Assembly: GCF_000010625.1 (NCBI RefSeq)
Contig: NC_010296.1
Coordinates: forward strand, 5,490,001 to 5,522,000
DNA: 32,000 nt
Direction of reading: 5' to 3'
DNA from: Microcystis aeruginosa NIES-843
GTDB taxonomy: Bacteria > Cyanobacteriota > Cyanobacteriia > Cyanobacteriales > Microcystaceae
A program made the translations under genes and the position numbers. The notes below the pieces were generated by a model. That model saw only the letters and a program-made list of their open reading frames with translations. It did not search any database and had not been told where the DNA came from. Positions 1 to 32,000 of this stretch are shown in pieces (position 1 is the first letter of the stretch; the number at the start of each line of letters is the position of its first letter).

Positions 1-375
1 TATTTCACCTTGCGTGCTGAAAAGTTGTGGGGGCCGGATTGGCCTGAAGAAATCGACTTTGTTCGCGTAATGCGACTTGAAGGGGATGACCCCCCTCATT
101 GGAGTTACACAGATAGCTTTTGGGTGGGTGAAACAACAGACGAACTAATACAGAATGCACTTGACGACAAAGAACCAAATGTTCTGAAATGGCGTGATGG
201 ATTTGATGAGGCATTGCTTTTACTTGTCTTAGATGGCAGCGTCGGCGCAAGTATGCTTCGCCCGCATGAGCAGTTGATGAATAATGAGTATCTAAGCTCT
301 TTTGATCGAGCCTGCGTCATGGAGTTCGATGGGAAGAGTTACAGAGAACTGCGTCTGCGAAGAGCTAAGGTATAA
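1..375 (+). CDS. hypothetical protein, C-terminal part (ORF open at left window edge)
   Basis: Frame 1 is open from nt 1 (YFTLRAEKLW...) to TAA at 373-375. No family recognised by eye. Confidence 0.4.
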   Translation, partial: YFTLRAEKLWGPDWPEEIDFVRVMRLEGDDPPHWSYTDSFWVGETTDELIQNALDDKEPNVLKWRDGFDEALLLLVLDGSVGASMLRPHEQLMNNEYLSSFDRACVMEFDGKSYRELRLRRAKV

Positions 376-420
376 CGCAGTGCGATGTCAAAGGCACTTC
401 GTAGTACGATCTCCGATCTT

Positions 421-517
421 GTAGGGTGCGTTCCCTGATGTGACTCCTACTGCTCCAGCGATCGATTTTAAGGAACGCACCATGCACAACTATCCCCCAA
501 TAGCGATCGCTAAATAA
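421..517. repeat. ~97-nt direct repeat, copy 1 (second copy at 2039-2136)
   Basis: Near-identical to 2039-2136. Contains a perfect 10-bp stem GGTGCGTTCC(425-434)/GGAACGCACC(472-481) and a HIP1 site. Confidence 0.85.
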
Positions 518-931
518 CTGGACTTCCCTCGTATAAACATACTAGCTATGGCTAAAAGTCTTACAGAGCCTGAGTTAAAGCAATAAAATACTAATGAACT
601 ACTGAACACAAAATCCTGAAGTTCTTACGCAGATAGGGTTTGAGGCAAAAATTTTCAAATTTGACCTTTAGACCATTATAGCTTGTTTCGGGGCAGAAAA
701 CCAGCAAAAACATGGCTACAGAGGGAATCCCTTACTCTAGAGATTAATGACACTATCTGTTAAAATCAGGTTAGCGATAACTATACAGCCAACTCTACGG
801 AATCGCTCTACTCCAGATACAGTCAACGGTACAGCCATTTTCAAGTAAAAAATGTACCCAGTAGCCTCTTTTCAATTTTTTCTTAGAAGCGACCTGCAGT
901 AAGGGTTTTGTTAATTTTTTAGTATTTATGT

Positions 932-1501
932 ATGGGGGGGAGTCCAGATATGAAACGTGCTGTCAAGCGGATCGGTAGGATTCTTGGAGTCCTAGTTATC
1001 GTAGTATTTTCGGCGTTTATCTGGTTTATGAAACGTGCTGTCAAGTGGATCTGTAGGATTCTTGGAGTCCTAGTTATCGTAGTATTTTCGGCGTTTATCT
1101 GGTTCGTCTACAGCTTCTATAAGGCACTTGAGCCCATTGAGTCCATTGATAAGTATCAGGAAGTATTGGCTGTTTGGAGGGGTAGCGGACTAGTTGATCA
1201 CTTCCCCAGTTCTGTGCCAGCGTCCGCTCGCAACGTGAAGTTCTCTTCGTTTCCTGGACACTTGCAGGGAGGAGGCTATGTTCAGATAAGAATGGAACTT
1301 CCCAAAGCAGAGGTGAAGAAGCTGTTCGAGCACGCAACAAACACTGCCAAACAATATTATAAAGATGGTGGGAACTTCAAGGATAGATTGCCCAGCACCA
1401 GTCCACACACGCTTGGCAAAGATGAACGGGACGCATCCAAATTCCCAGACGACTACAGGATTTTCATCGGAAATTTTGGGTCTGAAACCCCGCCGTTCTA
1501 G
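932..1501 (+). CDS. hypothetical membrane-anchored protein with duplicated N-terminal TM segment; 3' end supplied by an IS end
   Basis: 189-aa ORF; the alternative start ATG 950 gives MKRAVKR.... It has two copies of a 26-aa hydrophobic segment. The last codons (IGNFGSETPPF*) match the IS605-type left-end sequence also seen at 16665-16700. Confidence 0.5.
   Translation: MGGSPDMKRAVKRIGRILGVLVIVVFSAFIWFMKRAVKWICRILGVLVIVVFSAFIWFVYSFYKALEPIESIDKYQEVLAVWRGSGLVDHFPSSVPASARNVKFSSFPGHLQGGGYVQIRMELPKAEVKKLFEHATNTAKQYYKDGGNFKDRLPSTSPHTLGKDERDASKFPDDYRIFIGNFGSETPPF
950..1105 (+). repeat. in-frame tandem duplication, 2 x 78 bp
   Basis: 950-1027 and 1028-1105 differ at 2 positions (aagcggatcggtagg vs aagtggatctgtagg). 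Each encodes MKRAVK(R/W)I(G/C)RILGVLVIVVFSAFIWF. Confidence 0.9.
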
Positions 1502-1820
1502 GTTGGCTTTACGTTAGAATTAAAAGGCCAGTCTCGAAAACCAAGTGGACGGCGCAGCACCTTGAAAACTCGGCTTAGGGGGTTCCGACCAGAAAAGCTT
1601 GGCCGGGTAAAAAGTCGCGCGCAACAAGTACAAGAAGCGTTTAGCTGGAAACGTACCGTGGGACACACGGAATCGGGCTTCTGAAATGGGGCGAAAGTCT
1701 GTGGACTCTGTGTAAGACAGTACATGGTTTTTTAACTGTGGTATGCGACGGTGGTGGAAGCAGAAACTTAAATCGTGAGGTTTAGGAATCGCCGCACTTT
1801 TAGGGCGGCGAGGATGTCAA
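1465..1820 (+). mobile_element. non-autonomous IS200/IS605-type mini-element (left end + right end/omega-RNA region, no tnpB, no tnpA)
   Basis: The left end tcatcggaaattttgggtctgaaaccccgccgtt matches 16665-16697. The right end gaagcagaaacttaaatcgtgaggtttaggaatcgccg...ggcggcgaggatgtcaa matches 17925-17989. Boundaries are +/-10 bp. Confidence 0.7.
1600..1820 (+). ncRNA. candidate stand-alone omega-RNA (reRNA) scaffold of a TnpB-type element
   Basis: It retains degenerate similarity to the 3' tnpB coding region (cgtgggacacac vs tgtgggacgcac; gtctgtgga vs gtctgtaga). It also has the conserved RE hairpin CGCCGC-acttttagg-GCGGCG. The 5' limit is a guess. Confidence 0.35.
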
Positions 1821-2038
1821 CTTTCATGCGGAACCCTACAAGAAGGGATCAGGCCATGACTGGAACCATGGGGAGAGCCAGGGCATGGTAGTGAGCCTCC
1901 AACGAAACGAAGTCCTCTACTATGCCGAGAGCTGGTAACAAACAAAAGAGGCGAACAAGACGCTCCATCCAACGGCGGGCAACGTCCCTCTTTGAATTCG
2001 GGCTTCCATCTCCGCCGTGGATGAACTAGCCGTTAGCC

Positions 2039-2136
2039 GTAGGGTGCGTTCCCTGATGTGACTCCTACTGCTCCAGTGATCGATTTTAAGGAACGCGCCA
2101 TGCACATTCTATCCCCAAATAGCGATCGCTAAATAA
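2039..2136. repeat. ~97-nt direct repeat, copy 2
   Basis: Matches 421-517 with a few substitutions. The one stem substitution (GGAACGCGCC) still allows a G-U wobble. Confidence 0.85.
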
Positions 2137-2290
2137 ATCCCACAGCCGTAGGCTGGGTTGACGGCAGGAAACCCAGCATTACTTTTCTCTATCAACACTG
2201 ACCAAAAGCGCGATCTCACCCAAAACACCTCGACCTATCGACCCTGATTAGTTCCTGGTAGTATGTACAGGTGTGCATACTATAATTGAG

Positions 2291-2557
2291 ATGGCTTACC
2301 AATGGAATAGAGCTAAGGCAGCAGCCAATCTTCGCAAGCATGGTATTGACTTTGCTGATGCAGTATCCGTTTTCTCCGACGATCTGGCAATTACGATTCC
2401 AGACGAACGGTTTGATGAAGAACGGTTTGTCACAATCGGTGTTGATGTGTTTGGTAGAGTTTTGGTGGTTGTCTATACGATGCGAGGCGATGAGATCCGG
2501 TTTATCTCTGCCCGCAAAGCAACTCGTCAAGAACGGCAGCAGTATGAAGAGGGATAA
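2291..2557 (+). CDS. brnT: BrnT-family ribonuclease toxin (DUF497)
   Basis: MAYQWNRAKAAANLRKHGIDFADAVSVF...RFISARKATRQERQQYE is the typical BrnT pattern. The ORF track starts at 2273; ATG 2291 fits the family N-terminus better. Confidence 0.8.
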   Translation: MAYQWNRAKAAANLRKHGIDFADAVSVFSDDLAITIPDERFDEERFVTIGVDVFGRVLVVVYTMRGDEIRFISARKATRQERQQYEEG

Positions 2558-2559
2558 TC

Positions 2560-2817
2560 ATGGACGCAGAATATGATTTTAGTCAGGGTAAACGAGGGGC
2601 GATCGAGCCAACGCCACCTGGAAAAAGTCGCATTACAATTCGGTTGGATGATGAGGTTTTAGCTTGGTTTCGGGAACAAGTTCATATTGCAGGCGGAGGG
2701 AACTACCAAACCTTGATCAATGAAGCTTTGCGCCAGTATATTCAGCAAAGTCGTGAGCCTTTAGAGGAAACTTTACGCAGAGTTGTTCGTGAAGAGCTTG
2801 AGCGTATCGAGCGATGA
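2560..2817 (+). CDS. brnA: BrnA-family antitoxin (CopG/RHH-like)
   Basis: It starts 3 nt after the brnT stop. ITIRLDDEVLAWFREQV...GNYQTLINEALRQYI is the BrnA signature. Confidence 0.75.
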   Translation: MDAEYDFSQGKRGAIEPTPPGKSRITIRLDDEVLAWFREQVHIAGGGNYQTLINEALRQYIQQSREPLEETLRRVVREELERIER

Positions 2818-2875
2818 GGTGATTGTTGATGACTAACAAGTTGCTGCACCGGAACGCAGAAAGTTAGTCGGTGAG

Positions 2876-3124
2876 TTGCAAAGGTTATCTGCGTTCGGTG
2901 AGCTTGGTCGTTGGCTGGATTCCATCAATGATCGGCGATCGCAAATTCGTCGCAAATTAGAGGATAGTCCCAGTTTACGCGGTTATCCCGCGCAAATTTT
3001 GGATAAGGAATACACCAGAGCGCGTCGAGAAGCCGCCAGACAAACAGGTTTATTCCTTAGCGTTTTTCCAGAGTTTTGTCCCTATACTATCGCGCAGGTG
3101 ATCGAAGATTGGTGGCCCCAGTGA
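2876..3124 (+). pseudogene. DUF29-family gene, C-terminal fragment only
   Basis: The ending ...NPSLRGYPAQILDKEYTRARREAARQTGL..FPEFCPYTIAQVIEDWWP matches the C-terminal half of cyanobacterial DUF29 proteins. It has a TTG start, a TAG stop just upstream, and lacks the N-terminal half. Confidence 0.5.
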
Positions 3125-3287
3125 TAGCCTTGATTAAAGGTTAAATAATATCAGCCAGACTGGGAAACCATCTGATCAAATTAGTCCCCCCAGAGAACCC
3201 CCCTTGAGCCACATGGCACACTTTTCTTTTCTTGTCAAATTTTATGTTAAGAAAGATGTAACTAATGGATAGGGGGATGATCAAGAA

Positions 3288-4235
3288 TTAACCGTCTTCG
3301 TATTCGGGGATTCTTTCCTTTTTCTTCTCGGTGATATTGATGCGGGGGGGATTGTAATCTGGTTCCACGTCATCATCCCACATATCATCCTCGGCCTTAT
3401 CTTCGTAATCGTCGTACTGAGGACGAGAAAAGCTTTCTGCGCGTTCTGAGCGAGCTTCTCCCCAGTTATCTTCTTCTTCCTCGTATTCTTCCTCATAATA
3501 ACGAGCTTCGGCCCGTTTTTGCGGTGGGGGAGTGGCACGCAGGGGTTCTTTTTCCCATTCATCCTCACTCCAGCGTTCTTCAACGGGTTTAGCGGCCTCA
3601 ACGGGAGTGCGGAGGGGAATGCCCGTACCTAACTGATTTTCCGGACGAGCAGCGGGAGTATAATAAGCTTCTTCCTCTTCTCTTTCCCAGGGGGGACGAC
3701 CAATACCCAAACGTTCCAAAACCCCCACACTAACCTGCGTGAGACGTTCTTCGGCCCCTTCAAAGACAATTAAGCGATTCGGACCGCTGCTAACCACTTC
3801 TTCAATGGCAATTTCGTAGGTACTGATCAATTGTTCGGGGATAAGAGGCAATCCCAGGGAAGCGATGACAATGGAATGTAATTGACCACTGAGGGGATCA
3901 AATTGATAATCGCGGACTTTGCCTAAAGGTTCGCCGGTTTCCGTGATCACTTCACTACCGATTAAGGGAGTATAAGCATCGATATCGACGGATTCCAAGA
4001 CGTTATCATCTTCAACGAGAACCACGTCTCCTGTCTGACTGATGCTCGATAAATACATATATTGAGGCATTCCCGACAAGGAGAGGATATTATCGCGGAG
4101 TCCCAGGGCAACCACTTCTCGTTGATCGATATCTACAAGGATATCTTTAACAACGCCGAGTTTTTTGCCTGTATTGCGAGTGATAACCTGTGTATTTAAA
4201 AATTCTGAACGTAAGCGACTATTCTCTGTGATCAT
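3288..4235 (-). CDS. PRC-barrel domain protein (two PRC-like modules) with an acidic, low-complexity C-terminal tail
   Basis: L..T.VITRNTGKKLGVVKDILVD and GSEVITETGEPLGKVRDYQFD are PRC-barrel-like repeats. The tail is E/D/Y/W-rich. Confidence 0.65.
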   Translation of the reverse strand: MITENSRLRSEFLNTQVITRNTGKKLGVVKDILVDIDQREVVALGLRDNILSLSGMPQYMYLSSISQTGDVVLVEDDNVLESVDIDAYTPLIGSEVITETGEPLGKVRDYQFDPLSGQLHSIVIASLGLPLIPEQLISTYEIAIEEVVSSGPNRLIVFEGAEERLTQVSVGVLERLGIGRPPWEREEEEAYYTPAARPENQLGTGIPLRTPVEAAKPVEERWSEDEWEKEPLRATPPPQKRAEARYYEEEYEEEEDNWGEARSERAESFSRPQYDDYEDKAEDDMWDDDVEPDYNPPRINITEKKKERIPEYEDG

Positions 4236-4450
4236 TTTTTCCTATGGGTAGGCGTTAGGTCGTGGGAATACGAGTTATTGTAGGCTTAATATATAGGGCG
4301 AGATCGAGGGTTAATTTACCGATATTGGCTTAGATCTTAAAGTTCCCTGAGATTAACACTTTTTTTGGCCTTGTTTGGGCGATAGTTTCGGGTGATAGAT
4401 AGGGTTAAACCCATTTTAGCTAATTCTTTACATTTTTTTAGTGACAACAA

Positions 4451-4486
4451 AGCAGGAGCTAGAGAGAAACTCCCTTGGCTCCTGCT
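4451..4486 (-). terminator. hairpin downstream of pdhC
   Basis: AGCAGGAGC(4451-4459)/GCTCCTGCT(4478-4486), a 9-bp stem with an 18-nt loop. On the minus strand it is followed by TTGTTGT, a weak U-tract. Confidence 0.4.
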
Positions 4487-4499
4487 GTCTAGATTCTGA

Positions 4500-5759
4500 T
4501 TACATAGTTAAAGACTGCACCTCAGTTTCGATCAGTTTAGCTAAGTCTTGCAGGAAGGAGGCTGCATCGGCCCCGTAGATGACTCGGTGGTCACTGGTGA
4601 GATTAACCGTCATCTGTTTTTGCACTCCGAATAAACCATCTTTATTGACGACGATTTGGGGACGGGAAGCACCCACGGCTAGGATCGCACCTTGGTTGGG
4701 GGGTAAGATAGCGGTAAAGCGATCGACTCCGAACATTCCCAGATTAGAAATGGTAAAAGTACCGCTATTATATTCTTCCGGTTGCAGTTGTTTACTGCGG
4801 GCGCGATCGACTAAATCTTTCCAACTGCGGGAGAGGGAATAGATATCCATCTGGTCAGCAGAGCGCAAAACCGGCGTAATTAAGCCACCACCAGGCATAG
4901 CTACGGCTACGGACACGTTAATCGCCCCGTGGTATTGGATTCCTGCGTCGCTATAGCTGGCATTAACTATAGGATGTTTAGCGAGGGTGTTGGCTACCGC
5001 TTTTGCTAACAGGGCCGTCATGGTGACACCCTTGGATTTTAGCTGTTGATAGAGTTGATCCAGTGGGTCAGTGGTGATAGTGTAGCCCACTTGGAAGGTG
5101 GGAACCTGTAGGCTAACCGACATATTCTGGGCGACGGCTTTTTGCAGAGTGGTGAGGGGAACAGTCCGACCGACCGGGGCGCTGGCCGGAATCGGGGCTT
5201 TAGGAGCCGCTACAGGCACGCTGACGGGTTGCGGGGGAGTAATGACGGGAGCGGGGGCGGTGCTGACTTTTCCTGTCGCTTTTTCTACGTCTTCGGCGGT
5301 AATTCGTCCGTGGGGACCGCTACCCACTAGGGTTTTCAGATCTACCTTTAATTCTTTAGCCAGTTTTTTGGCCCTGGGAGAGGCGACTAAACGGCCATTA
5401 TCTTTAACGGCGGCGACGGGTATCGAAACGGGAGGCGGAGCGATTTCTGGGGTCTCTACGGGCTTGCTAGGGGCAGCTGTGGCGGTTTTTCCCTGAGCTT
5501 TGGCCAGTTCAATTTCCGCTTCAGTTTCGGCGATATAGGCGATCGCTTCCCCCACGGGTGCTTCCTGGCCGGCTTCGACTAAAATTACAGCGAGATAGCC
5601 ATCATAAAACGATTCTACGTCCATGTCGGCTTTGTCGGATTCGACCACTAACACCGTTTCCCCTTTGCTGACTTTTTCCCCGGGGGACTTCACCCAAGAA
5701 ACTATTTTTCCTTCGGTCATGGTGGAACTGAGCGCGGGCATGAAGATATCTCGAATCAT
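4500..5759 (-). CDS. pdhC: dihydrolipoamide acetyltransferase, E2 component of pyruvate dehydrogenase
   Basis: N-terminal lipoyl domain (MPALSSTMTEGKIVSW...ESDKADMDVE), an A/P-rich linker, a subunit-binding domain (SPRAKKLAKELKVDL) and a catalytic domain with DHRVIYGA. Confidence 0.9.
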   Translation of the reverse strand: MIRDIFMPALSSTMTEGKIVSWVKSPGEKVSKGETVLVVESDKADMDVESFYDGYLAVILVEAGQEAPVGEAIAYIAETEAEIELAKAQGKTATAAPSKPVETPEIAPPPVSIPVAAVKDNGRLVASPRAKKLAKELKVDLKTLVGSGPHGRITAEDVEKATGKVSTAPAPVITPPQPVSVPVAAPKAPIPASAPVGRTVPLTTLQKAVAQNMSVSLQVPTFQVGYTITTDPLDQLYQQLKSKGVTMTALLAKAVANTLAKHPIVNASYSDAGIQYHGAINVSVAVAMPGGGLITPVLRSADQMDIYSLSRSWKDLVDRARSKQLQPEEYNSGTFTISNLGMFGVDRFTAILPPNQGAILAVGASRPQIVVNKDGLFGVQKQMTVNLTSDHRVIYGADAASFLQDLAKLIETEVQSLTM

Positions 5760-5816
5760 GGTGGAGTGCTTCTATCTCTAATGTTTTGAGCCATAGGGCA
5801 TTTTACCACAGTTGAT

Positions 5817-5946
5817 GGGGTATGGGGTGTGGGGAAGTGGGGAAGTGGGGTATGGGGTGTGGGGAAGTGGGGTATGGGGTGTGGGGTGTGGGGAAGTGGG
5901 GAAGTGGGGTGTGGGGTGTGGGGTGTGGGGTGTGGGGAAGTGGGGA
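5817..5946. repeat. G-rich STRR-like tandem array (GGGGTGT / GGGGAAGT / GGGGTAT units)
   Basis: Read directly from the sequence. The 114-aa ORF 5778..6122 is only its translation. Confidence 0.9.
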
Positions 5947-5962
5947 GAATAAATAAAATAAT

Positions 5963-6060
5963 CTCCTGACTCCTGACTCCCGAATACTGACTCCTGACTC
6001 CCGAATACTGACTCCTGACTCCTGACTCCCGAATACTGACTCCTGACTCCCGAATACTGA
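5963..6060. repeat. tandem array of CTCCTGA / CTCCCGAATACTGA units
   Basis: Read directly. It is adjacent to the G-rich array, in the same module order seen inside the GyrA/ParC-family gene. Confidence 0.9.
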
Positions 6061-6130
6061 TAACTGATTACAAAGGGAAAAAGAGAAGGGAAAACAGCCC
6101 CTTCTCCGTCGTATCTAGACAAAAATTGTT

Positions 6131-6874
6131 CTAGTTGCCAATATGGACCGGTTGTGCTTGCAGAGATTCGACTAAACCGCGCACAGCTGCCACCATAGCC
6201 ACTTCATTATCCAATTGATTGATCGCCGAACCAACACCGATACCGGCCGCTCCAGCAGCGATCGCCATAGGAGCGGTGACAATGGATAAACCGGAAGCGC
6301 AGAGGACGGGAACCTTAACTGCATGGGAAATAGCGTGGGCTGCCGCTAAAGTCGGGGCGGCTTTTTCAATCAGTCCCAAAATACCGGCGTGACGGGGTTG
6401 ACTGCTAGTGCCGCCTTCGGTTTGAATAATGTCAGCACCCTGACTAACTAAAGCTTCCGCTAGTCTCACCTGTTCATCGAGGGGCAGCAGATGGGGAACT
6501 GTCACAGACAGGGTAATTTCGGGCAGTAAGTCGCGAGTTTGACGGGTTAGGGCTAAAACTTCCGCCGCCTCAAAAATGCGTCCTTGGGCATAAAAACTAT
6601 CGAAATTACCGATCTCAATTAAATCGGCTCCCGCGTCCACTGCCATCACCAACAATTCTGGCTCGACGGCCGATACACACACGGGTAAATTTGTCAAGGC
6701 TTTTACCGTCCGAATTAGGTCAGCATTAGCGGCAATATCGACAAAAGTTGCTCCTCCGGCTGTAGCGGCTTTAACTACTGAGAGAACCTGCGAGCGATCG
6801 AAATTATTTAACCCACTAATCACTTTCAGGGCATGACGACGGGCGAAGGCTTGCTGTAAGGTAAAATTGATCAT
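6131..6874 (-). CDS. ycf23: Ycf23 / DUF561 family protein
   Basis: ALKVISGLNNFD...GATFVDIAA...ADLIEIGNFDSFYAQGR...LSVTVPH...ADIIQTEGG matches plastid/cyanobacterial Ycf23. Start chosen at MINFTLQQ (CAT at 6872-6874); the ORF track extends to 6916. Confidence 0.75.
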   Translation of the reverse strand: MINFTLQQAFARRHALKVISGLNNFDRSQVLSVVKAATAGGATFVDIAANADLIRTVKALTNLPVCVSAVEPELLVMAVDAGADLIEIGNFDSFYAQGRIFEAAEVLALTRQTRDLLPEITLSVTVPHLLPLDEQVRLAEALVSQGADIIQTEGGTSSQPRHAGILGLIEKAAPTLAAAHAISHAVKVPVLCASGLSIVTAPMAIAAGAAGIGVGSAINQLDNEVAMVAAVRGLVESLQAQPVHIGN

Positions 6875-6966
6875 TAATCTACACCTATCTGGAATTCTCA
6901 AAAAACATTTTCCCACCTTCTCGCCGATCAGAGGGTGGGATTTGAGAATTCTTAGGGAAATTTTCT

Positions 6967-7134
6967 TTAATTTAGGTGTTGATTCTCTTGGTTTTTGCGC
7001 TTGAGGTTTTGCAGTTGTTGCAGCAGTACCTCGATTTCCGCTTCTAGATGCAGGTATTTCACCTGTTGGTCAGCTTGGTAGGTGGTGCGAATCTGTTTCA
7101 TGGCGGAGGATTCCTTAGTTAGTACAGTTGTCAT
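6967..7134 (-). CDS. possible small coiled-coil protein (55 aa)
   Basis: The internal Met (CAT 7132-7134) gives MTTVLTKESSAMKQIRTTYQADQQVKYLHLEAEIEVLLQQLQNLKRKNQENQHLN. The longer 124-aa version runs into the glmU start. No family recognised. Confidence 0.25.
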   Translation of the reverse strand: MTTVLTKESSAMKQIRTTYQADQQVKYLHLEAEIEVLLQQLQNLKRKNQENQHLN

Positions 7135-7319
7135 AGCGGTATCTATAGAGTGCTGATTATGTTTAATTGTTTCAATTTGTATATAGTACCTTAACAATGT
7201 CTTAAAGAAAACCTTTTTATGGTAGTTTCTCAACTGGCACAGGATGAAAGAGGGAAAAAATTCTTGCAACCAAGGGGATCGGAGTGCGATATACTCAGTC
7301 GCGAACGATATTGGCAAGC

Positions 7320-8678
7320 ATGACCATGGTAGCGGTAGCAATTTTAGCAGCGGGTAAGGGAACCCGAATGAAGTCCAGCCTTCCGAAAGTTTTACATCCC
7401 CTCGGCAGTCGCTCGCTAGTGGAACGGGTGCTTAATGTCAGCGAATCCTTACATCCCCAGCGAAAACTGGTGATTATCGGTTATCAAGGGCAACAGGTGC
7501 GAAATACTCTACAGCATCTCGATGATATCGAATTTGTTGAACAAAAGGAACAGTTAGGCACTGGCCATGCTATTCAGCAGTTAATCCCCCATTTAGAGGA
7601 CTTTCAGGGGGATTTGTTGGTCTTAAATGGCGATGTTCCCCTGTTGCGTCCCGAAACCTTGCAAAATCTTCTCCAGATTCATCAAGACCATGGTAACGCT
7701 GCCACCCTCTTAACTGCTAACCTCCCAAACCCGAAAGGTTACGGTCGAGTTTTTTGTGATGGCAATAATCTCGTTAAGCAGATTGTGGAAGAAAGAGACT
7801 GTACCGATGCCCAACGACAAAACCACCGGATTAATGGAGGTATATACTGCTTTAATTGGTCAAAATTAGCGGCTATACTGCCTAATTTAACCCCCAATAA
7901 CGATCAAGGTGAATATTACCTCACGGATGTGGTCAATTTTCTCGATCCCGTCATGGCCGTGGATGTGGAGGACTTTTTAGAAATTACCGGCATTAACGAT
8001 CGCAAACAATTGGCCGCCGCCTATGATATCCTGCAAACTAGAGTCAAAGATGATTGGATGGCCGCTGGAGTCACCATAATTGACCCCGATAGTGTCACCA
8101 TTGAGGATACTGTCACCCTCAGTGCCGATGTGATTATCGAACCCCAAACCCATCTGCGCGGTGAGACGATAATCGCTTCTGGTTGTCGTATAGGTCCTGG
8201 GAGTTTAATCGAAAATAGTCGGATAGGCAGCGATGTAACCGTCTTATTTTCGGTGATTTCTGATAGTCAGGTGGATTCTGGTTGTCGCATCGGTCCCTAC
8301 GCTCATTTGCGCGGAGAAGCGAAAATTGGGGCTAATTGTCGAGTCGGTAATTTTGTTGAAATTAAAAAAAGTAGCATCGGCAATAAAACCAATATTGCCC
8401 ATTTATCCTATCTGGGAGATGCCACTTTAGGGGAAAAAGTTAACGTTGGCGCGGGAACAATTACTGCTAATTACGATGGCGTGAAAAAACATCAAACTAT
8501 GATCGGCAGTGGCACAAAAACTGGGGCAAATAGTGTTTTAGTGGCTCCTTTAAAATTAGGAAAAAATGTCACCGTGGCTGCCGGTTCAACTATCACTAAA
8601 AATGTCCCCGATAACGCTTTAGTTATTGCTCGCGAAAGTCAGCGTGTGATCGAAAATTGGGCAGATCAGTTTCAGTAG
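7320..8678 (+). CDS. glmU: bifunctional UDP-N-acetylglucosamine pyrophosphorylase / GlcN-1-P N-acetyltransferase
   Basis: [13 protein letters not shown]...LNGDVPL plus a C-terminal left-handed beta-helix of hexapeptide repeats. ATG at 7320 or 7326 is preferred over GTG 7284. Confidence 0.9.
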
Positions 8679-8780
8679 GTTAATTCCGGGATTTAAGCTA
8701 AGAAAACTGTTCCTAAATTCCGAGATTAGAGTCAAGATAAACGGGGAGGGAAAGAAAGAGGGGTTGAGTACCATTCAACC

Positions 8781-8893
8781 GGCGTTGCTGATTTGAGATA
8801 TGAATCTTCTTTTGTGGGATTTTTAAAACCTAGACCCAAACTAACTTTTGGATGGGTGCAAGATTGTCATTCATACCTTGATTCAGCAACGCC
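8781..8893. repeat. 113-bp element bounded by imperfect 24-bp inverted repeats, followed by T8
   Basis: GGCGTTGCTGATTTGAGATATGAA (8781-8804) pairs with TTCATACCTTGATTCAGCAACGCC (8870-8893). A T-run lies at 8895-8902. Confidence 0.5.
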
Positions 8894-9006
8894 CTTTTTT
8901 TTGCTTCCTCTCAGATTAACTCCTGTCAGTTCGCCGTAACAGACAAGGCAGTCAGTGATTTTTGTCTGTTGCAATTTATACAAAACGACGTGCGATTACC
9001 CTGCAA

Positions 9007-10155
9007 TTAATCTTTATTGTCTTTTATTTTCACTGTGCCAGGAAGAATAAAATTTGATTTTCTGATTTCTGGATGTTTTTGTAAGATCCGAGTAGTTTTC
9101 TGATGAATTTCCGAAAGATTACTCACTTTATTTCTTCTAGTATTTTGCCATGAAAAGATTGAATTATTTTGGGAATCTGTTTTTAATAATTTGTCAATTT
9201 CTAAAATAATTGATTCAATTTCAATAGATAAACCACAATAATCAAACAGATAGCTTATGATTTGTTTCGGATGTGTTGTTAAATCTTCATATCGGATAGC
9301 ACAAAGTGGAAGTTTTTGTTGATAAAGCCATAAATAGCGATGCATATAAGACAGCCAACGAACTAAATAAAAATCTATTGAATTTGAATAATCTATTAGA
9401 TCAGAGTATTCTTCAAACAATGTGATAAATCGATTATAGAAATTTTTCTTTTCTTTAATAAGTAGAAGGTGTGAACTCATATATGGATCAAAAGCTCGAA
9501 TACAAGACTCAACAACTTTTTGAGCATCTCGATATAAAAAAATTCCTTTAGAATGAGGAAATACTTTATGTAAAATATCTGCAATTTCAATACAAAAACC
9601 ACGCAATTTAAATACATAAAATGATGGATTTTTTAGTTGATTAGGTTTGCAAAGAAGTGCAGTTAAAACCAACAACAGTTCTGCTAGTTGACAATCGTTA
9701 CTTTTATCAGGCATTCGGAGTCCGACAATTTGGCTAAAAATATCAGGCTCTGATAGACTTATAACATATTCAACTTGATGAAATATTCTGCTAAGTAGAG
9801 TAGATCCACATCGACCAACAGGATAAATAAATATTAGTTGATTGTCAGGTATTTTGAAAGTTTGAGCAAGTTGGCAAATTGTTTCATAAGATATTGCAAT
9901 TAATCGGTGAGCATATTCAAATTGAGCTTGATATAGAAAAGGATATGCAAAAATATCTATGTCAGAAGGAGTTTCGACAAAGATAACTTGTTTTTGTTGG
10001 TGATCTAAACAGTATAAACTAACATTACGTTGACTAACTACTTGTGCAATATCATCAATTTTTTCACCCTCCAAATAATCAAAATCAGATACATCAGCTA
10101 CTAGAGCAGGATTATTTTTTTGCTTTTTTTGAATGTAGAGAAATTGTCCACTCAT
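9007..10155 (-). CDS. sulfotransferase-family protein (PAPS-dependent), with an extra ~110-aa N-terminal region
   Basis: 5'-PSB-like loop PVGRCGSTLLSRIF and 3'-PB-like FLYRDAQKVVES. The gene is AT-rich. Confidence 0.6.
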   Translation of the reverse strand: MSGQFLYIQKKQKNNPALVADVSDFDYLEGEKIDDIAQVVSQRNVSLYCLDHQQKQVIFVETPSDIDIFAYPFLYQAQFEYAHRLIAISYETICQLAQTFKIPDNQLIFIYPVGRCGSTLLSRIFHQVEYVISLSEPDIFSQIVGLRMPDKSNDCQLAELLLVLTALLCKPNQLKNPSFYVFKLRGFCIEIADILHKVFPHSKGIFLYRDAQKVVESCIRAFDPYMSSHLLLIKEKKNFYNRFITLFEEYSDLIDYSNSIDFYLVRWLSYMHRYLWLYQQKLPLCAIRYEDLTTHPKQIISYLFDYCGLSIEIESIILEIDKLLKTDSQNNSIFSWQNTRRNKVSNLSEIHQKTTRILQKHPEIRKSNFILPGTVKIKDNKD

Positions 10156-10191
10156 GATTTGATCGGTTGACTCTATTTTTTTTATTCTTTA

Positions 10192-10881
10192 TTAGCTTGT
10201 TATAACAGTCTCCTGATAAAGTTCATAAAAGTACGCAGCGATAAACTCAGCAATTTTTCTGAGAATATCTATTAAGATTTCTTCATCTGCATATTTTACA
10301 ATAAGACGATGAGCAACATCTAACATCATTTCATAATGATCTTCATTTTCGTCAATTTTCACATGAGCTTTAGCTCCTATTACAAAAGATTTGGAAAATT
10401 TTTCTGCAACTTTATCAATCACATAACCTGAAGATTGATCGGAATTCCATTCAACAAACAAAGAATATGCAACAGCAGGCAAAGAGCCAATCTCCTTAAT
10501 CTTATTTTTTAGATAATCTATCATTGCTTCTGTGGCTTGAAATGGCTGGATTTCAAAAACTTGTTTTTCAGTATATCCGTGTTGACGCAGATCTTTGATA
10601 AATAATAAATCGTGTGTCATTTCCTGTGCAGTATATCGACCCCATAGTCTTGCAGCTTCGTAGTCTTCATCAATCATATAAGCCAAAGCCAGTGCATCTG
10701 TTTGGCTAGTCAGGCGAATACGCTTGATGGTTTCAATTAAGTGGCGAACATAGTATTTTTCATTCAGCACTTGATTTTTATCAGTTAGGTGGCCGGCATA
10801 GGGAACTGTCATTATAATTTTGTTGACTTCTTGCTGGAAAAAAAGTTCAAGGTTTTTTCTCAGTTGCTCACGATTAATCAT
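10192..10881 (-). CDS. heme-oxygenase-like fold / iron-containing redox enzyme family protein (HDO-like)
   Basis: All-helical pattern with YVRHLIE, an ExxH (AQEMTHD), FVEWNS and H..DENEDHYEMM. Start taken at ATG 10879-10881, preceded by GGAG at 8-nt spacing; the ORF track uses GTG 10899. Confidence 0.55.
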   Translation of the reverse strand: MINREQLRKNLELFFQQEVNKIIMTVPYAGHLTDKNQVLNEKYYVRHLIETIKRIRLTSQTDALALAYMIDEDYEAARLWGRYTAQEMTHDLLFIKDLRQHGYTEKQVFEIQPFQATEAMIDYLKNKIKEIGSLPAVAYSLFVEWNSDQSSGYVIDKVAEKFSKSFVIGAKAHVKIDENEDHYEMMLDVAHRLIVKYADEEILIDILRKIAEFIAAYFYELYQETVITS

Positions 10882-11229
10882 GTTTTTTACTCCTGTCACG
10901 AAATAATTTAGGTTCTTTGGTTTGTCTTATGCAATGTACAGGTTTATAAGGAATGAAACTCTTATAGAGAAAGACATTTGGCGATTTTTGTTAATTGTTT
11001 TCGATCTAGAGCGAACTAATCAATTAAATCTCTTGCCAGATAAGGATTTAGTCCATTTATGCCACCCTATCGAACCATACTAAGTAACGAAGAACCATAA
11101 TTGATCAGATTTGAGAGCATCCCAATTTTGCACGTTAGCTGTTTTAAAGAGGAATAAAACTCTTGGGATGCCGTTACTTTGGGTCATGCTTTTACAAAAA
11201 CGGGATGCTCGCTCAGATTTCAGATTTGT

Positions 11230-11382
11230 CTACTTGAGGAGATAAAGTGATAGTGATGTTGTAGTTTTGCCTCCCTTAATGTTTGCAGATTCTTGTTCAT
11301 CTACTTTTGCTGGATTATCACCATTTAATTCATTGACTTTGATGTCAGACGTTGGAAGTTCATTAACTTTGATGTTAGACAT
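11230..11382 (-). CDS. 50-aa candidate RiPP precursor peptide with double-glycine leader (not in the ORF track)
   Basis: Hand translation gives MSNIKVNELPTSDIKVNELNGDNPAKVDEQESANIKGG|KTTTSLSLYLLK*. AGGAGG (complement of 11392-11397) lies 9 nt upstream of the ATG. It is on the same strand as, and upstream of, the HDO-like and sulfotransferase genes. Confidence 0.5.
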   Translation of the reverse strand: MSNIKVNELPTSDIKVNELNGDNPAKVDEQESANIKGGKTTTSLSLYLLK

Positions 11383-11452
11383 TGGAATTATCCTCCTAAT
11401 TAAGGAAAAAGTAATTGGCTTGAGATTGGGTTTACCTCACTCATCTGTCCCT

Positions 11453-11481
11453 ATATTAATCGCTCTCCCAGCAGATGACAA
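11453..11481 (-). promoter_or_regulatory. sigma70-like promoter for the small ORF
   Basis: On the minus strand: TTGTCA (11476-11481), a 17-nt spacer, then TAATAT (11453-11458). The -10 element lies 71-76 nt upstream of the ATG at 11382. Confidence 0.4.
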
Positions 11482-11500
11482 CCCCCTGGAAGGATGATTT

Positions 11501-11529
11501 TTGAACATAATTCTAGTATTTATGTTCAA
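11501..11529. promoter_or_regulatory. perfect 10-bp inverted repeat (candidate operator)
   Basis: TTGAACATAA (11501-11510), 9 nt, TTATGTTCAA (11520-11529). It lies 20-48 bp upstream of the -35 element. A third half-site TGAACATAA is at 11622-11630. Confidence 0.35.
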
Positions 11530-11661
11530 TTTTCAAGGACAGTCCCCAACGAGAAAATAAGGTTTTCCGGTTATTTCGCCAGCAACTTTGAGATGAAAAC
11601 TGAGTTTTGCCCCCTAAATCCTGAACATAAATAAACTATTTATAGCGGTTTTCAGTCTAAT

Positions 11662-11838
11662 ATGGAGGCTATTTTCAATACTCCAATGTCTGCGAATCAC
11701 CTCGGCGTGTTTTTGGGCATCCGCTGCTAAACTACTGATGAAGAAGCGAATTTCTGTCGTAGTTTTATTCCACAATTGGCGGACACTGCGAACTATGACT
11801 ACTACAGCTCTAACCAGTAATTTAGATAGGTCAATCAC
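11662..11838 (-). pseudogene. ISAs1-family transposase, C-terminal remnant
   Basis: ...TTEIRFFISSLAADAQKHAEVIRRHWSIENSLH matches the conserved ISAs1 (H-repeat-associated) C-terminal block. Similarity stops after SLH, and the N-terminal ~300 aa are absent. Confidence 0.55.
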
Positions 11839-11946
11839 TTATCAGTTCACTGTTCACTGATGCTGATTAAGGCGTTAAATTTGCGCGATGAAGCATGAAA
11901 TGCTATAAAAATCTCAGTCCTCCCTATAGAAAAGAGTAGAAACCTT

Positions 11947-12528
11947 ATGGCACGCACCGAGTCCACAATGTTAGATCTGGGGACAAAAGCTCCCAGTTTT
12001 GCCTTACCCGATGTGGTTTCGGGTGAAACTATCTCTCTGGACAGCTTTGCGGCTAAAACCGCTCTGTTAGTCATCTTCCTCTGTGAACATTGTCCCTTTG
12101 TTAAACACATTCAAGAAGAACTTACCCGTCTAGGTCGCGATTATGCTAATACCAATCTGGGCATCCTCGCAATTAGTTCTAATGACGTGGAGAAATATCC
12201 CGATGATTCGCCCGAAAATTTGAAAAAAATGGCGATAACCCTTGACTTTAAATTCAATTTATGCTATGACGAAAGCCAAGAAGTGGCGAAAGCTTACACG
12301 GCAGCCTGTACTCCCGATTTTTTCCTCTTTGATAGTCAGCGGATTCTAGTCTATCGCGGTCAGTTGGATGATAGTCGTCCTAGTAATGGAATACCGGTGA
12401 CAGGCAAAGATCTCCGCGCCGCTATTGACAAGGTTTTAACCGGTCAACCAGTGCCGACGGACCAAAAACCGAGTTTAGGCTGTAATATCAAATGGAAACT
12501 GGGTAATGAGCCACCCTATTACGGTTAA
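11947..12528 (+). CDS. thioredoxin-fold thiol-disulfide oxidoreductase (redoxin/AhpC-TSA-like)
   Basis: CEHCPFVKH CxxC motif, ...NDVEKYPDDSPENLKKMA..., CTPDFFLFD, YRGQLDDSRP, GCNIKWK. Confidence 0.8.
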   Translation: MARTESTMLDLGTKAPSFALPDVVSGETISLDSFAAKTALLVIFLCEHCPFVKHIQEELTRLGRDYANTNLGILAISSNDVEKYPDDSPENLKKMAITLDFKFNLCYDESQEVAKAYTAACTPDFFLFDSQRILVYRGQLDDSRPSNGIPVTGKDLRAAIDKVLTGQPVPTDQKPSLGCNIKWKLGNEPPYYG

Positions 12529-12536
12529 TTAACGAA

Positions 12537-12702
12537 GGGTGTAGGGTGTAGGGTGTAGGGTGTGGGGAAGTGGGGAAATGGGGAAATGGGGAAGCTGTCT
12601 CATCACCCTATCGCCCCAAAACCCTATCACCCTATCTCCTGAATACTGACGACCGACGACCGACTCCTAACCCCACCAACAAGCTTTTTGCCGCAAATCC
12701 TA
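12537..12702. repeat. composite repeat: G-rich heptamer/octamer array + CCTATC and GACGACC repeats + MITE-type terminus
   Basis: (GGGTGTA)x3, GGGGAAGT/GGGGAAAT units, then ...ccaccaacaagctttttgccgcaaatccTA. This is the same terminus as the MITE copies. Confidence 0.75.
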
Positions 12703-12711
12703 CTTATGAGA

Positions 12712-13962
12712 CTATTTCAACAGCGTAACCGATTGCTGTGCTAATAGGGCAGTACCATAGGCCGCTTGCTCCTGTTTAGACAAAAGCACGGGAACCCCTA
12801 AATGACGCTGACGAATTATTCTCCAAGTCGAATTTTTTGCCCCACCACCGGCACTATAAACTCGCTCTAATTTATTGGCTCCCAATTCCTGTAAACGCTG
12901 ATAACCTAAAGCTTCAATGCGGGCAATACTTTCTAGTAACCCATGCAAAAATTCTCGAGGATTATCGGGCTGGGGAGTCAGTTTCACGGGTAAAAAAGGA
13001 TCATTAATTGGAAAGCGCTCGCCCGCTTTTAGTAAAGGATAATAATCTAAATTACTTTCTTTTTGTCCATCTATTGCTAAACTATAATTTCTCAATTCTT
13101 GATCAGAAAAAAACTTCTTTAACACTGCTCCTCCCGTATTGGATGCCCCACCAGTTAACCACAAATTTCCTAAACGATGACTATAGATGCCATAGTTACT
13201 ATCATCAACTTTCTGGCTACTTAATAATTTTAAGACTAAAGTTGAACCTAAAGATGTCACTGCATCCCCTAAAGAATTAGCACCACTGGCTAAAAATGCC
13301 GCTATGCTGTCGGTGGTTCCCGTATAAATTAAACAATCTTTCGGGATAGCAAAACGAGTCACTAAATCCGGTTTAATAGTATCGATCGCTGTACCTGGGG
13401 CAAAAATTTGCGGTAATAAATTAAACATCGGTAAATTCTCTAACCAATCGGGATAACAGAGATTTTCGAGATCATAACCTAACTTTAAGGCATTGTGATA
13501 ATCACTAATTCCCAGTTTACCGTGCAGGAGAAATGCTAACCAATCCGCTTGGGAGAGAAAATAACGCGCTTGCGAAAAAATTTCTTGTTCACTCCACCAA
13601 AGTAATTTAGCTAAACTGGAGGTAGCAATAATCACGGGATGGTGAGGGGGTGCTATAGCTTTAATTGCTTCTAAAAACCCAATTCCTCGCCCGTCATTGT
13701 ATAATATGGCCTCAGAAAGAGGATTACCCCAATTATCACATAATAACACCGTCGAGGAAGTACCATTAATCGCGATCGATTTAAGTTCTGAACGCACCGA
13801 ATCCCCTAGATTATCCAATAAATAAAATAGGGCCTTTTGCCAATCCTGAAAATTGGCATTAGTGAAGGGATAATGAACCTCAGCGACGATATTTTTGCTA
13901 GAATCAATAGCAATCGCTCGCGCTCCCGATGTGCCAAAATCAATACCTAAAGATAAACCCAT
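12712..13962 (-). CDS. FGGY-family carbohydrate kinase (xylulokinase/ribulokinase-like)
   Basis: GIDFGTSGARAIAID..., GTTDSIAAFLA, GGASNTGG, SAGGGAKN. The ATG at 13960-13962 is preferred; the ORF track starts at GTG 13974. Confidence 0.8.
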   Translation of the reverse strand: MGLSLGIDFGTSGARAIAIDSSKNIVAEVHYPFTNANFQDWQKALFYLLDNLGDSVRSELKSIAINGTSSTVLLCDNWGNPLSEAILYNDGRGIGFLEAIKAIAPPHHPVIIATSSLAKLLWWSEQEIFSQARYFLSQADWLAFLLHGKLGISDYHNALKLGYDLENLCYPDWLENLPMFNLLPQIFAPGTAIDTIKPDLVTRFAIPKDCLIYTGTTDSIAAFLASGANSLGDAVTSLGSTLVLKLLSSQKVDDSNYGIYSHRLGNLWLTGGASNTGGAVLKKFFSDQELRNYSLAIDGQKESNLDYYPLLKAGERFPINDPFLPVKLTPQPDNPREFLHGLLESIARIEALGYQRLQELGANKLERVYSAGGGAKNSTWRIIRQRHLGVPVLLSKQEQAAYGTALLAQQSVTLLK

Positions 13963-13964
13963 AG

Positions 13965-15023
13965 ATGTCTTCACAACCCCCTCATTCTGGCTACCATTGG
14001 GATGGTATCACTCCCCGATTCTTTGAAGGTTGGTACTTCCGAGTCATGATTCCGCAATTAGCCGACGGATTCGCCTTTATGTATTCTATTCAAGACCCAA
14101 GCGGCGGTCAAGTCAATAGCGGCGGAGCGGTACAAATTTTAGCCATAGAATCTAATTATCTTTGTCGCACTTTTCCCGATACGGATAAATTTTGGGCAAG
14201 TCGTCAGCAATTAGCCATTATCCATTGGGGAAAAACTAACTTAAAAATCCGTCCCTGTCTCCTTTCCCCGTCAGCTTTTTTTGAGTCTGTTCAAGAGGGT
14301 TATCAAGCAACGGCAAACCAGCAGCAAGGACGAATTTATGATCCCGTCACTGGAGAAATCTGTCAATGGGATTATCGCGTTGAAACTAGGTACAGTTGGG
14401 GAGATAACAAGCGTTTACCCCAAGCAACAGCAGGAATATTATCTTATTTACCGATTTTTGACCCAGGTTGGCAGATTTTAACTGCTCATGGTTTAGCCAC
14501 AGGAATGATTACCTATCGGGGAAAAAATTACCAATTTGAGAATGTACCTTTTTATAGCGAGAAAAATTGGGGTTATTCTTTCCCCGAAAAGTGGTTTTGG
14601 ATTAATTGTAATGCTTTCCCTGAAAATCCCGATTTAACCTTAACCGCAGTGGGTTCTACCCGGAAAGTTCTCCACTGGACGGAATCGGTGGGAATTATCG
14701 GTATTCACTGCCAAAATCGCTTTTATAAGTTTGATATCTGGAATTCTCAACTAAGTTGGACAGTGCAACCCTGGGGATACTGGGAAATGAGGGCAACCAA
14801 CGAGAATTATACCATTGTCTTAATCGGCATCAGTGATCATCCTCCCGATCGCGTGCGTGTACCCACAGAAAAAGGTCTCTGTTTTGCTTGTCAAGATACC
14901 CTCAAAGGTAAATTATCGATAAAATTGGCTGATAGTCGTGGTAAAACCCTTATAAATAGCTCTAGTGGTCTAGCTGGTCTCGAAATTGGCGGTATTTGGC
15001 CATCAGCTTGGATCAAACAGTGA
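13965..15023 (+). CDS. tocopherol cyclase
   Basis: PPHSGYHWDG...RFFEGWYFRV...FAFMYSIQDP...GGAVQIL...FDPGWQIL...EKNWG.SFP..WFW is collinear with Synechocystis slr1737/VTE1 as I remember it. Confidence 0.85.
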   Translation: MSSQPPHSGYHWDGITPRFFEGWYFRVMIPQLADGFAFMYSIQDPSGGQVNSGGAVQILAIESNYLCRTFPDTDKFWASRQQLAIIHWGKTNLKIRPCLLSPSAFFESVQEGYQATANQQQGRIYDPVTGEICQWDYRVETRYSWGDNKRLPQATAGILSYLPIFDPGWQILTAHGLATGMITYRGKNYQFENVPFYSEKNWGYSFPEKWFWINCNAFPENPDLTLTAVGSTRKVLHWTESVGIIGIHCQNRFYKFDIWNSQLSWTVQPWGYWEMRATNENYTIVLIGISDHPPDRVRVPTEKGLCFACQDTLKGKLSIKLADSRGKTLINSSSGLAGLEIGGIWPSAWIKQ

Positions 15024-15116
15024 TTGAAATCACCATTGCGACGGCATAATATCACGCTATTATTTATCGAGCGGTATTAACATTGAGTCAGTTTTTGATC
15101 GCTAAAAAATCGTTTC

Positions 15117-15443
15117 ATGAACCAACCTTTTCTCAATTTTGTTGAGCAATTAGTGATAGCAGAAGTGCGGGAACAGTTAAGGAATTTACCTGCTTCCTTT
15201 CATCAATATCTCTCGGAGATTAAAATCGATCGAGTCATGAATAATGCTATCCAAATTCTGCCCCGCAGTTTCAAAACTTTGGGGGAAAAATATCACGATT
15301 ATCACCCCCGAAGATTAAGAATAAAAATTGCTGTAGAAAGAGCGATCGCCGATATACTGCATGAACTAAAATTTTATTATGTAGCGCAGACAGAAGTGGA
15401 AGATGAAGAAAATATTCCCACGGAACCATATTCTAAAAAGTGA
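15117..15443 (+). CDS. hypothetical protein (possibly ComFB-like)
   Basis: 108-aa ORF. NFVEQLVIAEVREQL...IDRVMNNAIQILP weakly resembles ComFB-domain proteins. This is low-confidence functional guesswork. Confidence 0.45.
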   Translation: MNQPFLNFVEQLVIAEVREQLRNLPASFHQYLSEIKIDRVMNNAIQILPRSFKTLGEKYHDYHPRRLRIKIAVERAIADILHELKFYYVAQTEVEDEENIPTEPYSKK

Positions 15444-15452
15444 TATAGCAGA

Positions 15453-15484
15453 GGCTGCATCTCAGACAAAATTGAGATGCAGCC
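15453..15484. terminator. perfect 12-bp-stem hairpin between convergent genes
   Basis: GGCTGCATCTCA (15453-15464), an 8-nt loop, then TGAGATGCAGCC (15473-15484). No clear U-tract on either strand. Confidence 0.45.
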
Positions 15485-15510
15485 TGTAGATTCTCTGGAA
15501 AATGCCAGAT

Positions 15511-15996
15511 TTACCAGCTAATTACTTTAACCGTTTCCTTAAATAAATTTGCTTCTAGGGAATCGGGAGAACTTGTCACCACACCGGCAATTAGATCTTC
15601 GGGTTTTATGGCTGCTTGTTTCATACAGGAGGGACAAATTAAGACTTTTCCCCCTTGACTGATGAAATCTACTAACATTGCTTGCAGGGTTTTACCGGTG
15701 ATACCGTTAGTGTGTTGAGGAATGGTCGTCGCTGCCAGGTGCACCCCTGTAATATTCAAAAAAATAGTGGTTGAGTGACCTTTTTTTAGCATATTGGTAG
15801 CGACACCGATTGCCATTGCAGCTCGCCAAGGATCATCGGTGGTTAAATTAACAAATAAATCGGATTTTTGTTGACCGACAGCAATTATTGCTTCGTTAGT
15901 TTGTACTGGAGAAAGGGAAGGATTAGCCAAGACTGGGATAGATGTAACTAAGGATAATCCCACAAGCGAACCAAGGGCTAAAGATTTTAACAACAT
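15511..15996 (-). CDS. DsrE/DsrF-like family protein with signal peptide
   Basis: N-terminal MLLKSLALGSLVGLSLVTSIPVLA, then LFVNLTTDDPWRAAMAIGVA...IFLNITGVHLA...VLICPSCM. Confidence 0.6.
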   Translation of the reverse strand: MLLKSLALGSLVGLSLVTSIPVLANPSLSPVQTNEAIIAVGQQKSDLFVNLTTDDPWRAAMAIGVATNMLKKGHSTTIFLNITGVHLAATTIPQHTNGITGKTLQAMLVDFISQGGKVLICPSCMKQAAIKPEDLIAGVVTSSPDSLEANLFKETVKVISW

Positions 15997-16127
15997 TTTC
16001 TTTTCCTCTTGCTGCTGGGTACAATGAAAACATTTTCATTATGATGATTTCTGGAAAATCTTGTCAACAGACAGCCTGTCAAACTTTAATTTTTGTTGCA
16101 GATAACAAAAACAATAAGGTGAGATAA

Positions 16128-16365
16128 GTAGGGTTTGCAGCAAAAAGTTTTTCGTGGGGGCAGGCTTCGGCCGTGAGCTCAGCCGAACGGGTGTGGGGAG
16201 TGGGGTGTATGATTTTACCGATTTTGAGGGGGTCAATTACCTAATTTTCAGGTAAAAAGTAGCTAAATTTTCCCACCGAACAATCCCATATCTGGTACGT
16301 TTTGATTTCAAAAAGACCTAAAGATATTATCCAACAAGGTTTTTAGATTGATTCAGCAATCTCTA
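16128..16365 (+). mobile_element. MITE copy A (degenerate right end, extra GC hairpin insert)
   Basis: TA|GGGTTTGCAGCAAAAAGTTTTTCGTGGGGG...GGTCAATTACCTAATTTTCAGG...CCAACAAGGTTTTTAGATTGATTCAGCAA aligns with copies at 19811, 29770(-) and 30723. Confidence 0.7.
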
Positions 16366-16758
16366 ATTAAAAATTGCGATGGCGTTTGCATAATTATTCC
16401 TGTTTGTTCAGCCACTTGTGACCTAAAAGCCTAAGAGTCACTGATAATTGCTAATTGTTGGTATTGCTGCATAAGTGCGTAAAAGCTGATAGGATAACGA
16501 ACGGAAAAAATATAGATCGTCAAGGCGCAAGAAATCGCTACAATCATTCCAGCAGAGGTGATAGTAATCCCTCGACATCCATTTGTTAACGATCGCTAAT
16601 GATTAGACAAACTTGGTTTTCCCAAGCGGTTTCGAGACAGCGAACCCGTGATTTTCCCAGTCGATCATCGAAAATTTGGGTCTGAAACCCCGCCGTTTTA
16701 CGGCGGCTTTACTGTTAAATATTAGCGCATTTACAAAATATATGCTAAAATACGAGGT

Positions 16759-17947
16759 ATGGAAAAAGCCTATTCTTACCGATTTTACCCCACACCCGAA
16801 CAAGAGTCGCTATTGCGGCGCACTTTGGGCTGTGTAAGATTAGTTTACAACAAAGCTCTCCACGAACGAACACAAGCATGGTACGAAAAGCAAGAAAGAG
16901 TAGGCTACGCTCAAACTTCTTCAATGTTGACCGATTGGAAAAAACAAGAAGAATTAGACTTTTTAAACGAAGTTAGCTGTGTACCTTTACAACAAGGGTT
17001 AAGACACCTACAAACAGCTTTCACTAATTTCTTTGCTGGTCGTACTAAGTATCCTAACTTTAAGAAAAAACATCAGGGAGGAAGTGCCGAATTTACCAAA
17101 TCTGCTTTTAAATTTAAAGACAGACAAGTCTATTTAGCTAAATGCACAGAACCTTTACCTATTCGATGGTCAAGACAAATACCAGAAAGCTGTGAACCAA
17201 GCACAGTAACAGTCAGATTACATCCATCTGGACGTTGGCATATTTCAATTAGATTTGATGACCCAACGATTAAGCCATTACCAGTAACAGATAAAGCCAT
17301 CGGAATTGACTTAGGAATTAGTAGCCTCGTGATTACCAGCGATGGCGATAAAGTATCTAATCCTAAGCATTTTAAAAAGCATTATCAGAGACTGCGAAAG
17401 GCCCAAAAAAGCCTTTCTAGAAAACAGAAAGGGTCAAAAAATCGGGAAAAAGCAAGAATCAAAGTAGCCAAGATTCACGCTCAAATCACCGATAGTAGAA
17501 AAGACCATTTACACAAGCTAACCACTCAATTAGTTCGTGAAAACCAAACGATTGTGGTTGAGAATTTAGCCGTCAAGAATATGGTCAAAAACCCGAAATT
17601 ATCTCAGGCAATATCTGATGTAAGCTGGGGAGAAATCACTCGACAATTAGCCTATAAATGCCGTTGGTATGGGAGAAACTACATCGAAATAGATAGATGG
17701 TTTCCTAGCTCTAAAAGGTGTAGTAATTGCGGGTATATTGCCCTTGAAAATGCCGTTAAATGTTCGAGAATGGGATTGTCCAGACTGTGGGACGCACCAT
17801 GACCGAGATATTAACGCCAGTAAAAATATTTTGGCCGCAGGGCTTGCGGTGTCAGTCTGTAGAGCGACCATAAGACCAGAACAGAGTAAATCTGTTAAGG
17901 CAGGTGCGAAAAATCCTTCGGGAAAGAAGCAGAAACCCAAATCGTGA
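16759..17947 (+). pseudogene. tnpB: tnpB (RNA-guided endonuclease, IS605 OrfB family) interrupted by a frameshift
   Basis: MEKAYSYRFYPTPEQ...LLRRTLGCVRLVYNKAL... is the classic TnpB N-terminus. The frame changes near 17738-17745: ORF1 ends ...[13 protein letters not shown]...*, and the +1 frame continues [35 protein letters not shown] (zinc finger/RuvC-III). Confidence 0.85.
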
Positions 17948-17989
17948 GGTTTGGGAATCGCCGTCCGTTTACGGCGGTGAGGATGTCAA
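17790..17989 (+). ncRNA. candidate omega-RNA scaffold overlapping the tnpB 3' end and RE
   Basis: Called from position and its conservation with the mini-element 3' module (1750-1820). The 5' end was not determined. Confidence 0.4.
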
Positions 17990-18055
17990 GGACGGTGAGC
18001 TTGTCGAATCCGTTGATCGAGCCTCGACGGGCCTTTTTTTGGAGTTGATCGAACC

Positions 18056-19801
18056 ATGTTGCAAGGATGGATTCAAATCGCGCTCACGATCCTGATAATC
18101 GTGGCAATCACCCCCTTTTTCGGGCGCTATATGGCTAGGGTTTTCATGGAACGGAGAACCCTACTCGACCCACTGTGCGATCGAGTCGAGAGTCTTCTTT
18201 ACACCTTCGTCGGGGTGAAAGGGAAAGAGAATATGACCGGCTGGCAGTACACCCGCGCCGTTCTCTACAGTAACGCGGTAATAGCAATTCTGGTTTTTTC
18301 CCTGATTGCGGGCCAAGGAGTCCTTCCCCTCAACCCGACGGGGATCCCCGCCCCTTCTTGGGACACCACGCTACATACGACGATTTCCTTTATCACCAAC
18401 AGCGACCAACAGCATTATTCCGGAGAAACCACCCTCAGCTACGGGAGTCAGATCTGGGGTCTCGGGTACCAGATGTTCACCTCGGCCGGAACCGGTCTAG
18501 CGGTGGGGATCGCCTTTATTCGGGGACTGACGGGGCGACCGTTGGGCAATTTCTACGTGGATCTGATCCGAGCGATCACCCGTATCCTCTTACCGATCTC
18601 GATCGTGGGGGCAATTGCCCTGATCATCGCCGGAGTCCCGGAAACCCTCGCGGGCCCGGCGATCTTGCCGACGCTAGAAAACCCCAACCTGAGTCAGGCG
18701 ATCGCCCGCGGTCCAGTGGCCCACTTCGAGATTATTAAGGAATTGGGAGAAAACGGCGGTGGCTTTTTTGCCAGCAACTCGGCCCACCCCTTTGAAAACC
18801 CGAACGGATTCGTCAATCTGGTGCAGTTGGTAGCGATTCTCTCGATTCCCACCTCCCTGATCTATACCTACGGGGTTTTCGCCGATAATCTCAAGCAAGC
18901 TCGGTTAATCTATCTAATTCCCCTCGGTATCTTCATCGGCTTTACGATCATCACAGCGATCGGGGAATATAACGGCAACCAGGCGGTTAACTCCCTGCTA
19001 GGGGTGGAGCGAGCGGTTAACTTCGAGGGCAAAGAAGTACGCTTCGGTTGGGCGCAATCGGCCCTGTACGCGGTAACTACCACGGCCACCATGTGCGGTG
19101 CGGTGATCGCCATGCACGATTCCTTGATGCCGAACGGCGGCTTCGCCACCCTCTCGAATCTGTTCCTGCAAATCGTTTTCGGCGGCCAGGGAACCGGCAC
19201 CGCCTACCTGTTTGCCTATCTGATCCTTGCGGTATTCGTCACCGGGCTAATGGTGGGGCGAACCCCCGAATTCCTCGGGCGCAAAATCGAGAAACGGGAA
19301 GTGGTGTTAGCGAGTTTTTTAATTCTGCTGGTTCACCCGATCGCCATCCTCATCCCCGGAGCGATCGCCCTTGCCTTTCCCGACTTTCAGGGCATCAGTA
19401 ACCCCGGCTTTCACGGATTATCTCAAGTTATCTACGAGTACGCTTCCGCCGCCGCCAATAACGGGTCGGGATTCGAGGGACTAGGGGATTCCCAACCTGC
19501 GCCGCTTGCGATTGCGGCTGGTGCCAAACCGACGATTACCGCTCTCTGGTGGAATCTAAGCGCCTGCTTCAGTTTACTCGCCGGACGGTATATCCCGATC
19601 GCTGCCCTGCTCTTGTTAGCCGATGGGATGTCCCGCAAACAACCGGTTCCCGCCACCACCGGAACCCTCCGCACCGATACCGGACTCTTTACCAGCGTGA
19701 CGGCGGGGGTGATTTTAATTCTCGGTGCGCTCACTTTCTTGCCGATATTAGCCCTCGGGCCGATCGCGGAAGCCTTTCAAATCACCCGGATGATCGGCTA
19801 G
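18056..19801 (+). CDS. kdpA: potassium-transporting ATPase subunit A
   Basis: 581 aa and polytopic. [10 protein letters not shown]...[10 protein letters not shown]...[10 protein letters not shown]...[20 protein letters not shown] are KdpA hallmarks. Confidence 0.95.
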
Positions 19802-19810
19802 GAGTTTAGA

Positions 19811-20028
19811 CAGGGTTTGCGGCAAAAAGTTTTTCCGGGGGGTAGGGTGTGGGGTGTGGGGTGTGGGGTGTGGGGTTTTACCAGTTTTGAGGTGGCCAAT
19901 TACCTAATTTTCAGGGAAAAAGTGCCTAAATTTCCCCCCGATCACTCCCAGATACAGTACTTTTTGATTGACAAAAGGTCTAAAAGTCTTACCCAACAAG
20001 GTTTTTAGATTTATTCAACCAGCCCTAG
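19811..20028 (+). mobile_element. MITE copy B, filling the kdpA-kdpB spacer
   Basis: cA|GGGTTTGCGGCAAAAAGTTTTTCC...(GGGGTGT)x4...CCAATTACCTAATTTTCAGGG...CCAACAAGGTTTTTAGATTTATTCAACCAGCCC|TA. Confidence 0.75.
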
Positions 20029-20035
20029 ATAATTT

Positions 20036-22195
20036 ATGAGAACGAACAAAGGAAATTCTAAATCCTCCCGCCCGTTGCGAGTGCCGAGAGGTCGCCGGGA
20101 CGACCGCCGCCACACCCCCAAGGTAAACCGGACAGGTCTCTATCAACGCGCGATCCGGCAGTCCTTCCTCAAACTCGACCCGCGCATCGCCGTGCGTAAC
20201 CCGGTCCTGTTCGTGGTCTGGTTAGGAACGATCGTCACGGCCCTGGTCACGATCGACCCGCATCTATTCGGCACGATCGCCGGGGATAGGGGACAACAAC
20301 GGCTACTTAACGGCATCATCACCCTCATCCTCTTCTTCACGGTGCTGTTCGCCAACTTCGCCGAGGCGATCGCCGAGGGGCGAGGAAAAGCCCAGGCCGA
20401 TGCCCTGCGCTCCACCCGCAGCGACACGATGGCCCGGAAAATCCTTGCCGACGGCTCGATCGAGTCGGTCAGTTCCACGGCCTTGGGTCGGGGCGATCGG
20501 GTAAAACTGGTGGCCGGGGACGTGATTCCCGCCGACGGGGAAGTGATCGAGGGAATCGGTTCGGTGGATGAATCGGCGATCACCGGAGAATCGGCCCCCG
20601 TCCTCAAACAACCCGGAACCGACATCGCCAGTTCCGTCACCGGCGGCACCAGGCTTCTCTCGGACGAGTTGACAGTGCGGATCACTCAAGATCCCGGCCA
20701 GGGTTTTATCGATCGCATGATCTCCCTCGTGGAAGGGGCCGAGCGCACGAAAACCCCCAACGAGATCGCCCTGACGGTACTTCTGGCCGTGTTAACCCAA
20801 GTCTTTCTAATTGTCGTGGCCACGATTCCGCCGATCGGGAACTATATCGCCGGTTTCCTGGAAACGAGCCTCGGGCCGGCGGTTGCGGATACCTTTCGGG
20901 CCGGTTCCAGTATCGCCATCTTGATCTCGCTCCTCGTCGCCCTCATTCCCACGACGATCGGCGGTTTATTGAGCGCGATCGGCATCGCCGGGATGGATCG
21001 TGTGGCTCAGTTTAACGTCATCGCCACCTCCGGGCGCGCGGTGGAAGCCTGCGGCGACGTGAATACCCTCCTTCTCGACAAAACGGGAACGATCACCCTC
21101 GGAAACCGACTGGCTGACGAATTTATCCCCGTGAACGGTCATAACCTCGAGGAATTAGCCCGCATCTGTCTAGCGGCCAGCCTTTTCGACGAAACCCCGG
21201 AAGGACGCTCGATCATTGCCTTAGCCCGGAATTTGGGCGCGAACCTCGATATCGATGGCCAACCCGGCGAGGGAATCGAATTCTCCGCTCGTACCCGCAT
21301 GAGCGGCACCGATAGGGCCGGCGAGGAATACCGTAAGGGAGCCGTAGACGCGATTAAAGGTTTCGTCCGTTCCCGCGGTGGTTCCGTTCCCGAAACCCTC
21401 GATGAGGCACAGGAAAGGGTTTCCCGTTTGGGGGGAACTCCCCTCGCCGTCTGTCGGGGTAACGATATCTACGGGGTGATCTATCTCAAGGACATCGTGA
21501 AGCCGGGATTAAAAGAGCGTTTCGACCAATTACGGCGCATGGGTGTGAGAACGATCATGCTCACCGGCGACAACCAGATCACGGCGGCGGTGATCGCGGC
21601 GGAGGCGGGGGTGGATGATTTTATCGCCGAGGCCACCCCAGAAGATAAGATCGAGGTGATCCGTCGCGAGCAATCCCAGGGCAAGTTAGTTGCTATGACG
21701 GGGGACGGAACCAACGACGCACCGGCACTGGCCCAGGCTAATGTCGGTGTGGCGATGAACTCCGGAACCCAAGCGGCGAAGGAGGCGGCCAATATGGTGG
21801 ATCTCGATTCCGACCCGACCAAGCTGATCGATTTAGTGACCATCGGCAAACAGTTACTCATTACCCGCGGCGCCCTGACCACGTTTTCGGTAGCCAACGA
21901 TATCGCTAAGTATTTCGCCATTATCCCGACGATTTTCGCCGCTGCCGGGATCGGTGCTTTAAACATCATGGGTTTGAAAAGCGCTCAATCGGCGATCGTC
22001 TCAGCCCTGATCTACAATGCCCTGATTATCCCCGTTTTGATTCCCCTGGCACTTAAAGGCGTTCAATTTCGCCCGCTCACCGCTGACCAACTATTGCGGC
22101 GCAATATCCTCATCTACGGCGTGGGGGGCGTGATTGCCCCGTTTATTGCTATTAAGATTATTGATGAGATAATTTCAGCGATCGGGTTGAGGTAA
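20036..22195 (+). CDS. kdpB: potassium-transporting ATPase subunit B (P-type ATPase)
   Basis: [11 protein letters not shown] phosphorylation motif, [22 protein letters not shown]. The basic N-terminal extension is typical of cyanobacterial KdpB. Confidence 0.95.
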
Positions 22196-22479
22196 TGGGA
22201 AAATCGGCAATATTTAAGCCTAGTTTATTCGGATTGAAGCACTCGAATCGGGATTTTAGCCAAAAAGAAACATGGGGTAAAAATCAATTTAACTCCTCAT
22301 TTCCAGCTTCTTTGTGCGCTTACTTGGATGGGAAAGGACTGAAAAATGTATATCTGAAACTTGACGAAAATTTAAAAATTCAACCTGCGGAGTTAAGTAC
22401 AAAAGAGTTATACGGTCTAGCTCCCGATTCCGATCATTTATTTTATGCTTTCGAGAGTCAATTTAGAGGAGGGAGCAAA
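22195..22479 (+). pseudogene. 5' stub (~95 codons) of a probable type II restriction endonuclease gene, fused in frame to the MTase ORF
   Basis: The ATG overlaps the kdpB stop (TAATG). FGLKHSNRDFSQKETWGKNQFNSSFPASLCAYL resembles N-termini I associate with HindVP-type REases, a weak recollection. It runs without a stop into the SD/ATG of the MTase. Confidence 0.35.
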
Positions 22480-23038
22480 ATGATCACAATCGATTTATTC
22501 GCTGGTTGTGGTGGTTTATCTTTAGGTTTCCAGAAAGCGGGGTTTACTATTGTGGCCGCATTTGATAATTGGATACCTGCTATAGATGTCTATAGAAATA
22601 ACTTTAGTCATCCGATATTTAATGTCGATTTATCTAGAGAATCTAGCCAAGAAATATTTGCTCAATATAATCCTGAGATTATTGTCGGCAGCCCTCCTTG
22701 TCAAGACTTTTCCAGTGCGGGTAAGAGAGACGAGGGTTTAGGACGAGCGAATCTAACGCTCACATTCGCTGAAATTGTAACTGGAGTAAGTCCGCAATGG
22801 TTTGTTATGGAAAATGTGGATAGAATTGAGAAAAGTAAAATACTCACTCAAGCAAAACAAATTTTTAAAAGCCATGGTTATGGTTTAACTGAAAAAGTTA
22901 TTAATTCTTGTTACTGCGGAGTTCCTCAAACTAGAAAAAGATATTTTCTGATCGGTAAAATGAAGGAAGAAGATGATTTTTTAATCGATGAAATTAATGA
23001 AAATCTATCAAGTCAACCTCTGACTGTATTTGACTATA

Positions 23039-23149
23039 GCATTTCCTAAGCTAGTGAGGTACACCTATTTTTCTTCCCTTTTGCCTTCTGCCTCTTGCCT
23101 TTTGCCTAAAACCCATCACTTTTGTACCTCAGCAGACTGAAAAACGCTA
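23039..23149. mobile_element. 111-bp MITE inside the MTase gene
   Basis: Imperfect 25-bp TIRs: GCATTTCCTAAGCTAGTGAGGTACA vs the reverse complement of the right end, GCGTTTTTCAGTCTGCTGAGGTACA (17/25). TATA direct repeats lie at 23035-23038 and 23150-23153. Removing 115 bp joins ...TVFDY to MGKELDIEYYY in frame. Confidence 0.55.
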
Positions 23150-23435
23150 TATATGGGCAAAGAATTAGATATAGAATACTATTATAGACATCCTAGAAGC
23201 TATCAAAGAAGGGCGATATTCAGTATTTATGAACCTAGCCCTACTATTCGAGGAGTAAATCGACCAGTTCCCAAAACCTATCGACAACATCCCGGGGATG
23301 CTTGTCATCTTAAGGAAAAATTAAGACCGCTAACAACGAGGGAGCGAAGCTATATCCAAACTTTCCCTAAAGACTTTATTTTTGCTGGAACAAAATCTAA
23401 TCTAGAACAAATGATTGGCAATGCTGTTCCTATTA

Positions 23436-24385
23436 TAGTCATTTCAAATAAGTGTGAGACGAGGGAAAAATAAGGTAAAATCAAGAGAAACGAGCAACCC
23501 ATACAGAAAAATGTCTTATAGCCTAGACTTGAGAAAAAAAGTAATCGATTATGTAGAGAATGGGGGAAGCATAACCAAAGCCGCCGCTCTATTTAATATA
23601 GGAAGAGCGACGATATATAGATGGCTAGGTAGGGAAAAACTGGAAGCAACAAAGGTAAAACACCGTCAGAGAAAGCTGGACTGGAAAGCACTGTCAAAAG
23701 ATGTCCAAGAAAATCCCGAGGCAAGATTAAGAGACAGAGCCGAGAAATTTGGAGTGAGACCAAGTGCCATTTGCTATGCCTTAAAAAACATGAAAGTTAC
23801 CAGAAAAAAGAAGGAACTTCGTTATAGAGAAAGAAACCGAGAAGAAAGAATGAAATACTACAGAGTGCTGAGAGAATTGATTAAAATATATGGAAGTGAA
23901 AGCCTTGTATTTATTGATGAGTCAGGGTTTGAAGAATTTCAAGCCTGTTTTTATGCTTGGTCAAAAAAAGGGAAGAAAGTCTTTGGAGATAGACAAGGAA
24001 AACGAGGAAAAAGAGAGAACCTTGTCGCTGGTAGAAGAAAGGGAAAAAAAGACTTTATTGCACCGATGGTATTTACGAGAAGCCTGAATGCCGAAGGTTT
24101 TGAAGGGTGGTTATCTTTATATTTGTTGCCCTCTCTAACCATAACATCAGTATTAATTATGGATAATGCACCAATTCATCGGAAGACAGTCATTAAACAA
24201 CTGGTAGAGGAAGCAGGTCATCAGGTCGTGTTTTTGCCAAAATACTCTCCTGATTTAAATGATATCGAACATGATTTTAGTGCATTAAAGAGGGCAAGAA
24301 TGTATGCTCCTGTGGGGACACCCCTTGATGAAATTATTCGTACTTATTGTGTCGCCTAGTGTCTCGTTCTTATTTGAAATAACTA
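23436..24385 (+). mobile_element. IS630-family insertion sequence (950 bp) with TA target duplication
   Basis: TIRs are TAGTCATTTCAAATAAG...GAGAC and, from the right end's reverse complement, TAGTTATTTCAAATAAG...GAGAC. Flanking TA at 23434-23435 and 24386-24387. Excision restores GNAVPINLARYVGQCILNY. Confidence 0.85.
23511..24359 (+). CDS. IS630-family DDE transposase
   Basis: N-terminal HTH (ITKAAALFNIGRATIYRWL). DDE residues lie in FIDESG, IMDNAPIH and SPDLNDIEHDFS. Start taken at MSYSLDLRKK; the ORF track starts at 23454. Confidence 0.85.
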   Translation: MSYSLDLRKKVIDYVENGGSITKAAALFNIGRATIYRWLGREKLEATKVKHRQRKLDWKALSKDVQENPEARLRDRAEKFGVRPSAICYALKNMKVTRKKKELRYRERNREERMKYYRVLRELIKIYGSESLVFIDESGFEEFQACFYAWSKKGKKVFGDRQGKRGKRENLVAGRRKGKKDFIAPMVFTRSLNAEGFEGWLSLYLLPSLTITSVLIMDNAPIHRKTVIKQLVEEAGHQVVFLPKYSPDLNDIEHDFSALKRARMYAPVGTPLDEIIRTYCVA

Positions 24386-24511
24386 TAATTTGGCTAGATA
24401 TGTAGGCCAATGTATTCTTAACTATGAATTGAAAAAAGGGAAAAAGACAACCTATCGACAACTACAGCTAAGTAAGTGGTTATAATTAAATTGAAAATAG
24501 ATTTTGTCTTT

Positions 24512-24585
24512 GATCCCCCCTTAATCCCCCCTTGATAAGGGGGGTGTCGATCCCCCCTTAATCCCCCCTTGATAAGGGGGGTGTC
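24512..24585. repeat. 2 x 37-bp tandem repeat, each unit a C6/G6 hairpin
   Basis: The unit GATCCCCCCTTAATCCCCCCTTGATAAGGGGGGTGTC is repeated exactly (24512-24548, 24549-24585). Confidence 0.9.
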
Positions 24586-24661
24586 TGATAATTTTTAACG
24601 CCTACCTACTTATTTTCTTGATTTACTGGCAAAAACAAATCTCCAAAAAACTCTAATTCTT

Positions 24662-24868
24662 ATGAAAGCAGCCCCTAGAAAATACCGATTTTTTGGGTAC
24701 ATTTTCTTAAATTTCTGTCTAACAATTCTTTTCTCCTCCATCGTTCAAGCTTCTACGGGAAGCACTATCGATAGGGGGCAAGCCTCTGCATTAACCCTTT
24801 TAGGATTAGTCGCCTTTGCTTTATTTATCTATCTGTTCTTGGTCATCTTTGTACCGGAGAGGTTTTAA
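24662..24868 (+). CDS. small two-TM protein with a KdpF-like C-terminus (KdpF/KdpG-type subunit)
   Basis: The C-terminal LLGLVAFALFIYLFLVIFVPERF* matches the KdpF consensus ending (..YL..AL..PE.F). It sits between kdpB and kdpC. Confidence 0.55.
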   Translation: MKAAPRKYRFFGYIFLNFCLTILFSSIVQASTGSTIDRGQASALTLLGLVAFALFIYLFLVIFVPERF

Positions 24869-24966
24869 GAGATTTCTGGCACAATTAATTTTTGAGAGTT
24901 CAAAAATGGGAAAAAGCAGAAAATCTCTAAATAGACTCTTTCATTGATTGTTGTTTATTCTTAATT

Positions 24967-25032
24967 CTCCTGACTCCTGACTACTGGCTCCTGACTCCTA
25001 ACTCCACCAACAAACTTTTTCAGTAAACCCTA
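24967..25032. repeat. CTCCTGA-type repeat module ending in a MITE-type terminus, directly upstream of kdpC
   Basis: ctcctgactcctgactactggctcctgactcctaactccaccaacaaactttttcagtaaacccTA; compare 12640-12702 and 29941-29974. Confidence 0.7.
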
Positions 25033-25035
25033 ATT

Positions 25036-25680
25036 ATGAGTTTTGCACGCGAGGCCGGTAGAGCCATCCGTTCTACCCTAGTTCTCTGGGTAATTACTGC
25101 CCTGATCTATCCTTTCTCGATGATCGCCATCGGTCAAATTCTTTTTCCCTGGCAAGCAAACGGGAGTTTAATTACCAATAATCAAGGTCAAGTGGTGGGT
25201 TCGGCTCTAATTGGGCAACCTTTCATCAGCGATCGCTATTTTAATAGTCGTCCGAGTACCACCAACTACAGTACGGCCGATCCGAAAAACGATCCTAACA
25301 AAGTCCTGCAAACCGGAATTTCGGGGGCGAGTAACCTAGCTCCCAGTAACCCCGCATTAATCGATCGCATTAAAGGAAAACCCGATCCCGATCCGGCAAA
25401 AGCTATACAGGGGGAGATTCCCCGATTAGAGAAAGGGGCAATTAAACCCACCGCGGCTCTGGTGTACACCTCCGGTTCTGGTCTTGATCCCCATATCACC
25501 CCGGAGGCCGCCAGAGCGCAGATCGAGCGGGTGGCGCGGGTGCGGGGATTACCGACGAATCAAGTGGAGATCCTCGTTACCAAAAACACCGACGAGCGCT
25601 TTCTCGGCATCTTCGGCGAACCGGGGGTTAACCTACTGAAACTGAATCTGGCTCTAGATGCGATCGCAAATACCCGATAG
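25036..25680 (+). CDS. kdpC: potassium-transporting ATPase subunit C
   Basis: N-terminal TM segment, then ...FPWQANGSLI...GSALIGQPF....YF.SRPS...SGASNLAPSNP...SGSGLDPHITPEAA..Q..RVA..RGL. Confidence 0.9.
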   Translation: MSFAREAGRAIRSTLVLWVITALIYPFSMIAIGQILFPWQANGSLITNNQGQVVGSALIGQPFISDRYFNSRPSTTNYSTADPKNDPNKVLQTGISGASNLAPSNPALIDRIKGKPDPDPAKAIQGEIPRLEKGAIKPTAALVYTSGSGLDPHITPEAARAQIERVARVRGLPTNQVEILVTKNTDERFLGIFGEPGVNLLKLNLALDAIANTR

Positions 25681-25812
25681 GGCCTCTGATACTCAATCCT
25701 GTTTAAAAGGTATAGGAAAGTGGGAAGAGAGAGTTTGCCTTTAAAAACCCCAACTTAGTAGATTTACAAACATGGGATGCAGCCGCTAAAAAACTAACTG
25801 GGAGAGGATGGT

Positions 25813-26496
25813 TTAGCTGATCTTACCTTGGGATTCACATTTAAAACCTTCATCGTGCCAAGCTTCTAAATCAACGGAATTTAAGGGAATGACTTGCCAA
25901 CAGGGGGGAGAGATTAATTGTCCGACAAAAGCCCAAATTATACTTCTAGTCACATCTAACCCAGTTTTTAGCTTTGATTCGTGATTACCCGGGATACCAA
26001 TTTCTCGGACTGCATCGATTTCTACTGCTATACCGTGGGATTGCAAGTGAATTGCTGCTAACCATTTAGCGCGGGGTAAATGAGTAGGAGAGGTGACAAC
26101 TTTTACTTTATGTACTCCCCATTGTTTTAAAATTGGCACGGCAAAGAAAAAATTGCCGAAGGTAGAATCAGCACACTTTTCTAACCAGACGTTAGTTTTT
26201 GGCGCTTTTGCCCGTTCAAATAGTAATAAAATACAGGGGTCTTTCGAGCCTTGGGAAATTAAAATCGGTATATCGGGGTATTGCTGGGCTAGATTGGCTA
26301 CATAAATTTCCCGACGAATGCTGCCCCCCAAAACTAAGATGGCATCAACGGGTTTTTGTTGATTAATTGGCAAGCGGATGGCTAAATTAATCGCTAAATT
26401 AAAGATAATAAACCCAAAAACCAGAATCGGAGTTAGTTTTAACCATCTTTGCCAATGCCGGTGTTTACGAGCAACATTTTTCGGTTTTTTCGCCAT
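25813..26496 (-). CDS. YdcF/ElyC (DUF218) family protein
   Basis: N-terminal TM segment, then VDAILVLGGS...STFGNFFFA...VKVVTSPTHLPRA. Confidence 0.7.
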   Translation of the reverse strand: MAKKPKNVARKHRHWQRWLKLTPILVFGFIIFNLAINLAIRLPINQQKPVDAILVLGGSIRREIYVANLAQQYPDIPILISQGSKDPCILLLFERAKAPKTNVWLEKCADSTFGNFFFAVPILKQWGVHKVKVVTSPTHLPRAKWLAAIHLQSHGIAVEIDAVREIGIPGNHESKLKTGLDVTRSIIWAFVGQLISPPCWQVIPLNSVDLEAWHDEGFKCESQGKIS

Positions 26497-26499
26497 TGT

Positions 26500-29244
<2,745 letters not shown>

Positions 29245-29326
29245 GAGTCTCTCGTTTTCAATCTGTCTAGCTGTGAATCATAAGGCATTTTGCCCGTTTT
29301 AACCTTGTTTATCCCTGAGCATCCCT

Positions 29327-29731
29327 ATGACGACTGTTTTGATTGTAGAAGACGACCCGATAAATTTTCGCGTTTTTGCCAAAATTTTGACCAAACGAGG
29401 TGGTCTAGAGGTCAAAGGGACTGAAGACGTGGAAGAAGTGCTTCGTATTGCTCGGGATAAGGAAGCGGACGTGATCTTAATGGATGTCTCCCTCTCCCAT
29501 AGTGTCTATGAAGGGAAAGCGGTAGATGGCATTAAAATCAGCCAAATTCTCAAAGCTAACCCCGAAACCGCCGATTTACCCGTTATTATCGTCACCGCTC
29601 ACGCTATGGAGGGCGATCGAGAGAATTTTCTCAAGCAGAGTCAGGCCGATGGTTATATTTCTAAACCAGTGGTTGATCACCAAGCTTTTGTTGATCAAAT
29701 TTTGGCGATCATCGATCAGAAGCTGGTCTAA
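29327..29731 (+). CDS. single-domain response regulator (CheY-like receiver)
   Basis: VLIVEDDP...DVILMDVSL...PVIIVTAHA...GYISKP contains the receiver acidic pocket, phospho-Asp, T and K motifs. Confidence 0.85.
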   Translation: MTTVLIVEDDPINFRVFAKILTKRGGLEVKGTEDVEEVLRIARDKEADVILMDVSLSHSVYEGKAVDGIKISQILKANPETADLPVIIVTAHAMEGDRENFLKQSQADGYISKPVVDHQAFVDQILAIIDQKLV

Positions 29732-29769
29732 GCTTTGAGTCTTCTTTTGTTAGTATATCAGTATTGATC

Positions 29770-29974
29770 TAGGGTGGGCTGAATAAATCTAAAAACCTTG
29801 TTGGGTAAGACTTTTAGACCTTTTGTCAATCAAAAAGTACCGGCGACGGAAGTGATTGGGGGGAAAATCCCTGGACTTTTCCCCTGAAAATTAGGTAATT
29901 GACCCCCTCAAAATCGGTAAAACCCTACACCCCACACCCTGTCCCCACAAGAAACTTTTTGCCGCAAACCCTAC
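29770..29974 (-). mobile_element. MITE copy C (inverted orientation), abutting the vanX-like stop codon
   Basis: TA|GGGTGGGCTGAATAAATCTAAAAACCTTGTTGG...CCTGAAAATTAGGTAATTGACC...AAACTTTTTGCCGCAAACCC|TA. The G/C-rich array is reduced to about 2 units. Confidence 0.75.
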
Positions 29975-30667
29975 TTAATCCTCCACTCTGCCATAGATGG
30001 CGTAGGCTCGATCGAGCGACCAGGCCCACATCTGATCCCCTAGGGAAAAATGCCACCATTCCCCCTTATGTCGGCTAAATCCCGCCTCCTCCATCACTTT
30101 AGCCAATAAAACTCGTTTTTGATGATAACTCTGTTCTCGCGGGCTTTTTGCGGCGATATAATAATCGGGATGCGATCGCTCACTGATCTCATCGATTTCT
30201 CCCCCCATGTCGATGGCTTGTCCCTTCTCGTCCACCAGGGTAATATCGATCGCCGCTCCGGTACTATGGGGAGGCGGAGTGGCGGCATTATCGCTGGGAA
30301 ACGCCCAAATAGTGTAAACTTCTGTTAAAATCGCTTGACTTTCTGCCTCCGATAGTTTCTCTCTGGCTAATCCTCTTGTGTCTAGGAGAGTCTGAAAACT
30401 ATAATCGACCATAAATTGTTGCACTTCCACCGGTCGATAGGCATCAAAAATCAAAATTTGCCAACCGGGTTGATAGACTTGCAGACGGTTTTGAGCGTCA
30501 ATCAGAGCATTTAACACCCCTTGTCGCAAAAAATAGGGAGATTTACCCCGATAATTGGCCCCTAATTTCTCGTAAGCATGGGGAGAAGGAATAACAAACT
30601 TATCTGCGGGTATAGGTACTAGGGGTTCCCCACATTCACGAATAGGAATTTTTTGGTAGGGTTTCAT
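29975..30667 (-). CDS. D-alanyl-D-alanine dipeptidase (VanX/DdpX, peptidase M15D)
   Basis: FDAYRP..VQ...SPHSTGAAIDITL...GF....GEWWHF is the VanX-type zinc-site pattern. Confidence 0.85.
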   Translation of the reverse strand: MKPYQKIPIRECGEPLVPIPADKFVIPSPHAYEKLGANYRGKSPYFLRQGVLNALIDAQNRLQVYQPGWQILIFDAYRPVEVQQFMVDYSFQTLLDTRGLAREKLSEAESQAILTEVYTIWAFPSDNAATPPPHSTGAAIDITLVDEKGQAIDMGGEIDEISERSHPDYYIAAKSPREQSYHQKRVLLAKVMEEAGFSRHKGEWWHFSLGDQMWAWSLDRAYAIYGRVED

Positions 30668-30722
30668 CTCGTCATCGGGAAACAGTAATTTTATTGATGG
30701 TCAACTCGATCGCCAGTTTACA

Positions 30723-30955
30723 TAGGGTTTGCGGCAAAAAGTTTTTCGTGGGGGTAGGGTGTGGGGTGTGGGGTGTGGGGTGTGGGGTGTGGGGTGTGGG
30801 GTTTTACCCATTTTCATGTGGTCAATTACCTAATTTTCAGGGAAAAAGTCCAGGGATTTTCCCCCCAATCACTCCAATGGTCGGCACTTTTTGAGGGAAA
30901 AAAAGTCTAAAAACCTTATCCAACAAGGTTGTTAGATTTATTCAGCAAACCCTAC
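30723..30955 (+). mobile_element. MITE copy D (best-preserved copy)
   Basis: TA|GGGTTTGCGGCAAAAAGTTTTTCGTGGGGGT, (A/G)GGGTGT x6 (1 AGGGTGT + 5 GGGGTGT), GGTCAATTACCTAATTTTCAGGG...CCAACAAGGTTGTTAGATTTATTCAGCAAACCC|TA. The 11-bp TIR is GGGTTTGC.G/C.GCAAACCC. Confidence 0.8.
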
Positions 30956-30964
30956 ATAAACCCG

Positions 30965-32000
30965 TTATTCTTCCTCCTCATCGGTTGTAGGGAATTTCAT
31001 ACTGGCCCAAGTTAACTGTTTTTGCGGGTCTTTTTCCGGTTCACTAAAACTCTCCTTGAGTTGTTCTTTCACCTGAGCAATATTGCCACTTTGAGCGGCA
31101 TTCTTTAGATCATAGACATAACGAGCATTTTCGATCGCTTCCTCTTTACTACGAGAACTAGACTCAAAGCATTTTTCTAGGTCTTTGTAAATACCCTTGC
31201 GAGAGATTTTTAGAAAATATTGACGTTCTGTATCGATCAGTTTAGCCAATAATTCTAGGTGCATGGAATCCTCGGCACAGATATCCGCGAGGATATCCCA
31301 TTCTTCACTCCCCAAAAGATTATTATCCGCTCCCGGTCGCGGGTCTTGAAAAGTTTCTCCAGTCACTTGTTTATAAATCTTCGGTAATTGGTCATCAAAT
31401 TCGTGCTTTTCTTCCCTCCAAATCCGGCGAATTTCGCTGAGTTCCTCCGTGGTAATTAGGGTAATATCTTTCATCTCCTCTGGGGCATTAGTACGCACGC
31501 TCTCCTGAGCTTCTAATACCCTTCTCAGCCAATATTCTCGCCATTGTTTAGTATAAGGACCGGGTATGGGTTCGATCGATATTTCTCCATTTAAGTTTCT
31601 TTCAAATAATTGTACTTTCCCAAAGATACGGCGAAAATCCCGTTTTGGTCGGTCATCTTCTATATCTAATTCGTTGCGAAGGTCTAAAAGCGGTTGTAAC
31701 CATTCTTTTTCTTGGTCATTCTGTATCATTGCCTCCATCGATTTATCTTTATTCACCAAAGTACAAACCCAACAACCAAAGCGCGAATCTCCACAGCTAG
31801 GAGTGGAAGTATCTACCACTAGGGGACATTCATTATCCGCAGTCGCTCCTCGATACATTGCTAATAATTCTTTGTTATCTCCTCCCCAGGGATTTTCCCA
31901 CTGCATTAAGTACATCCATACTTCATCAGTACGCCAATCTTCTATGGGAGTATAAACAAGTGAATTAATCAAGTGAGTATGAGGGCTAAGACGCTCCCTT
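30965..32000 (-). CDS. dndC: DNA phosphorothioation sulfurtransferase DndC, C-terminal ~345 codons (ORF continues past right window edge)
   Basis: ECPLVVDTSTPSCGDSRFGCWVCTLVNKDKSMEAMI is the DndC Fe-S cysteine block. The frame stays open from 31972 to 32000 (...RERLSPHTHLINSLVY). Confidence 0.7.
   Translation of the reverse strand, partial: RERLSPHTHLINSLVYTPIEDWRTDEVWMYLMQWENPWGGDNKELLAMYRGATADNECPLVVDTSTPSCGDSRFGCWVCTLVNKDKSMEAMIQNDQEKEWLQPLLDLRNELDIEDDRPKRDFRRIFGKVQLFERNLNGEISIEPIPGPYTKQWREYWLRRVLEAQESVRTNAPEEMKDITLITTEELSEIRRIWREEKHEFDDQLPKIYKQVTGETFQDPRPGADNNLLGSEEWDILADICAEDSMHLELLAKLIDTERQYFLKISRKGIYKDLEKCFESSSRSKEEAIENARYVYDLKNAAQSGNIAQVKEQLKESFSEPEKDPQKQLTWASMKFPTTDEEEE

Follow-up and report, generated by a model that had tools for sequence, protein, structure and literature searches.

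A candidate ribosomal-peptide cassette in Microcystis combining an MboA-like diiron oxidase with an adjacent sulfotransferase

Three genes lying in the same direction on the minus strand of the 32,000-nt stretch of Microcystis aeruginosa NIES-843 DNA analysed here (the window) encode a 50-aa peptide, a 229-aa diiron oxidase of the heme-oxygenase-like type (HDO) and a 382-aa PAPS-dependent sulfotransferase. They occupy an AT-rich islet, with a GC content of 28–38% over 9001–11500 versus about 42–48% in the flanks, and their neighbours include GlmU, AhpC/TSA, an FGGY kinase and others. The gene arrangement, taken from the ORF listing, and the islet were both part of the original prediction and are as it described them. 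The features discussed below are the following:

9007..10155, minus strand: PAPS-dependent sulfotransferase of 382 aa (Sulfotransfer_3), 36 nt downstream of the HDO gene
10192..10881, minus strand: HDO of 229 aa, ATG at 10881, 100% identical to P0001 of Microcystis aeruginosa
10903..11096, no strand assigned: MITE-like insertion of ~190 nt splitting the peptide gene from the HDO gene, with ends GGTTCTT...AAGAACC and flanking duplicated AATTAT
11115..11210, minus strand: long stem-loop with 16-nt arms between the peptide gene and the enzymes (inverted repeat I5 and RNA fold)
11230..11382, minus strand: probable precursor peptide gene of 50 aa (ORF listing), leader MSNIKVNELPTSDIKVNELNGDNPAKVDEQESANIKGG followed by core KTTTSLSLYLLK
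11329..11387, minus strand: 30-nt tandem duplication in the leader, repeating the N-terminal (S/D)-N/D-IKVNEL (direct repeat D2, 90% identity, spacing 30 nt)
11391..11397, minus strand: Shine-Dalgarno sequence AGGAGGA, read from the sequence, 8 nt before the ATG of the peptide gene
11614..11838, minus strand: ORF of 74 aa (ORF listing) upstream of the cassette at the islet edge, a putative transposase remnant

The 74-aa ORF has no Pfam match, and its HWSIENSLH motif presumably reflects a resemblance to DDE transposases. No peptidase or exporter for the cassette was found in the 32-kb window, in keeping with the predicted lack of a C39-peptidase/ABC exporter; the window ORFs of at least 500 aa are KdpA, KdpB, GyrA and GlmU.

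The leader of the small peptide ends at G37-G38, with I at -4, E at -8 and V at -12, leaving KTTTSLSLYLLK as the core, and both this double-glycine pattern and the strong Shine-Dalgarno sequence (11397-11391) are as originally read. The same cannot be said of the promoter ascribed to this gene: the best candidate, TTGTCA-17-TAATAT at 11481-11453, matches only 9 of 12 positions, promoter-like sites are rarer in the region than in shuffled sequence (9 versus a mean of 12.4), and in a second Microcystis allele (P0179/L075) the Shine-Dalgarno sequence is kept while the DNA beyond about 20 nt 5′ of the peptide ATG is unrelated. The peptide ORF is identical in three Microcystis contigs (L001-L003). 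The second allele has a leader identical to that of the window and five nucleotide changes, all in the core; no difference between the two alleles falls in the Shine-Dalgarno sequence, leader or spacer, and 5 of 6 differences cluster in the core. The reading frame, leader, Tyr47 and terminal Lys are preserved in both, and every substitution between their cores changes an amino acid, a pattern typical of live RiPP precursors and not of pseudogenes. None of the small peptides matches a Pfam or NCBIfam model, including those of the known leader families Nif11 and NHLP.

Between the peptide gene and the enzymes, the stem-loop folds at -31.9 kcal/mol (z -2.7; 3 of 200 shuffles fold as well) and might be a site of attenuation or processing; comparable hairpins lie behind the peptide ORFs at loci L016, L018, L019 and L025 (z -3.4 to -3.9), and also at L078. 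The ~190-nt insertion is missing from allele L075, where the peptide stop codon lies 154 nt from the HDO ATG and the Microcystis genes form a compact unit, revealing a compact ancestral operon. In three further Microcystis contigs (L004-L006), the HDO–sulfotransferase pair sits behind unrelated genes, without the peptide gene, and homology to the window stops exactly at the upstream edge of the insertion. The presence of an insertion between the peptide gene and the enzymes in the window strain is in itself a point against the main reading set out below, in which the cassette belongs to a family of ribosomal-peptide systems.

In the ORF listing the HDO begins at a GTG (10899, giving 235 aa), but the ATG at 10881 is favoured when it is aligned with its homologues. 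A profile search was among the checks first proposed for it, and here the window protein stays under the PF14518 gathering score (18.8 bits, E 1.5e-3, versus 28.9); many of its homologues carry a precomputed PF14518 match, and the family sits at the edge of this model. The assignment itself stands, being secured by fold, metal ligands and similarity to MboA. The AlphaFold model (pLDDT 95.5, pTM 0.92) is all-helical with the heme-oxygenase-like fold, and its best Foldseek matches in the PDB are 3dde, TenA, UndA, CADD, HrmI and BesC, with best TM scores of 0.7-0.8. The metal ligands are in place: E87, H90, D91, E144, H173, D177 and H182, comprising the predicted ExxH (E87/H90) and further acidic and histidine positions, are invariant in 25 homologues. 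The protein is 59-64% identical to cyanobacterial HDOs and groups with that of L007 in the tree, and judging from its sequence it is intact and of the peptide-modifying type.

Its closest solved or characterized relative is MboA, the HDO acetylenase of mangotoxin biosynthesis in Pseudomonas syringae (PDB 9ypi), which oxidises the C-terminal residue of a Leu-Ala-Arg tripeptide whose carboxylate ligates Fe1 (Badding et al., JACS 2026, PMC13185094). The window HDO matches it in a phmmer search over residues 35-221 (E 8.6e-22), the family profile does so at E 4.7e-37, and each of the seven ligands, the extra Asp among them, has its aligned counterpart in MboA (E86, H89, D90, E143, H172, D176 and H181). 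A conserved Tyr is also shared (Y82, Y83 in the family). The original prediction had asked whether the enzymes fall among clades with small-molecule substrates; for the HDO, the nearest characterized relative modifies a peptide and not a free small molecule. The two systems nevertheless differ in several respects. The substrate of MboA is non-ribosomal and made by ATP-grasp ligases, whereas the candidate substrate here is ribosomal and ends in Lys; two of the three Arg-binding (guanidinium-binding) residues of MboA are changed in the HDO family (N57 to T58 and D139 to S140, with D61 retained as D62); and in the tree a long branch sets the family apart from MboA. No MboB-type reductase, ATP-grasp ligase or amidinohydrolase was found in the window, nor an Fe2S2-flavin reductase among the cassette neighbours.

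Evidence for the peptide as partner of the HDO comes from other bacteria. An ORF ending in [M/L/F]-D-[I/V/L]-[V/I]-K-stop adjoins the HDO gene in 57 of 65 non-Microcystis loci, so that homologous or analogous ORFs do recur beside HDO homologues, the conservation on which the original prediction had staked itself. Close to HDO genes, 58 of 12,419 stop-to-stop segments terminate in this motif, versus 2 of 18,602 elsewhere in the same loci; all of 38 distinct tails have D at -4 and K at -1. The pairing is seen in Acidobacteriota, Proteobacteria, Actinomycetota, Bacteroidota, Chloroflexota and Cyanobacteria, and enzyme and precursor have co-evolved, the HDO tree tracking precursor type (cyanobacterial GG precursors, helical-leader precursors, long Pro/Gly-rich proteins and five-codon mini-ORFs). 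The most conserved part of the precursor is its C-terminal hexapeptide, an unusual layout for a RiPP precursor, and not the hydroxyl-rich core that had been singled out in the window peptide; since the conserved element is G-[M/L/F]-D-x-x-K, the likely HDO target is the C-terminal Lys.

Cyanobacterial precursors share an N-terminus, GG and a C-terminus, with variable, repeat-containing middles. Like L007, L034 and L037, the window peptide starts with M-x-x-IK-[VIL], contains the GG and ends in L-x-L-[LV]-K, which makes it very likely that the small ORF encodes a genuine precursor and is the partner of the HDO. The GG is found in 4 of 4 full-length cyanobacterial precursors, with broadly similar spacing in L007, L034 and L037, and is absent from roughly 50 non-cyanobacterial ones. 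An HMM built from the three other cyanobacterial precursors ranks the window ORF first of 946 six-frame window segments (9.8 bits, E 0.05), a similarity that is weak on its own. The C-terminal L-Y-L-L-K of the window peptide corresponds to the family's [M/L/F]-D-x-x-K, with Tyr in place of the invariant Asp and Ser in place of the usual Gly at -6, and an HMM of the tails fails to recognise it. Microcystis is therefore the odd one out, with Tyr for Asp and with a sulfotransferase in place of the 2OG oxygenase and HpaB of its relatives.

In one clade (L014, L016, L018, L019 and L025), the motif ORF is only five codons long, MDIIK or MDTIK, and preceded by a strong Shine-Dalgarno sequence. These loci carry a Lys/Orn N-monooxygenase, confirmed by Pfam, and, by reading of the sequences, putative exporters of amino-acid type (EamA and LysE). 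The microcin C7 precursor MccA, of seven residues, offers a parallel to these five loci, although not to the 50-aa peptide of the window: both would rely on a very short, directly translated ORF behind a strong Shine-Dalgarno sequence, translation of the mini-ORFs being predicted, and in both the modification site would be the C-terminal residue. The mini-ORFs are shorter than mccA, and their enzyme is an HDO, not an adenylyltransferase.

On balance, we favour the view that the Microcystis cassette is a divergent, Microcystis-specific member of a rare family of ribosomal-peptide systems, whose core would pair an MboA-like diiron oxidase with a short precursor that terminates in G-[M/L/F]-D-[I/V/L/T]-[V/I/L]-K. 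The predicted 382-aa protein of the third gene consists of an N-terminal beta-rich domain of about 100 aa and a sulfotransferase domain, which scores above the Sulfotransfer_3 gathering threshold in Pfam (E 3.3e-11, 44.3 bits versus a cut-off of 27) and contains both PAPS motifs originally reported, GRCGSTLL at 114-121 and R209/S217, invariant in 31 homologues. It might act on the peptide, and its model (pLDDT 92.7) has tyrosylprotein sulfotransferases as all of its top 11 Foldseek PDB matches, with TPST1, TPST2 and tick TPST at E 5e-7 to 1e-5.

Somewhat unlikely is the explanation that the precursor and HDO alone form the functional pair, while the sulfotransferase is a neighbour, co-transcribed or not, that acts on a glycoside, a lipid or another small molecule. 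Its family is large (at least 373 homologues at 45-50% identity) and mostly cyanobacterial, and in the homologue contexts examined (Nostoc L039 and Okeania L042) its neighbours are P450s, UDP-glycosyltransferases and APS kinase, and both HDO and precursor are missing, which suggests that its native substrate class may be a small molecule. Moreover, this type of sulfotransferase occurs at 0 of the 65 other HDO loci, the other cyanobacterial ones using a 2OG oxygenase with or without HpaB; the conserved system does not include this enzyme. However, only 36 nt separate it from the HDO gene, on the same strand and at the same low GC, and the two adjoin in 6 of 6 Microcystis contigs across three different upstream contexts, unseparated despite rearrangements on both sides. 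At L016, L018, L019 and L025 the gene beside the HDO encodes a sulfotransferase that is not homologous to this one, and hence the association arose at least twice. That the closest folds are peptide-tyrosine sulfotransferases, and that the peptide carries Tyr instead of Asp just where the sulfotransferase occurs, likewise argues for a role on the peptide.

The same Asp-to-Tyr change can be read as a sign of decay, the cassette being a relic that has lost an essential Asp and most of its core, has been split by mobile DNA and yields no modified product now. We consider this improbable, even though Tyr stands where Asp is invariant in 38 other tails, the core measures 12 aa versus 21-28 aa in relatives, the 2OG oxygenase and HpaB are absent and no remnants of them were found, and some strains have the HDO and sulfotransferase without the peptide gene. 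Traces of mobile DNA may likewise be seen in the ~190-nt insertion, in the putative transposase remnant upstream in the window and in a DDE_Tnp_1_assoc fragment downstream of the sulfotransferase in L005. Yet all three ORFs are intact, the exact HDO sequence is reported on 33 contigs in the database with every metal ligand kept, the sulfotransferase retains all invariant residues of its family, and the core substitutions between the two peptide alleles do not resemble those of a dying gene. More improbable still is that the small ORF is no substrate at all, but a chance or regulatory upstream ORF, with the enzymes tailoring a free amino acid such as lysine or another small molecule. Most characterized HDOs (BesC, HrmI, UndA and SznF) do use free amino acids or fatty acids (PMC13108848), the N-monooxygenase and exporters of the mini-ORF loci would suit such a pathway, and five-codon ORFs followed by hairpins could be attenuators. 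On the other hand, the mini-ORFs encode precisely the five residues in which the long precursors end (M-D-[I/T]-I-K), with mostly synonymous third-position differences (GAT/GAC, ATC/ATT, AAG/AAA) and one Ile/Thr exchange at codon 3 (ATC/ACC), and proteins of 50-350 aa whose leaders are unrelated terminate in this motif too. A regulatory ORF would need no invariant Asp and Lys across phyla and leader types, and the nearest characterized enzyme, MboA, works on a peptide C-terminus.

For the preferred reading, in which the peptide is the HDO substrate, the pathway that we infer would begin with translation of the 50-aa peptide from its strong Shine-Dalgarno sequence, the stem-loop after the stop codon lowering read-through into the enzyme genes. 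Homology to MboA suggests that the HDO would bind Lys50 at Fe1 through its free C-terminal carboxylate, in the way MboA binds Leu-Ala-Arg, and, together with the invariant C-terminal Lys, that it would oxidise the Lys side chain by desaturation, hydroxylation or N-oxygenation. In what is the weakest step, the PAPS-dependent sulfotransferase would then sulfate the same peptide, preferably at Tyr47, which replaces the otherwise invariant Asp, or alternatively at a hydroxyl installed by the HDO, and a peptidase encoded elsewhere would remove the leader at G37-G38. A bolder version, possible but rather doubtful in our judgement, is that the MboA-like HDO defines a new multi-phylum class of ribosomal natural products in which it recognises the C-terminal Lys of G-[M/L/F]-D-x-x-K and oxidises it, that in one clade the precursor has shrunk to a directly translated five-codon gene (MDIIK/MDTIK), and that in Microcystis the Tyr replacing Asp is sulfated by the adjacent TPST-like enzyme.

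Neither enzyme type would be without precedent among RiPPs. In the thiovarsolin cluster of Streptomyces varsoviensis, a repeat-containing precursor releases a peptide whose C-terminal basic residue is dehydrogenated in its side chain by the HDO VarO (Santos-Aberturas et al. 2019, PMC6511847), and sulfated RiPPs, for which the original prediction named only the RaxX-type sulfatyrotides, also include methanobactins, conopeptides and sulfonated lanthipeptides (PMC11143521). Compared by description, thiovarsolins resemble the present case in having an HDO encoded in a RiPP gene cluster and a C-terminal basic residue as target; there, however, the residue is Arg, the precursor is unrelated, and the class-defining enzymes are a YcaO and TfuA for thioamidation. 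A YcaO-TfuA pair was found neither among the window ORFs of at least 100 aa run against Pfam (most of these, not all) nor among the called genes of related cyanobacterial loci. Sulfatyrotides are made by RaxX, RaxST and RaxB (a PCAT) of Xanthomonas, and share with the Microcystis cassette a ribosomal peptide, a GG-type leader, a core Tyr and a PAPS-dependent sulfotransferase with a TPST-like fold. Here, in contrast, no PCAT is adjacent, Tyr47 lies outside an acidic context and its sulfation is hypothetical, the sulfotransferase has an extra N-terminal domain and belongs to a family found mostly outside peptide contexts, and the conserved partner is an HDO, which RaxX systems lack.

No description of the peptide–HDO family was found in Pfam, NCBIfam or the searchable literature, and it is apparently undescribed. 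HDOs are a fast-growing source of unusual oxidative chemistry, VarO being, to our knowledge, the only one tied to ribosomal peptides, and merely as a tailoring step; here, a conserved precursor motif has the HDO as its sole constant partner across many phyla, which is the pattern of a class-defining enzyme. If the proposed pathway is correct, its product would be a peptide that combines a sulfate with oxidation of the C-terminal Lys, for which no earlier description is known, and if the five-codon ORFs are translated substrates, they would be the shortest known natural-product precursors, lowering the known minimum size. As the recognition element comprises only 5-6 C-terminal residues, synthetic peptides are usable in vitro, and the element may be a portable C-terminal tag for enzymatic side-chain functionalization. 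The product of MboA is an antimetabolite warhead, and by analogy a Lys-derived warhead from the HDO family is plausible. In Microcystis, a bloom-forming genus, the cassette would yield a cryptic peptide that varies between strains and belongs to none of the known peptide classes.

The cassette comprises three co-directional ORFs on the minus strand, which together span 11382-9007; an insertion lies between the first two.

11382-11230, minus strand: peptide ORF, 50 aa, with AGGAGGA 8 nt 5′ of its ATG
11096-10903: insertion of ~190 nt, absent from the second Microcystis allele (locus L075), with 7-nt inverted ends GGTTCTT...AAGAACC and a duplicated flanking AATTAT
10881 (ATG)-10192, minus strand: ORF of 229 aa, encoding the diiron oxidase (HDO, of heme-oxygenase-like type)
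10155-9007, minus strand: ORF of 382 aa, encoding the sulfotransferase, starting 36 nt downstream of the HDO ORF

The GC content of these genes is 28-38%, compared with ~42-48% in the flanking genes, which encode GlmU, an AhpC/TSA protein and an FGGY kinase. The original prediction described this low-GC islet, its three minus-strand ORFs and the Shine-Dalgarno sequence accurately, except that it gave the small ORF a promoter of its own: a promoter scan did not rise above chance, and the sequence lends that claim no support. NCBIfam matched none of the three window proteins, nor the other precursors and HDOs, and an Rfam scan of the entire window returned zero families.

The product of the 229-aa ORF belongs with the MboA-type diiron HDOs. 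Its match to PF14518 is sub-threshold (18.8 bits versus 28.9 in Pfam), yet the assignment is secured by its match to MboA, its ligands and its modelled fold. The protein matched the sequence of the MboA crystal structure (PDB 9ypi) with an E value of 8.6e-22, and a profile of 25 homologues did so with 4.7e-37. MboA binds its metals through E86, H89, E143, H172, D176 and H181, plus the facultative D90 (PMC13185094); the residues aligned with these in the window HDO (E87, H90, E144, H173, D177, H182 and D91) are invariant across 25 of 25 homologues. The AlphaFold model (pLDDT 95.5) has the anticipated heme-oxygenase-like fold, with 3dde, TenA, UndA, CADD, HrmI and BesC as the best PDB matches in Foldseek. 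A thiaminase (TenA) was rejected, having only the fold in common and the ligand set against it, as was a PqqC-type cofactorless oxidase, the label that some sources attach to homologues: the full diiron ligand set is present, and the PqqA/B/D/E context is missing.

The tripeptide Leu-Ala-Arg is the substrate of MboA, which desaturates its C-terminal Arg, and the substrate carboxylate ligates Fe1 (PMC13185094). The window HDO, whose relationship to MboA rests on sequence, retains the guanidinium-binding D61 (as D62) and the proposed catalytic Tyr82 (as Y83) of that enzyme, whereas N57 is replaced in the window HDO family by an invariant Thr and D139 by a nearly invariant Ser. This family is rare: when 1.84 billion representative proteins were searched exhaustively with its profile, 175 matched at E<=1e-3, of which 43 reached E<=1e-30. 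The window protein itself has a Microcystis counterpart of identical sequence (100%), listed in the database for 33 contigs.

Across 65 loci with HDO homologues, taken from genomes and metagenomes, the HDO gene is regularly paired with a precursor-like ORF. In 57 of them, an ORF whose end reads [L/M/F/I/V/A]-D-[L/I/V/T]-[L/I/V]-K-stop is situated near the HDO gene, mostly 17-450 nt upstream and occasionally convergent, just downstream; in one clade it is found 1.6-3 kb upstream, with a carbamoyltransferase and/or DUF6445/2OG-type gene in between. Most of the eight loci without such an ORF are short contigs with <0.9 kb of upstream sequence. Of the stop-to-stop segments close to HDO genes, 58 of 12,419 end in the motif; for the remainder of these loci the figure is 2 of 18,602. 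Across the 38 distinct tails, the K at -1 and the D at -4 never vary, -6 is G in 27, and -5 is M, L, F, V or I. The regions preceding the motif are unrelated between groups, being helical with "RLxSGxLTxxD...RLPxG", Pro/Gly/Ala-rich over 150-350 aa, or of a cyanobacterial type. The neighbour-joining tree of the HDOs tracks these precursor types, which points to co-evolution of enzyme and precursor.

The small ORF, proposed as a precursor, is therefore of a kind kept next to HDO homologues, and very probably serves the window HDO as a genuine precursor. The emphasis on a hydroxyl-rich core did not hold, the conserved and probably modified site being the C-terminal Lys motif. Gene callers and protein databases miss the precursor family almost entirely. 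None of these peptides is covered by a Pfam or NCBIfam model, Pfam searches with six precursors gave nothing meaningful, and a word-indexed protein search with an alignment of four cyanobacterial precursors returned only three proteins, each already known or a Microcystis allele.

Long proteins ending in D-x-x-K were found in Mycobacteriales, Burkholderiales and others (L020:977-1849, L021:2-889, L023:7343-8200, L022:3-581, L030:7024-8013 and L066:1932-2987). They are low-complexity, Pro/Gly/Ala-rich and 150-350 aa long, with tails ...RLPFGMDVVK or ...PSLAGPVAMDVVK, and are located 1.6-3 kb upstream of the HDO, separated from it by a carbamoyltransferase and/or a DUF6445/2OG-type gene; hence the substrate can be larger than a small peptide. 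A second operon is present on one contig of the cyanobacterial clade (L038:3096-6899, minus strand). Its products are a protein of 603 aa that starts with a TENA/THI-4/PqqC-like domain, one of 311 aa, an FMN-binding protein and a precursor ending ...RLPGGLDLIK, which converges on the HDO operon; that operon has, in addition, genes for an S8 peptidase and a formyltransferase-like protein.

The window peptide falls with the cyanobacterial precursors, an assignment that rests mainly on synteny and shared ends, because its score with an HMM of the full-length precursors from L007, L034 and L037 is modest (E 0.05), although it ranks first among 946 six-frame window segments. Those three precursors start MA[D/E]IK[L/I]Y, continue through an acidic stretch to GG, have repeat-containing middles (SFV[D/E]AV three times, KLYxE three times or GSMVTLG twice) and end G-L-D-L-[V/L]-K; at a fourth cyanobacterial locus (L078), ...GLDIIK lies at the contig edge. 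The window peptide starts MSNIKV, carries GG, a candidate processing site, as residues 37-38, and terminates in S-L-Y-L-L-K. The window HDO shares 59-64% identity with cyanobacterial HDOs, compared with 40-56% with others, and groups with that of L007. Within the window leader, a 30-nt tandem duplication (11329-11387; SNIKVNELPT / SDIKVNEL) doubles the conserved IK-V-x-E-L motif, of which the other cyanobacterial precursors have one copy.

Compared with the window, the L075 allele (peptide P0179) is identical over the Shine-Dalgarno sequence, leader and downstream spacer, and differs by five clustered nucleotide changes in the core, giving KTTTKTSLYLVK in place of KTTTSLSLYLLK; Tyr47 and the terminal Lys are common to both. 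Its peptide stop codon lies 154 nt from the HDO ATG. The ~190-nt insertion that L075 lacks has no second copy elsewhere in the window and is probably a MITE mediating rearrangement. In three further Microcystis loci (L004-L006), the insertion, HDO and sulfotransferase genes are present, and homology to the window stops exactly at the upstream edge of the insertion, beyond which a histidine-kinase or STAND-NTPase gene is found instead. From these breakpoints, HDO and sulfotransferase always travel together, the peptide gene being separated in some strains; the cassette is one unit. A stem-loop lies 3′ of the window peptide gene (-31.9 kcal/mol, z -2.7), and similar hairpins are found after the peptide ORFs in other members of the family. 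A hairpin after the precursor gene is a frequent layout in RiPP operons.

In five loci, from an uncultured gammaproteobacterium, Rhodobacteraceae, Mariprofundaceae, Poriferihabitaceae and Arenicellales, the long precursor is absent, and the HDO gene is preceded instead, at a distance of 60-130 nt, by a five-codon ORF. Two further cases were found.

L016:6903-6920, mini-ORF
L018:9898-9915, mini-ORF
L019:9879-9896, mini-ORF
L025:9887-9904, mini-ORF
L014:7920-7937 (approximate), mini-ORF
L050:18-35, further mini-ORF
L058:995-1012, further mini-ORF, just downstream of the HDO gene

The sequences read ATG GAT ATC ATC AAG TAA (MDIIK) or ATG GAC ACC ATT AAA TAA (MDTIK), with MDIVK as a third peptide form, and loci differ mainly by silent changes at third positions, along with a single Ile/Thr replacement at codon 3. 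Each ORF is preceded, 5-7 nt upstream, by a strong Shine-Dalgarno sequence (AGGAGG, AAGGAGG, GGAGG or AAGGAG), and a stable, GC-rich hairpin follows in four of the five loci. The associated HDOs form their own clade in the neighbour-joining tree. Neighbouring genes include a sulfotransferase, a Lys/Orn N-monooxygenase and a carbamoyltransferase, all Pfam-confirmed, and, as judged by reading the sequences, putative EamA/LysE-type exporters. The peptide that they encode is identical to the final five residues of the long precursors, which supports an HDO that needs only that pentapeptide, and the sequences suggest that the mini-ORFs are putative, directly translated pentapeptide precursors. MccA, a 7-residue precursor, is longer. 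If translated, the mini-ORFs may be the shortest ribosomal natural-product precursors.

The 382-aa protein is a sound PAPS-dependent sulfotransferase, as originally called: it exceeds the Sulfotransfer_3 gathering score in Pfam, GRCGSTLL, R209 and S217 are invariant, and its model (pLDDT 92.7) has tyrosylprotein sulfotransferases as all 11 of its best PDB matches (E 5e-7 to 1e-5). The protein carries an extra N-terminal beta-rich domain of ~100 aa. Its homologues number >370, mostly cyanobacterial and 45-50% identical, and no HDO or credible precursor was found in the contexts examined (Nostoc, Microcoleus and Okeania), so a sulfotransferase family dedicated to peptides was rejected. Sulfotransferases of the window type occur in none of the 65 other HDO loci, and other cyanobacterial loci instead encode an orthologous 2OG-Fe(II) oxygenase, in some cases together with HpaB; tblastn found no remnant of either in the window. 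Together, these observations place the sulfotransferase outside the conserved system, as a lineage-specific addition; of the proposed trio of peptide, HDO and sulfotransferase, the peptide-HDO pairing stands, but the sulfotransferase is not a conserved partner.

Nevertheless, a functional link between sulfotransferase and peptide system is argued for by two observations. In four loci of the mini-ORF clade, another sulfotransferase adjoins the HDO; its sequence similarity to the window enzyme is undetectable, so orthology was rejected in favour of independent recruitments. Moreover, Tyr stands in for the invariant Asp in a single precursor, and it is this one that travels with a TPST-like sulfotransferase. 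This coincidence is a single evolutionary event; we hypothesize that sulfotyrosine at the Asp position would restore a negative charge.

Among the homologues of the window sulfotransferase, those of Nostoc (L039:3470-9196) and Okeania (L042:4776-13137) stand with a P450, one to three EryCIII-like UDP-glycosyltransferases, and an APS kinase or second sulfotransferase, which suggests a separate uncharacterised pathway to a sulfated glycoside or lipid in filamentous cyanobacteria.

Elsewhere in the window, the region 18056-25680 contains kdpA (18056-19801) and kdpB (20036-22195), with a GC content of 54-60% versus ~42% for the genome. A fused HindVP-endonuclease/C5-methylase fragment (22195-23049) and an IS630 transposase (23454-24359) split them from kdpC (25036-25680), and an IS605-type TnpB (16759-17802) lies just upstream. 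The operon looks horizontally acquired and then interrupted.

HDO tailoring of a ribosomal peptide is known. VarO, of the thiovarsolin pathway, is the one precedent and dehydrogenates the C-terminal Arg of Ala-Pro-Arg-derived peptides (PMC6511847), and a 2026 review cites VarO alone for HDOs acting on ribosomal peptides (PMC13108848). Nor is the RaxX type the only established class of sulfated RiPPs, as originally assumed, since some methanobactins, conopeptides and sulfonated lanthipeptides also belong there (PMC11143521). In the searchable literature, mostly papers outside subscription journals, we found no description of the ...D-x-x-K precursor family, its HDO or the Microcystis cassette, and the precursor-HDO system appears undescribed. 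What would be new is the HDO as core enzyme of a family found across many phyla, and it is mainly in this family, to which the Microcystis window led, that the interest lies.

Follow-up and report, generated by a model that had tools for sequence, protein, structure and literature searches.

A lysine-tailed peptide gene beside an MboA-like diiron oxidase in Microcystis aeruginosa, and a candidate family of ribosomal oxidase substrates

What does a 50-codon open reading frame (ORF) with a double-glycine motif encode when it lies, below the length cut-off of an ORF list, upstream of an oxidase gene in the genome of a cyanobacterium? We addressed this question in a window of 32,000 nucleotides of Microcystis aeruginosa NIES-843 (NC_010296.1, positions 5,490,001 to 5,522,000; coordinates below count from the first letter of this window). 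A sequence-only reading of this DNA had translated the ORF by hand and had described it as a small gene of the precursor-peptide type, with a leader and a GG cleavage motif. Our analysis makes it likely that the ORF encodes a ribosomal RiPP-type precursor, the C-terminal Lys of which would be oxidised by an MboA-like diiron oxidase (HDO), within a cassette composed of peptide, HDO and sulfotransferase genes. This prediction derives from comparisons of the peptide and of its neighbours across bacterial phyla.

Translation of the minus strand from 11382 to 11230 returned MSNIKVNELPTSDIKVNELNGDNPAKVDEQESANIKGGKTTTSLSLYLLK*, in agreement with the hand translation (Table 1). The AGGAGG seen nine nucleotides before the ATG, the acidity of the 38-residue leader (seven acidic and four basic residues) and the composition of the tail after GG, KTTTSLSLYLLK, with three Thr, two Ser and a single Tyr, were all confirmed. 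So was the motif IKVNEL, which occurs twice with a spacing of 10 residues: its cause at the DNA level is a 30-nt tandem duplication that encodes the doubled S-[ND]-IKVNEL and extends over the surroundings of the start codon, whose ATG reads ACG in the second copy. Cyanobacterial relatives have a single M-A-[ED]-IK-x-x-x-L as opposed to the doubled motif of Microcystis, and the internal repeat is evidently a recent tandem duplication of the start region.

Table 1. Features of the peptide locus and their positions in the window (L071 is a second Microcystis allele of the locus; SD, Shine-Dalgarno sequence)
Feature	Position	Strand	Remarks
PAPS-type sulfotransferase gene, 382 aa	9007..10155	minus	36 nt downstream of HDO; PF13469 3e-11, PF00685 3e-7
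HDO gene	10192..10899	minus	start of mechanical ORF GTG 10899 (235 aa); likely true start ATG 10881, giving the 229-aa P0002
MITE-like insertion, 198 nt	10905..11102		13-nt terminal inverted repeats; between peptide gene and HDO gene
Stable RNA hairpin (predicted), 16-nt arms	11115..11210	minus	inverted repeat, about 20 nt past the peptide stop
Predicted precursor/substrate peptide gene, 50 codons + stop	11230..11382	minus	translation, homologues beside orthologous HDOs, HMM, public gene calls
Leader, codons 1-38	11382..11269	minus	GG = codons 37-38, 11274..11269
Variable core, codons 39-46		minus	
Conserved C-terminal tag Y-L-L-K, codons 47-50	11244..11233	minus	
30-nt tandem duplication	11329..11387	minus	doubled S-[ND]-IKVNEL; copies 11329-11357 and 11359-11387, 90% identical
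Shine-Dalgarno AGGAGG	11397..11392	minus	9-nt spacer to ATG 11382..11380; homology with L071 begins exactly here
Antisense 76-aa ORF	11267..11497	plus	not a gene; 3' half upstream of the SD and unrelated in L071

By length alone a 50-codon ORF is unremarkable, as the 4.4-kb stretch around it is overlapped by 45 ORFs of 25 aa or more, and its context and its relatives have to make the case for a gene. A direct search with the peptide among 5.8 billion proteins returned one near-identical allele only, and the neighbouring HDO had to serve as the route to homologues. We built an HMM from four other cyanobacterial peptides, leaving Microcystis out, and scanned it against the 946 six-frame segments of the window, where the peptide ORF ranked first (E = 0.06; runner-up 4.7). 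Taken alone, this window-wide E-value is marginal for the Microcystis peptide. The ORF also matches the peptides of its relatives in position, upstream of the orthologous HDO. Public gene callers predict the same 50-aa gene in three Microcystis contigs, and the cassette is at least 99.9% identical among several contigs of the genus. The 76-aa ORF on the opposite strand exists as listed earlier; HMM and homology evidence support the minus strand only, and since the sequence upstream of the SD is unrelated in L071, the antisense ORF is not conserved and can be ruled out. Judged by these comparisons, the 50-codon ORF is a real, conserved gene in M. aeruginosa. It bears out the proposed precursor-peptide type in its conserved leader, its variable core and its homologues next to HDOs. 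No family in Pfam, NCBIfam or Rfam matches the peptide or the intergenic RNA, and a scan for terminators returned no intrinsic terminator.

Comparison of the window with L071 shows where the locus varies. The two are identical from the SD through the leader, and again in the 3' hairpin and flank, while six of the eight differences over 305 nt fall in core codons 42-49 (P = 6e-5). Five of these six are non-synonymous and convert TTSLSLYLLK into TTKTSLYLVK in L071. The leader is conserved and the core is hypervariable between Microcystis alleles. The hairpin that follows the peptide gene (MFE -31.9 kcal/mol, z = -3.27) is more stable than any of 200 shuffled versions, and is possibly an intercistronic stability or attenuation element. 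The MITE-like element is absent from L071, where the HDO ATG lies about 154 nt past the peptide stop. Copies of it, 87-88% identical, occur in two Microcystis plasmids, and it is the only part of the locus with matches in PLSDB, where the cassette was not found on plasmids. A fragment of an ISAs1 transposase lies upstream of the peptide gene, and a neighbouring protein agrees at 100% identity with a Microcystis entry.

The HDO has a weak match to Pfam PF14518, a heme-oxygenase-like 'iron-containing redox enzyme'. When searched against the PDB it matched MboA, both as a single sequence (phmmer, E = 7e-22, residues 41-227) and as a profile of 53 family members (E = 3.5e-36 with the MboA chains). 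MboA of mangotoxin biosynthesis is, on these matches, the closest characterised relative of the HDO. In Pseudomonas syringae, the substrate of MboA is a tripeptide: the carboxylate of its C-terminal Arg is bound by Fe1, the side chain of this Arg is desaturated, and a second step, to the alkyne, requires the reductase MboB (Badding et al., JACS 2026; PDB 9YPI/9YPL/9YPM; PMC13185094). The MboA ligands E86/H89/D90/E143/H172/D176/H181 align to E93/H96/D97/E150/H179/D183/H188 of the HDO, and the proposed base Tyr82 aligns to Y89; all these HDO residues are invariant in the 62 family sequences. The residues that bind the guanidinium group in MboA, N57/D61/D139, are replaced by T64/D68/S146, as would suit a substrate in which Lys has taken the place of Arg. 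With changed guanidinium binders and a Lys as the terminal residue, the HDO is, as far as the alignment tells, a variant of MboA and not its orthologue.

The AF2 model of the HDO (pLDDT 96) adopts a heme-oxygenase-like fold. Foldseek returned only generic folds of this kind (3DDE, TenA, UndA, CADD and BesC) from a library older than the MboA entries, and it is because of the sequence search against the PDB that the relationship to MboA was identified. The HDO clade is rare, with 18 representative clusters at E <= 1e-30 among 1.84 billion. We found no MboB-like flavin/Fe2S2 reductase in the window, which holds several small ORFs without annotation, and the full chemistry of MboA, up to alkyne formation, is therefore unlikely.

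To see what accompanies this enzyme elsewhere, we assembled a set of about 65 loci with homologous HDOs, drawn from the genomes and metagenomes of many phyla. In roughly 56 of these 65, an ORF close by has the end x-D-[ILV]-[ILV]-K-stop, with [MLF] before the D. The first search pattern accounts in part for the constancy of the K, the D and the two aliphatic residues, at positions 0 to -3, whereas the later profile search was unconstrained. The pattern made no demand on Gly at -5, Pro at -7 or Leu at -8, which are conserved all the same, and Lys is terminal in all 38 distinct partner peptides. The partner ORFs lie upstream on the same strand, convergently just downstream, or 1-3 kb off. Most loci without a partner have short flanks. 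An apparent group of peptide-less loci was discarded as an artefact of the distance limit and of the fixed pattern, as a profile of the tail found it in most of them. HDO and peptide co-occur across phyla.

The peptides of the nearest, cyanobacterial relatives have the same construction as that of Microcystis. Five of them share an M-x-x-IK..L start and the invariant GG, and the relatives encoded upstream of the HDO read MADIKLYNL…THGG-SFVDAVSFVEAVSFVEAVSFRHGLDLVK, MAEIKIYNL…IHGG-LLYTEKLYAEKLYVEKLGGLDLLK, MAEIKIYSL…IVGG-SMVTLGKGSMVTLGTGLDLVK and MAEIKIYNL…VNGG-RLHEMSLLHEMSLLHEMSLLNHSHGLDLIK. The residues without any variation in the alignment are M1, I-K, L, G-G, L-x-L and the terminal K. The sequence-only reading had described the part after GG as amphipathic and bracketed by Lys; what is conserved, and probably targeted, is not a free core of this kind but L-x-L-[LV]-K at the C-terminus, Lys being its last residue.

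In other phyla the carriers of the tail are diverse. They include peptides of about 60-75 aa, helical and unlike the cyanobacterial ones in the N-terminal region, from genes that lie upstream of the HDO or converge with it on its downstream side; these peptides terminate in …[AV]-[RK]-L-P-x-G-x-D-[ILV]-[ILV]-K-stop. Six loci of one HDO clade have only a five-codon gene, MD[IT]IK, each with a strong SD and with synonymous codon variation between them, and the number of such mini-genes expected by chance is 0.0003. These five-codon genes indicate that the C-terminal tag alone seems to be enough for recognition. The unconstrained tail profile detected …VARLPFGMDVVK-stop in Mycobacteriales and a peptide of about 65 aa ending in …VRLPGGLDLIK-stop in a further locus (L073). 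Both in Mycobacteriales and in a clade with DUF6445 and P450 genes (…AGPVAMDVVK-stop), the tail is the C-terminus of a tandem-repeat protein of 170-330 aa, a partner that fits poorly with the reading as a small-molecule 'natural product'. At some loci, genes for a Lys/Orn N-monooxygenase, an opine dehydrogenase and an aminotransferase accompany the HDO. None of the family peptides is recognised by any Pfam or NCBIfam model.

Enzyme and substrate tail also change together. The type of peptide follows the HDO tree, and position -3 of the peptide is Tyr in Microcystis alone and Asp in the other lineages. Residue 54 of the HDO is Arg in 58 and Lys in two of 60 relatives, Leu in Microcystis alone and Ile in MboA, whose substrate, the mangotoxin tripeptide, has no -3 residue (PMC13185094). 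Among the positions conserved in at least 85% of the relatives, residue 54 is the only one with a non-conservative change specific to Microcystis. Enzyme and peptide co-vary, with a single evolutionary event behind the observation, and we read this event as the replacement of a putative Arg54-Asp(-3) contact by Leu-Tyr in Microcystis. The change from Arg to Leu further suggests that Tyr47 is unsulfated when the HDO binds the peptide.

As for processing, double-glycine leaders typically have hydrophobic residues at -4, -7, -12 and -15 and an acidic residue at -8. In the Microcystis leader, Ile at -4, Glu at -8 and Val at -12 fit this consensus, and Ser at -7 and Pro at -15 do not; the leaders of the cyanobacterial relatives are hydrophobic also at -7 and -15 and fit better. 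G37 and G38 are invariant in all six cyanobacterial members of the family. The curated leader models of Pfam and NCBIfam (bacteriocin, NHLP and Nif11 types) matched none of eight family peptides, even at E <= 10. No C39/PCAT transporter is encoded in the window, nor within 5-6 kb in the cyanobacterial relatives (L001, L002/3/4 and L072), and we found no protease or exporter gene near the peptide and no peptidase in the Microcystis cassette. The GG motif proposed earlier stands as an invariant element preceded by a double-glycine-like pattern, and its presumed processing partner is missing from the neighbourhood. Leader removal at GG is plausible.

The third gene of the cassette encodes a sulfotransferase of a mostly cyanobacterial family of about 375 aa. 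In its AF2 model (pLDDT 92.7), the top 12 Foldseek matches are all TPST1/2, with a modest TM of about 0.5. We examined three contexts of sulfotransferase homologues and found genes for P450s, UDP-glycosyltransferases and APS kinases, with no peptide or HDO, and rejected for these three the idea that such homologues are flanked by peptides. Tyr47 lies in S-L-Y-L-L-K, with no Asp or Glu in the 15 residues on its N-terminal side and none on its C-terminal side. Sulfotransferases adjoin the HDO also in the MDIIK clade, where they belong to a different, unrelated subfamily; a single sulfotransferase lineage for Microcystis and this clade was rejected, as the two are unrelated at the sequence level (E = 0.25). 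The peptides of the MDIIK clade have no hydroxyl-bearing residue except the Thr of MDTIK, and two of its loci add a Lys/Orn N-monooxygenase. Independent recruitment of sulfotransferases hints that the oxidised lysine may be the site of sulfation. For Microcystis, Tyr47 is an equally live candidate.

The comparisons imply that the adjacent MboA-like HDO is the modifying enzyme, and we infer the site and type of oxidation, the target of sulfation, the cleavage of the leader and the bioactivity in the following scheme. The HDO would recognise the free C-terminal tetrapeptide Y-L-L-K, with the terminal carboxylate ligating Fe1 and the Lys side chain reaching towards Fe2, and D68, T64 and S146 would hold the ammonium group of this side chain. 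The O2-activated diiron centre would then oxidise the side chain at C-beta/C-gamma. What results from this reaction is a guess: on the precedent of MboA and VarO it would be desaturation to beta,gamma-dehydrolysine, and hydroxylation is the alternative. The sulfotransferase would subsequently sulfate the product, either on the new hydroxyl or on Tyr47. The acidic leader would be cut off after GG, probably by a peptidase-containing ABC exporter encoded elsewhere, which would free the tail as a modified 12-mer or in a shorter form. This product might plausibly act as a Trojan-horse antimetabolite. More generally, the peptides could serve as antimetabolites, as a source of a released amino acid or as a reactive handle on repeat proteins.

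Other explanations of the locus have to be weighed against this scheme. A double-glycine bacteriocin-like peptide, from which a C39 transporter would free the 12-residue tail, would have Tyr47 O-sulfated in the manner of RaxX/RaxST, and the HDO would not act on the C-terminal Lys. The invariant GG of the six cyanobacterial homologues, with its acidic -8 and hydrophobic -4/-12, the adjacent sulfotransferase with a model closest to TPST1/2, and a Tyr at -3 found only in the one lineage with this type of sulfotransferase are all consistent with it. We nevertheless consider it distinctly unlikely, for the window and the near relatives offer neither a PCAT/C39 nor a match to a leader HMM, Tyr47 lacks the acidic context typical of Tyr-sulfation sites, and the homologues of the sulfotransferase lie beside P450 and UGT genes and not beside peptides. 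It would also leave unexplained the near-universal pairing of HDO with x-D-x-x-K and the co-variation with R54L. The peptide could alternatively be only a pearlin-like scaffold, on which Lys would be oxidised, and perhaps sulfated, before its release as a free non-proteinogenic amino acid. Conservation of the C-terminal tag alone across carriers of 5 aa, about 60 aa and 170-330 aa points in this direction, and the Lys/Orn N-monooxygenase, opine dehydrogenase and aminotransferase of some relatives suggest chemistry at the level of the amino acid. Against it, the Microcystis cassette lacks a peptidase, a mere carrier would not be expected to diversify its core, and the conserved GG implies that the released peptide matters, which makes the scaffold unlikely.

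Two further possibilities dispense with the peptide as a substrate altogether. If the small ORF were a cis-regulatory uORF, its translation, perhaps with stalling at the terminal residues, would control the HDO operon. A position ahead of the HDO, with a stable hairpin after the ORF, would suit such control, and the five-codon ORFs, 85-112 nt upstream of the HDO in their clade, have a geometry typical of attenuators. This is hard to reconcile with at least seven loci in which the peptide gene lies past the HDO in convergent orientation, with a mini-ORF that lies downstream in one locus (L046), and with tails encoded 1.8-3 kb away or at the end of a 300-aa protein. The hypervariable core and an enzyme that co-varies with peptide position -3 are equally at odds with it, and we regard a uORF as very improbable. 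That the ORF is a chance occurrence or an annotation artefact, or that the antisense ORF is the real gene, could be argued from the abundance of short ORFs in this AT-rich region and from a promoter scan in which promoter-like sites were no commoner than in shuffled sequence. The strong SD, the family-wide homologues, the top HMM match, the restriction of substitutions to the core and the lack of conservation of the antisense ORF in L071 effectively refute it. Oxidation of the C-terminal Lys of a ribosomal precursor by the HDO is the explanation that we prefer.

Under this preferred explanation the locus shares features with several known systems. As in the mangotoxin pathway, a homologous HDO with the same set of three His and three carboxylates, the extra Asp and the Tyr base would oxidise the C-terminal basic residue of a peptide substrate, with the carboxylate, as proposed here, on Fe1. 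The mangotoxin tripeptide is made by ATP-grasp ligases, whereas the Microcystis peptide is ribosomal, with a leader, GG and a variable core that have no counterpart in the tripeptide. Lys takes the place of Arg, two of the three residues that bind the side chain are changed, and the cassette lacks the MboB reductase and the MboE deiminase and has a sulfotransferase instead. A second precedent is VarO of the thiovarsolin pathway of Streptomyces varsoviensis, in which dehydro-Arg is formed (Santos-Aberturas et al. 2019; PMC6511847). VarO, an HDO reported to be about 30% identical to MboA, introduces a side-chain double bond into the basic residue at the end of short peptides that come from a ribosomal precursor (PMC6511847). 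Compared by its published description, the var cluster differs in its YcaO/TfuA thioamidation and its APR-repeat precursor, neither of which occurs here, and in its use of Arg, not Lys. According to a 2026 review, thiovarsolin is the only published case of an HDO in RiPP biosynthesis and its enzymology is unresolved (PMC13108848).

Closest to the idea of the sequence-only reading is the RaxX-RaxST-RaxB system, which likewise combines a small GG-leader peptide with a PF13469-type sulfotransferase. In this sulfated RiPP of Xanthomonas, the Tyr of RaxX reportedly lies in an acidic context and the PCAT RaxB is encoded next to it; here there is neither an acidic context nor a PCAT, and the conserved partner is the HDO. 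In microcin C7, the 7-codon gene mccA encodes a peptide that the adenylyltransferase MccB modifies at the C-terminal residue to give a Trojan-horse antimetabolite. A very short ribosomal peptide modified at its C-terminal residue parallels the five-codon MD[IT]IK relatives, but MccB and its chemistry are unrelated to the HDO, and an antimetabolite role of the present family would be by analogy. Pearlins, which lead to 3-thiaglutamate, also have chemistry on the C-terminal residue of a ribosomal carrier peptide. There a PEARL ligase attaches this residue and an MNIO acts on it; in the present family the gene itself encodes the Lys, and its predicted enzyme is an HDO. A lead to dehydrolysine in AFC-BC11 of Burkholderia was dropped, as it belongs to an unrelated lipopeptide pathway. 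Peptides modified by HDOs are thus already known, and we found no published description, in the literature that we searched, of this peptide family, of Lys-tailed ribosomal peptides paired with an MboA-like HDO or of a Lys-specific MboA-like HDO.

On a broader claim our judgement is evenly balanced, namely that this locus represents, for Microcystis, a RiPP-like class not described so far, in which an MboA-like HDO reads nothing but a C-terminal x-[D/Y]-x-x-Lys-COOH tag and then oxidises its Lys. Such a class would span cyanobacteria, Proteobacteria, Acidobacteria, Bacteroidota and Actinobacteria, and would include the five-codon MDIIK genes, which would be the shortest ribosomal natural-product precursors known. 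Its Microcystis product would be a previously unseen, sulfated and lysine-oxidised cyanopeptide. If this is true, genetically encoded and easily varied substrates would become available for enzymes that install alkenes, alkynes and hydroxyls on unactivated side chains, within a group of oxidases that, per the 2026 review, has so far barely been linked to ribosomal peptides (PMC13108848). Recognition would follow a simple rule based on the last four residues, for which Arg54 and Asp(-3) are predicted to form a specificity pair. The family would also be a new one of unannotated small genes, five-codon genes included, that standard ORF cut-offs have missed. For bloom-forming Microcystis, whose peptide repertoire is relevant to ecology and toxicology, the cassette would add a candidate new metabolite.

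The C-terminal tail of the peptides partnered with MboA-like diiron oxidases (HDOs), x-D-[ILV]-[ILV]-K-stop, also ends larger proteins. Near HDO genes we found tandem-repeat proteins of 170-330 aa, built from units such as PGLAGLA…, MPAGYP… and RSLRDEELRAELAD…, whose C-terminus is the same …D-V-[VI]-K-stop. The cyanobacterial peptides likewise carry two to three short tandem repeats, placed between GG and the tail.

Accessory enzymes recur beside the HDO-peptide pair, in a set that varies by clade: Lys/Orn N-monooxygenase (PF13434), octopine-dehydrogenase-family proteins, PhyH/JmjC-type oxygenases, P450 with DUF6445, and carbamoyltransferases, with 2OG-Fe(II) oxygenase and HpaB among those of cyanobacteria. 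Since these enzymes differ between clades, they suggest that diverse downstream chemistry acts on one shared tag.

Features in the window and at HDO loci (L numbers; positions after the colon are within the locus)
Feature	Position	Strand	Remark
Tail-bearing tandem-repeat proteins	L014:2499-3020, L019:3-581, L026:2590-3084, L027:3024-4013, L054:1932-2987; L017:977-1849, L018:2-889, L020:3343-4200; L008:5016-5999
Five-codon genes (MDIIK/MDTIK)	L011:5872-5889, L013:5882-5899, L015:5891-5908, L016:5898-5915, L022:5899-5916, L046:995-1012
Accessory enzymes, cluster C15	L015:3668-4960, L022
Accessory enzymes, cluster C1	L012, L021, L023-L025, L028, L030
MITE-like element	10905-11102		13-nt terminal inverted repeats
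Long-stem hairpin	11115-11210	-	directly 3' of peptide stop codon
ISAs1-family transposase fragment	11614-11838	-	74 aa
TnpB/IS605 OrfB	16759-17802	+	Cas12f-like TNB domain
kdp operon	18056-25680	+
KdpA	18056-19801	+
KdpB	20036-22195	+
Split C5 cytosine methylase	22195-23049, 23153-23473	+	carries HindVP endonuclease fragment
IS630-family transposase	23454-24359	+
KdpC	25036-25680	+
DndC, DNA-phosphorothioation sulfurtransferase	30965-31972	-	at window edge

In the window, the hairpin that follows the peptide gene (MFE -31.9 kcal/mol, z = -3.27) is identical in the second Microcystis allele of the cassette (L071) and has no match in Rfam. A MITE-like element is inserted between the peptide and HDO genes, and the plasmids NZ_CP025929 and NZ_CP046974 of Microcystis carry copies of it at 87-88% identity. 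In three other Microcystis contigs (L066, L068 and L069), homology to the window starts only approximately 130 nt past the peptide stop, near this insertion site. Together with the ISAs1 transposase fragment just upstream of the cassette, the MITE-like element suggests that the cassette lies in a mobile, rearranging region. Elsewhere in the window are a TnpB gene, a dndC gene and a kdp operon that appears to be interrupted. The split methylase and the IS630 transposase lie between KdpA/KdpB and KdpC.

The shortest tail-bearing candidates are six mini-genes of the form ATG-GAY-AYN-ATH-AAR-stop, encoding MDIIK or MDTIK, which all adjoin HDOs from a single clade. Every one of them (6/6) is preceded by a strong Shine-Dalgarno sequence, and four of the loci additionally contain EamA exporter and sulfotransferase genes; at L016, the mini-ORF shares its reading frame with the last part of the EamA ORF. 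The mccA gene has seven codons. If translated and modified, the five-codon genes would be shorter still.
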